From a virus: 64,000 nt of DNA. This document shows, piece by piece, positions 1-64,000 of the stretch (positions within the stretch are counted from its first letter, which is position 1; the number at the start of each line of letters is the position of its first letter). The stretch covers positions 5,909 to 69,908 of IMG/VR virus record IMGVR_UViG_3300009431_000014, one strand, 5' to 3'. The notes below the pieces were generated by a model. That model ran no database searches. It saw only the letters and a program-made list of their open reading frames with translations, and was not told the DNA's origin. A program made the position numbers and the translations under genes.

Positions 1-719
1 AGACGCATAAGTTAACTAAAAGGAAGTGGGAAGAGAAGAATCCTCAGGATACTTCAGAGATCTTGGATTTCTACAAGGAGTCTCAAACATATATCTACGA
101 GTTGACAGCGAATGAGTGTGATGGTGGTAAGATGGATCAAATCTCTAACATGTTGGATTTAATCGGAAAGTACCAGCCTAAGCACCTCTTAGTCTACGGC
201 AGTGGTACAGGAAGTGAATCCATCCCAATAAAAGAGCAGTACCCTGAGATTAATGTGGAAGCAGCGGATGTTCCTAGTCTACATCATAAATTTGCTTGTT
301 TCCGAGCTCATGAAAGAGGACTTGCCATAACACCCAAGCTCGTTAAAGAGAACAGCTATGGTTCTGAGCTTGAGGGGGTCTACGATATGATTGTGTGCTT
401 CGATGTCCTTGAGCATGTAGCGGATCCAGAGGCTCTTGCTAGGAATCTAATGGGTCACTTGAAGGACAACGGAATATTACTGGCGGTCTTCATGTTCAAC
501 AAAGATTCAGGGTTTCTGCCTGAGAAGTTGAATACCCATCCTTTACATATTACGCATAATAAAGAAGGAGTTCTGTTGAAAGGAGCTCACTTCAAAGCTT
601 TCCTGAAGCATCTCGGATTCAAGTGTGAGTGGGCGAAGTACGGTTCTATGGGAATTAAGGTACTAAGGAAACCTCAATTCTATGAATTCGTGAGAGAGTA
701 TGAAGGGGTTGTTAAATAA
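1..719 (+). CDS. Class I SAM-dependent methyltransferase (5'-truncated by window edge)
   Basis: LVYGSGTG motif I and YDMIVCFDVLEHV motif; the frame is open back to the window start. Confidence 0.8.
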   Translation, partial: THKLTKRKWEEKNPQDTSEILDFYKESQTYIYELTANECDGGKMDQISNMLDLIGKYQPKHLLVYGSGTGSESIPIKEQYPEINVEAADVPSLHHKFACFRAHERGLAITPKLVKENSYGSELEGVYDMIVCFDVLEHVADPEALARNLMGHLKDNGILLAVFMFNKDSGFLPEKLNTHPLHITHNKEGVLLKGAHFKAFLKHLGFKCEWAKYGSMGIKVLRKPQFYEFVREYEGVVK

Positions 720-1627
720 TGATTGATCTAGCACTTTATACAGATGTCTTGCAGGAGCGAGGAGAGCAACGGATCTGTTGTCCTTTCTGTCCAGAGGAAG
801 ATACAGGGTATCATCTTTATGCGAATCCAAGTAAGGGTGTCTTCCATTGTTTTCGTTGTGAGGCTAAAGGTTCAATCAAAAGTCTCCTCAAGAAACTAGA
901 GATCGAACCGATTCAGCAGATCAAGAAGCCTGCTTATGACAAGTTCCGAGAGTTGTTCAAGCAACAAGATGCTGAGCACATCAAGATTCAAGATTTCCAT
1001 CCTCTTCTAGGATCCACTGATATTTTTGGGAAGCTCTGTCTCAGTTACCTAGAGAAGCGTGGTATTCCTTTGGAAGATATCCATTACCACCGTCTCCATT
1101 ATACAGATGCAGGTAAATACAAGTATCGTGTTGTTCTACCGTGTTTTGAGAATGGAGAGTTCGTCTATTTCACAGCTCGTACAATCATTGAAGGGGATCC
1201 AAATACGAAAAGGTATCTGAATCCTCCGAAGAAGTATACGAAGCTCAGTCGAGCACAAGTTATTTTCAATATCGATAGTATCCATGAGAATGAACCTTGT
1301 ATTATTATGGAGGGGATTTTGAATGCAATCGTTTGTGGTAGGAAAGCTGTCGCTTTGCTTGGGAAGTATGCGAATCAAGAACAATACCATAAATTATTGA
1401 ATAAGAACTGTAGCGAATACGTAATCGCTCTGGACAAAGATGCTTCTATAGAAGCTTATAAATTAGCATCTACTCTACATTCTGCTGGTAAGACAGTGCG
1501 GATCACAGAGTTCCCAGATAACCAAGATGCTGTTGAACTAGGTCGGAAGAAGACGCTTGAATTGATTGAGAAGAGTGCTCAGTACGATATGAAAGCACAC
1601 CTTAAGAGCAAGATTACGTTAAGTTAG
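719..1627 (+). CDS. DNA primase (CHC2-type Zn finger + TOPRIM)
   Basis: CPFC..H..FHCFRC Zn finger, YLEKRGI, RYLNPP, IMEG, IALDKD, QDAVE. Confidence 0.88.
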   Translation: MIDLALYTDVLQERGEQRICCPFCPEEDTGYHLYANPSKGVFHCFRCEAKGSIKSLLKKLEIEPIQQIKKPAYDKFRELFKQQDAEHIKIQDFHPLLGSTDIFGKLCLSYLEKRGIPLEDIHYHRLHYTDAGKYKYRVVLPCFENGEFVYFTARTIIEGDPNTKRYLNPPKKYTKLSRAQVIFNIDSIHENEPCIIMEGILNAIVCGRKAVALLGKYANQEQYHKLLNKNCSEYVIALDKDASIEAYKLASTLHSAGKTVRITEFPDNQDAVELGRKKTLELIEKSAQYDMKAHLKSKITLS

Positions 1628-1631
1628 TTGA
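1617..1631 (+). promoter_or_regulatory. Phage-specific promoter-like motif CGTTAAGTTAGTTGA
   Basis: Copy of the recurrent CGTTHAGTWRGTTGR motif, directly before RBS GAGGAGG and ATG 1643. Confidence 0.65.
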
Positions 1632-1642
1632 GGAGGAACGCT

Positions 1643-2350
1643 ATGAGTTGGAACGGATATTTAATATTGTTGGGCTTATTTATTTCAGCATCGTTCATTA
1701 TTTGGTTGATCTGGAAGTTGTTTCAATGGTCAATGCTCGAGAGGGATTATAATCCTTTTAATCTTCCTCGGTTAATAATATTAGCTGTCATCTTCACTGG
1801 GTTCGCATTAGTCCATCTCTTTGCTAACCATCCACAGGATCCACACTCCGTGGTTGATCAGAAGGTTAAGGCTGAGACCTGTATAAGGAAGGAAGCTCTC
1901 ATGGAGGCTTTGATGCCCCACTACGACGATATCTTGAGGACACAATTGGGGTTCTTACATCTCGGGAAAGTCACGTATCTCTCGGATTTAATTGAGACTG
2001 GAGAAGTAGAACAATACCGTTTAAAGTATTGTCCAAAGGTACTTCCTTTATTAAGTGCGGAAGATCAAGAGATCCTTCGTCAGAAACTCTTAGTGAAGGC
2101 ACAGGCAGTGAGTCAAAAACAGTCTGAAGATCAAAAGGCTATCAGGAAGACGAACTTAATAATTCTTCTAGTCATTCTATCCATTTGTTTGATCACGCTT
2201 ATCCCGAAGTTAGGTTTGGCTGGAAGTCTAGTTATATTTCCGATACAATGTCTTGCTAGCATCTTTGTAGTGTTCTTCGCTTTGGCAACGATGGCAACTG
2301 TCTCAGAAGTCGGAAGTAGACTACTAAGTGGAAATCGAGGTGATCGATGA
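1643..2350 (+). CDS. Hypothetical multi-pass membrane protein
   Basis: About four hydrophobic segments; RBS before ATG 1643. Confidence 0.65.
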   Translation: MSWNGYLILLGLFISASFIIWLIWKLFQWSMLERDYNPFNLPRLIILAVIFTGFALVHLFANHPQDPHSVVDQKVKAETCIRKEALMEALMPHYDDILRTQLGFLHLGKVTYLSDLIETGEVEQYRLKYCPKVLPLLSAEDQEILRQKLLVKAQAVSQKQSEDQKAIRKTNLIILLVILSICLITLIPKLGLAGSLVIFPIQCLASIFVVFFALATMATVSEVGSRLLSGNRGDR

Positions 2351-2616
2351 AGCGGAGATTCTGTGAGTGTGGTTGTGGGAAGTCACCTAATCCAGGAATG
2401 AGGTTCCTGAATGGTCATAATCGGAGAGGTATCCCGCATACAGCAGTTGCGAATGAGAAGAATCGTTTGGCACACTTGGGGAAGAAGCATCAAGAAGGCT
2501 GCTTGTGTAGTGTTTGTAAATTAACTCGAGGAGAGGTCGCTTGGGAAGATCATCCACGTTCTGGGAAGCGACATACCAGATTTGGACAGAGGAGGAGTTA
2601 TTTGCATGAAAGATAA
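2347..2616 (+). pseudogene. Homing-endonuclease-type DNA-binding N-terminus (CECGCG/NUMOD3-like) with no nuclease domain
   Basis: CECGCG..FLNGHNRRG and AHLGKKH motifs are typical of phage HNH/NUMOD3 proteins; ORF ends at 89 aa. Confidence 0.45.
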
Positions 2617-3340
2617 TGACAAAGTAGGACAGATAGGTTTCAGAACAATGGACATTATTCAGAGCTACAGTCTCTATGCTGTACCTCACTACCTAAGGAA
2701 GTTCTACCCACTCCAGATTGTGAAGCCTGGAGATGTAGTTGTAGATGCAGCTTGTGGGTATGGTGAATTGGGACAGGTTCTCTATGTGAATCGTAGTGGT
2801 CTCAAACACTATTATGGCTTCGATGTAGATCCGAAGAAGATCGAGAGTGCGAAGCAGCATGTTAAGAAAGAACACTTCCAATATGTAACCCGTGATCTGA
2901 GAGATCCTTTACCGATAGAATACAATTCTGTAGATGTTTTTATCAGCGAAGAATTCATCGAGCACGTCAATAAAGAAGATGCTGAGAAGTTCTTGGGAGA
3001 GGTTTACCGTGTATTGAAGCCAGGAGGTACCTTTCTGTTGAGTACTCCTAGACAATACGAAGGTATCACAGAACGGTTAGATATCGGGCATCTTTATGAA
3101 TGGGGATACGAAGAGCTCATGTGTAAACTTGTGACCATGGGGTTCCACGTTCTAGAAGCTTACGGTTTAGGATTCTACGAGAGAATCAACACGTTGCCCG
3201 ACGAGTTATTCAAGGAAGATAAACTTTATCAAGCGATGCGGAAGTTCTTACCGAATCAGTTCACCAAGACTCTAGCAGCCTTGATTCACCCAGAGAAAGC
3301 GAACACGTTATATCTCAAGTTAGCAAAGGAGGAAGTATGA
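2606..3340 (+). CDS. Class I SAM-dependent methyltransferase
   Basis: VVDAACGYG, YGFDVD, EFIEHV, RVLKPGGTFLLSTP. Confidence 0.88.
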   Translation: MKDNDKVGQIGFRTMDIIQSYSLYAVPHYLRKFYPLQIVKPGDVVVDAACGYGELGQVLYVNRSGLKHYYGFDVDPKKIESAKQHVKKEHFQYVTRDLRDPLPIEYNSVDVFISEEFIEHVNKEDAEKFLGEVYRVLKPGGTFLLSTPRQYEGITERLDIGHLYEWGYEELMCKLVTMGFHVLEAYGLGFYERINTLPDELFKEDKLYQAMRKFLPNQFTKTLAALIHPEKANTLYLKLAKEEV

Positions 3341-3609
3341 GTCGGATTCAATTAGGAGATCAGGTAAAAGACACTGTCACAGGTTTCAAAGGAGTTGCAG
3401 TCTCGAAGACAGAATTCCTTCACGGTTGTTATAGGATCGGTGTACAGCCGAAGATGATGAAGGATGGGAAGTTGGAAGAAGCAAAGGTGTTCGATGAACC
3501 TCAGTTGGAGCTTGTGAAACCTAAGAAAGTTCCCAAAGGTACCAAGAAGAATGGAGGTCCTGCTCCTTATGCTATTAAGCAGAGAAGTGTGCCTATCCGA
3601 AGGAGGTAA
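3337..3609 (+). CDS. Hypothetical phage protein (SH3-like)
   Basis: LGDQVKDTVTGFKGV..GC..FDE pattern common in phage proteins; good RBS. Confidence 0.6.
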   Translation: MSRIQLGDQVKDTVTGFKGVAVSKTEFLHGCYRIGVQPKMMKDGKLEEAKVFDEPQLELVKPKKVPKGTKKNGGPAPYAIKQRSVPIRRR

Positions 3610-3612
3610 TGA

Positions 3613-4620
3613 ATGAAAGTAGCTCTAGTAGACCTGAATTTCTTCGAGATCACTGGTGAGTCTCCGTATTTGATACATATGCAACAAGGTCTCAAACAGC
3701 TGGGTATCGAGTCTGAGATCTTAATTCCCAGTGCAAGTGGTAGGAGACAGTATTGTAAATGGAAAGATGTCCTTCGGATGAAGGATACGAATCTTATCAG
3801 TTACCTCAAGAATCGTGGTTACGATCGGATTCATTTCAATAATGGGAGAGTCAAGGAGAAAGACTATGAACTTCTTGATGGATTGTCAGAATTAAAGGTA
3901 CCGAAGACTCTCCAAGTTCATGGTGTGAGTCAAGCGAAGACTTATAATATGGAGACTCTTCTAGAGAAGGTCAAGCCTTCTGCGATCTTTAATGTAGATC
4001 CCGTAGGAGTCAATCAGTATAAAAAGTATAATAAGAACACTCATTGGGTAGAGCTCCCATTCTGTCAGGAGATTATGCCTCTAGGGAAGAGAGTTCCGAC
4101 AACCAAGAGAATCGTAGTCCCTGCGAGGTTCACTTTCGCTAAGTATCCTGGAGAAGTCCTGGAAGTCTTCAAGGGACTCTCTAAGCTCGGGTTCACAATC
4201 GATTATTACGGTTACTCAGGCTTCGTTGCGAATGCTCAAGGTTGTCGAGAAGAATTCGAGTACCTCCAAGGTACAGGGAAAGTGAGACTGAATCCAGACT
4301 TCCATCATCCAGATAAATTCAATGTCTATAACGGAGCAATGTTTGCGATGGATGGTACTCGGATTAAAGATATGGGTAAGGACAGAATCCAGTATGCAAC
4401 GTTAGAAGCAATGTTCTATGGGATTATTCCTGTTACTCACCCAATATGGCATCATAAATATATGAAGGGGCTTCCTTTTGACCTAGAGTTATTGAAACTC
4501 TACGTGGATAATAAAGAAGCTCGGAACCAGATTAAGGTGGCGAACTATAGCCATCTCGAACATTATCGAGCAGAGAAGGTGTGCAATGTCTTTAAAATTA
4601 TTTGGGAAGGAATACAATAA
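3613..4620 (+). CDS. GT-B fold glycosyltransferase-like protein
   Basis: MKVALV start, ARF..AK, YATLEAMFYGIIPV (GT4/GT-B C-terminal motif). Confidence 0.7.
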   Translation: MKVALVDLNFFEITGESPYLIHMQQGLKQLGIESEILIPSASGRRQYCKWKDVLRMKDTNLISYLKNRGYDRIHFNNGRVKEKDYELLDGLSELKVPKTLQVHGVSQAKTYNMETLLEKVKPSAIFNVDPVGVNQYKKYNKNTHWVELPFCQEIMPLGKRVPTTKRIVVPARFTFAKYPGEVLEVFKGLSKLGFTIDYYGYSGFVANAQGCREEFEYLQGTGKVRLNPDFHHPDKFNVYNGAMFAMDGTRIKDMGKDRIQYATLEAMFYGIIPVTHPIWHHKYMKGLPFDLELLKLYVDNKEARNQIKVANYSHLEHYRAEKVCNVFKIIWEGIQ

Positions 4621-5272
4621 AGTATTGTTGGTTGAACCACATGCGGACGATGTAATTTTAAGTATGGGAGCAACTCTGTTGAACAGTCTAGATACTCCAG
4701 AAGTGGATATCTTGACAGTAACGAAACCGAGTACGTATAATGCTGAGAGCTCCAAGCAATTAGAAGAGCTTCTGGATATTAATAGTGTCGAGTGTCTCGG
4801 TTGGGAAGATATGACTTGGAGGAAGGTTGAGATTAAGAAGATTATTGAAGAGTACGGAGAGTACAATTATAACCAAGTATTCAAGCATTATAATCCTGAC
4901 AGAGAGCCTCAAGAATTGGTAGATAAAGTGAACTCGTATGAAGCTGATTTGTTGATGATACCTCTAGGGATTAAGCATCCTATGCACATCATGGTTACTC
5001 GTCTCTTAGATCCTTTGGAGACTGAGACAATCTTCTATGCAGAACAACCTTATTATGAACAGAAACGAGTTCAACAGCAATTAGCTGCACAGGGTATCGC
5101 TCGTCACCTAGTCGCTGAGAAGGTTTATCCGAAGATACTTTTAGAGGAGAAGTTAGACATCTTCAAGAAAGTTTATCCTAGTCAGTGGTTCTTTATCTCT
5201 TCTTTGAAAGCAGTAGATACTGAGCATTTTTACAGTCGTGCGGGAGGTAGTGATGAGTCCTACGGAGTTTAA
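4586..5272 (+). CDS. PIG-L/LmbE family N-deacetylase
   Basis: EPHADD and HPMH metal-binding motifs, FYAEQPY. Confidence 0.8.
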   Translation: MSLKLFGKEYNKVLLVEPHADDVILSMGATLLNSLDTPEVDILTVTKPSTYNAESSKQLEELLDINSVECLGWEDMTWRKVEIKKIIEEYGEYNYNQVFKHYNPDREPQELVDKVNSYEADLLMIPLGIKHPMHIMVTRLLDPLETETIFYAEQPYYEQKRVQQQLAAQGIARHLVAEKVYPKILLEEKLDIFKKVYPSQWFFISSLKAVDTEHFYSRAGGSDESYGV

Positions 5273-5314
5273 TGGAACAGTAGGTTATGTCATCGCCCAA
5301 CTACCTCCTGCACG
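5237..5314 (+). other. Long imperfect stem-loop overlapping the deacetylase stop
   Basis: CGTGCGGGAGGTAG/CTACCTCCTGCACG outer stem with inner GTGATGA/TCATCGC and CCTAC/GTAGG. Confidence 0.55.
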
Positions 5315-5339
5315 CTCAATTACATAGTTGAACCGATTC

Positions 5340-5354
5340 CGTTTAGTTGGTTGA
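5340..5354 (+). promoter_or_regulatory. Phage promoter-like motif CGTTTAGTTGGTTGA
   Basis: Intergenic, upstream of the ligase RBS. Confidence 0.7.
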
Positions 5355-5375
5355 AGGGTAACAAAAGGAGGAGTT

Positions 5376-6608
5376 GTGCAAGAAGCGAATCAGTTATTCG
5401 CAGTACTCGAAAAAATCAAATCTGCTTCTGGCAGGAATCAAAAGTTAGCACTCTTAGAGTTATTGAAGGAGAATGATTTTGCGAAGTTTTATTTCACCAC
5501 AGTTTTCAATCCTTATCTTACCTATGGAGTAGTTCCTAGAGGAGAGCAGGCTCCCTCGGAGGAACCTCCTCCAGACCCTTTAGCCCTTAGATGGCTTAGA
5601 ATGACTTTGAATAGAAGAGAAGTTACAGGACAGAAGGCACTAGCCTTCCTAGAAGGTACTTATTGCACGAATAGTACTGTGTGGAATTATTGGATCCGTC
5701 TGATGTGGGAACGGAATCTCCGCATTGGTATCTCAATCAGTTCCATCAATAAGGTATTCTCTGGATTGATCCCGCAATTCGAACTTCAGCTTTGTAGTGC
5801 GATAACAGATCAGCAACTTGAAGACGATTGGATCATTGAACCGAAGTTCGACGGTCTTAGATGTCTATTCATGACTGACTCGGCAGGAGAGTGTAACGTA
5901 GGACTCTCCAGAAACGGTAAAGAGTTATTTAATATTGATCATATTAAGAAAGAAATAACTTCCTTAAACTTGCCGAATGTCGTATTCGATGGAGAACTGT
6001 ATGGCGAAGATTGGAATATCACTGCGTCTGTAGTTCGAGCTTCAGTTACCGAGAAGAATGATGAACGAATTAAGTTCTATTGGTTCGATTTGATTCCTAA
6101 AGAGGAGTGGGATGCTCAAAAAGGAGAGAGTCTTTTAACTATAAGGAAGCTTCGGATGAAGTCAGCTCTCAAGCTCGAGCCGAAACATCTGGTGCTGGTT
6201 GATTATCAAGAAGTCAAGGATGTCGCACAGGCTTGGCAGTTGGCTGAGAGTCTGAAGAAACAAGGTTATGAAGGTGCAGTAGCTAAGAAGCTCGATGGAA
6301 TTTATGAATTCGGCAGAAGTTCTAATTGGTTGAAACTCAAGTTCGTAGAAACGCTAGATTTGCCTGTAGTTGGGTTTTATTTAGGTACGGGCAAGAACGC
6401 TGAGCGTCTTGGCGGTTTGATCGTAGAGACGGAAACTGGAGTCAAGGTTCAGGTCGGTGGAGGTTATTCAGATCAGCAACGTGATGAGTTTTGGGAGAAG
6501 AGAGAATCTTTTATTGGGAAGATTATTGAGGTTAAATGCCAAGAGAAAACAAAAGATGGCAGTTTAAGATTCCCTGTGTTTTTAAGAGTTAGGGAGGATA
6601 AATGTTAG
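5376..6608 (+). CDS. ATP-dependent DNA ligase
   Basis: EPKFDG (KxDG), FDGEL, YEGAVAK, WLKLK, SLRFPVFLRVREDK. Confidence 0.95.
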   Translation: MQEANQLFAVLEKIKSASGRNQKLALLELLKENDFAKFYFTTVFNPYLTYGVVPRGEQAPSEEPPPDPLALRWLRMTLNRREVTGQKALAFLEGTYCTNSTVWNYWIRLMWERNLRIGISISSINKVFSGLIPQFELQLCSAITDQQLEDDWIIEPKFDGLRCLFMTDSAGECNVGLSRNGKELFNIDHIKKEITSLNLPNVVFDGELYGEDWNITASVVRASVTEKNDERIKFYWFDLIPKEEWDAQKGESLLTIRKLRMKSALKLEPKHLVLVDYQEVKDVAQAWQLAESLKKQGYEGAVAKKLDGIYEFGRSSNWLKLKFVETLDLPVVGFYLGTGKNAERLGGLIVETETGVKVQVGGGYSDQQRDEFWEKRESFIGKIIEVKCQEKTKDGSLRFPVFLRVREDKC

Positions 6609-7654
6609 TTTTTGATCAAGTACTCAGGAATGTTGAGAGAAATGTCCTTGGAGTATACGATAACCCCGACTATGTTCAGACTATGAAGAGTTCTCATATT
6701 TTTCAATTACCTGCGGACACTGAAGAGTTGATTAATCATTATGGCGAATCTCTCTTTGAAGATTTCATCAGGGATCAGAAGATGTTACTTCCTTTTAAGA
6801 ACCTCTGGTTGGAGTACTCGGGTATCCAAGTTCAAATGCATGGTTCTGACGAAGTTCTGGATAAGCGGGTTGGGATCCACCTCTACAGCTTCGATGATCG
6901 CATTCTAGATTCTCCTTTATACGGAATCCATATCTATAATTCTAGCATAGACGATCGAGAACATCTTCCAGTGTATTCGGGATTCTTCCATTTTATGTTC
7001 CCAGAAGGAGTCCACAAAAATCGCATGCCTGCAGTCAGTGTGAATGTGGGTGTAATGGAACAAGGGATGTGTGAAGAAGCCAAATCAACAGGAACTCCTT
7101 TCTATAACCCGAACCTTGCTCCAGAGATCACAGACTATTTTAACCGTTGGATCCCTCAGAGGTTCCGACTTAAGATGAATCATTTTAAGTTCGAGAAGAG
7201 TTTCTGTTCTCATAAGAAGGAGTCTTGTGGAAGTATGTGTCAAGAGGCAAAAGCAGTAGTTACTTCAGCAATCTCTATGGCAGTCTCTACTATCGCATAT
7301 ATTAATCTTCCGATGCACTACATTCTCAAGAGAACTAGTCAGAAACAAAGTAATCTCCAAAAGAGAGGGAAGAAAGTCCGAGGGATACACGGTCAAGATC
7401 GTGTTCATTATGTGTTGATTGATCATGATAAATTAAAAACTAAATATGAACAATCGAAAGAAGTAGAGTCAGACACAGTCTATCGAGAGTCTCTTGGACA
7501 TGAAAGAAGAGCTCATAAGAGAGTCTGTTTAGGGAGGCACGGTAAGAATGGTGATTGGATTCCTTATAAGAAGATCAAACAATGGGTAAAAGCTTGCTGG
7601 GTAGGTTCCAAAGAGTTCACAGTTGGAGACACAATTTATGAGGTGGTGAGTTAA
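6602..7654 (+). CDS. Hypothetical phage protein
   Basis: 350-aa ORF with C-terminal HERRAH..WVKACWVG pattern. Confidence 0.6.
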   Translation: MLVFDQVLRNVERNVLGVYDNPDYVQTMKSSHIFQLPADTEELINHYGESLFEDFIRDQKMLLPFKNLWLEYSGIQVQMHGSDEVLDKRVGIHLYSFDDRILDSPLYGIHIYNSSIDDREHLPVYSGFFHFMFPEGVHKNRMPAVSVNVGVMEQGMCEEAKSTGTPFYNPNLAPEITDYFNRWIPQRFRLKMNHFKFEKSFCSHKKESCGSMCQEAKAVVTSAISMAVSTIAYINLPMHYILKRTSQKQSNLQKRGKKVRGIHGQDRVHYVLIDHDKLKTKYEQSKEVESDTVYRESLGHERRAHKRVCLGRHGKNGDWIPYKKIKQWVKACWVGSKEFTVGDTIYEVVS

Positions 7655-7656
7655 TC

Positions 7657-7818
7657 ATGGGATTCTTAAAGAATAATGTTAGTCGTAAGAAACACCAAAG
7701 TCCTGAGGCAAAGAGAAAGCGTCAGGAAGGTATACCACCGAGTCGTAAGAAGTCTAATCCAATTCGGAAAGATAAGGACGGTAAGATCATTCCACCAGAA
7801 GGAGAGAAACCATGTTAA
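7657..7818 (+). CDS. Small basic protein (53 aa, not in ORF track)
   Basis: MGFLKNNVSRKKHQSPEAKRKRQ..., fills the gap between neighbours. Confidence 0.5.
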   Translation: MGFLKNNVSRKKHQSPEAKRKRQEGIPPSRKKSNPIRKDKDGKIIPPEGEKPC

Positions 7819-8369
7819 CTCGCAGTAGTTATCTAGTACAACGTCTCAAGAAACCTTTCGAAGGTGAGCCAGAGAATCTCCTACAACAGATCGTAGCAAA
7901 TGGGTTAGCAGCTACAGGGTTAACTCCTGAGTCCCGAGAAGTCTTAAATAAAGTTTGTAGGTTTGATTACATGGGATCTTCCGAGTATGAATTCGGTGCT
8001 ATCCCGAGAATTCTCGCTGAGATGTCGAAGAAGCAACTTATCGCTACTCGAGTGACTGTTCCTTATTATTTTAAGAGTTGGAGGAGGGATTCTGTCGTCC
8101 AAGAAGGTCACAGAGATATTGCAGTGATCTGTTGTGCAGAGGACCTCCAAGAGGTTACGAACAGGATTCTCAAGATGGCGGTAGGCGATCCTTCTATGAG
8201 GTGTAAAGAGCGTCACGAGGTAGACGAATCTTTAGCTGAGCAGGAGTATTCTAAAGATGTCTACGGTTGGTTAGAGTTAGATAACGGTTATATGTTCTTT
8301 AAAGATAAATTAATGTTCGAACACTTTTGTGCTCTATTCGGGATTAAAGAGGCTCAGCCTCAAGATTAA
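7812..8369 (+). CDS. Hypothetical phage protein
   Basis: FDYMGSSEYEFGAIP motif; RBS present. Confidence 0.6.
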   Translation: MLTRSSYLVQRLKKPFEGEPENLLQQIVANGLAATGLTPESREVLNKVCRFDYMGSSEYEFGAIPRILAEMSKKQLIATRVTVPYYFKSWRRDSVVQEGHRDIAVICCAEDLQEVTNRILKMAVGDPSMRCKERHEVDESLAEQEYSKDVYGWLELDNGYMFFKDKLMFEHFCALFGIKEAQPQD

Positions 8370-8380
8370 CATCTCCGTTC

Positions 8381-8395
8381 CGTTTAGTTGGTTGA
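8381..8395 (+). promoter_or_regulatory. Phage promoter-like motif CGTTTAGTTGGTTGA
   Basis: Identical to the copy at 5340 (identity extends to CCGTTTAGTTGGTTGAAGGG); intergenic. Confidence 0.7.
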
Positions 8396-8438
8396 AGGGA
8401 GAAAGTAAAATGGGTTCAATTCTAAAAGGAGGTGTTCT

Positions 8439-9401
8439 ATGGTAACATGGGATCGGATAGATTCTCTAGACAAAGTCAACCTTAGATCTAAGGTTGTCGA
8501 GTTCAATCAAGCTTTGGATTCTGATTGGATGATCAACGAGAATCGCCAGATCAAAGCTGTCACGCAGGTGGATGGTCAGTACCAAGAGTTTAATATCGAT
8601 TCGTTATTCAGTGGATTAGGTTCTTCTTGGAGAACGATCTTCGAGAAAGGCGGTACTGAAGACCTAGCGTTGTTGAAGAATTACATCAAGACTTATTACA
8701 AGTATCTTGGTGTAGAGCCTCGGATTTATTTGGACGTCTTGGAAGTAGATAAGAGTGTCCCGATAGTTCTTAGGAATCGAGTACTCGCAAGACCAGACGG
8801 TACAGTTGAAGAAGTCTTCAACGATATCTTACCGAAGTTCCCAGATGCAAGAGCACTTGTAGTTGGGCATGACGGTTCAGAGAAGAGAGCAGAGATCCAA
8901 CTGCTCTTCGGAGAAGATCAGTTACTTAAGGAAAGTCCTGAGAAGAATGATGTCGTGAACCACGGCATATTCCTCCAGATCGATTCAGGGGTCGATATCT
9001 CTTATGGGATCAATCGTCTTATCTGTACGAACGGATTGACTGCCAGAACGAATGTCTGGAATCGAGATCTCTCAAGAGGTATGCGTGATGAGAGCATCAA
9101 TGAGATCCAGAAACTTGTACATTGGTTCTCGCAGTTACCGAACAGGAGAGTTGGGCATGTCCGAGAACTCTCAATTCTGTTCGATCAATTCTCTCCGACG
9201 GTAATCAAAAGATACTGGAAGGAGTGGAGTGAGAAAGTGGAGTTGCAGAAGTTAACGTTTTTCGATGTTGTGAATGACGTAACGAGTCATGCGAATAACA
9301 CTCTCAGTTATACAAGGAGAGCATCGCTTGGAATCAGAAATAACTTCAAAAGGATTGAAGAGAGGTGTGAATGCCCCACATGTCGGGCAAAAATCTCTTA
9401 A
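8439..9401 (+). CDS. DUF932-like protein
   Basis: RLICTNGL motif; C-terminal CPTC. Confidence 0.55.
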   Translation: MVTWDRIDSLDKVNLRSKVVEFNQALDSDWMINENRQIKAVTQVDGQYQEFNIDSLFSGLGSSWRTIFEKGGTEDLALLKNYIKTYYKYLGVEPRIYLDVLEVDKSVPIVLRNRVLARPDGTVEEVFNDILPKFPDARALVVGHDGSEKRAEIQLLFGEDQLLKESPEKNDVVNHGIFLQIDSGVDISYGINRLICTNGLTARTNVWNRDLSRGMRDESINEIQKLVHWFSQLPNRRVGHVRELSILFDQFSPTVIKRYWKEWSEKVELQKLTFFDVVNDVTSHANNTLSYTRRASLGIRNNFKRIEERCECPTCRAKIS

Positions 9402-9416
9402 GGAGAATCGTATTGG

Positions 9417-9887
9417 ATGTTCAAGTATGGTTATATCTATGTTACTGTAGACCTTATGAATGATAGCCTCTATGTTGGACAACGTGCATCTTCTAGATTC
9501 AAGTCTAATTATCTCGGGAGTGGTAGATACATCGAACAGGCTGTCCAGAAACATAGTGAACTGAATTTCAAGGTTGTGTTCATTTGTTGGGCATCTAGTC
9601 AAATAGAATTAGATAAACTAGAGTGCTTTTATATCGCTGAAGTTCGGAGGATCTATGGAAGAAGAAGAAGGGTTTATAATGTTGCATCAGGTGGATCAGG
9701 AATCAGGTTCGATAAGTCGTCCATAGAAGATGCGGAGAATCAAGTGTTCGAGCAGGGTACTTTAGAAGAGTTAATAATGAACGCTAGGAAGGTTGGAACG
9801 AACTCTGTTTGTAATGTTTGTAAGAATGGTTGTAAGCAGTCTGATCGGACTTCCATTGTCCGTTGTCCGAATTTTGCACGATTTTAA
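9417..9887 (+). CDS. GIY-YIG (Seg-like) homing endonuclease
   Basis: YGYIY..YVGQR..YLGSG..E..YI..YNVASGG. Confidence 0.8.
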   Translation: MFKYGYIYVTVDLMNDSLYVGQRASSRFKSNYLGSGRYIEQAVQKHSELNFKVVFICWASSQIELDKLECFYIAEVRRIYGRRRRVYNVASGGSGIRFDKSSIEDAENQVFEQGTLEELIMNARKVGTNSVCNVCKNGCKQSDRTSIVRCPNFARF

Positions 9888-9935
9888 TCAAAATAAGGGC
9901 GTTTTCATGATTCATTTCGGCAATCATATGTAAAT

Positions 9936-9977
9936 AAGCCCCTAAGGAGCTCAGAAAGCTACCTCTAGGGGCTTTTT
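9936..9977 (+). terminator. Intrinsic terminator
   Basis: AAGCCCCTA...TAGGGGCTT stem with inner AGG-AGCT/AGCT-A-CCT, followed by a T run. Confidence 0.7.
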
Positions 9978-10044
9978 GCGATTTTTCTGTGTTAATGATT
10001 GGCTTCATTGAAAACAAAGGTCTTAGAACGGCTCTGAGGGGTTC

Positions 10045-10097
10045 AAAAATTTTATTTGAAAAAAGTTTTTGCAATTTGTCACAAAAAGAGGGATAAT
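10045..10097 (+). promoter_or_regulatory. Host sigma70-type early promoter with AT-rich UP element
   Basis: TTGCAA (10069-10074), 17 nt, GATAAT (10092-10097), preceded by A/T tracts; upstream of the sigma-like gene. Confidence 0.6.
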
Positions 10098-10236
10098 AGT
10101 TGTGGGGGCAGGAAAAACAAATGAAACGAAAAATTTTGAAACTGGAAGGAGGTGACAAAGTGATGCAGCGGTTAGTAGAATCCGACAGCGGTGTTGGATT
10201 ATCAGGAATGAAACTTTAACAAGAAGGGGCGATGAC

Positions 10237-10950
10237 ATGAAAAAGAATAATACCTCGAAACTCAGTGAAGTATCCTACCAAGAATTCCTCAAAGATCATG
10301 CCGAATGTTACGTACAGATTATCGCAAGAAAATACCAGAACGATGTTGCAGAGTTCAATTACGAAGATCTTTGTCAAGAAGGTCGGTTGAAACTTTGGCA
10401 TCAGTACAAAGATCATCGTGAGCACTGTCCAGAGATCTCAATCTTAGAAGCTGTGAAGATCTTTAAGACTTCAATGGAGAACCTATGTAAGGATCTCCAA
10501 AGAAAGATGTTCTTCGCAGAATGTCGGAACGTGAACAAAACGATTGACCTCGATCAAATGTTAGAGTCCGTTGAGAATGACGGTAGTCGGATGCCAGACT
10601 CTCTGTTAGAGTTCTTCACTGTGAAGACGAATGCGACAGTTCTAGACTTCGAGACCAAAGAGTTAATAGATACTGTCAAAATTAAGTTAGAGCCTCTGGC
10701 TAGTCGTATTCTTGATGAGTTAATGAACCCTTCTGAGGAGTTAATTCAGATCTGTCAAAGCGATGATAGGAAGAGATTGACTTACCAGATCCACATGTGC
10801 TACTTGGAAAAATTGTTGGATGTCTCTTACGGCAGGATCTGTGAAGCCTTCGAGCAAGTGAAGGAAGCTGTGAGATTAATCTGTGACGTCGATCCTTTAG
10901 CCTATAGTGAAAAAAGAAACCAACTTCTAGCAACAATGGCAACCACTTAA
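10237..10950 (+). CDS. Phage RNA polymerase sigma factor-like protein
   Basis: IARKY..YEDLCQEGRLKLW region-2 signature; C-terminal HTH-like segment. Confidence 0.7.
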   Translation: MKKNNTSKLSEVSYQEFLKDHAECYVQIIARKYQNDVAEFNYEDLCQEGRLKLWHQYKDHREHCPEISILEAVKIFKTSMENLCKDLQRKMFFAECRNVNKTIDLDQMLESVENDGSRMPDSLLEFFTVKTNATVLDFETKELIDTVKIKLEPLASRILDELMNPSEELIQICQSDDRKRLTYQIHMCYLEKLLDVSYGRICEAFEQVKEAVRLICDVDPLAYSEKRNQLLATMATT

Positions 10951-11020
10951 GGAATAGGGTTACGTTCTAGTCCTTGTTGATGGTTGGTTGCCACGGAAGT
11001 AACTAAGTAAGGAGGAAGTT

Positions 11021-11383
11021 ATGAAACTAGTACTAGTAGAATCAAGTAACTTGTCAGCTATCGCTTATGACGAAGTTAACAAGAAGTTGTATGTTCAATT
11101 CAGCAGTGGCGGGATCTATTCTTATTCAGATGTAATCCCTGAGGTTCATGAGCAATTCATGGTGTCAGAATCGAAAGGTCGATTCTTCCACGCTAACGTG
11201 AAGAGTGCTGGGTATAAATACCAAAGGTTAACTGAAGAAGAGATTGCACTACTCTTCGGTGTTGAGAAAGAGCCTGAGACCACTCCTGAGCCTAAACCAG
11301 AACCTGAGCCTGAGGCTGGTGCCGAAAATTCGGCAGGAGCTCCTGAGCAGGAAAGTGGAGCGAAGAATGAGCAAGGTGACTAA
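11021..11383 (+). CDS. KTSC domain protein with acidic Pro/Glu tail
   Basis: VESSNLSAIAYD..LYVQF.SG.IY.Y.DV..SKGRFFH. Confidence 0.85.
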   Translation: MKLVLVESSNLSAIAYDEVNKKLYVQFSSGGIYSYSDVIPEVHEQFMVSESKGRFFHANVKSAGYKYQRLTEEEIALLFGVEKEPETTPEPKPEPEPEAGAENSAGAPEQESGAKNEQGD

Positions 11384-11562
11384 AAGGAAGTTCGGAGTCA
11401 ACCGAATCAATATGAGTATGGAACAAGGCAACCTCATTTGTGCAGAATGTGGACATCGAGCAGGACTTCATTACGGGAATGAGTGTCCTACCAAAGTGGT
11501 TGGCACTGGTAAGCCTCTACCGAAGAACGAGAAGATGGCTGCATGGGCGAAGGAGCACCTGA

Positions 11563-11904
11563 ATGATTAGATGTTACTTCTGTAGATGGGTCGGGATGTA
11601 CTGCATCAAAGAACAGTGCTTAGAAGACAACATATTCAGATTCTCGTTGAAGCCTTTATGGGGATTACTGATGCAGAGAGTGAGACTTTTGAAGATATAC
11701 TTCAAGAAGAAAGCCACACAGCATAAGCCAGACTACTATACAGGTGGATATTACACTCCAGGAGTAGACCCAGAAGTAACCTGTTGGCATTGTAAGAAAA
11801 CGTTTCTTTGTGATGCCATGGATGCAACTTGTCGTTTATGTGGAGCACCTTACGATAAAACTAGATGCGAAGAATTCAAATTCACGCCTAAGGAGAACCA
11901 ATGA
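11563..11904 (+). CDS. Hypothetical Cys-rich (Zn ribbon) protein
   Basis: CWHC and CRLC pairs. Confidence 0.5.
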   Translation: MIRCYFCRWVGMYCIKEQCLEDNIFRFSLKPLWGLLMQRVRLLKIYFKKKATQHKPDYYTGGYYTPGVDPEVTCWHCKKTFLCDAMDATCRLCGAPYDKTRCEEFKFTPKENQ

Positions 11905-12458
11905 AAAATATACAGCAACTTTTAGAGTCTGTTGAACATGAGGGACTAAGGACTGTTTTAATCGATACATACTCTCATGTCAATGACGAGTTCATGAATA
12001 AGCCTGCTGCAGTTAAGCATCATCACAAAGAGCAGGGTGGAATGGGGAGACACGTGATGGAAGTAATGAACATTGCTTTGGAGACATATGACCAGCATCC
12101 TGATTGGTATGAGTGCTCCAGAGACGATGTTATCGTGGTGGCATTCTGCCACGACTTCGATAAGTTGGGTCGCTATGTTGCACTGGCTGCGAATCACTGG
12201 AAACGACAGAAGAAATACGGTGGAGCGGAGTTCGAATACGCTGAGGATAAAGTGAAACTACACGAATCTGCAGAAACTGTGATGACGTGTGCGAAGCTTG
12301 GTATACCTATGAATCCGATGAGAGTTAACGCAATCTGTTATCATCACGGTGGATGGGCAGACGGTAAACCATCCACAGGCTTGATGACTCCGTTGGCAGT
12401 TCTAATCCATACGGCAGATATCTTGAGCACTAAAATCTTCGGACAAAAGCAGGAGTAA
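11901..12458 (+). CDS. HD-domain phosphohydrolase (YhaM-like)
   Basis: PAAVKHHH..GG..H, CHDFDK, YHHG, HTAD. Confidence 0.8.
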   Translation: MKNIQQLLESVEHEGLRTVLIDTYSHVNDEFMNKPAAVKHHHKEQGGMGRHVMEVMNIALETYDQHPDWYECSRDDVIVVAFCHDFDKLGRYVALAANHWKRQKKYGGAEFEYAEDKVKLHESAETVMTCAKLGIPMNPMRVNAICYHHGGWADGKPSTGLMTPLAVLIHTADILSTKIFGQKQE

Positions 12459-12460
12459 AA

Positions 12461-12697
12461 ATGAGTGCTGATAATGGAATATATTTACATAAGTTTAGAA
12501 AGGGTTGGAAAGTAATCCATGCCCAAGCAATAGAGAATATTTACTGGCAAAAAGGAGAAAAGAAATATAATTACAATATTCTTTACAGCTATTTCAAACA
12601 TAGCCCTTGGTTTAAAACTAAAGAGGAAGCGTTAGAATATGCTTTTAAATTACATAAAGAATATGAATGGACAGAATATGGAATATGTGAAGTATAA
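12461..12697 (+). CDS. Hypothetical protein, locally AT-rich
   Basis: MSADNGIY..WTEYGI; RBS present. Confidence 0.6.
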   Translation: MSADNGIYLHKFRKGWKVIHAQAIENIYWQKGEKKYNYNILYSYFKHSPWFKTKEEALEYAFKLHKEYEWTEYGICEV

Positions 12698-13124
12698 ATA
12701 AAACTGTGGATTGGTGGTATGGAGCTGACCGACAAAGCAAAGCTACTTATCCTAGAGATCTAGAATGGGGGACACATGACAGTCAAAAAGCTAATTGAAA
12801 AATATGTCGAACTCCAGAAGCAAAATTATGAGAGCATCTTGATTAGTCAGGTTGTCAACGATCTCAGACAAATCCAGATGCAGAATGATCTGAGAGCTGC
12901 GAGAAGAAAAGGACTTATTGTATGAAATTCGTGATGTCAATCAACATTCAACATCTCCGTGAAGGAGACTTCTTCGAACTCTCTATCCATAGTCCGAGAC
13001 TGAAATCAAGTTTCTTATTAGATCGTAATCAACTTAATAATGTAAGAGTCTTAATTGAGCGAGCACTTATTGATTCTAAGATTAAAAATAACAAAGAATT
13101 ACCGTAAGGTTAACCCCTCTTTTT

Positions 13125-13139
13125 CGTTTAGTTGGTTGA
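13125..13139 (+). promoter_or_regulatory. Phage promoter-like motif CGTTTAGTTGGTTGA
   Basis: Intergenic, before RBS AAGGAGG and ATG 13155. Confidence 0.7.
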
Positions 13140-13154
13140 GCGGAAGGAGGGGTA

Positions 13155-13469
13155 ATGCATAATCAGTTGGATGAGTATTGTAAGAACGATGATATGATGG
13201 CTTTATTTTATGATGAGTATATCGTTCAAGGGAACATCCCCAGTTACGAAGAGGTTCAAGCTACCGTTCGATTCTTCACTACTTTCTCCATCGGTTGTCT
13301 CCAACGTGGTTTAGATAGTGTTGGTCAGAGTATGGGGCGTCGTTTGGATGCGTATATTGGTTTGTTACGTAGAATTGGTTGGAAGAGTGGCAAATATCTC
13401 GCAGGTGGGAGAACTTTTGGTTTGGAGACAATAATTAGCGGAGCACTGACTCCGTATTTGGGAGAGTAA
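13155..13469 (+). CDS. Hypothetical protein
   Basis: ORF with strong RBS. Confidence 0.55.
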   Translation: MHNQLDEYCKNDDMMALFYDEYIVQGNIPSYEEVQATVRFFTTFSIGCLQRGLDSVGQSMGRRLDAYIGLLRRIGWKSGKYLAGGRTFGLETIISGALTPYLGE

Positions 13470-13761
13470 ATGTATAATGACCGAATAACTTTAGATAGAG
13501 CTCTCAGCAGATTCGAGAGAAGGTGGAGACGGAATAAGAAGTACCGTTTTCTTCAGCTCTTTAAGATCTTAGCTTGGGTATTCTTAGGTTATTTCATAGC
13601 AAGGATGGTTCACTTTGGTTAGACTTAGATGTGATAATCAAAATTGTTTACATAACAGAGATAATTTCTGTACTTCTCCACAGATTGAGATCGATCACGT
13701 TGGGTTCTGTCTGGGGCTGGAAGAATTGCCAGAAGAGAATGTTAATCCTAAGGAGGATAAG

Positions 13762-14229
13762 ATGACAAAAATTAGAACTTATTTCGCATCGGGTTGGTTC
13801 ACGAAGAATCAGCAGAGCACTTATGAGCAGCTCAAAGAGATCCTGGATACGATGGATGAGACTTTTGAGGTATTCTACCCAAAGCATGCATCCGCAGATC
13901 TCCAGGGGAATCTAAGTGACCCGAAGGTTAGAGCAGAGATCTTCGAGAAGAATGTCCGAGCAATTGATCAAGCGGATCTTGTGATTTGTTCTACTGAAGA
14001 CAAGGACACAGGTTCTATCATGGAAGCAGGTTATGCGACTGCGAAGTCGAAGCCTATTGTTTATGCGAACTTCCATCTTGGAGATGCTCCGTTCAACTTG
14101 ATGTTAACGGAGTCTGGGATTGCGATTGCGAAGACTGCTGAGACGTTCTTGGAGATCTTACAGCTCATCAAGTCTGAAGGTCTTGAGTCTCCAAAGCTCC
14201 AGCAGTACTTAGAACAGGATGCTGAGTAA
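13762..14229 (+). CDS. Nucleoside 2-deoxyribosyltransferase / nucleotide N-hydrolase family
   Basis: YFASGWF, IDQADLV, KDTGSIMEAGYA, FNLML; AAGGAGG RBS before ATG 13762. Confidence 0.85.
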   Translation: MTKIRTYFASGWFTKNQQSTYEQLKEILDTMDETFEVFYPKHASADLQGNLSDPKVRAEIFEKNVRAIDQADLVICSTEDKDTGSIMEAGYATAKSKPIVYANFHLGDAPFNLMLTESGIAIAKTAETFLEILQLIKSEGLESPKLQQYLEQDAE

Positions 14230-14637
14230 TGGTGAAGTGGCATAAAATCAAAAATAATTGGGAACATAAGCAGCCGAAGCACTTTTGGAGTCATTGGTTC
14301 CATGATACGTATGCTGATATATTAACTTGTGAACGAGGCAAAGTCCAGCGATGTCTTTGTCGAGATTGTAAAGTCTGGTGGGTGAGGATAAAGAGATGGT
14401 GGCACATAAACTAATCGAAACGGAAACTATTCTTGAGGACGACTACCCAGTCTATGCTATGTATTGTTACATCGTAGATAATGTGTTCACTCGTTCGATG
14501 ATCCAAGGTACTGTGTTGGATCTTAAGAGAGACCTGGATGCCAAAGAAGTCCGTAAATGCGACCTGTTCGCACACCCAGGAGCTCGAATCGGTGACAGAG
14601 TTGGATAGTTCACGTTCAGTCTTGTGGAGGTAGGAAG

Positions 14638-15279
14638 ATGTTAAATTTGAAACAGATGTTGAGTGGTGAGATCCGTAAAGCATCTCACGTAATTCGTTAT
14701 TCAAGTATTGAACACGGCAGAGATCAGAACATCGCAGAGCATTCTCATTATGTCACGTTGTATGCGTTGATGATTGGGAGAGATTGTCTTCAGGCTGGTA
14801 TGAAGTTGAAGATGGAGAAGTTGTTAATCGATGCTATTATGCACGATGTTGATGAAGTGGTGACTGGAGACTTCATCCGTTCGTTCAAGTACTCGAATGA
14901 TGAGATGCACGCAATGATGGATGATATGGCTTCTTACGGCTGTAAAGAATTGTTACAGCAGTTGGGAGTCCCAGAGCTCCATAAGAATTGGGAGCATGCG
15001 AAAGATACGAAGACAATTGAAGGTCAGATCGTACTAATCGCAGATCTGTTAGAGGTCGTGGCGTATTGTATCACTCGGATTAAGGTTGGGAATCAGCATA
15101 TGAAGACTGTCCTCCGAGGTGCGTATGAGAAATTCATCACCAAGATGGACGGTGCTGTCTATGATCGTTACAAAACTGCAATCGCTGAGGTTGTGATGCA
15201 ATATGTCGGAGATGCACCAGAGCAACCTATGCCATTAATGGACTACAAGAAAGAACTTAAGGAGAAGTCTAGTGAGTGA
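14638..15279 (+). CDS. HD-domain 5'-deoxynucleotidase (YfbR-like)
   Basis: RYS..QNIAEHSHYV, MHDVDEVVTGD, ADLLE. Confidence 0.85.
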   Translation: MLNLKQMLSGEIRKASHVIRYSSIEHGRDQNIAEHSHYVTLYALMIGRDCLQAGMKLKMEKLLIDAIMHDVDEVVTGDFIRSFKYSNDEMHAMMDDMASYGCKELLQQLGVPELHKNWEHAKDTKTIEGQIVLIADLLEVVAYCITRIKVGNQHMKTVLRGAYEKFITKMDGAVYDRYKTAIAEVVMQYVGDAPEQPMPLMDYKKELKEKSSE

Positions 15280-15772
15280 AGAAACTAAAGAATTACCACA
15301 ACATACCCAAGAAGCACTTGGGATCTTAGACGAGGTCAAATTCCTCATTGAGAACCGTGATCGTCAGTACGGAGGCAGTTGGTATGACTACGGATTAGAC
15401 GGTAACTTCTCTCATCTCAAAGAGAAGGTTCTGAGGTTCTCTCACCAAATGAAAGCGGAGTTACCTGCCGAGGTTAGTTCAGATACGCTTTGGGACTTAA
15501 TTGTCTGGGCAACGTTCTGTATTGTGTGCTTAAGGAAGAAGCACGAAACCAGCAGAGATCAGCTTGATGGTGAGAAGTACAAGAAAATGTACTCTAAGGA
15601 ACACCTGTACGGTAATCAAGATGAATTAACTGCAGACGATCATTTTATTCTAGCATCGAAGTTCTACAACGCAATCTTCCAGAATTATAAGAATCGTCAG
15701 CGAATCCCGAAGGTGATGATCGAAGAATTCATAGTCTCATTGGAGAGACTAAGGAATAAGTTGGAAGAATAA
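15272..15772 (+). CDS. All-alpha nucleotide-modification-associated / MazG-like protein
   Basis: RDRQYGGSW..K..R..DTLWDL pattern. Confidence 0.5.
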   Translation: MSEETKELPQHTQEALGILDEVKFLIENRDRQYGGSWYDYGLDGNFSHLKEKVLRFSHQMKAELPAEVSSDTLWDLIVWATFCIVCLRKKHETSRDQLDGEKYKKMYSKEHLYGNQDELTADDHFILASKFYNAIFQNYKNRQRIPKVMIEEFIVSLERLRNKLEE

Positions 15773-15783
15773 GGAGGTGCTCT

Positions 15784-16101
15784 ATGGGGGAGAAGTCTGA
15801 TTATAATAGTGATATCCGCAGCTACGAAGATATGTTAGCAAGATACAAGCACGGTGTTGGTTATCGAGTCGCTCGGTATAGTGCGGATAAGGTCAACCGC
15901 AGTCTCCCTCTCAAGAGAGCAGCTGTGAGTTGTAGTACTGTCTTTCGTCAGGGACAGGTGATGAATCTCTCGAAGATCCCTGAGTACCTGAAGCACTTAG
16001 AGTCTCTCTTGGATTCTTTAGATAGAGGTGATCCGAAGCAAGCGGACAATGAGATCCAATACTTCTTATACCCCACTAAGACCAAGATCAGGAAGAATTA
16101 A
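15784..16101 (+). CDS. Hypothetical protein
   Basis: Strong RBS AAGGAGGTG. Confidence 0.55.
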   Translation: MGEKSDYNSDIRSYEDMLARYKHGVGYRVARYSADKVNRSLPLKRAAVSCSTVFRQGQVMNLSKIPEYLKHLESLLDSLDRGDPKQADNEIQYFLYPTKTKIRKN

Positions 16102-16199
16102 TGAGCGAACTCTTAATACAAATCATTGTTTGTTTATTAGTACTCGCATATGCGTTCCGAAAACTAGCCGTTCGGCTATCAAACTGAAGGAGGAGTCCA

Positions 16200-17033
16200 A
16201 TGAAAGAACCTAAAGTCACCCTGCTAACTCACACACCCAATCCTGTACAGACTTTACGTGCAGTTTGGGATGTTAGCAAAACCGAGAAACCTCTGGATTC
16301 AATCCTCAAGGCTGGTTCACAACCAGACGATCTTGAGTTGTTCCAGAAAATCATAGCGATGGAAATCCCAGTCGCAGAATTCATCCACTTCATCTTCATT
16401 CTTGAAGATGTTCCCGTTTACTTCAGAGAACAGCTTGTGAGACATACGGTTGGTGTAGCTTTCTGGATGCAGTCTCATCGAATAACAGACCTCTCAAGAT
16501 TCTCGGAAGATCAACTTTATTATACTCCGAAGTCAATCTCCAAAGATCTTCACAACAAGGCAGACCTCGACCACTGTATGGCAGTCATCGGTGACACTTA
16601 CGGTAAGCTTGTTCAGCGAGGTGTGCCTCTTGAAGATGCGAGAGCAGTAATGCCTTCAGCGACAATACACCGATTGAACATGGTGGTTGATCTCCGTTGT
16701 TTAATGCATATGATTAAACAGCGTTCTTGTCATATATTGCAAGGCTCGATTTGGAAACCGATTATTGACCAGATTATCCATGAGTTGGAGATCAAGGTGG
16801 ATCCGAGTTTCAAAATGCTCAGGAACCCAGTTTGTGTGCGTCATGGGAAGTTCATCGGATGTCGGTATGATCATGATAACGAGAGGAGACTCGACGGTAG
16901 GGATAAACTCCCACCTTGTTGTCTCTGGATGAAAGAGAAGGGTATCAAAGAAGAGAGTGTGCCGAATCTAGATACTTATATGGAAGGCAAGGAAGCCATG
17001 GTTGAATTCTTTGGTGAGGAGATTGTAGCCTAA
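16200..17033 (+). CDS. thyX: FAD-dependent thymidylate synthase
   Basis: EQLVRH..QSHR, EDARAVMP, DLRCL..R. Confidence 0.85.
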   Translation: MKEPKVTLLTHTPNPVQTLRAVWDVSKTEKPLDSILKAGSQPDDLELFQKIIAMEIPVAEFIHFIFILEDVPVYFREQLVRHTVGVAFWMQSHRITDLSRFSEDQLYYTPKSISKDLHNKADLDHCMAVIGDTYGKLVQRGVPLEDARAVMPSATIHRLNMVVDLRCLMHMIKQRSCHILQGSIWKPIIDQIIHELEIKVDPSFKMLRNPVCVRHGKFIGCRYDHDNERRLDGRDKLPPCCLWMKEKGIKEESVPNLDTYMEGKEAMVEFFGEEIVA

Positions 17034-19597
17034 TGGATCAACCTTCTCCTTTATCTCCTGTTTGTCAGAAGTGCACTGCGTGGAATGACACCACGAATCC
17101 GTTTATTCAGAGTGACGGTTCGGAGAATCCAGATATCCTCTTTGTTGGAGAGGCTCCTGGGGCTGATGAAGAGGCTATGGGTAAGCCCTTCGTTGGTAAA
17201 TCTGGACAGTTGCTCCGAGATATAATTGAACAATTAGAGCTTCAATCTTATCGTATTACTAATGCTGTTCGTTGTCGCCCACCACAGAATAAGTTGAGAG
17301 GCACAGAGCCAGACTATTGCAAAAAGTATCTAATCGAGGAGATACTTAGGTGCCGTCCGAAACTGATCGTGACACTTGGAGCTGTGCCTCTCAAGTCTGT
17401 GACTGGGATCAATGGTATCATGAAAGTCCGAAGTGAAATCCAATCTTGGATTCTAGCTAATGAAGAGTATAATCCTTTAGTTCTACCGACAGTTCATCCT
17501 GCTTCTACGATGTATCGACCTGAGAACCTAGAATACCTTATGCAGGACTGCGAGTTGATTCCAGGATTGTTGGAAAGGATAGATCATGATCCTGTTCAAG
17601 AAACCCAGATAGTCTGTGATACTCTTGAGAAGCTTGTTTATGTGATTGAACAATGTCTTAAGACTGATAGGATAGCAATCGATACAGAGACAACAGGATT
17701 AAATCCTTATCAAGGTGCGGAAGTCATGTTAGCTTCTGTATCTTGGGCAGAAGGTGAATCTGCTGTAATTTTGTTCGATAAGGAACATACCTTCGATCGG
17801 GAACTCAGTCTCCGTTATTTTGATAAAATCCTACGTGTTCCGATAGATAAGGTTTTCCATAATGCAAGATTCGATATTGATATTATTGAGACGCATCTAG
17901 GACTGAAGGTTCGTCAGTTCGCTGGTGATACGATGATTGCTCAGTTCTTAGCAGATGAGACAACTAAACGTGGGTTGAAGTATTTGACAGGGCGGTATCT
18001 CAAGATCTATAACTATGATGCTCCCTTACAAGACTGGTTCAAGCAGAATCCTAAAGCTCAGAAGCAAGGGATGAAACTCGTACCTAAGGAGTTGTTATAT
18101 CCATATGCGTGTAGAGATGCAGATTACACTCGGAGGCTCTCTTATGTTCTAGATGAGACTTTAAAGAAGCTCGGTATGACGGATCTGTATCATAAACACA
18201 TGATTCCCTTGACTCATAATTGTATTAAGATGCGTCAGAATGGTATTAAGATCGATGTGAACCAGCTCCAAGTGCTCACCGAAGAGTATAAAAAGGAGAT
18301 CGAGGCATTCAAGGAATACTTTAATAACCATGACATGGTCAAAAGCATGCTTAAAGATAAACATCTTCGGGAGTTACAGGCTCTTAAAGCGATCACGCAG
18401 GATCCTAAAAGACTCGAGAGACTCTTGGAGCAACAGCAAAAAGATTATTTTAATCCGAATTCTACCAAACAAGTTGCGACTCTCCTGTTCGATTACTTAC
18501 ATCTGGCGAAGATTGAAGGGCACAGCACTTCCAAACATGTTCTCGCAGAGTTATCTAAGACAAGTGAAGAGGCTGTGAAGCTGCTTGAGTACCGTAAGAA
18601 GAACAAGATGTATACTGCTTTCTTAGTTCCAATGCCTGAGTTAATGGATCAGGGTGCGTTCGTGAGACCAGAAGTTATCCCAGATGGGACTCGTTCTGGT
18701 AGGACTTCTTGTCGGAATCCTAATTTACAACAAGCTCCTTGGGATGCTCGTGTCCGTTCTTTGTATTGTACTCGTTGGGAGAAAGGAGCTCTTTATCTTG
18801 TAGACTATTCGCAGATTGAATTGAGAGTCATGGCGATGATGTCTGGGGATCAGACGATGACAAAATTCTATACTGAACTAGACGAACACGGGAACTTCAA
18901 AGACTTCCATACAACGACTGCAGCGAAAGTATATAGAGTTAAGGAAGATCAAGTCGAATCTTGGCAGAGACGCTTCATCAAAACAGTTAACTTCGGTATA
19001 GCTTATGGACGTGGTGCAGTAGCGATTGCAGCTCAGTTCGATCTCGAGGTTGACTATTGTAAGGAGATCATCCAAGATTGGTGGGGACAATTCCCTCAAC
19101 TGAGAGCTTGGAGAGATAATTTGCATGCAGAAGCTTCGAAGAACGCTCAGATCCGAACTCCTTACGGTCGGAGAAGAGTACTCCCAGGTGTACTTTCTGA
19201 GGATCCAAAGATACGGAATAGTTCCTTAAATGCAGCGATCAACTCTCCAGTCCAAGGAACTGCTGCAGATATCTGTAATGAAGCAATGAATCGTTGTATG
19301 AGTTTCATTGAGAAGAATAACCTGAGAACAAAAATCATTATGGTTATCCACGATTCAATTATCTTCGATATCCCTGAGGATGAAGTGCACTATGTTGAAG
19401 AAGTTTTTATGCCGATTATGGAGAGTATTCGTTATCCTTGGATGGGTAAGATGCCTCTCGTTGTTGAGGCGAAGACTGCAAGAACTTGGGGTGAGATGGA
19501 AGATATGAAGATGCGTGGTGAATGGGAAGGACAATCTGCTAGAACACAAGAATTACAAGCGGGTCAAGAACAAGAAGTTGGGGAGGAATTTTTATAA
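17033..19597 (+). CDS. polA: Family A DNA polymerase with N-terminal family-4 uracil-DNA glycosylase and 3'-5' exonuclease domains
   Basis: VGEAPG..PFVGKSG..NAVRCRP..HP (UDG4); DTETTG, HNARFD, YACRDA (exonuclease); DYSQIELR, KTVNFGIAYG, IHDSI (PolA motifs A, B, C). Confidence 0.95.
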   Translation: MDQPSPLSPVCQKCTAWNDTTNPFIQSDGSENPDILFVGEAPGADEEAMGKPFVGKSGQLLRDIIEQLELQSYRITNAVRCRPPQNKLRGTEPDYCKKYLIEEILRCRPKLIVTLGAVPLKSVTGINGIMKVRSEIQSWILANEEYNPLVLPTVHPASTMYRPENLEYLMQDCELIPGLLERIDHDPVQETQIVCDTLEKLVYVIEQCLKTDRIAIDTETTGLNPYQGAEVMLASVSWAEGESAVILFDKEHTFDRELSLRYFDKILRVPIDKVFHNARFDIDIIETHLGLKVRQFAGDTMIAQFLADETTKRGLKYLTGRYLKIYNYDAPLQDWFKQNPKAQKQGMKLVPKELLYPYACRDADYTRRLSYVLDETLKKLGMTDLYHKHMIPLTHNCIKMRQNGIKIDVNQLQVLTEEYKKEIEAFKEYFNNHDMVKSMLKDKHLRELQALKAITQDPKRLERLLEQQQKDYFNPNSTKQVATLLFDYLHLAKIEGHSTSKHVLAELSKTSEEAVKLLEYRKKNKMYTAFLVPMPELMDQGAFVRPEVIPDGTRSGRTSCRNPNLQQAPWDARVRSLYCTRWEKGALYLVDYSQIELRVMAMMSGDQTMTKFYTELDEHGNFKDFHTTTAAKVYRVKEDQVESWQRRFIKTVNFGIAYGRGAVAIAAQFDLEVDYCKEIIQDWWGQFPQLRAWRDNLHAEASKNAQIRTPYGRRRVLPGVLSEDPKIRNSSLNAAINSPVQGTAADICNEAMNRCMSFIEKNNLRTKIIMVIHDSIIFDIPEDEVHYVEEVFMPIMESIRYPWMGKMPLVVEAKTARTWGEMEDMKMRGEWEGQSARTQELQAGQEQEVGEEFL

Positions 19598-19614
19598 TGC
19601 TAAGACTGAGATTA

Positions 19615-19629
19615 CGTTCAGTTGGTTGG
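19615..19629 (+). promoter_or_regulatory. Phage promoter-like motif CGTTCAGTTGGTTGG
   Basis: Intergenic, before the recombination operon. Confidence 0.65.
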
Positions 19630-19642
19630 AGGTGAGAAAATT

Positions 19643-20095
19643 ATGCCAATTCCAGATAAGGAACTTCTGAAGCTTCGAGTTAAAGCTGGTAAAGAATACG
19701 ATGTCGACTTGAATGAGATGTTGGTTCTTGACGAGAATAACTTGAAGAGTGCTTACCAAGATCAGGGTTCTCTCTTCGCATGGTGGAAAGCTGCTCGAGC
19801 GATCGCACGTCGTTATCGCTCTCAGCTGAACAAGAAACTGAATGAGCGAAGGAGTGCTCTCACGAAGGATCTACGTAGTGAGTCTGATGAGAAGTTATTG
19901 AAGTGGACACTCTCTGATATCGAAGCTCGCATACTACTCGATGACCAGTACAAGCTCCTTGGGGATAAATTAATCGATGCCGATTACCACCAGGATCTTC
20001 TTGACGCAGTAATCGGAGCTCTAGACCATCGTAAAGAGATGTTGATCTCACTCGGAGCTCAGGTGAGACAGGAAATTAACCAGAATCTAAAATAG
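19643..20095 (+). CDS. UvsY-like recombination mediator
   Basis: Helical about 150-aa protein ending ALDHRKEMLISLG, upstream of SSB/RecA. Confidence 0.55.
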   Translation: MPIPDKELLKLRVKAGKEYDVDLNEMLVLDENNLKSAYQDQGSLFAWWKAARAIARRYRSQLNKKLNERRSALTKDLRSESDEKLLKWTLSDIEARILLDDQYKLLGDKLIDADYHQDLLDAVIGALDHRKEMLISLGAQVRQEINQNLK

Positions 20096-20105
20096 GAGGT
20101 GTCAG

Positions 20106-21185
20106 ATGGGTTTGAATATGGATGCACTGAGGCAAAAATACGACGCAGTGCAAAAAGCAAAAGCAAGTAGGAATTATCAAGGCTTCTGGACTCCGAAGGT
20201 TGGGATGAACTCTATCCGAGTCTTACCGCCTTGGGATCCGAAGAAGGGACTTTACTTCAGGGACACTGCGTATCATTACAGTATCGGTGAAGAGAATCGT
20301 GCGTTCGTTTGTTTGAGAGCAGAAGGACAGTCATGTCCTATTTGCGAGTTGAGACAAGCTCTCTACAATTCTAATATTGAGGAGATGAAGGAACTCGCAT
20401 CTTCGCTTTCTCCGACAACCAGGATCTTCATGAATATCATCGATCGTAATGCTCCACAACAAGGAGTTCAGGTCTCACGTTTCGGTGTGACGATTCATGA
20501 AGGGATTGCGAGTTATATCTTGGATCCTCAGTGGGGAGATTTGACAGATCCTCAGGGTGGTAGGGATATTACTATCGAGAGAAGAGGACAGGGTATCGAC
20601 ACGGAGTATTTCGTTCGTGCGACACCTGCAGTTACTCCAATCTCTATGGATCCGAATGGTGTTAATGCTGTTCTTGCGGATCTGAAAGATCTGGATCAAA
20701 TAGTCAAGGTTCGGGAACCTCAAGAGTTAATAGATGCGGTTGCACCTATTCAGGAGATCTTGAACAAAGCTCTGGGTATGGTTGGAGGACAGGTTGGTCC
20801 AGCGTCACCACCACCTGCAACACCAGTGAAGTCCGCACCTGTAGCAGCTCCACAGCCCGCAGCTCCAAAGCCTGCACCTGTTCAGCCTCAACCTGCTCCT
20901 GTGGCTCCAGCACCCGTAGCACAGCCTGTACAACCTGCACCTACAACACCTGCACCTGCTCCTGTGGCTCCAGCACCTGCTCCTGCACCTGCTACACCTG
21001 CGGGTCCAGTGGCACCACCAGTTGATACAGAAGCACCGAAGCCAGTAACTCCCAAGGGGAGTAAGATGTCTATTCCAGAGCAGTATCAGAAGTGTTTTGG
21101 TTTGCAATATGACCCACAGAAAGATGATTGTATGCTCTGTGCATACGAAGCCTTCTGTATGCAATCCATGAATAAAACGAAGTGA
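20106..21185 (+). CDS. gp32-like single-stranded DNA-binding protein with Pro/Ala linker and C-terminal Cys cluster
   Basis: IRVLPP, H..C..CPICE, DLTDP..GRDITI; PAP-rich linker. Confidence 0.75.
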   Translation: MGLNMDALRQKYDAVQKAKASRNYQGFWTPKVGMNSIRVLPPWDPKKGLYFRDTAYHYSIGEENRAFVCLRAEGQSCPICELRQALYNSNIEEMKELASSLSPTTRIFMNIIDRNAPQQGVQVSRFGVTIHEGIASYILDPQWGDLTDPQGGRDITIERRGQGIDTEYFVRATPAVTPISMDPNGVNAVLADLKDLDQIVKVREPQELIDAVAPIQEILNKALGMVGGQVGPASPPPATPVKSAPVAAPQPAAPKPAPVQPQPAPVAPAPVAQPVQPAPTTPAPAPVAPAPAPAPATPAGPVAPPVDTEAPKPVTPKGSKMSIPEQYQKCFGLQYDPQKDDCMLCAYEAFCMQSMNKTK

Positions 21186-21192
21186 GGAGAGA

Positions 21193-22227
21193 ATGACTGA
21201 GAAAGAAAAACCTAATATCACTGACGAAGTTATCCAAGCGATCGAGGCAGAGTTCGGTGCAGGGAGTGTCACTACCCTTGGTGCTGGTGTAGCAAACTGT
21301 GATGTAACAGTTTGGGCTCCTACAGGTTCCTTGTTACTGGATCTTGCAATTGGTCATGGATTGCCCGCAGGCAGACTGACAGAAGTCTACGGAGATACTT
21401 CTACAGGTAAAAGTACTTTGGTAGCACACGTCATCGGAGAACATCAGAAATCGGGAGGAGTTGCAGTTCTTTTCGATACAGAGTCTGGGTTCTTGCCTGA
21501 CCAAGCTCGGAGGATTGGAGTTGATGTAGATAAACTGATTTATGCAGCACCGTCTACACTCCAGGAAGTTTTTGAGATGATTGAACTCTCTATCCAACGT
21601 GTTAAAGTTTCAAAAGATACTCGTCCGTTATTGATTGTCTGGGACTCTGTTGCAGCTACTCCTACGAAGGAAGAGCTCGAAGGAGAGTTCGGGAAGCAAC
21701 ATATGGGGTTACATGCTAGATTGATCTCTCAAGCGATGCGTAAGATTACTACGATGATCTCCAAGGAGAATGTTATACTTCTTTTTGTTAATCAGATCAG
21801 GACGAGTATTGGAGTTACTTTTGGAGACCCGACAACTACTTTGGGTGGAATGGCGATTCCGTTCCATTCTTCTGTTAGGATGCAACTTAAACGATCAGGG
21901 TATCTCAAAGATACTGCTGGTGAGACCTACGGGATTTTAGTTAAATGTCGTATTACCAAGAACAAAGTATCACCTCCATTCAGAGAGGCTGAGATCCATC
22001 TTGAGTTCGATAAGGGAATCGTGGATGCAGCTACTTGGATAAACTGGTTAGTGGCGAAACAACTAATCGGTCGAGCTGGTGCTTGGTATACATTCAAAGA
22101 TCCTGCGACTGGAGCGGATATCAAGTTACAATATAACTCGTATCTGAAGAAGATCCAAGAAGATGAGGCTTTCAAAGAGAGTCTGAAGAAGATTATTCTT
22201 GATAACTATTATGTAGTGAGGACTTAA
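21193..22227 (+). CDS. recA: RecA/UvsX recombinase
   Basis: PTGSLLLDLAIG, GDTSTGKST Walker A, WDSVAA, NQIR, KNKVSPPF. Confidence 0.95.
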   Translation: MTEKEKPNITDEVIQAIEAEFGAGSVTTLGAGVANCDVTVWAPTGSLLLDLAIGHGLPAGRLTEVYGDTSTGKSTLVAHVIGEHQKSGGVAVLFDTESGFLPDQARRIGVDVDKLIYAAPSTLQEVFEMIELSIQRVKVSKDTRPLLIVWDSVAATPTKEELEGEFGKQHMGLHARLISQAMRKITTMISKENVILLFVNQIRTSIGVTFGDPTTTLGGMAIPFHSSVRMQLKRSGYLKDTAGETYGILVKCRITKNKVSPPFREAEIHLEFDKGIVDAATWINWLVAKQLIGRAGAWYTFKDPATGADIKLQYNSYLKKIQEDEAFKESLKKIILDNYYVVRT

Positions 22228-23162
22228 TGAGAACGCTTTTAGTCGATGGAAAGAACATTGCATACAGATGTTTTGTTGGTGGAGCGATGTCTACAGAAGA
22301 AGGGACTCGTACTGAAGTTCCCTTTCTTTATATAAAGATTCTTTCCAAGATTGTTAGAGAGATCGGGGATGTCGATCGAATCTACGTCTGTTGGGATCAT
22401 GGGTTGAGTCCTTATCGAATTGCACTCTATCCACCATACAAGCAGCGTGCTCAAGATTCAATCGCACCCTCTCTTCAAAGAACTCGGAGAGAGATTGAAC
22501 GACAACGTCCGATATTGAAAGAGTTCTTGATGAGTATGGGAGTTGGGTACATCGAGTTACCGAACACTGAAGCAGATGATATTATCGCTTTGTTAGCAGT
22601 GAGGAGCTCTTTCTTAGGGGAAGAAGCTTATATCATTTCTTCTGATAAAGATTATCTCCAATTGGTTGGTAAGAATCTGAATGTCTATGATGGTCGAGGA
22701 CGTGTAGTGACCATAGAGAACTTCGCAGAATACCAAAAAGGGTTGACACCGATCGGATTCAGTTATGCTCATGCGATCCTAGGGGATGGGAGTGATAACA
22801 TCCCAGGAGTACACGGTGTTGGGTGGAGCACAATTATCAAGCTGCAAGATCCTTTGAACCGTGCGAGGAACCTAGAGGAAGTTTTTCAACTGATAACTCA
22901 AATTTGTCGTGAGAAGAAAGACCATCGTATTCAGAAGATCGTCGAAAATTGGGAAGCTGTCCAAAGAAATTATAAATTAATTAACCTAAGGAGACCTCCT
23001 ATCCGAGGAGAAGAGGCTCTGCGGTTCTACGATCGTGTTGATCAGATCCGTATCCCTAAATTCGACGGTGGGAGATTAATGGAGTTGATGAAGTATTATG
23101 AGATGCAGAGTCTTATAATGAAGTTCAACTATTGGATGTCTCCGTTCGAAAGGTTATCATGA
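22227..23162 (+). CDS. 5'-3' exonuclease / flap endonuclease
   Basis: LLVDG, YKQR, EADDII, SSDKDYLQL, GDGSDNIPGV. Confidence 0.93.
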   Translation: MRTLLVDGKNIAYRCFVGGAMSTEEGTRTEVPFLYIKILSKIVREIGDVDRIYVCWDHGLSPYRIALYPPYKQRAQDSIAPSLQRTRREIERQRPILKEFLMSMGVGYIELPNTEADDIIALLAVRSSFLGEEAYIISSDKDYLQLVGKNLNVYDGRGRVVTIENFAEYQKGLTPIGFSYAHAILGDGSDNIPGVHGVGWSTIIKLQDPLNRARNLEEVFQLITQICREKKDHRIQKIVENWEAVQRNYKLINLRRPPIRGEEALRFYDRVDQIRIPKFDGGRLMELMKYYEMQSLIMKFNYWMSPFERLS

Positions 23163-23313
23163 TTAAATTCGAGATCTGTGAGAAAGATAAAGACAAGAAC
23201 TGGAAGTCTCGTAGGTATGTTCTTTGGGTCGGGGATTTGAAATACCACCTTAGTAGGACGGAGGCTCTATCTTTGAGACACCAGATCAATAAATACAAAC
23301 TGAAGGAGTCGAA

Positions 23314-24363
23314 ATGATTATCACTGCAGATCTCCACGCTCATGACTATAAAGAGTTCGCTGATCATCTACCGAATGGACTGACTACTCGGTTGAATGAG
23401 TTTGTGAGTTCTATGGATTATCTTCACCAATGTATGCTCTCGTGGGAAGAGAAGGTGTTAGTTATCCTTGGAGATGTGAATCATCTTCGTTCTTATTTGA
23501 AGGTACCTGTCCATAACCTTGTTTATCAACAATTAAAGAAGATCAAGGAGTCTGGTATCCAGATCTATTTGCTTGTTGGGAACCATGATCAATATGATCA
23601 GCTTGGAAAAGAGCATTCTTTGAAGGTCTATGAACCGTTGGCGACTATCATCGATACTCCACAGTTGCATGAGATCGAAGGAAGTCAATGTTATTTTATC
23701 CCTCATTGCAAACATAAGCAAACCCTTTATGCAGAGTTCGAGAAGATTACATCGATGAAAGCGTTAGATCAAGGAATCTTATTCTTACACCAGTATATCG
23801 ATGGCGTTACTTTAGATAACAATGCTCATTACTACCTTTCTGGATTGGTTGTGCCAGAATTCATCAAGAGTAAATTCAAATGGATTATCTCGGGAGATGT
23901 ACACAAGAAGCAGATTTTTGATAACATCATGTATCCTGGGAGTCTTCTATCTCATAACTTCGGAGACAAATTCCAGGACAAATCTTTCTACCGATATGAC
24001 GGTAAAGAATTATTAGAATACAAGAATCCTCATAGTCCTGTGTTCTTAACACATGTCATCGAGGAAACTACGAAGCTCGAAGAGGAGTTCCATTTCTCAG
24101 AGACTTCCAGAACTTATATTGAAGCTCGTTGTTCTAAGGAACGGTATGAAGAAGTTGAGGATTATCTTAACAAGTTCCCGAATGTCCGTTATAGGATTGT
24201 CCTTCTCAAGAAAGAGAAAGACTACGTACCGAGATCAGGGATCAAACTAGCCTCGACTGTTCCAGATAATATTATCCAATACGTTAACTTCGCTGGTGAG
24301 GGGGATCAAAAATTGATTGACCTCGGTGTAGCGATCTACGAAGAGGCAGGTAAGTTGATATGA
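23314..24363 (+). CDS. Mre11/SbcD-like nuclease (gp47-like)
   Basis: ADLH, GDVNH, GNHD, GDVH, YPGS metallophosphoesterase motifs. Confidence 0.9.
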   Translation: MIITADLHAHDYKEFADHLPNGLTTRLNEFVSSMDYLHQCMLSWEEKVLVILGDVNHLRSYLKVPVHNLVYQQLKKIKESGIQIYLLVGNHDQYDQLGKEHSLKVYEPLATIIDTPQLHEIEGSQCYFIPHCKHKQTLYAEFEKITSMKALDQGILFLHQYIDGVTLDNNAHYYLSGLVVPEFIKSKFKWIISGDVHKKQIFDNIMYPGSLLSHNFGDKFQDKSFYRYDGKELLEYKNPHSPVFLTHVIEETTKLEEEFHFSETSRTYIEARCSKERYEEVEDYLNKFPNVRYRIVLLKKEKDYVPRSGIKLASTVPDNIIQYVNFAGEGDQKLIDLGVAIYEEAGKLI

Positions 24364-26351
24364 GAATCCTAGAAGTCCAATTAGAAGAGTTCATGGTATA
24401 CAAGAAGTTAAACCTTGCGTTAACCGACTTAGGGTTGATAGGGATCCAAGGGAATAACGCAGATTCAACTTGTGCAGATTCTAACGGTGCTGGGAAGTCC
24501 GCTATTATCGAGGCGATTGTCTGGGGATTATTCGGACAGACTATCCGTGCTCTCAAAGATAAAAATGACGTTGTCAATCGAGTTGCAGGAAAGAACTGTC
24601 TCGTCTCTCTGAAGATCCTCAAAGATGATTCTACGTATACAATAACTAGGACTCGTGCTCATAAGAAGCTTGGGAATGCTCTGAACCTTTACTGTGGAGA
24701 CGAAGAGATCACAAAGGGTACGATGGTAGAGACTCAGAAGTTCTTGAATGAGCTCATTGGATTCGAGTACCAAGCCTTCGTCAATACAATTGTATTCGGT
24801 CAAGGCGATGTCCGTCAGTTCTCTCAAGCTACAGATGCTGAACGGAAAGCTATGTTCGAAAAGTTATTAGATACAGAAGTTTATACTCGGTGCTTGAACT
24901 ATACCAAACAAACGATGAGTGACATCAATCGGGAGTTGGAGCTCCTGGATAAAGACTTCAGTTATCTCGCTCAACAGAAAGAGTCTATTGAGCAGGAGTT
25001 AGCAGGTCTCCAAGTTCGGAAGCAAGGATATGAGCAAGAGCGTCAGGAGAAGTTGAAGGCTCTTGAGAAACAACTTACTGATTTGGGAGATCCTGGGGAC
25101 TTAGAGAATCTCGAGAAACAAGTCCAAGAGTCTCGTTCGAAGCTCCAAGAGCTGACTTCTCAGAAAGCTCAAGCTCAGCAGGAGTTGGATTCGAAGATCG
25201 CAGACTTGAACGACAAGAAATACCAAGCTCAAAGTAAGATCGATGCTCAGATCTCTGAACTCAAACAGCAGATCTCTAGTCACTCTGCAACTGCTCGGGA
25301 GATACAACGTAGAAAAGATAAGTTGACAGGACTCGAAGGGAAATGTCCTACTTGTGAAGGTGACATAGACCCCTCTAGAGTTCAGAGTGTTGTTAAAGCT
25401 CTGGATAGTGACCTCACTAAATTACAGACGGAGAACGCAGAGTTCCAGAATCAAATTAATATGTTCGAACAATCGAAGACTCAGAAAGCTACGCAGTTCG
25501 CAAAGTCTATCAAGGAGATCGAGGATCAGAAAACTCTGAAGTCCCAAGAGTTCGAGAAGTCTCTCCAGGGATTGGAGGACGTTCGGGATTCTTCTGAGAC
25601 TCGCTTGAGAGATGCGAAGGTCATAGCATCTAAGCAAGAGTCGTTTAATCGTGCAATCCAAGAATTAAAAACCGCTAAAGAGCCTTATACAGAGTTGATT
25701 GAGCAGAAGGCGAAGCAGGGTGAGGGAATCAAGAATAAAACGCAAGAGCAAGCAAACCTACGCCAAACCAAGCTTGATACAGTCGAAGGTTTGAAGTTCT
25801 GGGAGAAGGGCTTCGGATTGCGTGGGATTAAATCTTTAATACTAGAGGAGGTAGTTCCTTACTTAAATGATCGTTTGGGATTTTATACTAACTATTTAAC
25901 TAACGGTGAGATTAGCATTGCCCTTGATACCCAATCGGAATTGAAGGGTGGCGGATACGCTGACAAAATGAATGTCACAATCACATCTTCCAGAGGCGAG
26001 ACCTCGAATTATGAGAGTAGTTCTGGAGGAGAGCGTAGAAGAATCGATGCTTGTCTTTTGTTCGCATTACAGGATCTTGCACAGCAACGAGCGAACAAGG
26101 TGAACATCCTGTTTATCGATGAAATGTTCGATGTGTTAGATGAACTCGGAGTCGACAAACTGATCTCTCTACTTTGGAAGAAACAACAGGATACGGAGTT
26201 GGAGACGATTATTGTAATCTCTCACAACAAGTCTATCTTGAGTTCTCTCCCAAGGAGGATGGAAGTCACTAAGAGGAAGGGTAGCTCGACTGTCAAAATA
26301 CCTACTACAGGAGGCTCAGATGAAAGGGAAATGCAAGTGGTTCAATCGTAA
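24360..26351 (+). CDS. Rad50/SbcC-like ATPase (gp46-like)
   Basis: NGAGKS, coiled coil with CPTC hook, SSGGE, FIDE, ISH. Confidence 0.93.
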   Translation: MRILEVQLEEFMVYKKLNLALTDLGLIGIQGNNADSTCADSNGAGKSAIIEAIVWGLFGQTIRALKDKNDVVNRVAGKNCLVSLKILKDDSTYTITRTRAHKKLGNALNLYCGDEEITKGTMVETQKFLNELIGFEYQAFVNTIVFGQGDVRQFSQATDAERKAMFEKLLDTEVYTRCLNYTKQTMSDINRELELLDKDFSYLAQQKESIEQELAGLQVRKQGYEQERQEKLKALEKQLTDLGDPGDLENLEKQVQESRSKLQELTSQKAQAQQELDSKIADLNDKKYQAQSKIDAQISELKQQISSHSATAREIQRRKDKLTGLEGKCPTCEGDIDPSRVQSVVKALDSDLTKLQTENAEFQNQINMFEQSKTQKATQFAKSIKEIEDQKTLKSQEFEKSLQGLEDVRDSSETRLRDAKVIASKQESFNRAIQELKTAKEPYTELIEQKAKQGEGIKNKTQEQANLRQTKLDTVEGLKFWEKGFGLRGIKSLILEEVVPYLNDRLGFYTNYLTNGEISIALDTQSELKGGGYADKMNVTITSSRGETSNYESSSGGERRRIDACLLFALQDLAQQRANKVNILFIDEMFDVLDELGVDKLISLLWKKQQDTELETIIVISHNKSILSSLPRRMEVTKRKGSSTVKIPTTGGSDEREMQVVQS

Positions 26352-26607
26352 ACTCGGGTACGGTTATATTACTGGTGAAGACAAAGAAGATTATTTTGCT
26401 CACCATACAAATATCAAAGGTGAGGGATTTCGGAATCTTAATCGTGGAGACGGTGTAGAGTTCAGCCCCACGAAGAATGCCAAGGGATCTCTGGCGTCGG
26501 AGATAGTGGTTACTCAAGCTGTACCGACTAGACCTCCACGTGCTCGGTTCGATGGAGGTCGGAAGTTGGATGGTAAAGGAGGGAAGCGTGAGGGTACTAG
26601 CAATTGA
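26320..26607 (+). CDS. Cold-shock domain protein
   Basis: GKCKWFN..GYGYI..DYFAHHTNI..GFRNL. Confidence 0.9.
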   Translation: MKGKCKWFNRKLGYGYITGEDKEDYFAHHTNIKGEGFRNLNRGDGVEFSPTKNAKGSLASEIVVTQAVPTRPPRARFDGGRKLDGKGGKREGTSN

Positions 26608-27067
26608 CATAGGAAGTTACACAGGATGGGCTTTATTCACTGGCACTCCCAGTGATAACTTCCTTGTTACAGGAGACATCCAACATGGGATGTGGGATCT
26701 TTATAAACCGAAGTTCGATGGAGCAGGCTGGCGGTATTTGAATTTTGTCAGTAAGTTACGTGCTCTTCAAGAGTATGGGAAGATTGACGTTGTCTTCTAT
26801 GAAGCTGTTCGTAGGCACATGGGCACAGATGCAGCACACATCTATGGTGGGTTGTTATCACATCTTCAGTCTTTCTGTGAGTCTCATGAGATCCCTTATC
26901 GTGGTGTCCCTATTGGTACTTGGAAGAATCATCTAACAGGTAAAGGGAACTCGAATAAACAAGTGGTTGCCGATACAGTTAAGAAGCTTTTCAAAGATAT
27001 ACAAGTACAAGATGAAGCAGATGCGATCGGTATTTTGAAGTATGCAATCGAATGTGAGCTCAAATGA
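26588..27067 (+). CDS. RuvC-like Holliday junction resolvase
   Basis: LAIDIG, VFYE, TGKGNSNK, DEADAIG. Confidence 0.85.
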   Translation: MRVLAIDIGSYTGWALFTGTPSDNFLVTGDIQHGMWDLYKPKFDGAGWRYLNFVSKLRALQEYGKIDVVFYEAVRRHMGTDAAHIYGGLLSHLQSFCESHEIPYRGVPIGTWKNHLTGKGNSNKQVVADTVKKLFKDIQVQDEADAIGILKYAIECELK

Positions 27068-27717
27068 AAGCTCAGTATGATGCGGAAAAGTTTAAATCTC
27101 TTTATAGAGAATACACGGAAGAGTCTAAGGAGGAGTTGCTCGGAGAAGTCTTACTTAGTCTAGAAGGGTTAATCAACAGTGTTGTCTACTCGAAGTTCAG
27201 TTCTACTTATAAAGGAGTTCAACAAGAAGATTTAAAACAAGAAGCTTTCCTTTATTTATTAACCTTCCTTAAAGACCGCTCTGTCGACCTGCAACAGAAT
27301 TATACTTCCTTCCTCTACCGTTGTATCTATCATTACTTAGTTAGTTACTGTCGTAAAAGAGATGAAACGCATTTATCTTATGAAGATGAACTAGGGATCA
27401 ATCTCGAGGAGATCATAGATCCGAAGACGGTTCGGAATTATCATACTAAGGAAGCACTGATGTTTGTGAAGAATGAGCTTTACCAGTTACACGAGTACTT
27501 CAGAATCGAAGAGGGGAAGGATGTTTGTAAATTTATCTGTCATTATTATGTCGGCAAGAAAGGGATGCCTCCTCTCGAGTTGGTGCAGGAGAAATTCTTG
27601 AAGATCTCTGGAGTGAATTCGATCTATGTGATTGCGATTGCTATGGTGCGATCGAGGGTTTGGGAATTACGCCAACTTCTCGGAAGAGAGGCGAGATTCC
27701 CTCTTCTTCGCTCATAA
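27064..27717 (+). CDS. Second sigma factor-like protein
   Basis: EDLKQEAFLYL..F/YTSFLY..I...L..Y.RK region-2 pattern. Confidence 0.6.
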   Translation: MKAQYDAEKFKSLYREYTEESKEELLGEVLLSLEGLINSVVYSKFSSTYKGVQQEDLKQEAFLYLLTFLKDRSVDLQQNYTSFLYRCIYHYLVSYCRKRDETHLSYEDELGINLEEIIDPKTVRNYHTKEALMFVKNELYQLHEYFRIEEGKDVCKFICHYYVGKKGMPPLELVQEKFLKISGVNSIYVIAIAMVRSRVWELRQLLGREARFPLLRS

Positions 27718-27731
27718 AGGGCTCTCTACAA

Positions 27732-27745
27732 CGTTTAGTTGTTGA
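27732..27745 (+). promoter_or_regulatory. Phage promoter-like motif CGTTTAGTTGTTGA (1-nt shorter variant)
   Basis: Intergenic copy of the motif. Confidence 0.55.
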
Positions 27746-27754
27746 AGGCGAACG

Positions 27755-28132
27755 GTGGTTCGGAAAATGAAAAATCAGGGCTCTAGAGGGCTCTCAGAGG
27801 GTCGAATGAAAACACAAGAAAGATTACCTGAATTAAGACGATGGTTACCTAAATACAAGAAGTGGTCTTTGTTACCAGAGCTTCTTGAATTCTTAGGAGA
27901 GGAGAAGTTCGAAGAGTTCATCCAGGTGTTCGGTGGACTCACTGTCGTGTTACCAACTCCTCATCGTTGGAATCAGTGGTTGAGGAATCTTAGAATCTAT
28001 AAACGTTTGAATCAAGGAAGTTCATACCAAGTAACAAAGTCATTAGCAGACCATTATGATCTTTCTCCTGAAAGAGTTCGGCACATCCATATGGAAGTAC
28101 GAGCAATTCTGGAGGAGGGGTTAAAGGATTAA
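27755..28132 (+). CDS. Mor/C-like transcription activator
   Basis: FGGLTVVLP..RNLRIY..LADHYDLSPERVRHI; true start may be 27767 or 27806. Confidence 0.7.
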   Translation: MVRKMKNQGSRGLSEGRMKTQERLPELRRWLPKYKKWSLLPELLEFLGEEKFEEFIQVFGGLTVVLPTPHRWNQWLRNLRIYKRLNQGSSYQVTKSLADHYDLSPERVRHIHMEVRAILEEGLKD

Positions 28133-29284
28133 GATGCTCTATCTAGTAATTAATAATGAGAAACATTACATCGATCCTATTCTTGTTGAGAAGTATTGTC
28201 TATCGGCTGGGGAGTATACACCTTTTACTAGATTAAGGATCGAGGAGGATAAACCAGATGCCACAGATAAGCATGAGCCCAGCGGAGATGGAGCTTTGTC
28301 TGAAGTTGATCGAGACGGAGAAGAAGCAGGCGAAGGACGAGAATTACAAGACGATGTTGTTGAATCTGATTGAACGTTTCAAGATCTACGTTAAGTTGGA
28401 CAAAGAATAGGCAGGAATCCACAGAGATGGATCTCATTTGTGATGAATGCAGACAGTCGGTTGATATGGTTTACTTCTGGGGCACAGACGAGATCTGTGG
28501 AACTTGCAAGCGAGCTCGGGAATCTCGTGGGTTGGGAGTCCCAGAAGATTCTACTGGGCATCCTGAGGTGCTCGAGCCTATTGGATTAAGAACTTGTCCT
28601 ACTTGTAAGGGAGTCTGGAATACTGTGAGAGGTTATCAGATGCATCAGCGTCATGGATGCGGAGGATGTTCAGGTGAATAAAGCAGAGAAGACCCTTCTA
28701 ATTCAGTTAATTGCTAACGTAGATGATGTAGTGAGTAGCTTGTCTGAAGAACAGAAAACGAGATGCAGTAAAGGGATTCGTAAGATCTATTGTAATTATA
28801 ACAATTCGCTCGAGGGAGTAAGTGAGAGCAGTATAAAGAATGGGAGGGGCGATGTTTAGTACAATACCAGAAAAAGTGTGGTTTACTATTGCTCATGGGT
28901 TATGGTGGTTCTTCATCATGTGGGGTGGTTCCAAAGTGATTTGGAGTATCGGGCATGTTGCTGCGAGGTTCCATGAGGATATCTGTAAAAGGAATGCTTA
29001 TAGAGGGAGATCTAATCGATGACGCAAGGCTCTAAAGGAAAGAGGGATCCTTTTGATCAAGCTTTAATGAATCTTTATACTGAGTTGGTGGATGAGAATT
29101 TTCCGAAGCATCAGTGTAAGGAGAGAGGACAGGCGATCGTGCTTGTTGCGGAACTGAATTGTAACCTCCGAGCTCTAATTCAAGAGTATCTTCTTGATTT
29201 AATCGAAGTGGATTCTCCTGAAGAAGGTCGGAAAGGGAAATTGATCACGCTCGGAGGACAACTGTATTTAATAAGGATGAAAGA

Positions 29285-30208
29285 ATGAAGATACTAGTTA
29301 CAGGCGGTGCAGGATTCATTGGTGGTCATCTGCTCGAAGAATTGCTTAAACATAACTTTGAGCGGATCACTGTATTAGATAACTTCTCAACTGGAGTGGC
29401 AAGGAATATACCTAAGGAAGGTCGGATAGAAGTAGTGAACGCAGATATCCGAGAAGGTAAGAACGTTGCTAAGTATCTGGAAGGTAAAGACTTCGTCATC
29501 CATCTTGCAGCTAAGACGAGTGTGCCAGAATCGATGGAAGATCCGATGTCTTATGCTAGCACTAATTTGACAGGGTTACTGAACGTGCTTCACCTATCAG
29601 CTAGAGCTCAAGTAAGGCGATTCATCTACATCTCTTCATGTGCAGTCTATGGAGATTGTGGTCTCGTTGGGCAAGAAGATCTTAGTCCTAATAAGTATGT
29701 CCAGAATCATTACGCACTGCAGAAATACCTTGGAGAACTCTACACAGCCTATTGTCGGACTGCGAAGATGATCCCTACGAGTTTAAGATTAGCGAATGTA
29801 TACGGGGAACGACAGTTATTAGATCGAGGTGAGGGAGCAGTAGTACCATCTTTCATGACTGCGTTCTTGAATAAAAGGAACCCGATTATCTTTGGAGATG
29901 GGAGTCAGACTAGAGACTTCATCTACGTGAAAGATGTAGCGGATGCAATCGTAAGGGTGATGTTCTCTCGGGCGAAAGAGCCTGCGGTGTATAATGTCGG
30001 TACTGGAAGAGAAGTTACTATTACGCAATTGTGTGAGTTGATGAACAGATTCGGTCGTTTTGATCGGGAGCCTGCTTATGCTCCTGTTCGTAAGGGAGAT
30101 ATCCATCGTTCAATCTTATCTGTGGAGAAGCTCCGCTGTGAGATCGGGTGGACTGCGAAGACTTCAATCGAGGGAGGTCTCAAGAAAACTATGGCATTAT
30201 GGGGATAA
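29285..30208 (+). CDS. NAD-dependent nucleotide-sugar epimerase/dehydratase
   Basis: LVTGGAGFIG, SSCAVYG, YALQK (YxxxK), NVYG, GDGSQTRDF. Confidence 0.93.
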   Translation: MKILVTGGAGFIGGHLLEELLKHNFERITVLDNFSTGVARNIPKEGRIEVVNADIREGKNVAKYLEGKDFVIHLAAKTSVPESMEDPMSYASTNLTGLLNVLHLSARAQVRRFIYISSCAVYGDCGLVGQEDLSPNKYVQNHYALQKYLGELYTAYCRTAKMIPTSLRLANVYGERQLLDRGEGAVVPSFMTAFLNKRNPIIFGDGSQTRDFIYVKDVADAIVRVMFSRAKEPAVYNVGTGREVTITQLCELMNRFGRFDREPAYAPVRKGDIHRSILSVEKLRCEIGWTAKTSIEGGLKKTMALWG

Positions 30209-30240
30209 CGAACAACATAAGGAGATTCAACTCTCAAGAA

Positions 30241-30255
30241 CGTTAAGTTAGTTGA
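30241..30255 (+). promoter_or_regulatory. Phage promoter-like motif CGTTAAGTTAGTTGA
   Basis: Identical to the copy at 1617; followed by an RBS and ATG. Confidence 0.7.
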
Positions 30256-30705
30256 AGGAGAACCCATGTCTTTGTACGATGAGAATCAAAGGATCTGTAA
30301 GATCTGTCCTTATTGCAAGCATTTCGTATCAGAGACAGAGGACATGGAACCCGAGTGTAACGTAGATGAGGATTACACTCTTGAAGATTATTGTGAGTGT
30401 TATGAACGTAAGGGTAATTAAGATGCGAAGGATATTTCACACAGACCAGGAAGTCGGTAATCTGGATGACTATCGAGATTTCTTATCTCGTATAATGTTC
30501 GGAGCGATTGCAGGAAATAAAGAACTTCAACTTGATAGGAAGCGAGTGTTGAATGTTGCACTCTCTACATTGTTGACTGCTCTTTGTATGGAATACTATA
30601 GCCAGATCCAGGATAAAGGATTCAAGATTGATTTCGAACAGTTCAAGTTTGATATCACTCAAGAGTTCTACCATACTTTAGGACAATTACAGAAAGGAGT
30701 TCCTA

Positions 30706-31167
30706 ATGAAACTAAGTAAATGGATTCTAATCAGTGAGCTCCAATTGGTGTTAATCGTTAGTGTAGCCTTTATCTTTGTTGTCTCTCAAGATAAAGACTT
30801 CGTTGGAGAGGTTAAGGAAGTCTATGAAGGAGAAATCCCGAGGTCTACTTCAGCAGTACCTTCGGATCCTATTGTGATTGAAGAGGAAGGCGAGATTCTA
30901 GAGGATCCGATAATTGAGGAATCGTATGAGTTCCTAATCGGATCTGAAGAGCTCAGCATTTCTGCGAAGATGGATTACTCCGATATAACTTTTGGTAACT
31001 ATAGTGGAGAGATTATGGTTGTTGAGATGACAGATGAACAGTTCGCTCAGAAGGTGATCATTAATAAACTATACATTGAACGTGTGGAAGATAATGAAGA
31101 CCAGATGATAATTCATCTGAACCCTGAGGCTGATAGGTGTCTAGCCGATGAGGAGGATACAGAATGA
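30706..31167 (+). CDS. Membrane-anchored acidic protein
   Basis: N-terminal transmembrane segment, Glu/Asp-rich body. Confidence 0.55.
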   Translation: MKLSKWILISELQLVLIVSVAFIFVVSQDKDFVGEVKEVYEGEIPRSTSAVPSDPIVIEEEGEILEDPIIEESYEFLIGSEELSISAKMDYSDITFGNYSGEIMVVEMTDEQFAQKVIINKLYIERVEDNEDQMIIHLNPEADRCLADEEDTE

Positions 31168-31514
31168 GGTATGAAACTTTTGATAAGCTCCTAGATCAGA
31201 TGGTCGAAGAGGAGAAAGCAATCGGTAAGATTAAGGGTGATGAGTATACTCAAGGTGATCGATTAGATAATTTTACTCGGTTGGCTAAAGAATTGAATCT
31301 AACTGCGAAGCAAGTTCTGTGGGTATATCTTAAGAAACATTTGGATTCAATTGCCAGTTATATTAAGGATGAAGCTGAGTCTAGAAAGACTGGTAAGCCG
31401 ATGAAAGAATTGTCAGAGCCTATTGAGGGTAGAGTTAAAGATGCTCGGGTATACCTTTCATTACTCCGAGCATTAATCGAGGTAGAAAGAGACACTCCAG
31501 TGTCCAAAGGTTAA
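31164..31514 (+). CDS. All-alpha nucleotide-modification-associated protein
   Basis: KGDEYT..DRLDNF..KHLDSI..EPIEGRVKD..YL pattern. Confidence 0.55.
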   Translation: MRYETFDKLLDQMVEEEKAIGKIKGDEYTQGDRLDNFTRLAKELNLTAKQVLWVYLKKHLDSIASYIKDEAESRKTGKPMKELSEPIEGRVKDARVYLSLLRALIEVERDTPVSKG

Positions 31515-31778
31515 GAGGAGTCCTGATGGAACAATTATATCAGAATGGGAAGCCTGTGGTAATCGTACCGAAGGAAGAGTATGATGCACTCATGGAGTTC
31601 AGTGAGTCTGTCTTCTCTTTGATCGACGGTTTTATTGCAGGTTATATTGAAAAGGAGGACTGATGCAAGTCCTATTTGTAATGGGAATATTATTCTTCAT
31701 TAGTCTTGCCGATGATGCACAGTCTGAAGCTAGGAGAATAAGGAAGAAACACAACATAAAATAGAGGAGGGTGAAATT

Positions 31779-32000
31779 ATGATGATAGCATGCCCGATTT
31801 GTCAAGGTGCTGGTATCGTAGTGAAAGTTCAGCGTTCGAATATTCAGACAGGAGCAGATGGAAAACCTACAATGCAACAAGAGAAGATGTTGTGCCCAGA
31901 GTGTAAGGGAACTGGGTTAGTTGAGCCTGGATACGCAGCTAAGCGTCACATCTTTAACCAGAAGAATAAGGAGTCTAAAGATGGAGAAGAGCAAAAATGA
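31779..32000 (+). CDS. DnaJ-type Zn finger mini-protein
   Basis: CPICQGAG and CPECKGTG repeats. Confidence 0.7.
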   Translation: MMIACPICQGAGIVVKVQRSNIQTGADGKPTMQQEKMLCPECKGTGLVEPGYAAKRHIFNQKNKESKDGEEQK

Positions 32001-32691
32001 TAAAACGAATGTCGCACTCTTAGGCTGTGGCAGAACAGGGAAAGTGATTATCGATTCTATTCTAGAAGATCCAGTTTATGAGCTCGATTTTATTTGTCGA
32101 TTACACCACAAACCTTACAAGAGCTGTAGGGTTATTCACCCCGATAGTCTCAAGGAGACTACAGAAGCAGATACTCCAGATGTTCTTGTTGATTTTACGA
32201 ATCACAAAGCTACGATAGAGAATCTGGAGAGGATTCCTTCAGGTAGTCGGGTTGTATTAGGAACTACAGGATTCTCTTATAAAGAATTGGAGACGCTTAA
32301 ATACTATGGTCAACATCTCAAACTACTCTACGCTCCAAATATCTCGGATGGGATCAATGTCTTACTTAAAGCTTGCAAGCTAATCCGATCTCTCATGCCT
32401 ACTGCAGACATCGTAGTTATGGATGAACACTTCAAAGGTAAGAAAGATGCTCCTTCTGGGACAGGTAAAAGGATTGCGGAGGAACTAGGAGTCAAACATC
32501 CTATCTCAGTTCGAGCAGGAGGTATCGTGGGAGTTCATAAGGTGATGTTTGTGACTGGTAATCAACAGATCACAATTGAACACATGTCTTTCTCTAGACA
32601 AGTATTTGCTGATGCGACGAAACGTGCAATCGAATGGATCAGTAAGGTTGAAGAGAACGGCTTCTACGATGTAACAGAAGTTTATCAGTGA
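31981..32691 (+). CDS. dapB: 4-hydroxy-tetrahydrodipicolinate reductase-like protein
   Basis: GCGRTG, DVLVDFT, VLGTTG, APN.S.G, H..KKDAPSGT, RAGGIVGVH, SRQVFA. Confidence 0.88.
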   Translation: MEKSKNDKTNVALLGCGRTGKVIIDSILEDPVYELDFICRLHHKPYKSCRVIHPDSLKETTEADTPDVLVDFTNHKATIENLERIPSGSRVVLGTTGFSYKELETLKYYGQHLKLLYAPNISDGINVLLKACKLIRSLMPTADIVVMDEHFKGKKDAPSGTGKRIAEELGVKHPISVRAGGIVGVHKVMFVTGNQQITIEHMSFSRQVFADATKRAIEWISKVEENGFYDVTEVYQ

Positions 32692-32700
32692 GGAGGGAAC

Positions 32701-33081
32701 ATGGGAAGATACCAGAATGACTTCATAGCGTGGTTTAAGAAGCATATCTTCAGGAAGAAAGTACTCACTAAGGAAGAATCATTCAAGCTCGAGCAACGTG
32801 AGTTCGTAGCTAAGATATTTAAATCTACAATGATGTTCTTCGATGTCCTACATGAAGCTGAGAGGAATCTTGGTTGGTCTCGTAAGAAACGTAAGCAAGT
32901 GTGGCGTGACTTAGAGAAGGGACACCTCGAGGGGAAGCTGATCGAAGAGATGCAGAAGATCATCGAACCGATACTAAGTGCTGCTAAAGCGAAGGGGATG
33001 CAAAATGGAAATAAGGAAGATGCCGAAGGGCTTCAGTCTGCATGTGAAGCTGCCGATTCCAATCAAGGCAATTCAGATTAA
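32701..33081 (+). CDS. Hypothetical protein
   Basis: ORF with RBS GAGGAGG. Confidence 0.55.
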   Translation: MGRYQNDFIAWFKKHIFRKKVLTKEESFKLEQREFVAKIFKSTMMFFDVLHEAERNLGWSRKKRKQVWRDLEKGHLEGKLIEEMQKIIEPILSAAKAKGMQNGNKEDAEGLQSACEAADSNQGNSD

Positions 33082-33250
33082 TGAGGAGTTCACTGTTGTT
33101 ACTCTGGAAGGTACAATGCAAGGGAATCCTGGTGACTATTTGATTGAGGGTGTGGAGGGTGAACTTTATCCTTGTGCGAAAGATATATTCGAGAAGACTT
33201 ATGATAATGTAACTCCTAAGTTCGATCCACCAGCACCTGCTCAAGGCTAA
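33005..33250 (+). CDS. Conserved phage protein (TLEG..PGDY family)
   Basis: TLEGTM...PGDYLIEGVEGELYPC..DIFEKTY. Confidence 0.7.
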   Translation: MEIRKMPKGFSLHVKLPIPIKAIQINEEFTVVTLEGTMQGNPGDYLIEGVEGELYPCAKDIFEKTYDNVTPKFDPPAPAQG

Positions 33251-33261
33251 ACTCCTAGTTA

Positions 33262-33276
33262 CGTTAAGTAAGTTGA
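33262..33276 (+). promoter_or_regulatory. Phage promoter-like motif CGTTAAGTAAGTTGA heading the Cas7-like operon
   Basis: Intergenic copy before RBS AAGGAGG. Confidence 0.65.
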
Positions 33277-33288
33277 CAAGGAGGAGAA

Positions 33289-33474
33289 GTGCGAAATGGA
33301 AGAAGATCAGGCGAGGATAGAAGGAATTGGGGCAGACGAGAATGTCTCCTTAAGATGGTTGAAGAGACACAAGTTCGGTTATTCTACCCTGAAGATATCT
33401 CCAGAGAACTCGCTATTCCTTTAGATACAGTGAACAGAATGTTGGAAGAAGTCCAACAAGTTGTATCAATTTAA
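33289..33474 (+). CDS. Small HTH-like protein
   Basis: PEDISRELAIPLDTVNRML resembles a helix-turn-helix. Confidence 0.5.
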   Translation: MRNGRRSGEDRRNWGRRECLLKMVEETQVRLFYPEDISRELAIPLDTVNRMLEEVQQVVSI

Positions 33475-33514
33475 AGAGGTACAGTTCCGTGCCTCGTAAC
33501 CAAGGAGGTGTCAG

Positions 33515-34066
33515 ATGTTAGGACAGATCGCGACAGAAGTTAAGGGTTTGTGTCCTCTGATTCAGCATAATCCTGAGAGTATGAGCGTTCTCCCTACAGG
33601 GAAGAAAGTGGATTATAATGATGCGGGATACAAGAAACTGGAGATGGAGAGTACGCAGTATCGGGATGAGAAAGGGAATCTCGTACAGCCCGCAGATCAT
33701 TTTATGGCAGCACTTGTTAAGGCTGGAGCTCGTTTCAAATATGAAGGAAGGTTGAGTTATGCAAGTGTCGTTGAGGGAGGAGTACTGATTGAGCCTGAGA
33801 TGATTCTACATAAGAAAGGGACGAAGGTGGAGAAGTTCGAGCGATGGGTAGTAGTCCCACCTAGAACAGGTGCTCGGATTCGGAGAGTCCGTCCGATAAT
33901 TAAAGATTGGTCTTTGAGTTTCACTACGAATGTGATGAACGATTCGATTAATTTCGAGACATTGAAAAAGATATTTGAGTATGCTGGCTCGTTCATTGGA
34001 ATAGGAAATTGGAGACCTCGTTATGGTAGATTCGAAGTTGTCAAGTTCGGAAGAATCGGGAAATAA
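33515..34066 (+). CDS. Stand-alone Cas7/RAMP-like RNA-binding protein (Vipr-like)
   Basis: N-terminal KGLCPLIQHN strand, YRDEKGNLVQPADHFMAAL, RVRP..W.L.F, C-terminal Gly-rich loop AGSFIGIGNWRPRYGRFEV; no other cas genes in the window. Confidence 0.8.
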   Translation: MLGQIATEVKGLCPLIQHNPESMSVLPTGKKVDYNDAGYKKLEMESTQYRDEKGNLVQPADHFMAALVKAGARFKYEGRLSYASVVEGGVLIEPEMILHKKGTKVEKFERWVVVPPRTGARIRRVRPIIKDWSLSFTTNVMNDSINFETLKKIFEYAGSFIGIGNWRPRYGRFEVVKFGRIGK

Positions 34067-34141
34067 AGCAGTGCCAAGCGTGGTCAGGTTTGGTTTAGCT
34101 TGGTGGTGTCCTGTACGGTAGGGTCAGGTATAGCAAGGTTC
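34067..34141 (+). ncRNA. 5-nt periodic DGY-NN array 1 (15 units), putative guide RNA
   Basis: AGC-AG TGC-CA AGC-GT GGT-CA GGT-TT GGT-TT AGC-TT GGT-GG TGT-CC TGT-AC GGT-AG GGT-CA GGT-AT AGC-AA GGT-TC, starting immediately after the RAMP stop codon. Confidence 0.8.
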
Positions 34142-34163
34142 CATTAATCACAAGGAGGATTAA

Positions 34164-34439
34164 ATGGTAAGATGCAGAGTTAAGAAAGAGGTTTTACCAG
34201 ATAAGTTCGAGGTAAGAGATCTGGTAGGAGTATCATGGAATACATTACAGAAGTTGTTCAAGACTCTTCAGGGTAGAGAGATTACCCCTAAGGATCTCCC
34301 TCAATGGAAGTTAATGCTTGGGTTCGTGAATGCGACGAACAATTCTGTGAAAACGAGCATGCAATGTTTTAAGTTAAGCACATTACCACAATCAATCAAT
34401 TATTTGAAGAAGACATTAAAAAGGACGAGGCGGAGCTAG
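34164..34439 (+). CDS. Hypothetical basic protein between the two arrays
   Basis: AAGGAGG RBS, 91 aa; the last codons overlap array 2. Confidence 0.65.
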   Translation: MVRCRVKKEVLPDKFEVRDLVGVSWNTLQKLFKTLQGREITPKDLPQWKLMLGFVNATNNSVKTSMQCFKLSTLPQSINYLKKTLKRTRRS

Positions 34440-34532
34440 GTAGACTCGTGTTCGGTCAGGTATAGTGGTGTCAAGTGTAGTTTTGTAAGGTTGAGTTCGG
34501 TGATGTAAGGTACGGCATGGTCAGTATAGCGA
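34429..34532 (+). ncRNA. 5-nt periodic DGY-NN array 2 (19 in-phase units plus degenerate tail), putative guide RNA
   Basis: GGC-GG AGC-TA GGT-AG ACT-CG TGT-TC GGT-CA GGT-AT AGT-GG TGT-CA AGT-GT AGT-TT TGT-AA GGT-TG AGT-TC GGT-GA TGT-AA GGT-AC GGC-AT GGT-CA, then GT-AT AGC-GA. Confidence 0.8.
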
Positions 34533-34555
34533 GATATAGAGTTAAGGAGAGCAAG

Positions 34556-34993
34556 ATGAAAGGTTATATAGAGCTTAAAACTAATCTCAAGAATGCTGAA
34601 GTCGTTTCGGTAATGGATAAGCTCTTCAAATACTTCCCAGCGAGATACGTAGGTAGAACTGGTGGGTTCGATGAGAAGGAAGAAACTTATCGTTATGAAT
34701 ACGATACTCGGTGTGATTGGTTTAAGAAGGTACTTAAGAATCATCCTTTAGTCTACGAGATTCGGGATGATCTATACTGTCTCTGTCAATTACATGGTGC
34801 TTCTTTGATTGCTCAGATTATGGGGAACATGAGCAAGAAAGATCACCATGATAAGAAGGGTGCGGTTAAGAGAGTGAGCAATACGATTAATGATTACCTT
34901 GAAGGGAAGATCCATCAGATTGCAGACAGAAAGTTATCTGTCGAAGAGCTCAAGAAGATCTTCGATGTTGTGGAGAAAGAATGCAATTCCTAG
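34556..34993 (+). CDS. Hypothetical protein downstream of array 2
   Basis: AAGGAG RBS before ATG 34556 (the ORF-track start 34517 lies inside the array). Confidence 0.6.
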   Translation: MKGYIELKTNLKNAEVVSVMDKLFKYFPARYVGRTGGFDEKEETYRYEYDTRCDWFKKVLKNHPLVYEIRDDLYCLCQLHGASLIAQIMGNMSKKDHHDKKGAVKRVSNTINDYLEGKIHQIADRKLSVEELKKIFDVVEKECNS

Positions 34994-35427
34994 TATGTAG
35001 CAGACTTTCAATCAAAAGCTTCGTCCCAGACAGGAACCATGTTGTGATCTCAGTTATGGATCCAGGAGACTCTGAAGGTCCAGCTAAGTTCCAGGAGAAC
35101 GAACATACTCTTGGAGTACTCAGATTAGCGTTCCATGATCTATACGGTACCAAGATGGAAGAACGGATAGAAGAGAGTCCAGGTAAATATACTTACTTCG
35201 ATCGTGCTATGGCTAATCAGATCTGGGAGTTCGTCAATAAATTCAATGGACAAGGGATTGAATTGATTGTTTGTCAATGTGAAGCAGGGATTAGTAGAAG
35301 TGCAGGTATAGCTGCAGCATTATCCAAGTGTCTAACTGGGGATGATATGCACTTCTTTAAACACTATATACCGAACCAACTGGTGTATAGATCGTTAGTT
35401 CAAGAGTGGGAAAAGAGAAGGAGGTGA
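34981..35427 (+). CDS. Tyrosine/dual-specificity phosphatase-like protein
   Basis: CEAGISRS (CX5R) P-loop, VISV.DP, L.FHD, PNQLV. Confidence 0.85.
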   Translation: MQFLVCSRLSIKSFVPDRNHVVISVMDPGDSEGPAKFQENEHTLGVLRLAFHDLYGTKMEERIEESPGKYTYFDRAMANQIWEFVNKFNGQGIELIVCQCEAGISRSAGIAAALSKCLTGDDMHFFKHYIPNQLVYRSLVQEWEKRRR

Positions 35428-35432
35428 TCAAG

Positions 35433-35585
35433 ATGGCAGATGTCGTTGGATACTGTGTTAAATGTAAGGCAAAGCAGACCATGGTTGAAGTCAATGAAGT
35501 TACGATGAAGAATGGTCGTAAGGCAGCTAAAGGTAAATGTTCAGTTTGTGGCTGTGGTATGTATAAGATTCTAGGTAAATCGTAA
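35433..35585 (+). CDS. DUF5679-like Zn-ribbon protein (50 aa, not in ORF track)
   Basis: YCVKCKAK..MKNGRKAAKGKCSVCGCGMYKILG; GGAGGTG RBS. Confidence 0.75.
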   Translation: MADVVGYCVKCKAKQTMVEVNEVTMKNGRKAAKGKCSVCGCGMYKILGKS

Positions 35586-35587
35586 CT

Positions 35588-35704
35588 CTGGAGGCATCCA
35601 TAGCGGTAAGTACCCGAAGCTAGGAATTCGAAACTCTTAGGGAGGCTAAGAGGAAGCTCGTTAAAATATCGGGCAGTAAGGCTATGTTGTAAGTCCTCCA
35701 CCAG
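35588..35704 (+). ncRNA. Putative structured ncRNA (long multi-bulge hairpin)
   Basis: Nested pairs TGGAGG/CCTCCA, CATAGC/GCTATG, CCCGA/TCGGG, AGCT/AGCT, CTCTTAG/CTAAGAG in an intergenic gap. Confidence 0.5.
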
Positions 35705-35895
35705 TTTATTATAGAAGGAGTAGTGTTGAATAAACAAGAACAAGCTTCAGTAAATAAACTTATCACTGCAATCGTTGAAGGTGGATCGTCCGTACTCACT
35801 CAAGCGAAGCAGATGTTCGAGTTCTTAATGGAGCGAGATCTACTTAATCAGTACTTCGAGTGGGAACAAAATAAATCAATCAAAGGAGGAACAGG

Positions 35896-36150
35896 ATGAA
35901 AATTAACAAAGACAATGTAATCGGATTCGTAGCTGCAGTGCTCGTGTTATTATTGTGCTACTGGGGATATCGTACAGAAACTAGAGTACGAGAACTTCAG
36001 AGGGTTCATAATAATGTAGTGGCACTCATGAATCAGTCGGGTTTGATTCAAGCTGTTGAAAGACAGAATGCGATGAGAAGACAGCAGGCAGTACAGCCTC
36101 TCCCGAGGACTGTACCAGCACCGAAGCCAGCAGCGATCGAGGAAAAATAA
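35896..36150 (+). CDS. Small membrane-anchored protein
   Basis: N-terminal transmembrane segment; strong RBS. Confidence 0.6.
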   Translation: MKINKDNVIGFVAAVLVLLLCYWGYRTETRVRELQRVHNNVVALMNQSGLIQAVERQNAMRRQQAVQPLPRTVPAPKPAAIEEK

Positions 36151-36396
36151 ATGAAATGGGTGAGGGAGAGCCAGATAACGTTAACTGATTTAGCGATTAT
36201 TTTTGTAACAATCATGAGCTTATGGTTTGTTGGTACTAAGAATAATCTAACCTTCATATATGCGTTCATTGGTAACGTTCTCTGGTTCTCTGTAGCCTTA
36301 AAAAGACGCTTATTGATCGTTTTAATCGTCACTATTATCTACACTATATTCAACATCCGAGCATTCTACCTGTGGGTAATCGTGGGAGTTAACTAA
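36151..36396 (+). CDS. Small three-TM membrane protein
   Basis: Almost entirely hydrophobic 81 aa. Confidence 0.55.
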   Translation: MKWVRESQITLTDLAIIFVTIMSLWFVGTKNNLTFIYAFIGNVLWFSVALKRRLLIVLIVTIIYTIFNIRAFYLWVIVGVN

Positions 36397-36527
36397 TAAA
36401 TAAGTTAATACGCCAAGTATTGGTCGAAAATAGCAGTTATACCGACCAACTTTTCACGTATTGTTAAATGAAAAGGGAAAAACTCTGCGGACACTACTCT
36501 GTAGACCTTACACTTTAAGGAGTCACG

Positions 36528-37073
36528 ATGCAAGAAAAATGTTTAACCTGCGGTACTGATGTTATAAGAACTACTGAGAACAACGAAGAAGTAGTTCGTC
36601 CTGCCAATCCTAACTTCCACCATACCAAGTCCGACTTCAGTGTTCCCTTTTATTGTGAAATTTGCGGTGCTATCAAGCTTAGCTTGAGACCGATTCGAGA
36701 TAAAGTATTCGTTTACCAGAAACCCTTACCAGAGAAAATAGGAAGCATTCATTTACCAGATACCACGGATTATAGAGGTGGCGGTACGAAGACAGTTCTC
36801 GGTGAGAATAAGTTCTGTGTATTGGCTAAGGGTCCAGGAGCATGGGGCAAAGCTGATCCACGTGATCCGAAGTGTAAGAAAGACAAGTGGTATTCTACTG
36901 ATCATATTGAGGTGGGAGATCTTGTACTTTTGAGTACTAAAAACATACCTGCTAAGATGAAGGCAATAGGGAATGATGGTAAAGAATATAACTTTGTTCT
37001 TTGTAATGGCGTAGATATCTATGCTGCATGGGTTCCAGATGAAGAACCAGTTGCTGAAGAGGTGATGGCGTAA
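36528..37073 (+). CDS. GroES-like co-chaperonin with N-terminal Zn ribbon
   Basis: LRPIRDKVFV..IGSIHLPD..VLAKGPG..IEVGDLV..DIYA; CLTC/CEIC. Confidence 0.7.
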   Translation: MQEKCLTCGTDVIRTTENNEEVVRPANPNFHHTKSDFSVPFYCEICGAIKLSLRPIRDKVFVYQKPLPEKIGSIHLPDTTDYRGGGTKTVLGENKFCVLAKGPGAWGKADPRDPKCKKDKWYSTDHIEVGDLVLLSTKNIPAKMKAIGNDGKEYNFVLCNGVDIYAAWVPDEEPVAEEVMA

Positions 37074-37513
37074 TGACTCAGATCCTTTCAGAACTCATAG
37101 TTCCCAAACCTGGACAGAAAGTCAAGGATATAAATACTGGGGAGTTCGGAGAGATTGAGTATTATAAGTATCGTTCTGGAGAAGCGACCTTTATCCCAGT
37201 TCGGATGGAATCAGGTAGGTTAGATAAGCCTAATCATTTCTCGTTCCCCCGTAGGTATGAGGTTGTTGATGATGATTCCGAAGATTACAAGAATCATCTG
37301 GAAGTAAAAAAGATTAATAAGGAGCTCCTTGATAGAGAGAAGGAACTCCATAATATTGGAATTGTTAAGAAGAATAGTCAAGCAGGATTAAAAGAGTTGC
37401 CTTCACTTCTCAAGATTGCGATGCAAGATAGAATCAATGCTCTTGAGAAAGAAGAGAAATCGTTGGAGCGTGAAGTTAAGAAGCTCCAGAAACGTCAAAA
37501 AGAGTTGAGTTAA
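37073..37513 (+). CDS. Hypothetical protein with C-terminal coiled coil
   Basis: ORF translationally coupled to the preceding gene. Confidence 0.55.
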   Translation: MTQILSELIVPKPGQKVKDINTGEFGEIEYYKYRSGEATFIPVRMESGRLDKPNHFSFPRRYEVVDDDSEDYKNHLEVKKINKELLDREKELHNIGIVKKNSQAGLKELPSLLKIAMQDRINALEKEEKSLEREVKKLQKRQKELS

Positions 37514-37515
37514 TT

Positions 37516-37914
37516 ATGAGTGAAGTTCAAGAGAATCAGATGGTTCATATGGGTGACGCAGTACGGAAGCTCGCTGTCGGTATGGTTGGCAGGATCGAGA
37601 ACGGTGCTGTGACATTGAACAAGTTAGAAGAATCTCTTCTTAACTTACTCTATGATAAAGAAAGTGGCGAACTTAAGAATCGGGATCCACAATTCTTATT
37701 GAATGTTTGTAAATATTTTAGAGGTTCCATTACAGTAGAGACTTCAGCAGTGCTGAGTTTCGTATCTTCTTTACAGCGAGGTAAGCTCCCAGCAATTCCA
37801 GGAGATCCTCAAGAAGAACCAGTGAAGTATGATGGAGCTAAGAAAGCTATTATCGATATGGATCCATCGAAGCGAGAAGAGCTTCGTAAAGAACTCGAAG
37901 TAGGTCCAGAATGA
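37516..37914 (+). CDS. Hypothetical protein (possible terminase small subunit)
   Basis: Helical 132 aa near terL; position only. Confidence 0.3.
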   Translation: MSEVQENQMVHMGDAVRKLAVGMVGRIENGAVTLNKLEESLLNLLYDKESGELKNRDPQFLLNVCKYFRGSITVETSAVLSFVSSLQRGKLPAIPGDPQEEPVKYDGAKKAIIDMDPSKREELRKELEVGPE

Positions 37915-38399
37915 TTTACAGTCGTAGTGAGTTATTGAAGCTCTGGCTTGAAGTTATCAGTTATGGTTCTTTGGAAGGTACGCCACTTGCTGAGATGAAG
38001 ACACGTGATTATCGAGAAGGTAATCTTTATTGTAGTCATTGTAAGACTTATACTGCTCGCCTCTCGAATGTCAAAGGTAGGTGGGCATGTGATAGATGTA
38101 ATGATACTGGGATCGGACCGAAGTATAAACCAGCATTTGTTTACAGAATTACGAATGATATGATTGATTATTTCGGTGAAGTTAAAAGTGAGTATCTATT
38201 TGACAGTGCACAGCTACAAGGGTTCGTTAACTTCGTTCAGTTGAATAAGAAATCTAACGAATTCCTCCACTTTCTTGCGTTTATCAGGAAACTCCTGATG
38301 AAAGAAGTGGGATCTCTTGGCGTGCTGGATTTCCTAACCAGTGCTCAACGGAGCATTGACAGGCAGAATGATGCTGTAACACCATCGCCTACGGAATAA
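37911..38399 (+). CDS. Hypothetical Zn-ribbon protein
   Basis: CSHC..CDRC. Confidence 0.5.
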   Translation: MIYSRSELLKLWLEVISYGSLEGTPLAEMKTRDYREGNLYCSHCKTYTARLSNVKGRWACDRCNDTGIGPKYKPAFVYRITNDMIDYFGEVKSEYLFDSAQLQGFVNFVQLNKKSNEFLHFLAFIRKLLMKEVGSLGVLDFLTSAQRSIDRQNDAVTPSPTE

Positions 38400-38455
38400 C
38401 TGTGGGGGCAGTTAGTAGGGGTAGCAAGGAGGAGCCGACATGATAAGGGATCAAC

Positions 38456-40453
38456 ATGGAAAAGACAGTTCAGGATAATACAGACTTGTTGCAAAGGATT
38501 AAAGCTAATCCTGAGTTACGAGAATTTCTGACTAAGGTTGATTATACAGAGCAGCCTGTAGATATTGTTACATTTATTACTGATCCTCAATATCTTGGCA
38601 ATGCAACCGACAAGGGTACCAAGCTCTACGACGTATGGCATAAGACTCTCCGAGAAGTTCATGCAGACGATAACATCTTTGAAGTTGTATTAACTGGATC
38701 AATCGGAACTGGTAAATCAGCTTGTGCAGATATCGGACTTGCTTATGGTCTTTATAGAGTACTGTGTCTGAAGAACCCAGAGCAATACTACAAACTATTA
38801 ATCGGTAAATCATTATCATTAGTCTTCTTCTCAATGAGTTTATCCCTCTCAGGCTCAAACAACTTCCAATCATTCCAGAATAAATTACAGTCCTCTCCAT
38901 GGTTCATGAATCGTGGAGTACTCAGAGGCAATGTCAACCCAGTTCTATACTTCGATAAAATAGATTACAAGCTCAGTTCTCCTAGATGTAGTGGAGCTGG
39001 TATGATTGGTGGAGATGTTATCGGTGGTATTTTAGATGAGATTAATACTCCTGGAGAATCCAAAGGAGTTAAAGAGAGAACATTCGCAGCATACCAATCA
39101 GTTGTAAGACGAATGGAAACTCGATTTATGGAGATGGGAAGTCTCCCAGGCTTAAAATTATACTTATGTGCGTCTAAAGATGAAGAACTCTCATTCGTTG
39201 ACCAGCATATTAATAAAAGGAAGAACTCTACAAATGTACTTGTTAAAGATATTAAGCTTTGGGAAGCTAAACCACGAGCTTACTCAGGCATGAGATTCCC
39301 AGTAGCAGTTGGAGATGCATTCAAAGTTTCTAGAATTATCCAAGAGAGTGAAAGAGCAGAGTTCATTAAATCTGGTTATACCATTGTTGATGTTCCTGAT
39401 GAGCACAGAAATGATTTTGAGTATGATCTAATCGGAGCTCTCCGAGATCTCGCAGGTGTTACTGTAGCTGGTCTTCGTAGATATAAGCTCTTCGCATCAG
39501 AAAAATTCATAAGGGAATGCTTCGATGACGCTAAGGTAGATCCTGTAGCAGGAGGCACTCTCGAGACTGGACTCAACCACGAAGTTGATTGGATTCATTA
39601 TGTTGATCTCAAGAAAATCAGAAGCGAACTATCAGATAACCATTATATCCACCTCGATATAGCTGCAGCTGGTGGGGGAGATGCAATGGGTATAGCTTGT
39701 TCTTCAGTTAAGAGGTGGATTGAAGTAGATAAAGAGAATGAAGAAGGTACATTCTCCAAAGTGAAGCTCCCAGTAGTTGAGACGGACTTCATGCTGAGGG
39801 TTAAATCTCAAGAAGGTGATCGTATCCCTCTACATATGATGCGTAGATTCATTCTTGACCTCAGAGCTAGAGGACTCCACATTAAACAATTTACTGTAGA
39901 CTTGAGACTTATGTCTGAGGATACCATTCAAATCTTAACCAAGGAAGGCATCCCAACATCTTATCTCTCAGTTGACAGAACAATTAAACCTTATATGACT
40001 TTCCGTGATCTTGTGTTCGAAAAACGTTGGATGAGTCACTATGATCCTTGGATGTATATTGAAGCTAAGAATGTCGAACATGACCGAGAGACTAACAAGA
40101 TAGATCACCCAGAGAAGGTCGAAGAGGTCGAGATACTACAAGACGGAAACGTCAGAACATTGGTCATGGATGGGAGCAAGGATATACTAGACGCAGTGGT
40201 CGCATCTACATACCAGTGTGTAACAAGCGAGAGAGCACCCATTAAGGTAGAGTCAGTAAAGAAGGTAATGGATGCAATGAAATCTGGAGCTGGGCGATCT
40301 AGTAATCCAGCCAATCTACCAGATGATTGGTTTGTAACTGACGAGTCAAAGAAGTTTCTTAAGAAGACTACTGGCAGTGGTACTATTGTCAAAGGTCAGA
40401 ATAGAGCTGAGAAAATGTTAGAAGCAATCAACGCAGTTCAGGAGGTTATCTAA
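38456..40453 (+). CDS. terL: Terminase large subunit
   Basis: PVDI.TFI.DP.YLG, GSIGTGKS Walker A, ILDE Walker B, HLDIA nuclease Asp, KIDHP..SKDILDAV. Confidence 0.88.
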   Translation: MEKTVQDNTDLLQRIKANPELREFLTKVDYTEQPVDIVTFITDPQYLGNATDKGTKLYDVWHKTLREVHADDNIFEVVLTGSIGTGKSACADIGLAYGLYRVLCLKNPEQYYKLLIGKSLSLVFFSMSLSLSGSNNFQSFQNKLQSSPWFMNRGVLRGNVNPVLYFDKIDYKLSSPRCSGAGMIGGDVIGGILDEINTPGESKGVKERTFAAYQSVVRRMETRFMEMGSLPGLKLYLCASKDEELSFVDQHINKRKNSTNVLVKDIKLWEAKPRAYSGMRFPVAVGDAFKVSRIIQESERAEFIKSGYTIVDVPDEHRNDFEYDLIGALRDLAGVTVAGLRRYKLFASEKFIRECFDDAKVDPVAGGTLETGLNHEVDWIHYVDLKKIRSELSDNHYIHLDIAAAGGGDAMGIACSSVKRWIEVDKENEEGTFSKVKLPVVETDFMLRVKSQEGDRIPLHMMRRFILDLRARGLHIKQFTVDLRLMSEDTIQILTKEGIPTSYLSVDRTIKPYMTFRDLVFEKRWMSHYDPWMYIEAKNVEHDRETNKIDHPEKVEEVEILQDGNVRTLVMDGSKDILDAVVASTYQCVTSERAPIKVESVKKVMDAMKSGAGRSSNPANLPDDWFVTDESKKFLKKTTGSGTIVKGQNRAEKMLEAINAVQEVI

Positions 40454-40455
40454 TA

Positions 40456-42264
40456 ATGGATTTCTTCGGATTCAATAAACAGAAGGATAAGATCTTTAAG
40501 AAACCGATAGATGTGCCTGTGGGTACAGCTAAGAAGATGTTTGATCCTGCACAAGCTCAGGACATCATGAAATATATAGCTTCTACTGGCTCTTATCTTG
40601 ATTCGAATCAGATGAGACAATATATCGCTAACGCACTAGCAATCGGGTACTTCAGAAGAACATTCTACAGAGAGTGCGAAGCTTCACTAGAACATCCACT
40701 AGTACTCGGAGCTGTGTTACTCTATGTAGATGCAGTAACAGCTATGAGCTCACTTACCAATAGATCAGTCTGGGTTACTTCCGAAGACAAACAACTTGAG
40801 AATCTACTCAATCAATTCTTAGAAGATGTCAGTGTTGATGAACGTCTCCGTGATTGGGCAGGTCAATTAGCAGAATATGGTGACTACTTCATCGAACCTA
40901 TAGGTAAGGACGGATTAGGAGTCACTTACCTAGATGATAATATTCATCCAGCTGATATGGAACGTATAGACATCAATGGTAGACTAGAAGGTTTCGTACG
41001 TACTGGACAATATGGTCAACAGACTACAGTCGAATCATTCTTAGAACCACCTTGGAAGTACGTTCATTTCCGTACATTCGGCTTGAGGAAGCGTACAATG
41101 CATACGACCTTCGGACTGTTCGGGCAACCAGATCAAGGCGTACAGTACCAAATTGTACAGGGAAACCAAGGTTATAGAGTTACTACTCGTTATGGAACAC
41201 CTATTATAGCACCTTCAGTGCCAGTATTCAAAAGACTCAAAATGTGTGAAGATAGTGTATTAATGAGTAGATATACAAGAGGAATACTATGGTATCTATA
41301 TCATATCAAAATAAAAGGAGGCAACTTCGACTCTGCTTCAGCTCTAGCTAAGGCTTATGCTACTCTACTTAAGAGAAGACAATCGATGTCCGTAGATGGA
41401 TCAGATCAACAGTGGAAGGATCGATTCTCACCAGTGTTCGGTCAAATTGAAGATGTATTCGTACCTGAGTCGGATGATATGGAAGTTACGGTAGATAAAA
41501 TGGGTGGTGAACCAGACATAAGAGCTCTCGCAGATATTGATCTGCTTACTAATCAATTACTCGGAGCACTGAGAGTTAGTAAGTCTATGCTGGGAATTAC
41601 AGATGATCTACCTGGAGCATTCGGTGAGAGTGCAGCTAGACGAATAAGTATTAACTTCGCTAAGAATGCACACACATTACAGGACGCACTTAATGCTGGT
41701 CTTAAGAGACTCTGTCAGATACACCTTGCTTATCTCAATAAGAATCCTGACCCGAGTAGATTCGAATTGAACTTCGCAGCTATAAGCTCAGCTGAAGAAG
41801 AGGAGCTCAAGAATGGTTTAGATACGGGGGTTGATGTAGCAGAGAAATTAATAGAGCTCATTGGTTCTCAAGTAGGTGAGGAGAATCTCAAGAAGGGTGA
41901 GCTATTAGATTACATCAACCAGAAGATACTTAAGTTGGATGATCTTGACCTAACTAAGTTAGTGAAGAACCCAGAGGAGTTAGATTATGCTCTCCAAGAT
42001 ATTAAAGCTAAGGAGTCATTCAAGAAAAGATTGCCTAAGTCAATTAGTGGAGATCTGTATTCATACTTACCAGTAGTGAATGGGAAGAAGACGGAATTGA
42101 CAGAAGCTCAGATAAAAGCTAAGGTTGATCCTAAGTCATTGAACCAGCCGTCTCAAGTATTCAAGCTCAATGAGACAGGCAAGCTCAGTAAGATCACAAG
42201 GGAATGGAAGCCTAGCAAGTTGAAGCTTAATATTAAGGAAGAGAATCAGGAGGCAAATAAGTGA
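40456..42264 (+). CDS. Portal protein (T4 gp20-like)
   Basis: Follows terL; YGDYF, YVHFR, RYG.PI, LK.CEDSVL.SR..R, EDVFVP, AL.V.KS.LG. Confidence 0.8.
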   Translation: MDFFGFNKQKDKIFKKPIDVPVGTAKKMFDPAQAQDIMKYIASTGSYLDSNQMRQYIANALAIGYFRRTFYRECEASLEHPLVLGAVLLYVDAVTAMSSLTNRSVWVTSEDKQLENLLNQFLEDVSVDERLRDWAGQLAEYGDYFIEPIGKDGLGVTYLDDNIHPADMERIDINGRLEGFVRTGQYGQQTTVESFLEPPWKYVHFRTFGLRKRTMHTTFGLFGQPDQGVQYQIVQGNQGYRVTTRYGTPIIAPSVPVFKRLKMCEDSVLMSRYTRGILWYLYHIKIKGGNFDSASALAKAYATLLKRRQSMSVDGSDQQWKDRFSPVFGQIEDVFVPESDDMEVTVDKMGGEPDIRALADIDLLTNQLLGALRVSKSMLGITDDLPGAFGESAARRISINFAKNAHTLQDALNAGLKRLCQIHLAYLNKNPDPSRFELNFAAISSAEEEELKNGLDTGVDVAEKLIELIGSQVGEENLKKGELLDYINQKILKLDDLDLTKLVKNPEELDYALQDIKAKESFKKRLPKSISGDLYSYLPVVNGKKTELTEAQIKAKVDPKSLNQPSQVFKLNETGKLSKITREWKPSKLKLNIKEENQEANK

Positions 42265-42378
42265 GTAAGAGGTACAGTTCCGTATTAGCTTGTGTATGGG
42301 ATATGCCGACTAACTTAAGATTCAAACTCAAGTTAACTTATGTGATACTACTCAAGAAGATTAGAAGGAGATTGACTG

Positions 42379-42786
42379 ATGAAGGATAAAGTTACTCAGA
42401 AATATACGAAGCTCCATAGTCTCTATTCTGGTACCAAGAATGAAGCAATCAATAAGGTACTCAAGGAAGCAGAGAACTCTATCCTTGAGAATCGTTATGA
42501 TGAGGCAGATAAATTACTGTCTACCCTGAAGACCAGAGAACAGTTGATTGATAAGATCATGAGTTACATCCATGGTAAGCCAGTACATAAGACATTGAAG
42601 AGAATCTCTGAGGGTAAGATAAAGAATCCTTATGAAGCACTGACTGGACTCAGCTCGTTGTTCACACATATATGTATTGAAGCGGAGCGTGGTTCTACTG
42701 AGTATCATGGCATTCTTAGAGAATTGAATCTGAAGGTTGGTAAGTTACTTAATTTAGAGATAGATATAAACGAGGCTTTAAAATGA
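42379..42786 (+). CDS. Hypothetical protein
   Basis: 135-aa ORF with RBS. Confidence 0.55.
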   Translation: MKDKVTQKYTKLHSLYSGTKNEAINKVLKEAENSILENRYDEADKLLSTLKTREQLIDKIMSYIHGKPVHKTLKRISEGKIKNPYEALTGLSSLFTHICIEAERGSTEYHGILRELNLKVGKLLNLEIDINEALK

Positions 42787-42948
42787 AGTACTTATTAATC
42801 GTTGTGGGGATCATAGTCATCTGTCTAGCACTAATGGGTGGTTGTGCAATAATGAATCTCACTAAGTTAGCAGGTTGATTTTGAGCTCAGGAGTTAGTCA
42901 AACCACGGGGATGAATCAAAACAGCGAACCTATTAAGGAGGATGTATA

Positions 42949-43329
42949 ATGAGTGACTTATTAAAGAAGTTACATGGAGTACACGAATCGATATTGCCAG
43001 ACAATATTCAGACATTAGCGGATAAGATCCATCAAGACTTATCAGCATCCGCTGGGAACACTAGTTATCGTTATGATGGTGGTGGAATCAAAGTCAAGAT
43101 AGGCGATATCCAGGACACCGATTCTGAGACAACATACGGAGCTATCACAGTAACTCTCAATAGGAAAGAGTTAGGACTCGATCCTACTAAGGAACAGATG
43201 CAAGCTATTGTAGATAATATATTCGGCACACATCCTGGCATGCAAGTCTATGGTGGTAACATCCAAGACTTAAGAGTTGACAAAGACATTATCCAGTTGG
43301 AAGTCAATGATGTAACGGTACCGATGTGA
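42949..43329 (+). CDS. Putative internal head protein
   Basis: MSDLLKKLHGVHES leader shared with other late proteins. Confidence 0.45.
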   Translation: MSDLLKKLHGVHESILPDNIQTLADKIHQDLSASAGNTSYRYDGGGIKVKIGDIQDTDSETTYGAITVTLNRKELGLDPTKEQMQAIVDNIFGTHPGMQVYGGNIQDLRVDKDIIQLEVNDVTVPM

Positions 43330-43627
43330 GGGATCATGAATAAGACTGAGTTAAAATACGGGAGAGAATGGGTAGCACGAGCAGCTTCACTTATAGCGAA
43401 CCTACTCTATTCAGCATGGCGTGATCTCGTTATCGAGACTGATAGTGACGTAGATCCGAGGGTCTTCTTTGAGAGTGAATACTTACTGAGTATCCATCCG
43501 ACTAAAGCGGACTGGCTCGAGATAGTCTATAAGTTCTTCATGTGGGAAGTAACAGGACGCAGAACGTACACTACCGATTTCGAAGACTACGCAATGGGTG
43601 GTCTGGGAGCATTAAAGGAAATGTATA

Positions 43628-44392
43628 ATGAATAAGATGTTAACAGCTTTACAAGATGTAATCGACATACAAGTAGCTGAGCCTACAGTGAAGAAGGATC
43701 CCTACATGAGAGGCATGGCTAATGGTCTACTTTGTGCTCAATCAGTACTCACTGGCATTGAGCCTAACTACATTACCCAGGAGAGACTATTGAAGCAATT
43801 ACAAGAGACGCCATTCGAGACTGAGCAAGAACAATTCTTTGAGGAGAGAACGAACAAACACATCGGCTTAGTTAAGGAAGTAATAAGTCAATTAGTTAAT
43901 AAGATGCCAGAACTCTCTGATCTTACTGCAAGAGGTGAGATACATGATGCAAGTAAATTCGAAGAGCCAGAACGTACTCCGTATATCTCTCTTACTTGGA
44001 GACACAAGTTGGAGAAAGAGAATGGTGAGCATGACCCGTATCATGATAAAGGTTATCAGACACCTGGCATGTTGACCAAAGAAGATGAGAACAAAGCTAC
44101 CCTACATCATGTGACTACTAATTCTCATCATCCTGAATATCATTTGACAGATAAGAGTGACGCAAATATAGATGCTGAGGACAGGGACAAATCAGTACAA
44201 TGTATTGATGCGAGTGCGATGGGGGAGCTTGACGTATATGAAATGGTTTGTGACTGGGTTGCGATGAGTAGAGAGTTAGGTACGAATACTGCAAGACAAT
44301 GGTTCGATAAGCAACAAGGAGTCAGGTGGCAGTTCTCTGAGCACCAAGTTGAGCTAATTGATAAAGCATTGAAGGTATTAGAAAATGAATAA
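43628..44392 (+). CDS. DUF5662-like HD-type protein with MNKML leader
   Basis: HDASK, LHH...NSHHPEY, EMVCDWVAMS. Confidence 0.65.
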   Translation: MNKMLTALQDVIDIQVAEPTVKKDPYMRGMANGLLCAQSVLTGIEPNYITQERLLKQLQETPFETEQEQFFEERTNKHIGLVKEVISQLVNKMPELSDLTARGEIHDASKFEEPERTPYISLTWRHKLEKENGEHDPYHDKGYQTPGMLTKEDENKATLHHVTTNSHHPEYHLTDKSDANIDAEDRDKSVQCIDASAMGELDVYEMVCDWVAMSRELGTNTARQWFDKQQGVRWQFSEHQVELIDKALKVLENE

Positions 44393-44927
44393 GATGCTAA
44401 AAAGATTACAAGAAGTAACTCTAAGCGAAGAGAAGGACTCTGAAGCTATTATTGAGTTAGAGGGTCAGATAACAGAACTCGAAGTGCAGCCTTCTCCAGG
44501 TGAGAAAACTGCACTTGAATATCTGCATAAGGCGGTTGATCATTTGAAGAGTGGTGATACCAATTCCGCTGTTCATCAGATTGATCGTATTCTCAAGGAT
44601 GGGGCGATCAATCCTCATCGGTTAGATACCTTAAGAGACCTCCGTGATAAGTTAGCAGGAGATACAGCGTCTCGACTAGGGTTCTTGAGTTTCAAGAGTC
44701 AGTCGGCTATCGATAGAGTGTTCGGTGAAGGTAAGGCTCCTAAGGTGGAACCTAACCGAACATATCGCATTCTTAAGAAAGATCGTTCGGCTTCTAGACA
44801 TGCGGGGACATATATCTATTACACCATAGAAGTGGATGGGGAGGAATACCGTTTCGATTGGAACTCAACACGTGAAGGTGACCGTCTCTCTGCCATCGGA
44901 GTGGCGTTCACGAAGGAGGAGAAATGA
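44385..44927 (+). CDS. Putative internal head protein (MNKMLKRLQE leader)
   Basis: Shared N-terminal leader with an unrelated body. Confidence 0.5.
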   Translation: MNKMLKRLQEVTLSEEKDSEAIIELEGQITELEVQPSPGEKTALEYLHKAVDHLKSGDTNSAVHQIDRILKDGAINPHRLDTLRDLRDKLAGDTASRLGFLSFKSQSAIDRVFGEGKAPKVEPNRTYRILKKDRSASRHAGTYIYYTIEVDGEEYRFDWNSTREGDRLSAIGVAFTKEEK

Positions 44928-45556
44928 ATAAGATGCTAAAGAAACTACAAGAAGCTAAGTTCGATGAACACCGAGGATACCTTTCTAATGCATTGGATCA
45001 AATAGGACTCAACTATCAATCAGTCTACTATCTTCAGCGTGGTAGTCACGTATTTGTGATATACAATTCTGGGGATGAGAGCAAGGAATACAAGCTCTCA
45101 GAGATCCTGTCAAGTGCTGTGTATGATAGACTCAGTGATTATTTGCCTCCATCAGATGTTGAGATGATTAAAGCTGGACAGAAAAGGTTCACTCGATACA
45201 CGGATGCGAGAGAACCACTGATTCGGAATACTTCCAAGGTTGTGGTTATCGATCAGAATGGTAAAGTCAGAGATGAGATCGAGGAGAGAAAATTAAAAGA
45301 ACAGTATCATGTTTCTCTGGTCTCTGATAATGGGAAGTATCACCTAGAGGATCCCAAAGGTAGAACCTCTTCAACCCAGGATAAACCAGGGATGACACAA
45401 TTACTCAGAGCTATCGGAGCTAGGAAATCAGGTGTCAGCGTACAAGATCTCAGCACCTTTGTTGATAAAGCTGGGAAGACTCAAATTGATGTAGATCCTC
45501 GTAGACTGTTCGAGTTGATCCCACAATTCCGACCTGATAAGAAGGAGAAGAAATGA
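44924..45556 (+). CDS. Putative internal head protein (MNKMLKKLQE leader)
   Basis: Shared N-terminal leader. Confidence 0.5.
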   Translation: MNKMLKKLQEAKFDEHRGYLSNALDQIGLNYQSVYYLQRGSHVFVIYNSGDESKEYKLSEILSSAVYDRLSDYLPPSDVEMIKAGQKRFTRYTDAREPLIRNTSKVVVIDQNGKVRDEIEERKLKEQYHVSLVSDNGKYHLEDPKGRTSSTQDKPGMTQLLRAIGARKSGVSVQDLSTFVDKAGKTQIDVDPRRLFELIPQFRPDKKEKK

Positions 45557-46224
45557 ATAATATGCTAAAAAGATTACAAGAAGTAACTCTAAGCGGAGAG
45601 AAGGACACTCCAGAGCTGATTAAAGAGTCAACCGAGTACTGGGAGAACTTGTCACAAGCAGACTTCGCTAGTAAGATCGAGGATCTCAGTCAAGATAGTC
45701 TCAAAGAGTTAGCAACCAAACTCAAGGGTGAAAGATTGGACCTAGTAAATAAAGCTCTCAAGAAGACATCCCCAGTAGGTGAGACCCTCAGCGAAGATTG
45801 GGCTAGCAAAGAGTTCCAAGAGCTCTCCCATAAGCTGATGCCACCGCAGGGTCCAGCTGATACAGTTGAGGGCGAGTTATTGAGAGCAGTGAATAAGTTA
45901 GTCTATCGATATTATAATGACGGAGACTATTTCTACCAAGGTTACGGAGTACACACTGCAGGAGCACCAGTAGCATTCTTACTCGATATGGCAGCTAAGC
46001 TACACATTGAAGACTTAACCAATTTAATTGATAAAGCAGTCGGTCTCACTGATGACGAATATGAAGGTGCACTCCGCTATATTGAGGAAGCAGTGCTAGC
46101 TTATGTGAAGAGCAAAGAGGGTAAGTATACTGAGAACCAGTATGACATGCTTTCGAAGACTTACACTAAGTACGCTAACTCTCAGTGGGATTCATCTGAG
46201 GGTGACGAAGAAGAGGAGTATTAA
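45553..46224 (+). CDS. Putative internal head protein (MNNMLKRLQE leader)
   Basis: First 54 nt differ at only 2 positions from the 44385 gene; body has GPADTVEGELLRAV..YYNDGD. Confidence 0.5.
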   Translation: MNNMLKRLQEVTLSGEKDTPELIKESTEYWENLSQADFASKIEDLSQDSLKELATKLKGERLDLVNKALKKTSPVGETLSEDWASKEFQELSHKLMPPQGPADTVEGELLRAVNKLVYRYYNDGDYFYQGYGVHTAGAPVAFLLDMAAKLHIEDLTNLIDKAVGLTDDEYEGALRYIEEAVLAYVKSKEGKYTENQYDMLSKTYTKYANSQWDSSEGDEEEEY

Positions 46225-46226
46225 TT

Positions 46227-46604
46227 ATGGATCCATTAAAGGACGCTTTCATTGATACGGTTTGTAAGGATATGGTTGGTATTCCCGAGGAGTCTAAGGA
46301 GACCAAGTCGTCAGCTGATCCACTTAAGGATTCATTTGTAGGTGAGGCTATTAAGGATCTCAATGGTGGAGCTCCCGCAGATAACCAGAAGGTTAACAAG
46401 AGCTTGACCGATGTAGGTGCTTTGCCTGAGGGGGACGCCAAACGAGAGCACCTTCTAAATAATTTCGCTGAGTCGGTATTCAGCGGTAAGCCGACAGATC
46501 AGCAGACCACCCCAGAGAAGGAGGTCAATGTTGAATCGGTAAAGTCAGACGCAGATAAAGAATCACAATCGGTATTAAGAAACCTGTTAAAGGGACTAAA
46601 TTAA
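46227..46604 (+). CDS. Hypothetical acidic protein with repeated DPLKD motif
   Basis: MDPLKDAF / ADPLKDSF. Confidence 0.55.
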   Translation: MDPLKDAFIDTVCKDMVGIPEESKETKSSADPLKDSFVGEAIKDLNGGAPADNQKVNKSLTDVGALPEGDAKREHLLNNFAESVFSGKPTDQQTTPEKEVNVESVKSDADKESQSVLRNLLKGLN

Positions 46605-46618
46605 AAGGAGGGAATAAA

Positions 46619-49135
46619 ATGTTATTCAAAGACACAAAGAAAGCATTGGGTAGCTTAAGGTCACCGCAGTCAACCGTTAAAGAGCAAGAAGTAGCATTCA
46701 GTGGGAATAAAAAGGATGCCACTCTTGATCTGTTTAATCGGTCTCGTACCGTCTTAGATGGTCAGCAGCCTGATCCGAAAGCTACACAAGACGCTCTGAT
46801 AAAGAAGTTACTTGAAATGTCCGATAAAACACAGGACAAAGAACCTCTCTCAGAGGAGAAGCAGTACTTGGGTATGTCTGGTCAGGATAGTTATTACGTT
46901 GAGGTTAACCAGAACGAGGAGACAAGAAACGTTGATAGTGTGATTGTGTATGATGCTGCTGGTGAGGAGCTTGACACACTCTCCAAAGAGGAAGATGTTG
47001 AACTCACTCCAGTGGAAGCACTGTCTGAGTTGGTGGATAAATATAACTTGGATAGTGTGAGCTATAAGCTTCTTGTAGATTTGGGTGTCCTCAAGGAAGA
47101 AGAGCCTGAACCTGCACCTGCTGAAGAAGAGACTCCTGAAGAAGGCGAACCTGAGGATGAGGAGACTCCCGAGGAGGAAGAGGTAGAAGAGCCTGCTGAG
47201 TCTCTAGCTGTTGATGATGTGATCATGATCGAAGGTAAGCGTGCTGTTGTCAAGGAAGTACTTGACGAAGAGGACTCATATGTTGTTGAGTTCACTCCCG
47301 AGGACTCCAAGACAATGAAGAAAGCTGCGGTCATGGACGCATGTGGTTCCAAGAAGTTAATCACCAAGGTCAAAGAAGCAGAAGAGCCTACAATCATCAC
47401 TCGTAGTATGGCAGATCTCGATAAAGACGAAGAGGGTGCTGTCTCTAAGGAGTGGGAGAAACATTTCGGAGCCTCAGCTGTACCCGAAGAACTAGCGTTC
47501 GCAGATGATCTCACTGCTAAGCAGTATAACTTACTAGCAGCACTGTTGGTTAAGAAAGAGAGTAATCCCTTTTACACTTCTTATGTCGGTGAGATTGACG
47601 ATGTCCCTGCGATACTGTCGAATGCGAGCGGACACAAATACATCTCAGTGGATGCAGCTCATAAGGATGTGTTAAGATCCTTCTTAGCCAAACATGGAGT
47701 CAAAGAAGCAGCAGTTGACACAGATCAGACTCCGAAGAATGAGCCTGCCGTTGACACTGCGGATAAAGATAAAGGTAAGGGTGGTAAGGTCAACACTGAT
47801 AACCCAGAGGGGAAGCCTAAGGATAAAGAAGCAATCACTCAGCCTAAACCTACGGATGACAAGCAGGGTAAGGATGGAGCACCTGCAGTTGCTGGAGCTA
47901 AGGTACAGCCTGATAAAGGAGACACCACTCCGCCTAAGCAGGGATCAGGTTCTTATCAAGGTGACAAGACCAAGACTGGCGATCCTAAGGTTGACGGAGC
48001 TAAGGTAGTTCCTGGTAAGGGTGAAGATAAGGATGCTGTGAAACCTGGATCTCCAGGTGGCAGTGCGGATATCGGTGTGGTTGGTACTCAGATTGTAGCT
48101 TCAGTCCAGGAGTTGGCTGAGTCGCTGAACATGAGCGTTTACGATATCATCGACGCTATGAAGAAGAAACTCGAAGCAAAGGATTGTGCGACCAAGACTT
48201 ATAAAGGAAAGAAAAAGGTCAAGGATTCCGTTGAGGACTTCAAGGAAAGTTCTCCTCCGAATAGGATCTTCTCTCAAGAGGAATATGCCCAAGAAGTATC
48301 GGGAGGTGAGGAAGATCTTGCTAAGATGAAGGAACTTCCAGGGTTCAGTAGTGGGTTAGGGTTGATGTTGGTAGAACCTAATGATAAAACGGGAGCTTAT
48401 GATACGCTCAAAAGGAAGCTGGATCAGCAGCATCCTGAGAACGAAGAGATAGCCAGTGCAGTATTCGAACTCGAGCCAGGACAGTATGCGATTAGACATG
48501 GCAAGGGTGTGATGTGGACTTTCGTTATTCAGAACAGAGTCAAAGTTGACGCACCTAAAGAAGGGAAGGTAGCCAAGGTCGCAACGGACGATCCTGCTAA
48601 GCAAGCCAAGGATCTCCTTGAGAAGTTGACCGAGGAACAGAAGGCTGATTATAATACGAAACTCTCAGCCCTTGAGAAAGAGCTCGAAGATAAGAAACTC
48701 ACTCAGGATGAGTTCAACCAGAAATCGGATGAGCTCTTAAAGTCTTATCAGGCTGAACCTGAGGGTACCAAGGAATCCAAAAAGGATGGCAACGTCATTG
48801 ATGGGTTGCTAAAGAAGTACGGTCTTAAGGAAGCGTCAATCCAGGATCTTGAAGCTATCGCAAGAGACTTCGCTGACGGAGAGGAGTTAGTAACTCTGTT
48901 AAAAGCTCAACCTTCTTATAGCTCTGGGTTAGGCTATATAGTGACTTCTCCAGAAGAGGATACATCCGTTTATGACCAGCTCCTCAAGAAGTACCCAGCG
49001 GAGGACTGGCAGCTAAAAGGAGACGGAGTTTGGTTAGTCGCTGAGGTTGATAGTGGGATCTTCGTTGCCAAACGTGACGATAAAGACAGTTCTCCAGGTG
49101 TGTTCTTACAACAGAGGAGAGCGGATCTAAGATGA
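46619..49135 (+). CDS. Large acidic low-complexity protein, probable prohead core / internal protein
   Basis: 838 aa, Glu/Asp/Lys-rich, many (L/V)KE motifs, two SSGLG domains; lies in the head module. Confidence 0.5.
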   Translation: MLFKDTKKALGSLRSPQSTVKEQEVAFSGNKKDATLDLFNRSRTVLDGQQPDPKATQDALIKKLLEMSDKTQDKEPLSEEKQYLGMSGQDSYYVEVNQNEETRNVDSVIVYDAAGEELDTLSKEEDVELTPVEALSELVDKYNLDSVSYKLLVDLGVLKEEEPEPAPAEEETPEEGEPEDEETPEEEEVEEPAESLAVDDVIMIEGKRAVVKEVLDEEDSYVVEFTPEDSKTMKKAAVMDACGSKKLITKVKEAEEPTIITRSMADLDKDEEGAVSKEWEKHFGASAVPEELAFADDLTAKQYNLLAALLVKKESNPFYTSYVGEIDDVPAILSNASGHKYISVDAAHKDVLRSFLAKHGVKEAAVDTDQTPKNEPAVDTADKDKGKGGKVNTDNPEGKPKDKEAITQPKPTDDKQGKDGAPAVAGAKVQPDKGDTTPPKQGSGSYQGDKTKTGDPKVDGAKVVPGKGEDKDAVKPGSPGGSADIGVVGTQIVASVQELAESLNMSVYDIIDAMKKKLEAKDCATKTYKGKKKVKDSVEDFKESSPPNRIFSQEEYAQEVSGGEEDLAKMKELPGFSSGLGLMLVEPNDKTGAYDTLKRKLDQQHPENEEIASAVFELEPGQYAIRHGKGVMWTFVIQNRVKVDAPKEGKVAKVATDDPAKQAKDLLEKLTEEQKADYNTKLSALEKELEDKKLTQDEFNQKSDELLKSYQAEPEGTKESKKDGNVIDGLLKKYGLKEASIQDLEAIARDFADGEELVTLLKAQPSYSSGLGYIVTSPEEDTSVYDQLLKKYPAEDWQLKGDGVWLVAEVDSGIFVAKRDDKDSSPGVFLQQRRADLR

Positions 49136-49488
49136 ATAAACGGCAGAAGTTGAAAAAGAAACGTGGTATCAAGGAAGCTCAAAAGAATCGTAAGCGAGCT
49201 TCTAAGGGGCTTCCACCTAAGGAGCGTCACCACCGTGAGCATAAGGATAAAGAAGCTGAAGTCAAGCAAACTCGAGCGAAAGAGACGGTGGAGATGAGGG
49301 TGGAAGCCAAGGCAGATCTGGATAAGGGTACAGTGCAATTTCCTCCAGTCAGTGAGGAGCCTCAGGTTGTATTACCAGATCAGCAGATGCCTGAGCGTGA
49401 TGACGCACCTGAGATTAAGCAACGGGATGATATGCCGAAGAAGAAAGTAGGGATCTTCGGGAGAATCAAGGGGTTGTTCAGGAAGTAA
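49132..49488 (+). CDS. Basic N-terminal hypothetical protein
   Basis: K/R-rich N-terminus; amphipathic C-terminus GIFGRIKGLFRK. Confidence 0.55.
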   Translation: MNKRQKLKKKRGIKEAQKNRKRASKGLPPKERHHREHKDKEAEVKQTRAKETVEMRVEAKADLDKGTVQFPPVSEEPQVVLPDQQMPERDDAPEIKQRDDMPKKKVGIFGRIKGLFRK

Positions 49489-49565
49489 CTTAACTACGCT
49501 ACTCATGGTGGGTGGCTTAACTATTAATGGTAGGGTAACTTTAAATATAAAAAGGAGGAAAGAAA

Positions 49566-50441
49566 ATGAGAAAGCTAGCATTGTTAGCATTGGTTCTGTG
49601 TTTCGCATTGGGTGTGGGAACTGCACACGCAGACATCATGGACAACCTCGTCATCAGGTCTGGAGGAAAGATCATCCTACAGAATGGTGCGAACACTTTA
49701 ATCACATCACAGTCAGGGGATATTCGGTTAAGCCCGATCACTGGTGATGTACAGATCCTGGAGTTCAATGGTAGAGCTGCGAGTCTTGAGTTCGTTGGTA
49801 GTGCAGATACAGCAGCCATCAGTTACACGGATGCAACCAATACGCTTGATTTTGGTAACACAGGTATTGCGACCACTGGCGGTATCGCTCTCACAGGCGG
49901 TGCGTTTAGTGCAGCGAGCTTGACTGCGGATACAGGTGATATCACTGCTACTCTCGGTGACGTGATCGTGAGTGCGGGTGGTGTGACTGTAGACCTCGGG
50001 AATATCGTAGCTACTTCAGGTGGAGTTGAAGCAGGAGCGATCGTTACTGGTGGAACAGGTGTTATAGCAACCACTGGTAGTGTCGTAGCTTCAGCAGGTA
50101 GCGTGGATGCAGCGACAGATATTTCATTCGGTGAAGCACTCGTAGGTAATGTGGCAACACTAACCTGTGCTACGCCTGATGCACTTAGCTTGAATGTATT
50201 CGCAACGATGGTAACCTCGACTACGGCAGCAGACGTATTGAACCTCGCTGACGGAGTACCAGGACAGATCGTTCTGATTTGCTACGTCGCAGAGACTGCT
50301 GGTGGAGATAACTTGGTAATTACTCCAGCGAATCTCGGTACAGGAACAACCGTCACATTAGCAGCTCCTGGTGAGTTTTGTGAGTTGATTTTTGATGGTA
50401 CGAATTGGCAAGTAAAAGCAACAGATGGTGTGTTAGCATAA
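49566..50441 (+). CDS. Gly/Ala/Thr/Val-rich beta-structured protein with a Sec-like signal peptide
   Basis: MRKLALLALVLCFALGVGTAHA leader; repetitive ATxGxV segments; ends LIFDGTNW. Confidence 0.65.
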   Translation: MRKLALLALVLCFALGVGTAHADIMDNLVIRSGGKIILQNGANTLITSQSGDIRLSPITGDVQILEFNGRAASLEFVGSADTAAISYTDATNTLDFGNTGIATTGGIALTGGAFSAASLTADTGDITATLGDVIVSAGGVTVDLGNIVATSGGVEAGAIVTGGTGVIATTGSVVASAGSVDAATDISFGEALVGNVATLTCATPDALSLNVFATMVTSTTAADVLNLADGVPGQIVLICYVAETAGGDNLVITPANLGTGTTVTLAAPGEFCELIFDGTNWQVKATDGVLA

Positions 50442-50456
50442 CATACTTCTTAAATT

Positions 50457-50483
50457 TGAGAGGTGACCCCACCTCACCTCTCA
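50457..50483 (+). other. Perfect 10-bp hairpin directly 5' of the twister ribozyme
   Basis: TGAGAGGTGA / TCACCTCTCA; no U-tract. Confidence 0.65.
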
Positions 50484-50536
50484 GATCAATGCAGCCATAG
50501 CTGGTCACAAGCCCAGTTGAGAGATGCAGAGTGGTC
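50484..50536 (+). ncRNA. Twister self-cleaving ribozyme (P1 type)
   Basis: GAT C^AA TGCA GC CATAG CTGG TCACAAGC CCAG TTGAGAGA TGCA GA GTG GTC: P1 GAT/GTC, P2 TGCA/TGCA, P4 CTGG/CCAG, pseudoknots CAC/GTG and GC/GC. Confidence 0.85.
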
Positions 50537-50556
50537 AAAGATTAAGGGGTAAGATT

Positions 50557-50886
50557 ATGATGCTGACAAAAGAACAGATGGAATTTCTTCGAGGTGTACA
50601 TTACGGAGGTTGTATGGCTGAGCAGTACTTGAAAGCTAATGAGGGAGAGTCTATCGAAAGATTCTTCGAGCTCCGAACACAGCCTTATCAAGGTGAATTC
50701 CATAAGCACTTCCGAGCAGGAGCATGGAGAGGACTACTACATATATTGAATGTGGTCGGCTATTTTAGAAAGCATAATCTTAAATGGGAAGAGTTATTCA
50801 ATAAACAGAATCCTAAGCAAGAGGATAATCCAGAACCATGGGTTCAGGATCCAGACTATTGGAAACAATCAGGAGGAGAGAAATGA
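50557..50886 (+). CDS. Hypothetical protein
   Basis: Start placed at ATG 50557 because 50524 lies inside the ribozyme. Confidence 0.55.
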   Translation: MMLTKEQMEFLRGVHYGGCMAEQYLKANEGESIERFFELRTQPYQGEFHKHFRAGAWRGLLHILNVVGYFRKHNLKWEELFNKQNPKQEDNPEPWVQDPDYWKQSGGEK

Positions 50887-53042
50887 AGAAGATAAAGCAG
50901 ATTGTTGAACGCTTTGTAGCGAAGGGTACTATTCTCGAGGCGGATCGCAAGAAGTTATCAGAAGGAGTATTGTGCAAGGTTAAATACCCTATCTGTAACG
51001 TAGGTGAGCTTAATAAAAATAATCGTATGTATGAATGGGCAGTATGGGACGGTGTAAGCCAAGACCAAGATGTCCAGGACAAACTCGGCAATAGGACTAT
51101 GTTCGCTCAAGAGGAGCACCCTGAAGAGGGTTCTTCCACTCGGACAGACAGAATAGCTGGTATCGTTACTGAGATTGTCGAAGATCGTGCGAACAGCAAA
51201 GTCCATGCAATCTTTGAGATCTTAGATACTCCATACGGTCGAATCATCGATACATTGTTGAAAGCGAACTGCGGTATTGGAGTGTCCACTCGAGCAGAGG
51301 GAGAACTTGACGAGGTAGAGGAAGACGGTAAGAAATACCATCGAGTTATCCCAGAGAAGTATAAGCTCGTGACGGTCGACTTTACAGCAGATCCATCGAC
51401 CTACGGAGCTTACCCAGAATCTGTTGAGCAGAACATTGTCACCATCGTGCAGAAGGGGATCCAAGAGGAGAAGCTCGATCAGAAGTTCGCTATCACGCTA
51501 CTCGAGGGGTTCAAATGCAAAGATGGTAAATGTCTGCTTGAGACGTTGAAGAAGAACGAATCGTTGGAGTCCGTTCTTGAGCTTGAGGTAGACGCATACG
51601 GCAAGAAACACAAGGTCAAGGATATGCTGGAGAAACTCAGCGATGAGCAAGCTTCTGATATGTTCTCTATGCTAGCGGAAGAGATGATGCAGTCAGGTCT
51701 TCTAGAGGGTGACCTCCCAGATGTCACCGAAGAACTCAAGAAGTTCTTCGAGATTAAAGAGCTCGGTGAGGGAGTCACACTTACCGCAGAAGGTCCAGAT
51801 ACAATGAGTTTTGACATCAACGGTAAGAAGTATGAGTACTTTGGAGTTGAGAAGGGTTGGATGGAGAAGATCAAGAAGATGCTCAAATACGGTCAGGGCT
51901 TCAATGCGATACATTGGTTGAATAAGTTCGTGCCTAAAAAGAATATCTACCGTATCGAGGGTGAAGGTAAGAATATGAAACGAGTCCCCATCGTTGCCCA
52001 AGAGGAATCAGTTAAAGAGAACCACGAGGGCTTAGTGAAAGCTATCAAGCAGTTCGGGGTAACTATCAGTTCCAAAGATGGCGACTTCAACAGTGCTCCA
52101 GATGAAATAGAGGATCTCGAAGTGAAGGATGGTGTGCTGTATCTGACACCTCGTGGAGGGAATGTCATACCTTATCGAATCGGTTCTTGGGATCAAATAG
52201 GTGACAATGCGGTTACACTTAAAGCAGAAATCGGTGAGTCAATCAAGGAAGGACTTGCTGAGGTGGATTTCGCAACGCTACTTGCTAATATCAAGAATGT
52301 GACCAAGGATGCGATTCTCAATAAGGATGAACAGAGACTTCTCAAGGAATCCAAGACAGTTGTTGACTTCATCGAGAACGCACTGAGCTTAGTTAAGAAG
52401 TATCGTGAGCATGAGGTGTTGGCTGAATCGACTACAGAGACTCTCAAGGAGAACGCAGAAGGTCGTATTGGTGAGATCACTGAGCGATACGCAACAGATG
52501 TGATGGAAGCTGAGATAACTCGTGTTAGACTGGCGACACTCTGCAAGGAGATCGATAAGCAGTTTGAACAGTTCAAGAAGGATCATGAAGCTCAGGTGAC
52601 CCGTATGGTTGAAGATCACCAAGCGGAGATTACGGAAGCCAAGAAGTCTATCGCAGAGAAGACTGTTGTGGAGATCAAGAAGGTTTATGATTCCAAGATG
52701 AAACAACTCCAGAATAAGTTTAATAAAGAGACGAAAGCTCTTGAGACCAAGTGTGCTCAGGAGATTTTTAATAAAACAGTTGTGGAGACTGCAATCGCAG
52801 ATTCAGGATTGCAGTTGCCAACGAAAGCTGTTGATGTGCTGAAGCAGTGTTCATCCCGTGAGGAAGTGAACAAGATGATCGCTGAGTTCAGAGTTCGATT
52901 AAAAGAGAGCCTACTACACTCTGGTGGGGTTTCCGAAGTGAAGGTCAATGAGACCGTACCGTCTACCGATGACTCTATTATCGGTGGGAAGATGCTTAAT
53001 GTAACTAAACGTCTTATCAAAGACGTTTCTAAAGGTTCATAA
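50883..53042 (+). CDS. Prohead protease (T4 gp21-like) fused to a long scaffold-like coiled coil
   Basis: LNKNNRMY, EEHP, ILDTPYGRII, IGVSTRA.G, TVDFTADPST; immediately upstream of the capsid gene. Confidence 0.85.
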   Translation: MKKIKQIVERFVAKGTILEADRKKLSEGVLCKVKYPICNVGELNKNNRMYEWAVWDGVSQDQDVQDKLGNRTMFAQEEHPEEGSSTRTDRIAGIVTEIVEDRANSKVHAIFEILDTPYGRIIDTLLKANCGIGVSTRAEGELDEVEEDGKKYHRVIPEKYKLVTVDFTADPSTYGAYPESVEQNIVTIVQKGIQEEKLDQKFAITLLEGFKCKDGKCLLETLKKNESLESVLELEVDAYGKKHKVKDMLEKLSDEQASDMFSMLAEEMMQSGLLEGDLPDVTEELKKFFEIKELGEGVTLTAEGPDTMSFDINGKKYEYFGVEKGWMEKIKKMLKYGQGFNAIHWLNKFVPKKNIYRIEGEGKNMKRVPIVAQEESVKENHEGLVKAIKQFGVTISSKDGDFNSAPDEIEDLEVKDGVLYLTPRGGNVIPYRIGSWDQIGDNAVTLKAEIGESIKEGLAEVDFATLLANIKNVTKDAILNKDEQRLLKESKTVVDFIENALSLVKKYREHEVLAESTTETLKENAEGRIGEITERYATDVMEAEITRVRLATLCKEIDKQFEQFKKDHEAQVTRMVEDHQAEITEAKKSIAEKTVVEIKKVYDSKMKQLQNKFNKETKALETKCAQEIFNKTVVETAIADSGLQLPTKAVDVLKQCSSREEVNKMIAEFRVRLKESLLHSGGVSEVKVNETVPSTDDSIIGGKMLNVTKRLIKDVSKGS

Positions 53043-53059
53043 AATAAAGGAGAAAACTC

Positions 53060-54532
53060 ATGTTAGACGTAAAGAAATTAGCGGAACAACGCAGAACGGA
53101 GCTCCGCAGACGTCAGGTTGAGTCTCTTGGTCGTTGGAAACCCTACATCGACATTGTAGAAGGCTTCTACAAGGATGAAGGTAAAGAACTGAAAGAATAT
53201 CAGAAGGCGAACATAGCCCAGTGCTGTGACAACCTTTTTGATTTCTATGTTCTTAGTAAAGTCAACGAGGGACTCTCCGAGGCGACTACTTCAGACGCAA
53301 TTGCGTTTGCAAGGCAGATGCTCCCAACTATCCCTGCATTGCTACCGAGCTTGGTTGCAGACCACGTATCTATCGTTCAGGCGATTGACAGACCTCAGGC
53401 TCAGGTCTATTATCTGAACGTTAAGGCTGCTACTACAAAGGGCAACATAACAGCAGGTGATACACTCATCGGGGCAACAACAGGTCATGCTGCAAGTGAA
53501 GGTGCAAGAGGTTACGCATCAGACGTGGTTTATTCGGAAGCGAATATTCCAGGTACAGGTGCTCAGACCCTAACACTGGATCCTGTCGCTAACCTACCGA
53601 TGATCGCAGGTTCGATCGTAGTAGTAGCTACTACCACCGTTGCAGCAGTCCAGGCTATTGAAACATTCTCAGATAACGGTGATGGCACGCTAACTGGTGA
53701 TAGAGGTTCAACTGGTACTTACACCGTAGCAACGGGCATCGTGATCTTAGATGCAGGTGTTGGTAATACTGTAGACGCTGTCGATACAGCCGTAACTTAC
53801 AGATGGAACGTTGAATCCTACCCAGAGGGAATTGGCGGACTCGACCTCGAAGTTACCTCAAGTAACGTCGATGCGAGAGTATTCCCGTTGAAACTCAACT
53901 ATAGTGTAATGTCAGCAATCTTGCTCCAGAAGGTGCATGGCTTCGTGCTGGCAGATGAGGGTATGAAGTTCTCAACTCAGGAAATCAGATTTGCAATCGA
54001 TCAGCTAGTATTGAATGAAGCTCTTGTAGCTTCTCAGGCTGCTGGTGCTGCAACATCTCCTGGTAACTTCGATACCGCTATAGGAACAGGTCAGGAGTGG
54101 ATTTGGAGAGCTCATCAGATCAAAAGGTACTTCAGCAAAGGATCAGCTAACATCTTTGCGAAGACTCTACGTGCACAAGCGAATGTCATCATCGGTGGCA
54201 TCAACGTTTGTTCATTAATAGAGCAGTTGCCTGAATACAAACCTGCTGCAGGAATTGGTACGAAACCGCCTGCAGGTCCTTATGTACATGGTACATTGGG
54301 TTCAAGGTTAGTGATCTGCAATCCGTTCTACAATGCAGATACTTATGTTCTCTGTTTCCGTGGGGACAACTATCTGTATGCAGGATTGATTTATGCTCCA
54401 TACGTACCGTTATATGCAACCGACCCAGTCACATTGGCGAATTTACAAACCCAGCGTGGTTTCATGTCAATGGCTGCGATCAAACGCATCAATGATGGTA
54501 TGTTTACTTACGGCACAATCTCGAATTATTAA
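53060..54532 (+). CDS. Major capsid protein (T4 gp23-like)
   Basis: L.A..VSIVQAI..P..QVYY, EIR..ID, G.L..R..V..NP, AGLIYAPYVPL. Confidence 0.9.
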   Translation: MLDVKKLAEQRRTELRRRQVESLGRWKPYIDIVEGFYKDEGKELKEYQKANIAQCCDNLFDFYVLSKVNEGLSEATTSDAIAFARQMLPTIPALLPSLVADHVSIVQAIDRPQAQVYYLNVKAATTKGNITAGDTLIGATTGHAASEGARGYASDVVYSEANIPGTGAQTLTLDPVANLPMIAGSIVVVATTTVAAVQAIETFSDNGDGTLTGDRGSTGTYTVATGIVILDAGVGNTVDAVDTAVTYRWNVESYPEGIGGLDLEVTSSNVDARVFPLKLNYSVMSAILLQKVHGFVLADEGMKFSTQEIRFAIDQLVLNEALVASQAAGAATSPGNFDTAIGTGQEWIWRAHQIKRYFSKGSANIFAKTLRAQANVIIGGINVCSLIEQLPEYKPAAGIGTKPPAGPYVHGTLGSRLVICNPFYNADTYVLCFRGDNYLYAGLIYAPYVPLYATDPVTLANLQTQRGFMSMAAIKRINDGMFTYGTISNY

Positions 54533-54558
54533 TATTTAATTCGAGTAATAGACTTCTC

Positions 54559-54591
54559 AGTTGGGAGGAGCAATCCTCCTCCCAACTTTCT
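54559..54591 (+). terminator. Intrinsic terminator after the capsid gene
   Basis: 12-bp stem AGTTGGGAGGAG/CTCCTCCCAACT followed by TTCT. Confidence 0.8.
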
Positions 54592-54625
54592 AAAAAGGAA
54601 GATGAGCATTCAAAGGAGGAACAAA

Positions 54626-54988
54626 ATGAGCGTTAAAGTCAATGTTAAGATACTTAAGCAAGAAGACATCGTCACCCTTAAGGGTCCTGTGAACGCAACT
54701 GCAGGCACGGATCTTGAGCTCGAGTTTGAGACTCAGAAGACTGTGGATGAGTTGGTTGAATGGGGTTTGATCAAGGTTCTTGACAAAGCTCCTGAAGCTA
54801 AGAAGGAAGAGAAGGTTGAAGAGTCTAAGGAAGAATCCAAGCCCGAAGAGACTGAGCCGAAAGATGGTGAAGATCTTAGTAAGGAAGAGGAGAAGGAAGA
54901 TGCTAAGGAATCGTCGAAAGAGGAATCTGAGCCCGCAGATGCAAAAGCATCTAAAGGCAGAGGAAAAAGAAGCAAAAAAGGCAAATAA
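54626..54988 (+). CDS. Hypothetical protein with E/K-rich tail
   Basis: AAGGAGG RBS. Confidence 0.6.
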   Translation: MSVKVNVKILKQEDIVTLKGPVNATAGTDLELEFETQKTVDELVEWGLIKVLDKAPEAKKEEKVEESKEESKPEETEPKDGEDLSKEEEKEDAKESSKEESEPADAKASKGRGKRSKKGK

Positions 54989-55010
54989 GCCTAAGAAAAA
55001 AGGATAAGCT

Positions 55011-55700
55011 ATGACCAAGAATGAAATCGTAGATTGGATCAGGAATAACTATTTACCTATCCAATTAGCCACGGCTACGGAGACGATGGAACAACATGTG
55101 GATACCACTATCCGTTATTGGAACACGCACTCTGCGTACTCTATCTTAAGGAATGTTGATGTGAGTTACACGGATAAGTTCAAGGAGGTTCCTACAGATA
55201 TCAAGACAGTCGTGGAAGTGATGCCGAACGATTTCCAAGATGATTACTTCGCTAACCACCCAATGTATATCTTGCTCGGGTATGTAACGCTCGACAGGTT
55301 CACTCAGGACTTCATCTTGATCTCGAATACTTACGAAGCTTATCGGAGATTCCTGAACGCAGACTTCAAATGGAATTTTCAACGAACTGAAGACCCAGCT
55401 GTTGGAGGCACAATCTATTTCCAGAACATCCCGAGAGCGGTCACTAAGATGACCATTAATGGGTTGAAAAGAATCTTACCTGAAGAGGATATTAAAGATG
55501 AACATATCCTAGAATGGATTTTGGAATACTCTCGTGCGTTGGTTGAGATCAGTGAAGGTGTGATCTTAAGAAAATCAGGGATGATCGGTATTCAGAATGA
55601 CGGTACTGATCTTGTACAGGAAGGTACGACTAAGGTAGATGCATTACAAGAACGCCTACGCCAAGAGGCGAGATGGGCAGTTCTAGCGACGAGGATTTGA
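55011..55700 (+). CDS. Putative neck / head-tail adaptor (gp13-like)
   Basis: Position after the capsid gene; WILEYS.AL...EG..LRK..DG..L..EG pattern. Confidence 0.55.
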   Translation: MTKNEIVDWIRNNYLPIQLATATETMEQHVDTTIRYWNTHSAYSILRNVDVSYTDKFKEVPTDIKTVVEVMPNDFQDDYFANHPMYILLGYVTLDRFTQDFILISNTYEAYRRFLNADFKWNFQRTEDPAVGGTIYFQNIPRAVTKMTINGLKRILPEEDIKDEHILEWILEYSRALVEISEGVILRKSGMIGIQNDGTDLVQEGTTKVDALQERLRQEARWAVLATRI

Positions 55701-55702
55701 TA

Positions 55703-56377
55703 ATGGATATATTCGATAGAGCGAATATGGCAACTGTAATCAATGAGGAACCTACTCCAGATATCCTCAGAAAGCAGAAGTCTATCTATCGGTTATTCCC
55801 AGAGTTCGACGATCGAGTTGATCAAGTAGCCCATGCTGGTGGGGTGAAGCTCAAGAATCAGGAGAAAGGACTCTGGATATTCGAGGTCGCATCAGCGTCC
55901 CAATCAGGAAAGCGTTATACGGTGAATCTTGAATGGGCGGATCTCGAAGATAAGATTAAACAGTACGGCAGAGACAGAAGGTTGTGGAAGAAAGATAAGA
56001 AGAGTGTTGATCTGAACAAACTAGCTGCAGCTTTGATTGATGACACTGATATGAAGATCAGTTGCTCTTGCCCAGCGTTTTTATATTGGGGTGGAAAATA
56101 TATTGCTACAAAGAGAAGGTCGGTCTACAAAGACCGAGAGTTACGGAGACCGAAGGTAAGAAATCCCAAAGAGTATGGGATGCTCTGTAAACATCTCCAA
56201 CTGGTCTTTGATGTGTTACCGATGTATCGTAGTACTTTAGCGAGTCATCTAAAACGATACTACGGGAGTGAGTTAAAGAAGGTTGAGCGACAGGTACAGA
56301 AAGATATTAAGGGATACAAGAAGGGTGCGGAGTTCTTAGCTAAACGTCAGAAGGATCAAAAGGATGAAGATGAATAG
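55703..56377 (+). CDS. SWIM Zn-finger protein
   Basis: ISCSCPAFLYWG..RNP...G.LCKHL. Confidence 0.75.
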   Translation: MDIFDRANMATVINEEPTPDILRKQKSIYRLFPEFDDRVDQVAHAGGVKLKNQEKGLWIFEVASASQSGKRYTVNLEWADLEDKIKQYGRDRRLWKKDKKSVDLNKLAAALIDDTDMKISCSCPAFLYWGGKYIATKRRSVYKDRELRRPKVRNPKEYGMLCKHLQLVFDVLPMYRSTLASHLKRYYGSELKKVERQVQKDIKGYKKGAEFLAKRQKDQKDEDE

Positions 56378-56879
56378 ATTCTTAAAAGTGCTTATAATCG
56401 TGGCGGTGGTTTTCTCTTCAGCAGGAGTTATTCAAGCTAAGGATTACCCTCAAGAATATGAGGTTATGGAGTTACTCAAGATCGTTGACGGAGATACAGT
56501 AGATGTCCGATTAGACTTGGGATTCCAGATTTACCATGATATCCGAGTGCGGATGAACGGAATTAATACTCCAGAATCTCGTACGACAGATCTTAAAGAG
56601 AAGTATCTAGGATATCAGGCAAAAGATTTGACTAAACAATTTTTAGAATCCTCAGAAGTTATTATCCTGAAGATAGATGGTTTTGGAAAATACGGGAGAG
56701 CTCTTGGGGATTTTTCTAATGAGAAGGGGGAGCGTCTTAATCAGCAGTTGATTGATGCAGGTCTGGCTTTAGAATACCACGGCGAAGGTAGATCAACTTG
56801 GTGGGAGATGGTGGAGAAAAGTGATAATCAAGCAGCGAAAGATAAAGCAGTTACAGCAGTTAATTGGGAGTACAAATGA
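56364..56879 (+). CDS. Thermonuclease (SNase-like) with signal/TM segment
   Basis: IVDGDTVD..RVRMNGINTPE..GKYGRAL..L...GLA. Confidence 0.9.
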   Translation: MKMNRFLKVLIIVAVVFSSAGVIQAKDYPQEYEVMELLKIVDGDTVDVRLDLGFQIYHDIRVRMNGINTPESRTTDLKEKYLGYQAKDLTKQFLESSEVIILKIDGFGKYGRALGDFSNEKGERLNQQLIDAGLALEYHGEGRSTWWEMVEKSDNQAAKDKAVTAVNWEYK

Positions 56880-57568
56880 GTGAATTATTCAATAAATTAA
56901 ATAACGCGACCACAAGTGGCGATATTGCTTACGCTCGAGGAGAGCTCAAGAATGCTCCTCTCAAGAAGAAAAAGAAGAAGCCTAAGCACATGACAGAACA
57001 AGAGCTCCAGGAGGAAACTCAAGCTCAAGTTGATAGTGCAAAGCGTGATGTAACTCAAGCATTAAGGGAAGTAGTAAACTCAAGCAAGCTCACTGATAAA
57101 GATTACACCACAATGTTCCCAGCTCACCGAGTGATGAAGATTGATGAGGCAATGATAAGTAAGCCGATGACTCAAAAAGATTATGCCCGAATCGAGAAGA
57201 ATTTGCCAGAGGATCTCGGTGAATTACAGATGATAACAACGGCAATCCGTGATGGAGAGCCTTTAAATAAATTCGAAGCGTTCGATAAAAAAGATAAGTT
57301 CTTATACGGTGTGAGAGTATTCGCAAGATTTGAGAAACAGAATCTCGTATACGAAGGACTCATAGATTTTAGTTACACACCGAAAGAATACATCTATACC
57401 AATTCAATTGATGTACTTGAAGCGGTTGCAGATGGTATGAAGCGAGTGAAGGTAAGCGGTAAATATATCTATCCACAGGGATCTTTATTCGATCCAGGTA
57501 CTTATAAAGAATTGATTGAGATAATCAGGAGGAAACATGATGAACTTGCTGGAGTCAAAAAAGCTTAA
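56876..57568 (+). CDS. Hypothetical protein
   Basis: ORF coupled to its neighbours. Confidence 0.55.
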   Translation: MSELFNKLNNATTSGDIAYARGELKNAPLKKKKKKPKHMTEQELQEETQAQVDSAKRDVTQALREVVNSSKLTDKDYTTMFPAHRVMKIDEAMISKPMTQKDYARIEKNLPEDLGELQMITTAIRDGEPLNKFEAFDKKDKFLYGVRVFARFEKQNLVYEGLIDFSYTPKEYIYTNSIDVLEAVADGMKRVKVSGKYIYPQGSLFDPGTYKELIEIIRRKHDELAGVKKA

Positions 57569-57962
57569 TACTTACAAAAGACTGCTCTCGGTCTTTTCAG
57601 AGTTCGTGGACAAGAATCCAGGTACGGGGTTGAGTAATGTTTATGCGAAGATCTTGTCTTGTGGAGTCAAATGCTTGCCTAAGGATAAGCGAGCAATGGA
57701 GATCCTGAACTCTGTGATTTTTAACAAGACAGTCTCGCAGACGGTACAAGAACTAATGAATACAGCTTTGACCGATTTACCAGTGACAGTTCGTCCTGTG
57801 TATAAGAAGGGGAACTTTAAGTTAACAGCTTTCTACAACAAAGCTGGGAAGAATCTTAATAAGGTAATGGATCTCCTCCACCTGGATAAGGAGACTGGCG
57901 GTGTCTGGGCAGACGAAGGTGGAGAACAGGTTGATTTAATCGAACTCGATAAGGAGGCATAA
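57537..57962 (+). CDS. Hypothetical protein
   Basis: AGGAGG RBS. Confidence 0.55.
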   Translation: MMNLLESKKLNTYKRLLSVFSEFVDKNPGTGLSNVYAKILSCGVKCLPKDKRAMEILNSVIFNKTVSQTVQELMNTALTDLPVTVRPVYKKGNFKLTAFYNKAGKNLNKVMDLLHLDKETGGVWADEGGEQVDLIELDKEA

Positions 57963-57963
57963 A

Positions 57964-60363
57964 ATGTTAGAACGCAGAGTTGGGGACAATTTCCTTTCAA
58001 ATCTGATGGGGAAACTAAAGAAGGTTGAGTTGAACGCTGTTACGTTCGAACAGCAAGAAGAGCGTCAACAGAAACCTACGGGTGAAGATGATATAATCCA
58101 TACGGGTGTGACTGTGAAGATCGCTCAAGGTCAAGACGGCAAATGGGGATGGTCTGTTCAAGATCCTTTACCAGAGTCTATTGGTTCTCAAGAATATGAG
58201 ACTAAAGAACTAGCGATTGAATCTGCTACGAAGTGGATTGACGAGAATATTAATAGTCTCCGTGAGGACAAGTTCAAGTCCGAGGAAGATAAAGCTGCCT
58301 ATAAGGCTGCGTTCGAAGATCTTGTGACTAAGTATTCTAATGGTCAGCTCAAGTTCGAAGAGCTCGTACCAAAGCTCCAAGACTTGAACCATCAGTATGT
58401 TAAGGAAGTAACTTTTAAGAATGGTTATAAACAATTACAAGAGCAGGCATCCAAAGAAGTCCCTGAGGGTGATCGTCTTGCTTATGGAGATGTCTCCGTT
58501 GGAGATGTTGTAACCGATGTGAATCAAGAACAGTTCTTGATAGTGGATAAATCTGACTCAGGATTAAAGGCTCTCGATCTCCAAGCATCTAATGAAGAAC
58601 TCAACTTGACTCCAGATGAATACGTACGTTGGACAGTCTCTGTCGATAAAGGAGGAGGTTTCGAGAAGTATGCAGACCTATTGAAGCAGTTCGGAGTCGG
58701 TGTCGAGGATGAATCTACAGCTTCTTTTAAGCTTGGTGATAAGGTCAGCGTAGATGGGAAGTCTGGAGTTGTCCATGATATCGCTGAGGAAGAGAAGCTT
58801 TACTTAATCAAGATGGATGAGTCCAAAGAGATCGTGAAGGTCCCATTCGGGGATTCTAAGATCACTGAATTAAAGGAACAAGACACTTATACAGTGCTCG
58901 CTCGTGGTATCTCTGATGAGATTGTAGCTAAGAAGATTGCGACCGATAAGAAAGGTGTCGTTCAGAAAGATGACCAGAACGAAGATAAATGGATGGTTGT
59001 CGTTAAGGAAGGTTCCGAGGAAGAACCTCCGAAGAAAACTGATGAAGGTAAATTCGAGAATGGGTTCACCGTAACACATAAAGGATTAGGTGGTGTGGTA
59101 CTGGCGACAGACTTCTTTAAAGAGTTAGCAGACGCTCAAAAACATCTAGCGGATATCGCATTGAGTGCAGAGCCTGATGATACGTTCTCTCTGGAAGCAG
59201 GAGAGTCCGAGAGTACCGAAGAGTCTGTTGAAGAAGGTAAGGAAGTTCCTGGACAACGTGATGGTACTGGACCTTACAAAGGTTCTGCTATGGCAGGTCA
59301 GCAAGGTAGACGTCAACAAGCTGGTGAAGAGTGTCCTGCCAAGGAAGAGTTGAAGAATCAAATACTAGATCTCCGCAAGGAATTAGCAGCTTTCAGAACA
59401 GCAGGAGATACGGATAGAGTTCAGGATCTCCAAGCTCAAATCGATGATCTTGAAGTCAAGTTAGCTAACACAGATGAATCTCAGGTCAACGAACCTGCAG
59501 CTGCACTCGATAGTCTAGCTAAAGAGGCAGGTAAATCCAAAGCTGACGCAGAACGGTATTATGGAGAAGCTAAGCAACAGCGGATGGAATCAGTTGGTAA
59601 ATCTGAAGATCAACTCACTGACGATGATTACTCTTATATCATGGGCGTAGTCAAGAAGAGACTGGGTTTGTCTACCGAAGCTGTTAAAGAAGATAAAGAT
59701 GAAGCTACGGTTCAACAGATCATGAGTCGATACGGGATGACCAAGGAAGACGCAGAGGATTTCTTTGCTAAACTTCAACATCATGGTATCGATCCCGATA
59801 AGTTCATCGGAGCTAGTGACCCTAAGGAAAGTGGTCAAGATCAAGTTCGGAAAGCGTTGAATGTCCTTGGAGCTCAGATTCGAAAAATCACTGATACAGG
59901 TGAAGGACGTTCGGAGTTGCCTGGATTGATGAAGAAGTACGAGAATCTAATAAAACAGTTCGCAGGGGAGTCAGTCGATGAAGCTATGAATCTAGGCTTG
60001 GCTAAAGCCACTGTGAGTCGTCTCTCCAAGAAGAAACCTGAAGAACTCAGTGATAAAGAGCAGGAACTTCTAACGCAGGCTCAAGAGGAACTCTCGAAGA
60101 ATGAGACGTTCCTTAAGGAAATGTATGATGACTACGGTTTTGTTCTGGAATTCAACGAACTCTCAGAGGATCTCCAGGAACAGAAAATCGATGAGTACAT
60201 CGAGTATTCCTACAAGGTTGGGAGTTATGAGTCTGATGAAGATGAAGAGGGTAACGAAGAAGCTGGACCAAAATTCAAAGATGCGGAAGAAGCTAAAGAA
60301 GATGAGGATAACAGGGACGAGGCTAGGACTTACATCGAAGCTCATTTCCCGATGTACTTTTAA
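57964..60363 (+). CDS. Large acidic multi-module protein, probable internal head protein
   Basis: 799 aa of short modules separated by (L/V)xE linkers; contains a GQRDGTGP motif. Confidence 0.5.
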   Translation: MLERRVGDNFLSNLMGKLKKVELNAVTFEQQEERQQKPTGEDDIIHTGVTVKIAQGQDGKWGWSVQDPLPESIGSQEYETKELAIESATKWIDENINSLREDKFKSEEDKAAYKAAFEDLVTKYSNGQLKFEELVPKLQDLNHQYVKEVTFKNGYKQLQEQASKEVPEGDRLAYGDVSVGDVVTDVNQEQFLIVDKSDSGLKALDLQASNEELNLTPDEYVRWTVSVDKGGGFEKYADLLKQFGVGVEDESTASFKLGDKVSVDGKSGVVHDIAEEEKLYLIKMDESKEIVKVPFGDSKITELKEQDTYTVLARGISDEIVAKKIATDKKGVVQKDDQNEDKWMVVVKEGSEEEPPKKTDEGKFENGFTVTHKGLGGVVLATDFFKELADAQKHLADIALSAEPDDTFSLEAGESESTEESVEEGKEVPGQRDGTGPYKGSAMAGQQGRRQQAGEECPAKEELKNQILDLRKELAAFRTAGDTDRVQDLQAQIDDLEVKLANTDESQVNEPAAALDSLAKEAGKSKADAERYYGEAKQQRMESVGKSEDQLTDDDYSYIMGVVKKRLGLSTEAVKEDKDEATVQQIMSRYGMTKEDAEDFFAKLQHHGIDPDKFIGASDPKESGQDQVRKALNVLGAQIRKITDTGEGRSELPGLMKKYENLIKQFAGESVDEAMNLGLAKATVSRLSKKKPEELSDKEQELLTQAQEELSKNETFLKEMYDDYGFVLEFNELSEDLQEQKIDEYIEYSYKVGSYESDEDEEGNEEAGPKFKDAEEAKEDEDNRDEARTYIEAHFPMYF

Positions 60364-60374
60364 GGAGGATCAAC

Positions 60375-60815
60375 ATGAACGAAGGTAGACTTTTAGAGGG
60401 TTTAAAGGGTGTCCATGAACAAGCAGTAGAACCGAGCACCGAAGCTCCCAAGCTCAGCGAGTTCCAAGAGAAACTCCAGCTTGTAGAGTATCTCACGAAG
60501 CAGGAGAATCTCACAGAGAAACAGCAAAAGTTTGTGGACGAGGTCAAGAATAGTTTGGAATACTTAATCAATGGACTGTTGGATTCGGTAGATTCCAGTG
60601 AGTCTTATACGACTCCCGAGTCTGCTGGGATTGCGAGCAAGACGTTGATCATTAAGGATGAGGAAACACTTGCTACAGTCTATGCGGATGAGATTTTTGT
60701 GAATCCTACATCTCGTGCGAATGCGATTCGAGAGTATTTGACTGATCAGGGATACACGCAAGATGGTGAGAATGAAATCGGAATTCAGGTGTGGAAGAAA
60801 TCGGCAACCGCCTAG
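60375..60815 (+). CDS. Putative internal head protein
   Basis: LLEGLKGVHEQ leader similar to 42949. Confidence 0.5.
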   Translation: MNEGRLLEGLKGVHEQAVEPSTEAPKLSEFQEKLQLVEYLTKQENLTEKQQKFVDEVKNSLEYLINGLLDSVDSSESYTTPESAGIASKTLIIKDEETLATVYADEIFVNPTSRANAIREYLTDQGYTQDGENEIGIQVWKKSATA

Positions 60816-60921
60816 GAGCCCTCTAGAGCGTTCGACGTTTAGGGGTGGGGCACGGCTAAGCCCCGAGCCTCGATCGGCTGGTAGAGAGCGAACTAGAGCG
60901 TGTTTTTAAGCGAAGGAGACA

Positions 60922-61254
60922 GTGATGGGACGAATTTTGGAAAAGTTGAAGAATTTGGCTGAAGGAATAATGAGTCCTGAGGATCTTAAAAATTCAATGG
61001 ATCATGGGGACGAATTAGTGGAATTACTCACTTCATTACCGACGTATTCCAGTGGTCTTGGATTCATGGCGATATACCCAGATCCAGAAGATGAGTTCTA
61101 TAATCAGTTAAGAAAATCTTATCCAGTGGATAACTCTTTGAATCATCAGAAAGGTAGTCATTGGGAAGTCGGTCGAGTAGGTCAAGGGATCTTCATTGCG
61201 AAGAGAACCGATAAACCTGTTGACTGGATGTATTTGACACAGAGAAGGGTCTAA
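60922..61254 (+). CDS. Stand-alone SSGLG-domain protein
   Basis: Paralogous to the C-terminal domain of the 838-aa protein. Confidence 0.6.
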   Translation: MMGRILEKLKNLAEGIMSPEDLKNSMDHGDELVELLTSLPTYSSGLGFMAIYPDPEDEFYNQLRKSYPVDNSLNHQKGSHWEVGRVGQGIFIAKRTDKPVDWMYLTQRRV

Positions 61255-61310
61255 GACAGTCTCTTAGATTCGTACTCGGGATTTGACAATCTTGAATTCG
61301 GAGGAGTTAG

Positions 61311-61934
61311 ATGATAAAACCTAAGCAGTCTATAGCGATGAAGAAGCGGTATGCTTCTGGTTATGTGAATCCTAGGAAGGGAAAACCTTCCTGGAATACA
61401 GATAAATCGCTATCTCCTACCCATCGGTTGAATCTATCAGTCTCCCATAAGAAGAGATGGCGAGATCCTGAGTACCGAGAGCGAATGCGTGTCGCACATC
61501 TCGGTAACCAGTCTCACCTAGGGATGAAGTGCTCGAAGGCTTCTAGAACAAGGATGAGTCTCGCTAATAATGGGAAGGGTGGTAGAGGACGAAGAGGGTA
61601 CTTCCACTCAGCCAAGAACAGTTGTTCCATCTACTACCAGTCTTCTTATGAGTTAAGAGCCTATATTAAGTTGGAGGAAGACTCGACGGTTGTCAGCTTC
61701 GGCAGGTGTAGATTCTTCGTGCACTATCTTTTAGACGGGTTTGTCAGGAGATATACACCAGATATTATGGTAGAGTTCGTGGATGGTAGAGAGGTTATCA
61801 TCGAGGTCAAATCTGATTGGGTGCTGCGACATAAAGAAGCTTCTCGGCATCTGGGACTTAAATTGAAAGTGCTAAGGGAATACTGTGATTCGAATGGGTT
61901 GGATATGGAATTATGGACGGAGGAGGACTTATGA
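61311..61934 (+). CDS. NUMOD3 + TnsA-like PD-(D/E)XK endonuclease (probable homing endonuclease)
   Basis: KGKPSWN/AHLG repeats; YQSSYEL..YTPD..IEVK..WTEEDL. Confidence 0.75.
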   Translation: MIKPKQSIAMKKRYASGYVNPRKGKPSWNTDKSLSPTHRLNLSVSHKKRWRDPEYRERMRVAHLGNQSHLGMKCSKASRTRMSLANNGKGGRGRRGYFHSAKNSCSIYYQSSYELRAYIKLEEDSTVVSFGRCRFFVHYLLDGFVRRYTPDIMVEFVDGREVIIEVKSDWVLRHKEASRHLGLKLKVLREYCDSNGLDMELWTEEDL

Positions 61935-62872
61935 TTATAGCCTTCGATTGGGATAATACTTTGTTCAGAATGGGTGCTGATTACACCATTGGCGAGCCTA
62001 TACAGAGTGTTATTGACACCTTGAAAAGATTATACGAAGAAGGACATACGATTATTATCTGGTCTTGTAGGACTGAAGATCAGATAGAACCTGTCCTCAA
62101 AAAGTATGCAATTCCTTGTCATCAGCTTAATCAGAAATCTCTAGAGAAAGCTGACATCTATCAATCTCCTACCGATAAAATTCATTACGATGTGTTAATC
62201 GACGATAAGACAGTCAACCCCTATGGAGTAGAAGACCTTTATGATAGAATTATGGCAACTTATGATATTCGTAATAAAATCACTACTCTTGGTGGTTGTA
62301 CTATTGATAATCATGAGTCTCGTAGATCGATTCGGCTAGAGACTCAACTTCAAGAGCTTGATTGGAAGCAAGCATTAGCTACTGGGATGATTGGGTTATC
62401 TATGTTAGGAGGCTTCGATTCACCAGAAGCTCTAGCCAAAGCAGTCGGGAAGCCTGCTGTAGTGAGACCAGTTAAAGATCCTGACATGGTAGCGATGGTT
62501 ATTGCAGGTGAAGCAGCAGGTGAAGGTGCTAAAGGAATGCTTGCTGTAGCCTGTGTGGTTCAGAATAGAATGGTTGGCGGTAAGACAGCGAAGAGTATTG
62601 TAGCTGCACCCGCACAGTTCAGTGCTTACGCAGATAAAGCACTAATGAAAAGGAATTATAAGGATGTTAAGGACGAAGCTGATAAACTTGCGGATCAACT
62701 TGGAACTCTTCAAGATATCACTGGTGGTGCTACTCATTATGTGGCGAAGTGGTTATATGACAAAGCATTGGCAAGTGCGGAATGGGCTAAGAAGAATAAC
62801 GTTACCTGGATTCGTAATATGGATAAAACGAAGGTGATTGGCAAGCATGTCTTTATGAAGGAGAAGTCATGA
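61931..62872 (+). CDS. HAD-like domain fused to SleB/Hydrolase_2 cell-wall hydrolase
   Basis: IAFDWDNTL, IIWSCR, LIDDK (HAD); IAGEAAGE..GMLAVA.VV.NR..QFS..GGATHY..IGKHVF (SleB). Confidence 0.8.
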   Translation: MIIAFDWDNTLFRMGADYTIGEPIQSVIDTLKRLYEEGHTIIIWSCRTEDQIEPVLKKYAIPCHQLNQKSLEKADIYQSPTDKIHYDVLIDDKTVNPYGVEDLYDRIMATYDIRNKITTLGGCTIDNHESRRSIRLETQLQELDWKQALATGMIGLSMLGGFDSPEALAKAVGKPAVVRPVKDPDMVAMVIAGEAAGEGAKGMLAVACVVQNRMVGGKTAKSIVAAPAQFSAYADKALMKRNYKDVKDEADKLADQLGTLQDITGGATHYVAKWLYDKALASAEWAKKNNVTWIRNMDKTKVIGKHVFMKEKS

Positions 62873-63174
62873 AGATAAAAGATCTAGTTACAGATATGAG
62901 AGCTTGGCTGTTCCTGATAGGATTTGTTGCGATAGCGTCTACGACAGCACTCGGTTGGTGGAAGTTGCCTGGACGTGTTGATGAGGTTGAATCTCAGGCG
63001 GATGAGAACAAGGATCATGTGCAGAAAGTCGCTGAGAGTGTAGATAAATACGTAGAGATCCAAAAGGTAAAAGATAGTGAGCGTGAGAAAAGGTACCAAG
63101 AACAGATGACGCACCAACATAAGCAAAACGAGATGATGTGGAAGGTTCTGGAAAGGGTTACTAAGGAGGAGTGA
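62869..63174 (+). CDS. Single-TM coiled-coil protein (possible holin/spanin-like)
   Basis: N-terminal transmembrane segment, next to the hydrolase. Confidence 0.4.
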   Translation: MKIKDLVTDMRAWLFLIGFVAIASTTALGWWKLPGRVDEVESQADENKDHVQKVAESVDKYVEIQKVKDSEREKRYQEQMTHQHKQNEMMWKVLERVTKEE

Positions 63175-63373
63175 ATGGCATGGTTCGTAGGTATACGATC
63201 ACGAAGAATACCCTCCTCTTGGAGAAGATTGTGATGACGAACCGCTTACGGAGTTTGAAGAGCCAACTCCAGATGCAACATGATAAGTCAGAACATTGGA
63301 AGGGAGCTGCGAGAGTGGTTAAGAAAAGATTAGATGCGATTGAGACGATACTGGATTACTTGGGGGATGTTTA

Positions 63374-63844
63374 ATGGCTGATGATCAGAATGTCAAATTG
63401 TTACCGATTGATGTAGTAAACACAATCCGTCAACATATGGATACTGTAGTTGATATATACGGATTCCCATGTGAGCTCTATATCCCGAAGCAAGGTCATA
63501 TTGAGCAAAGGGAACAGCTCGATGTATATAATGAACGTCCAGACCTTGGGGATGCAGGATTCGAAGAGGTTATTCTTACAAAGGTTTTTATCGAGTGGGC
63601 ACCTGATATTAAGAAACTAAGAAGATTAGGGATTTTCACAGAGGGCGACCTACCGATTGTTGGATGGTTTAAATACAGTGAAGCAGATTATAATTTACAA
63701 AGGAATAGTTATATTAAGATCAATATCAACTATATTCCTGATCAATGGAAGACAGATGAATTCGAGTTGATTGATTGTCTAATCAGGAACATGTATAACG
63801 CAGTAGCCATCCAAGCATGGAGATTGGCTCCAAGGAGAAAATAA
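63374..63844 (+). CDS. Putative neck/head-closure protein (gp14-like)
   Basis: IYG.PC.LYIP..KLRRLG..E..LP pattern; late-region position. Confidence 0.4.
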   Translation: MADDQNVKLLPIDVVNTIRQHMDTVVDIYGFPCELYIPKQGHIEQREQLDVYNERPDLGDAGFEEVILTKVFIEWAPDIKKLRRLGIFTEGDLPIVGWFKYSEADYNLQRNSYIKININYIPDQWKTDEFELIDCLIRNMYNAVAIQAWRLAPRRK

Positions 63845-64000
63845 TGATTAACTTGTTTAGTAAATTCAGAAAATTACACGAGCAGGTCAGCGATTACCGT
63901 GCTGAGGTTGATGTCGAGATCTACACCAAGGATAATAAATATATTGAGACAGACAAAGCTTCAGTACCATTCAGTCTCGATACAGAATTCCGTAGTTGGG
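63844..64000 (+). CDS. 3'-truncated ORF with MINLFSKFRKLHEQ leader
   Basis: ATG overlapping the previous stop; open to the window end. Confidence 0.5.
   Translation, partial: MINLFSKFRKLHEQVSDYRAEVDVEIYTKDNKYIETDKASVPFSLDTEFRSW

Follow-up and report, generated by a model that had tools for sequence, protein, structure and literature searches.

The stretch of DNA analyzed here, referred to below as the window, comprises 64,000 nucleotides (bases 5909-69908 of a 69,908-bp IMG/VR record, rated 36% complete), and positions 33515-34523 within it very probably form a VIPR locus of an uncultured tailed phage, in which a vipr gene, a first vrRNA, an accessory gene and a second vrRNA follow one another and array 1 (34067-34141, + strand) is one of two guides. 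VIPR (Viral Interference Programmable Repeat) was first described in 2026 as a CRISPR-like, RNA-guided DNA silencer of phages that consists of a stand-alone ancestral RAMP protein (Vipr), usually one vap gene, and vrRNAs of 9-16 YNNGG units, which in type II are followed by an invariant tail (10.64898/2026.04.26.720920). Vipr proteins are characterized as minimal RAMPs with an RRM core, a glycine-rich loop, and a thumb, and vrRNAs as at least 4 tandem 5-nt units, located in intergenic DNA next to vipr, in which GGY or a related consensus alternates with hypervariable NN. As set out in the text of that preprint, the NN dinucleotides of the vrRNA pair with double-stranded DNA according to a '1 nt skip' rule (NNx), which was shown experimentally for the SUSP1 VIPR, and the outcome is the transcriptional silencing of competing phages and satellites (10.64898/2026.04.26.720920). 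Seven types are distinguished there, and variant consensus sequences (NNNGG, YNNNG, and NNNNG) as well as 'staggered' and ribozyme-separated arrays are given in its Methods and in the legends of figs S17-S18 (10.64898/2026.04.26.720920). This kind of system is already in print (2026 bioRxiv preprints), and array 1 is an ordinary instance of it beyond the layout of the locus and one residue of the G-loop.

Array 1 was delimited by an in-phase scan, and the array caller and the scoring used in the analysis were copied from 10.64898/2026.10.15.759431. The 75 bases at 34067-34141 (+) were resolved into 15 head-to-tail DGY+NN pentamers, namely AGCag, TGCca, AGCgt, GGTca, GGTtt, GGTtt, AGCtt, and GGTgg for units 1-8 and TGTcc, TGTac, GGTag, GGTca, GGTat, AGCaa, and GGTtc for units 9-15. 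The triplet is GGT in eight units, AGC in four, TGT in two, and TGC in one (canonical GGY, 8/15), and the dinucleotides read, in order, AG CA GT CA TT TT TT GG CC AC AG CA AT AA TC. Both counts reproduced those of the first-pass annotation, which had listed the same NN series (15/15 units in exact agreement) and had described all 15 triplets as DGY with the same four frequencies. The TAA stop codon of the 183-aa ORF occupies 34064-34066 and the array begins, as had been stated, at the very next base. From its end at 34141, a gap of 12 nt leads to GGAGG at 34154-34158 and then to the ATG of the 91-aa ORF at 34164; the array was thus correctly said to end shortly before the next ribosome-binding site, with the estimate of about 10 nt amended to 12. 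The vipr frame itself stays open for 26 codons beyond its TAA, through array 1, to a TAA at 34145-34147 (+), but an open stretch of this kind is estimated to arise by chance in about 30% of cases and carries no weight.

Runs of at least five DGY units were sought on both strands of the 64-kb window and were found only at 34067-34141 and 34449-34523, each of exactly 15 units on the + strand by the strict DGY scan. Once the two arrays were taken out, the longest remaining run was 4 units on the + strand and 3 units on the - strand, and 100 simulated 64-kb sequences (first-order Markov, both strands) had longest runs of 3 to 7 units. Across the 30 strict units of the two arrays, the entropy of the NN dinucleotide was near-maximal (1.96 bits at position 4 and 1.94 bits at position 5), and position 1 of the triplet reached 1.50 bits, with G in 15/30 and C in 0/30; the constant G and Y at positions 2 and 3 follow from the definition used to call runs. 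Position 1 is relaxed at the window locus, G being present in 17/33 units (52%) and C in 0/33. Arrays 1 and 2 have identical NN at only 2/15 unit positions, so that different targets would be specified, as had been proposed. Neither array was detected by Tandem Repeats Finder, a search of the whole window against Rfam at gathering thresholds returned 0 matches, and no tRNA or tmRNA was found in the window.

The gene that array 1 abuts (33515-34066, +) encodes a 183-aa protein that was assigned to phrog_4652 (E 9.7e-23; function not annotated) and whose sole sequence match among solved structures was PDB 36pp_D, 'SUSP1 Vipr protein' (E 4.8e-13, residues 25-175). A BLASTP comparison with the SUSP1 gene product gave 28% identity (E 5e-18), and neither a significant Pfam match nor a PADLOC match was obtained for this protein. 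The AlphaFold2 model, built from a 30-sequence input, had a pLDDT of 93.1 and a pTM of 0.88, and Foldseek aligned it with chains of CRISPR complexes of type III-A (Csm), type III-B (Cmr), and type VII (E 8e-7 to 4e-5, TM 0.5-0.64), which, from our reading of the entries, we take to be Cas7-family backbone subunits; the VIPR structures are absent from the Foldseek library, which runs to April 2026. The protein is accordingly described as a stand-alone, Cas7-like RAMP with the G-loop GIGNWRPRYGRF, and the earlier designation of the upstream gene as a RAMP was borne out by the SUSP1 Vipr sequence match together with the model. The tandem DGY+NN array is laid out like a VIPR guide RNA.

Relatives of the 183-aa protein were located by tblastn in 130 phage records, mostly Escherichia, Salmonella, and Shigella phages of the SUSP1/Felix-O1 kind, and also in some Mycobacterium, Vibrio, and Pseudomonas phages. 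An exhaustive HMMER search returned 2284 cluster representatives at E<=1e-3 and just 5 at E<=1e-30, the nearest full-length representatives having 41-47% identity; a word-indexed protein search found only 4 relatives.

The 91-aa ORF at 34164-34439 (+) lies downstream of array 1 and was classed as a putative vap-like accessory gene on the basis of homologous small ORFs beside vipr in the related loci L003-L006. Its product had only a sub-threshold helix-turn-helix match in Pfam (E 0.17), no match in PHROGs or PADLOC, and no similarity to SUSP1 vap1, and its AlphaFold2 model (pLDDT 58) was too poor to interpret; PADLOC likewise reported no match for the three proteins of the locus. Array 2 (34449-34523, +; 15 strict DGY+NN units by the in-phase scan) separates the 91-aa ORF from the gene that follows. 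With tolerance for a single bad unit (ACT), array 2 may begin at 34429 with 19 units and would then overlap the TAG of the 91-aa gene. Each guide sits singly in an intergenic gap of 97-116 nt.

Directly after array 1, a tentative hairpin was folded at 34141-34167 (+) with a 9-bp stem, CCAUUAAUC pairing with GAUUAAAUGG, and one bulge; its loop contains part of the Shine-Dalgarno sequence, and its stem includes the AUG of the gene that follows. This hairpin may serve as a 3' cap or as a translational switch; taken alone it is not significant (z -1.3 against shuffles), and array 2 has no counterpart. The flanks of arrays 1 and 2 were searched for a common tail, a pseudoknot, or a conserved leader, none of which was found, and the sole repeat between them was the 9-mer AGAGTTAAG, which occurs at different distances from the two arrays. 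Arrays folded together with their flanks were no more stable than shuffled sequences (z -1.96 to +1.34). Neither a sigma-70-like promoter nor an intrinsic terminator was predicted near the arrays on the + strand; transcription of the arrays within the operon fits this absence, which lends it weak support and proves nothing.

Two ORFs on either side of the locus were also noted. The 61-aa ORF directly upstream of vipr (33289-33474, +) has sub-threshold similarity to sigma-70 region 3 (E 0.051) and may encode a small regulator of the helix-turn-helix type; in L003-L006 the region upstream of vipr showed no counterpart. The 148-aa ORF at 34981-35427 (+) matches phrog_5614 (E 1e-14) and has weak similarity to dual-specificity phosphatases (DSPc, E 0.0046, below the Pfam cut-off), and a homologue of it is present just downstream of the VIPR locus in L003 (4850-5308).

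The remainder of the window encodes proteins of a tailed phage, including a DNA polymerase, a ligase, an SbcC-like protein, a portal, a protease, and a major head protein that is at most 29% identical to that of any cultured phage. No CRISPR-like direct repeat arrays were found in the 64-kb window, the sole direct-repeat family being a Pro/Ala-rich coding repeat (CCTGCACCTG... units) at 20844-21013 (+) inside a 359-aa ORF. A search of sequencing runs identified one marine DNA run that holds 23% of the words of the stretch, and its contigs cover 32800-32972 and 33690-34018 only, neither of which is on the arrays; no RNA run was listed among the runs holding the stretch.

Related loci were retrieved from IMG/VR with a 5-sequence alignment, a search with the single window protein having found none. 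Vipr relatives were encoded at 80 loci, and at 77/80 of these nGY/NN arrays were present on the vipr strand; the three loci devoid of an array were L026, L048, and L060. Five further loci with Vipr relatives were found in genome_contigs, in scattered MAGs and actinobacteria. The nearest relative, L003 (42% identity, on a 97.9-kb contig), has the order vipr, a 14-unit array that starts 6 nt after the stop codon, a 95-aa ORF with 57% identity to the 91-aa ORF of the window, and two more arrays. In L004-L006, the Vipr proteins have 34-37% identity to that of the window and the small gene beside vipr is 28-30% identical to the 91-aa gene. The recurrence of this small gene beside vipr in L003-L006 marks it as the probable accessory gene of the clade, and the arrangement of these loci indicates that tight packing of guides against stop codons is a habit of the clade.

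In three of these loci the guides are strung head to tail (L004:3978-4412, L005:4086-4347, and L006:3916-4286), each guide ending in WGCtt, with YT and two further bases separating it from the guide that follows. In L004 and L005 the same GCTTYT sequence also stands ahead of the first guide, on or immediately beyond the stop codon of vipr, and it looks like a common boundary or processing signal. It was not found in the window or in L003. The NN entropy was 1.9-2.0 bits in SUSP1 as well as in the window and L003-L006.

The structural role of position 1 can be considered from the SUSP1 Vipr cryo-EM work, in which a filament is described with one protomer per repeat, the triplet held by protein, and the NN presented (10.64898/2026.04.26.720927). 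In that account, H17 and D177 read the first guanine of the triplet (G1), R138 and W178 read the second (G2), and Y3 is accommodated in a pocket that includes R179 (10.64898/2026.04.26.720927). By pairwise alignment, R126, W166, and R167 of the window protein correspond to R138, W178, and R179 of SUSP1, and Asn165 stands in place of Asp177. The G-loop residue was compared with the fraction of units that carry G at position 1. This comparison covered the window and 76 loci of relatives in which a G-loop motif could be recognized and at least one array was present. L078, which has no such motif, and the array-less L026, L048, and L060 were left out, and L077, with two motif matches, was scored once as Asp and once as Thr. 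Loci with Asp (67) had a median G fraction of 0.89 (range 0.54-1.00), and the five loci with Asn had values of 0.52 (window), 0.56 (L029), 0.63 (L008), 0.78 (L033), and 1.00 (L009). Those with Ala (4 loci, L003-L006) had values of 0.05-0.15. These sequence comparisons are suggestive of a relationship in which the residue aligned with SUSP1 D177 tracks the share of units that keep G1, in a comparison whose residue groups are also clades, with many of the Asp loci being near-identical SUSP1-like phages, and which is not a proper comparative test. C was observed at position 1 in 0/33 units of the window, 0/53 of SUSP1 (L037), and 21/267 of L003-L006, and this avoidance speaks for the base remaining a protein contact and against its being a letter of the guide. 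Since the SUSP1 arrays already have A or T at position 1 in 13/53 units, the window differs from them in degree.

The target of guide 1 on one strand was predicted as AGnCAnGTnCAnTTnTTnTTnGGnCCnACnAGnCAnATnAAnTC (NN-x, one skipped base per unit). This form, in which the dinucleotides are joined by single free bases, had been proposed in the first-pass annotation and is that of the published '1 nt skip rule' as the preprint words it (10.64898/2026.04.26.720920). The level for a natural target was taken from the same source as an NN match of at least 80%, which corresponds to 24/30 here (10.64898/2026.04.26.720920). With up to 3 mismatches and a 1-nt skip, 0 matches to the guide 1 target were found in the window. 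Over the 69,908-bp record, the best 1-nt-skip placements were 19/30 for guide 1 and 20/30 for guide 2, and shuffled guides reached a mean of 19.1-19.2 and a maximum of 22-23; the real guides were no better, and the record therefore holds no self-target, a property likewise described for the guides of published VIPR systems (10.64898/2026.04.26.720920). Skips of 0 and 2 gave nothing for guide 1 in the record, and a skip of 3 gave the array itself only. Both guides were also compared with 85 loci encoding Vipr relatives (515 kb), where the best placement was 19/30 against a null mean of 19.7-19.8.

Larger collections were scanned with partial guides. For guide 1, NN1-10 and NN6-15 had 0 matches in IMG/VR, NN6-15 had 0 matches in genome_contigs, and NN3-12 had 0 matches in metagenome_contigs. 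NN1-10 matched one sequence in genome_contigs, a Pseudovibrio axinellae contig, at 23/30, and this candidate was rejected as a target, 20 of its bases being forced by the scan and the 3/10 matches among the others being at chance level. Windows of 8 NN matched 31 and 13 loci in IMG/VR, the best full-length score being 23/30 and none reaching 24. One conserved coding motif accounted for 29/31 of the NN8-15 loci, with the full guide at 17-19/30. This motif, which matches the 3' half of guide 1, GGnCCnACnAGnCAnATnAAnTC, with varying wobble bases, was found among L089-L119, in a family of small contigs (1.2-28.5 kb, mostly 1-7 kb); it was rejected as a target, the rest of the guide being mismatched and the count representing one chance match times the size of the family. 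For guide 2, the two 10-NN windows had 0 and 0 matches in IMG/VR and 0 and 1 in genome_contigs, and one central window had 5 in metagenome_contigs. The five guide 2 matches that lie fully within their loci scored 20-23/30 at full length; in L133, where the match falls at the end of the contig, no other full-length placement within the locus exceeded 17/30. As 16 or 20 bases were forced in these scans, the top score of 23/30 is at chance level. The gapped-motif search that the first-pass annotation had proposed gave no natural target, no match of at least 24/30 being obtained for either guide in the collections scanned by exact 8- or 10-NN windows, a design that demanded 8 or 10 consecutive perfect NN and lets targets with scattered mismatches escape.

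By homology with SUSP1, Vipr protomers would polymerize along the guide RNA, one per pentamer, each DGY triplet would be flipped out and gripped by the G-loop, the thumb, and helix 1, and the NN after each triplet would be presented for pairing. The filament would then bind double-stranded DNA by reading NN-x-NN-x..., with one base skipped per unit, and the bound filament could repress transcription of a competing mobile element. We infer that the 75-nt guide would be transcribed with the operon and then excised or protected, as the first-pass annotation had also supposed.

The 3+2 period had also suggested a TRAP-like RNA-binding ring, a candidate that was dropped after the match to Vipr. A related explanation is that the arrays are mainly cis-regulatory elements of the operon mRNA, acting in the manner of TRAP, which binds spaced triplets: Vipr would coat the pentamers and control translation downstream, and no guide would be released to act in trans. 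We consider this very unlikely, although several features of the layout agree with it, each array filling a short intergenic gap with the downstream ribosome site 12-20 nt beyond, the hairpin after array 1 being placed so that it could hold the Shine-Dalgarno sequence and AUG of the next gene, and a promoter, terminator, or tail belonging to the arrays themselves not having been detected. That hairpin is not significant (z -1.3), however, and the NN dinucleotides are random-like in their variability and differ between the arrays, which fits a programmable guide and would be unneeded in a protein-binding site. The guides of homologous VIPR systems, moreover, are described as being released and as silencing DNA in trans (10.64898/2026.04.26.720920). 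Cis-regulatory and guide roles are not exclusive.

Practically no credence is given to the other alternative, that the period-5 pattern is due to chance or to a DNA-level feature, such as bent DNA or a degenerate satellite, unrelated to the adjoining gene. Tandem Repeats Finder and Rfam do report nothing at the arrays, but two runs of 15 units stand against a maximum of 7 in 100 simulations, and the pattern is confined to one strand beside a Vipr homologue, with arrays recurring at 77/80 of the relatives' loci.

Within the reading of the arrays as VIPR guides, a further proposal is that this branch has released the first base of the triplet from read-out by the protein and that its guides, having lost their tails, lie within the operon mRNA. 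It is regarded as rather unlikely and derives from the series in which the G-loop residue passes from Asp to Asn (window) and to Ala (L003-L006) while G1 falls from about 90% to 52% and to 5-15%. If it were true, Vipr would carve guides from its own messenger by coating it, guide production would be coupled to translation of the accessory gene, and the freed base might join in reading the target, giving three-base words; the last of these is weakened by the exclusion of C at position 1 (0/33 in the window and 21/267 in L003-L006). Independently of this proposal, the locus contributes a marine example from an uncultured phage to a family so far described only in 2026 preprints, with a very compact layout in which the guides fill the intergenic gaps from stop codon to next ribosome site and have no recognizable tail. 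Comparison of the G-loop residue with G1 retention across 77 loci also provides a natural test of the cryo-EM model.

Among known systems, the type II VIPR of Escherichia phage SUSP1 (Vipr, Vap1, and four vrRNAs) shares with the window a stand-alone Cas7-like Vipr (28% identity), guides on the vipr strand built of 5-nt units in which G2 and Y3 are fixed and NN is free, the exclusion of C from position 1, a small gene adjoining vipr, and location in a phage genome; its arrays in L002 have 12-15 units, and those of the window have 15. It differs in that G is present at position 1 in 75% of units compared with 52% in the window, and Asp177 reads G1 where the window has Asn165. A conserved leader and tail accompany the SUSP1 guides (L002), and type II vrRNAs (SUSP1 / P. 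fulva clade) have an invariant 3' tail, with a pseudoknot in the SUSP1 clade, whereas the window arrays have no counterpart of these. The SUSP1 guides are located in long non-coding stretches and those of the window singly in gaps of 97-116 nt, and SUSP1 vap1 and the accessory gene of the window are unrelated in sequence. The nearest relatives of the window may be likened to the described VIPR systems with an alternative repeat consensus and 'staggered' arrays. L003-L006 (34-42% identity) have the same vipr-array-accessory gene-array order and the same accessory gene family as the window, but their units are WGY/NN with G at position 1 in 5-15%, where the window keeps half, and their G-loop residue is Ala instead of Asn; L004-L006 have head-to-tail guide strings with GCTTYT, in contrast to the single arrays of the window, which do not contain this motif. 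In comparison with class 1 CRISPR systems, the VIPR locus of the window has no CRISPR array or repeat-spacer structure and no cas gene among the three proteins compared with PADLOC, and its guide is encoded in the genome and not acquired. The Cas7 backbone of these systems (Csm/Cmr and type VII) nevertheless shares the RAMP fold (Foldseek), the G-loop, and the thumb. Both are described as forming a guide-RNA filament with periodic base flipping, the period being 5 nt in VIPR, with three bases flipped and two pairing, and 6 nt in CRISPR Cas7, with one base flipped (10.64898/2026.04.26.720927).

Follow-up and report, generated by a model that had tools for sequence, protein, structure and literature searches.

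A type-P1 twister ribozyme with an abutting P0-like hairpin upstream of protease and capsid genes in an uncultured T4-like phage

Known twisters and the phage locus

Twisters are a class of self-cleaving ribozymes reportedly described by Roth et al. in 2014. Thousands of twisters are known, many of them near phage genes, and two reviews call their biological role elusive (PMC6765202; review of Gebetsberger and Micura, PMC5408937). A high-throughput assay (McKinley et al. 2024, PMC11662667, also drawn on here in excerpt) describes a P0/L0 auxiliary stem-loop "immediately upstream" of twisters; it was present in ~10% of the twisters assayed, with a mean cleavage of 0.40 in its presence versus 0.85 in its absence. 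The P0/L0 of twisters and the P0 of hatchet ribozymes are both hairpins directly 5' of the ribozyme or its cut, and both are given as dispensable for catalysis in the excerpts used (PMC11662667, PMC4604424).

Self-cleavage in an mRNA leader is known from glmS, where it leaves a 5'-OH downstream message with changed stability and is followed by degradation (PMC6765202, in excerpt). An outcome of the former kind is predicted for the twister reported here. Unlike our twister, at which nothing suggests a ligand, glmS needs a metabolite cofactor, and its cleavage leads to degradation. The 5'-OH RNA that glmS leaves in Bacillus undergoes degradation and is not protected.

We analyzed a 64-kb stretch of DNA (the window) from a 69.9-kb IMG/VR virus record with an estimated completeness of 36%, whose source is an uncultured T4-like phage. 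From ~36.5 kb to the end of the window at 64 kb, all gene-like ORFs (≥110 aa) lie on the + strand. Portal, gp21-like protease, gp23-like capsid, and head-tail adaptor-like genes share this single + run (Table 1), and the label "head operon" used in a first-pass annotation of the sequence is a fair one. The ribozyme is encoded on the + (coding) strand, in a gap of 115 nt that separates the stop codon (50439 to 50441) of a 291-aa gene from the ATG (50557) of a 109-aa ORF. Because it sits inside a + strand gene run of more than 27 kb, it should be transcribed within a polycistronic structural-gene mRNA. Read from its 5' side, the gap holds the 10-bp hairpin, GAU, C50487, AA, UGCA, GCC, AUAG, CUGG, UCACAAGC, CCAG, UUGAGAGA, UGCA, GAGUG, and GUC; from the twister end at 50536, 8 nt lead to AAGGGG and 6 nt more to the ATG.

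The 291-aa gene product gave a weak match to Pfam Phage_depo_C (E 1.4e-4; 22.6 bits, under the cut-off of 25) and matched no PHROG family. Searches of Pfam, PHROG, and the Atlas with the 109-aa ORF were without a match, as was tblastn of this ORF against 16 related or twister-bearing loci. The called protease gene product has 719 aa, and most of the protease homologues listed carry PF03420. Downstream of the capsid gene, the region of the hairpin at 54559 to 54587 folds at -32.8 kcal/mol (z -5.8; 0/200 shuffles equal this). The protease/capsid mRNA may have its 3' boundary at this hairpin. The T4 late-promoter motif, TATAAATA, has three matches in the window versus 2.4 expected, none of them near the locus. 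A search of sequencing runs listed no RNA run with this phage, an outcome that speaks neither for nor against cleavage, and three metatranscriptome runs from the same study contained next to none of the phage sequence's words.

Table 1. Positions of the ribozyme parts, hairpins, and neighboring genes in the window
Feature	Position	Strand	Basis
Portal protein	40456-42264	+	+ strand gene run
Upstream gene, 291 aa, no assigned function	49566-50441	+	ORF list; stop codon 15 nt 5' of the hairpin
P0-like hairpin, 10-bp perfect stem (50457-50466/50474-50483), 7-nt loop CCCCACC	50457-50483	+	Sequence
P1 5' strand GAU (50484-50486) and -1 nucleotide C50487	50484-50487	+	RF03160 and R1 alignments
Twister core	50488-50536	+	Sequence, RF03160, R1
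A50488 (general acid position), then A50489	50488-50489	+	Present; roles per PMC11662667 (excerpt)
P2, UGCA/UGCA, 4 Watson-Crick pairs	50490-50493/50525-50528	+	Sequence, both models
T2, G50494 and C50495 with G50511 and C50512; GCC is 50494-50496	50494-50495/50511-50512	+	Complementarity only
Linker AUAG, no P3	50497-50500	+	Sequence
P4, CUGG/CCAG, 4 Watson-Crick pairs	50501-50504/50513-50516	+	Sequence, both models
Loop L4, UCACAAGC	50505-50512	+	One difference from the consensus UCCCAAGC, at the compensated T1 position
T1, C50506-A50507-C50508 with G50531-U50532-G50533	50506-50508/50531-50533	+	Complementarity only
J4/2	50517-50524	+	Sequence, models
GAGUG; G50529 is the general base position	50529-50533	+	Role per PMC11662667 (excerpt)
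P1 3' strand GUC	50534-50536	+	Sequence, models
Shine-Dalgarno-like AAGGGG (50545-50550) and ATG (50557) of the 109-aa ORF	50545-50559	+	Sequence, ORF frame
109-aa ORF, first gene on the predicted 3' cleavage product	50557-50886	+	Frame translates without stops
T4 gp21-like prohead protease with long C-terminal extension	50883-53042	+	phrog_207 head maturation protease, E 8.2e-23
gp23-like major capsid protein	53060-54532	+	PF07068 Gp23, E 9.4e-27; phrog_138
12-bp G+C-rich hairpin, then UUUCU, 27 nt after the capsid stop codon	54559-54587	+	Hairpin scan and folding
Head-tail adaptor-like protein	55011-55700	+	+ strand gene run

Identity of the ribozyme

The first-pass annotation had read positions 50484 to 50536 as a type-P1 twister, and the sequence agrees base for base with the elements and coordinates that it listed. 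A full-length match to RF03160, an independently built model, and a comparison with more than 160 viral twisters all bear out this identification. RF03160 (twister-P1) aligned to 50483 to 50537 on the + strand over model positions 1 to 68 of 68 with 36.8 bits (E 7.4e-7 in a 201-nt search and 2.4e-4 over both strands of the whole 64-kb window), and the only other RF03160 match in the window, at E 0.74, is irrelevant. We built the independent model, R1, from an alignment (A3) of 46 distinct P3-less viral twisters that excluded the window; these came from the 107 unique full twisters parsed from viral contigs among the matches listed. R1 gave a single match in the window, at 50480 to 50540 on the + strand (57.1 bits, E 6.6e-16). 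Alignments to both models place the predicted cut between C50487 and A50488, in agreement with the first-pass annotation. A core pattern allowing up to 2 mismatches matched once in the window versus 0.02 times expected from shuffles, and the predicted fold of the intergenic + strand has -40.2 kcal/mol (z -4.0; none of 200 shuffles did as well), compared with a z of -0.3 for the - strand.

The earlier annotation had proposed a cmsearch with the Rfam twister-P1 model and counted the lack of a hit against its own call. This search was negative at the gathering score, since the 36.8 bits lie below the twister-P1 threshold of 67.2 and an Rfam scan at gathering thresholds reports nothing in the window, and it was positive by E-value and with R1. 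The gathering score is an operational cut-off and not a structural feature, and it also missed 8/8 other viral twisters tested at six loci, which scored 43.4 to 56.7 bits. The low RF03160 score of our twister is due mainly to the deletion of 16 optional P3 positions and in addition to the short P1. All nucleotides conserved in the Rfam consensus line are present except for the middle pair of T1, which is compensated. The feature is thus overlooked at default annotation thresholds, and default scans under-report twisters in phage genomes.

Set against the family, the element resembles RF03160 in having AA after the cut, P2, GCC, a P4 that closes U-C-N-C-A-A-G-C, and a 3' G-A-G-N-G, as well as both pseudoknots and a P1 formed by the two ends. 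It differs from the RF03160 model in that it is without P3, has A-U instead of C-G as the middle pair of T1, has C at -1, and has a P1 of 3 pairs. It shares its architecture and lengths with the 46 P3-less CAC/GUG viral twisters of A3, which also have the upstream hairpin. Judged by its sequence and the two covariance models, 50484 to 50536 on the + strand is a genuine self-cleaving ribozyme of the type-P1 twister class that has neither P3 nor P5, and its membership in the family predicts that it cleaves.

That the element resembles a twister by chance is extremely improbable. Its score under the Rfam gathering score and its lack of conservation in relatives are what one would expect of a chance match, but E-values of 2.4e-4 window-wide with the Rfam model and 6.6e-16 with R1 are not, and every helix and both pseudoknots are present. 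Moreover, a 31-nt stretch of the core, from GGUC to GAGUG, is identical to that of two other viral loci, L035 and L138. Their subfamily pattern matches 8 viral stretches (L035, L138, L072, and L133 to L137) and 2 contigs of metagenome-assembled genomes (MAGs), all with other neighbor genes. The nearest subfamily differs from our twister in having a P1 of 7 bp, GCA in place of GCC, and U at -1.

The CAC/GUG pairing of T1 had been taken for a compensated variant of the canonical CCC/GGG, and a 2x2 scan of a viral contig collection upholds this reading. We combined the core pattern with a parser demanding AA, a 4-bp P2, and GC upstream. CAC with GAGTG gave at least 121 unique matches, of which at least 107 parse as complete twisters, and CCC with GAGGG gave at least 94, of which at least 60 parse. 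The uncompensated combinations, for which the scan was complete, behaved differently: CAC with GAGGG had 52 unique matches and a single parsed one, whose true GAGTG lies inside the match, and CCC with GAGTG had 20 unique matches, again with 1 parsed. At least 8 of the 52 CAC-GAGGG matches hold an internal GAGTG, and several others look like permuted twisters with GAGTG upstream. Match lengths pile up at 26 to 31 nt in the compensated sets, among the matches listed, whereas in the uncompensated sets they are scattered, save for groups of nearly identical sequences that the parser does not accept as twisters. Because compensated combinations are abundant and uncompensated ones are nearly absent, the middle pair of T1 covaries, and a CAC/GUG T1 is a very common form in viral contigs.

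The helices of the 46 twisters in A3 covary as well. Both outer P4 pairs, which neither pattern nor parser imposes, are 100% paired, with an outermost pair that is GC in 20, AU in 19, CG in 5, and GU in 2. The four inner P1 pairs are paired in 72 to 91% of sequences and show 5 to 6 pair types each; the 100% pairing of P2 exists by construction and is uninformative. None of 500 shuffles reached the observed covariation score, and slid registers had at most 44% paired cells versus 84%.

Two oddities had been flagged at our twister, the C at -1 and the short P1, and published assays report both kinds as tolerated. P1 consists of the 3 pairs of GAU/GUC, one of them G-U; 43/107 of the viral twisters among the matches listed have at most 3 P1 pairs in strict register. 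C at -1 occurs in 2/107 of the CAC set, our twister included, and in 13/60 of the canonical CCC set, again among the matches listed. In the high-throughput assay, all four -1 bases were tolerated, imperfections of P1 were without effect, and P1 was reported to be dispensable; damage came from mutating the A that follows the cut or the G that follows P2 (PMC11662667, in excerpt), residues that are both intact in our twister (A50488 and G50529). The excerpts of the review likewise state that P1-less twisters cleave at a near wild-type rate and that the -1 nucleoside makes hardly any contacts (PMC5408937). Since twisters without P1 or with an imperfect P1 are reported as active in these sources, a 3-bp P1 need not be disqualifying.

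The upstream hairpin and the viral twister family

The perfect 10-bp hairpin that had been noted 4 nt before the cut reads as such in the sequence, with 10 Watson-Crick pairs; its last base, 50483, is directly followed by the start of P1 at 50484, which leaves the 4 nt GAUC before the cut. This hairpin sequence is unique in the window, which holds 2 perfect hairpins of at least 10 bp in its 64 kb (this one and that at 54559 to 54587) versus a mean of 0.54 in 50 shuffles. The hairpin at 50457 to 50483 matches the known optional P0 stem. Its predicted energy is -14.8 kcal/mol, or -17.8 kcal/mol when it is extended by 3 pairs to 50454 to 50486, an extension that would take in the P1 5' strand. 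In addition, CUCUCA in the P0 3' arm can pair with UGAGAG at 50518 to 50523 inside the ribozyme (-8.2 kcal/mol), which would compete with P2. With P0 able to extend over the P1 strand and its arm able to pair with UGAGAG, cleavage may be partial or dependent on folding order.

To count hairpins across the family, we used a criterion of our own, a stem of at least 6 bp ending at most 12 nt before -1. Among the matches listed, such a hairpin precedes 58/106 twisters of the CAC set (55%) versus 397/1998 random positions in the same loci and, in the independent CCC set, 45/60 twisters (75%) versus 195/1129 (Fisher p 5e-21), with random-position rates of 17 to 20%. The 45 nt upstream of the listed CAC twisters have a mean folding energy of -13.6 versus -7.1 kcal/mol (p 5e-35). 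In both sets, among the matches listed, the gap from hairpin to -1 peaks at 3 to 4 nt, the length of the P1 strand. Within the subfamily of our twister, the hairpin has changed from GGAA/UUCC to GGGA/UCCC with pairing kept, a single event. A P0-like hairpin is thus a regular partner of twisters in the viral contigs sampled, and this family-level evidence is what the present analysis adds. Abutting hairpins at 55% and 75% of viral type-P1 samples stand against ~10% P0 in the excerpts of PMC11662667, a contrast that is indicative only, as the criteria differ. P0 lowers cleavage in vitro, yet most of the viral twisters sampled have it, and this points to a task that follows cleavage, for example, 3'-end protection. 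Our literature search, which covered few subscription journals, found no paper giving P0 or phage twisters a role.

The hairpin could instead be a terminator or pause site for the upstream gene, with the twister in the 5' leader of a separate transcript, which we consider very unlikely. Like an intrinsic terminator or a 3' stabilizing stem-loop, it is stable, contains G+C, and closely follows a stop codon, 15 nt downstream of it, and its -14.8 kcal/mol is a terminator-like stability. Unlike a Rho-independent terminator, P0 has no U-tract behind it, the next bases being GATCAATGCAGCC; the corresponding stretch, GATCAATGC, holds no T-run, and a terminator scan does not list the hairpin at 50457 to 50483. 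With only 4 nt between hairpin and cleavage site, there is no room for a promoter, and the one promoter-like match in the gap (50532 to 50561, 9 of 12) is on the downstream side of the ribozyme; such matches numbered 13 in the scan versus 12.2 in shuffles and are thus no more frequent than chance gives. The family hairpin, moreover, abuts P1 at 3 to 4 nt among the matches listed. What sets the arrangement apart from an intrinsic terminator is that its 3' end would be made by RNA self-cleavage, with the downstream genes still transcribed.

The layout around our twister recurs across the family. Among the matches listed, 89/107 parsed viral twisters have a same-strand ORF ending at most 300 nt upstream, with a median distance from stop to cut of 33 nt, and in 93 an ORF starts at most 250 nt downstream (median distance from GAGTG, 33 nt), 76 of them with a Shine-Dalgarno-like motif. 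The genes downstream of phage twisters are often small. By crude ORF picks among the matches listed, their commonest families are phrog_4681 (13/93) and phrog_4921 (11/93), and the rest are FtsK-like, terminase, anti-repressor, and other genes. No downstream gene common to phage twisters was found among the 93 listed, and because the downstream genes are diverse, the tie of twisters is to short same-strand gene gaps and not to head genes.

Capsid alignment identified 14 viral and 13 metagenome loci; with the protease as a single-protein query, no viral relatives came up. Relatives have the protease-capsid pair in common at 26 to 80% capsid identity and do not share the genes just upstream of the protease. 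RF03160, run over the full length of 10 related viral records, found no credible twister (best 13.7 bits, E 0.07, opposite strand), Rfam found none in 9 related metagenome loci, and R1 found none in the 27 related loci (best 13.8 bits, E 0.5). The closest relative among the loci compared, L139 (80% capsid identity), is a 2.8-kb contig that ends short of the twister region. A distant blastn of 49566 to 51200 against annotated phages gave no match, and neither did tblastn of six window proteins against five loci of the subfamily (L035, L072, L134, L135, and L138). The two MAG contigs of that subfamily have flanks identical to each other and are uninformative on host. Since related loci are without the twister and a near-identical core occurs in unrelated viral and MAG contigs, the element looks like a lineage-specific gain of a widely traveling module, as judged from the sequences compared, with the contigs of the closest relatives too short to tell.

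These observations also feed the view that the twister and P0 are a recent and essentially selfish or neutral insertion, perhaps with little or no cleavage, that has no adaptive role for the head genes. The element is absent from all related loci examined, its near-identical core stands among different flanking genes in unrelated viral contigs and the 2 MAG contigs, it has a weak P1, and in the excerpts of PMC11662667 in vitro cleavage is lower for twisters with a P0. Against this, all catalytic and structural positions are intact, and the element fits exactly into an intergenic gap, in coding orientation and with the stop-hairpin-ribozyme-Shine-Dalgarno layout of the family. P0 hairpins are strongly enriched, too, and vary in sequence with their pairing kept, as in the GGAA/UUCC to GGGA/UCCC change. 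On balance, we regard such an insertion as fairly unlikely.

Predicted processing of the structural-gene mRNA

The explanation that best joins these results is that a genuine twister with its P0 cuts the structural-gene mRNA and that the cistrons on either side thereby gain separate stabilities, a reading that we hold to be probable and well short of certain. Once folded, the polycistronic RNA would cleave itself at the C50487/A50488 bond through internal transesterification. The upstream product would then end in the 10-bp P0 hairpin, the 4-nt tail GAUC, and a 2',3'-cyclic phosphate. Bacterial 3' exonucleases and poly(A) polymerase act poorly on such an end, in which a stable stem is followed by a 4-nt tail that has no 3'-OH. 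The downstream product would have its 5'-hydroxyl within the folded ribozyme, 57 nt before the ribosome-binding site of the 109-aa ORF; for twister 3' fragments, the excerpts of PMC8782182 describe a 5' end that the fold buries. The most likely consequence would be that the stability of the upstream cistrons becomes independent of that of the downstream ones while transcription runs on, and the protease/capsid message (109-aa ORF, protease, and capsid) may form a discrete unit that extends to the hairpin at 54559 to 54587. Whether the 5'-OH would stabilize or destabilize the downstream RNA depends on host RNases.

We also considered that the twister is active but serves mainly in translation, with cleavage freeing the ribosome-binding site of the 109-aa ORF from masking by 50444 to 50453. 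The precursor is predicted to fold with a 10-bp helix between 50444 to 50453 and 50543 to 50552, so that the Shine-Dalgarno bases are unpaired with a probability of 0.01 to 0.04 versus 0.67 to 1.0 when the 3' product stands by itself; averaged across 10 nt, the mean is 0.12 with the native 5' fragment, 0.47 with shuffled 5' fragments, and 0.79 in the product. The fold program behind this masking cannot model pseudoknots, however, and the 10-bp helix (-9.3 kcal/mol) would keep both products joined after the cut. Nor is unmasking a family trait: in 52 viral twisters, the mean was 0.51 with native and 0.52 with shuffled fragments and was lower with native ones in 20/52 (p 0.54), a result that rejects translational unmasking as a general twister mechanism at the level of the family. 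For the phage locus itself, we judge a mainly translational role to be quite unlikely.

The simplest reading of the locus is that processing between cistrons would leave the head genes with a separate message. The first-pass annotation had proposed as much, with a hairpin-protected upstream mRNA, a 5'-OH protease/capsid mRNA, and possibly a tuned stoichiometry, and this proposal is consistent with both the anatomy of the locus and the enrichment of hairpins. A hypothesis of this kind has already been published for bacterial ribozymes (PMC6765202, in excerpt).

A broader proposal, which we put forward tentatively and regard as possible but doubtful, is that P0 and twister form a general phage module that makes mRNA ends without stopping transcription, so that neighboring genes get different lifetimes. 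Such a module would cut 3 to 5 nt after the hairpin and give the upstream RNA a terminator-like, exonuclease-resistant 3' end with a cyclic phosphate; at our locus, a compact pseudoknot would bury the 5'-OH of the protease/capsid cistrons. If this were true, the enrichment of P0 (55 to 75% in the matches listed versus the ~10% reported in the excerpts of PMC11662667, by criteria that differ) would be its signature.

The twister described here is a new example of a known ribozyme class, and phage genomes are a setting already known for it in general terms. What the locus offers is a clean setting, with one ribozyme in a one-directional array of structural genes, right before the protease and capsid genes, and with hairpins before the cut and after the capsid gene. 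The partnership with a hairpin at the level of the family makes the idea of a protected 3' end worth testing.

Predicted pairings around the twister

In the uncleaved RNA, we predict a 10-bp helix between sequences on either side of the twister, with a duplex energy of -9.3 kcal/mol, and this helix covers the Shine-Dalgarno sequence of the 109-amino-acid ORF. Masking of the Shine-Dalgarno sequence by the upstream fragment was not a general trait of viral twisters, since the native 5' fragment masked it more than shuffled fragments did in 20 of 52 (p 0.54). Two copies of the hexamer UGAGAG were seen, one in the ribozyme linker J4/2 and one in the 5' arm of P0, the hairpin just upstream of the twister, and the P0 3' arm is therefore able to pair with either copy. 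Its pairing with the J4/2 copy was calculated at -8.2 kcal/mol and is possibly a misfolding trap or a switch. The linker sequence is kept across the subfamily of viral twisters nearest to this one, independent of P0.

Positions of RNA features and genes (window coordinates unless a contig locus is named)
Feature	Position	Remark
Predicted 10-bp helix	50444-50453 with 50543-50552	
UGAGAG, P0 5' arm	50457-50462	
UGAGAG, J4/2	50518-50523	
9-bp hairpin	54520-54545	Capsid gene stop codon inside span
12-bp G+C-rich hairpin	54559-54587	UUUCU after it
319-amino-acid ORF, two-part	61913-62872	PHROG matches at both ends
Intron_gpI matches, L148	1-2309	n = 8
Intron_gpI matches, L147	1514-2909	n = 2
Intron_gpI matches, L149	5214-7368	n = 2
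tRNA gene, L035	1073-1146	73.4 bits
Pistol ribozyme, L074	2831-2897	Same strand as twister
Twister, L074	3313-3364	

The capsid gene and other genes

Two hairpins flank the end of the capsid gene in the window. The 12-bp hairpin is likely a terminator or a 3' stabilizer and was absent from the output of a simple terminator scan. In related phages, many group I introns interrupt the major capsid gene region. Rfam matches were found at L147, L148, and L149; at L148, seven exceeded the gathering score, and the eighth, truncated by the contig end, fell below it. The tblastn match to the capsid was broken into pieces at L149, L007, L009, and L010. In the window, the major capsid gene runs without interruption.

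The 319-amino-acid ORF is phosphoheptose isomerase-like in its N-terminal region (phrog_1238, E 5e-24) and endolysin-like in its C-terminal region (phrog_938, E 7e-15). The L035 tRNA gene lies ∼1.2 kb from a twister whose core is identical to that of the window.

Ribozymes in other viral contigs

Some viral twisters with a CAC loop (L162, L170, L178, and L181) carry GCAGAGTG, then downstream a closed hairpin and after that GTAATGCGGC. They look like circularly permuted twisters with P1 closed by a loop.

Twisters were repeated within many viral contigs, with two or three on the same strand within a few kilobases, each in a separate intergenic gap. L313 has three, and L020, L022 to L025, L040, L065, L067, L088, L099, L107, L113, L119, and L121 have two each. 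At L074, a Pistol ribozyme (59.9 bits, above the gathering score of 34.5) lies ∼415 nt upstream of the twister, an instance of the already known clustering of self-cleaving ribozymes.
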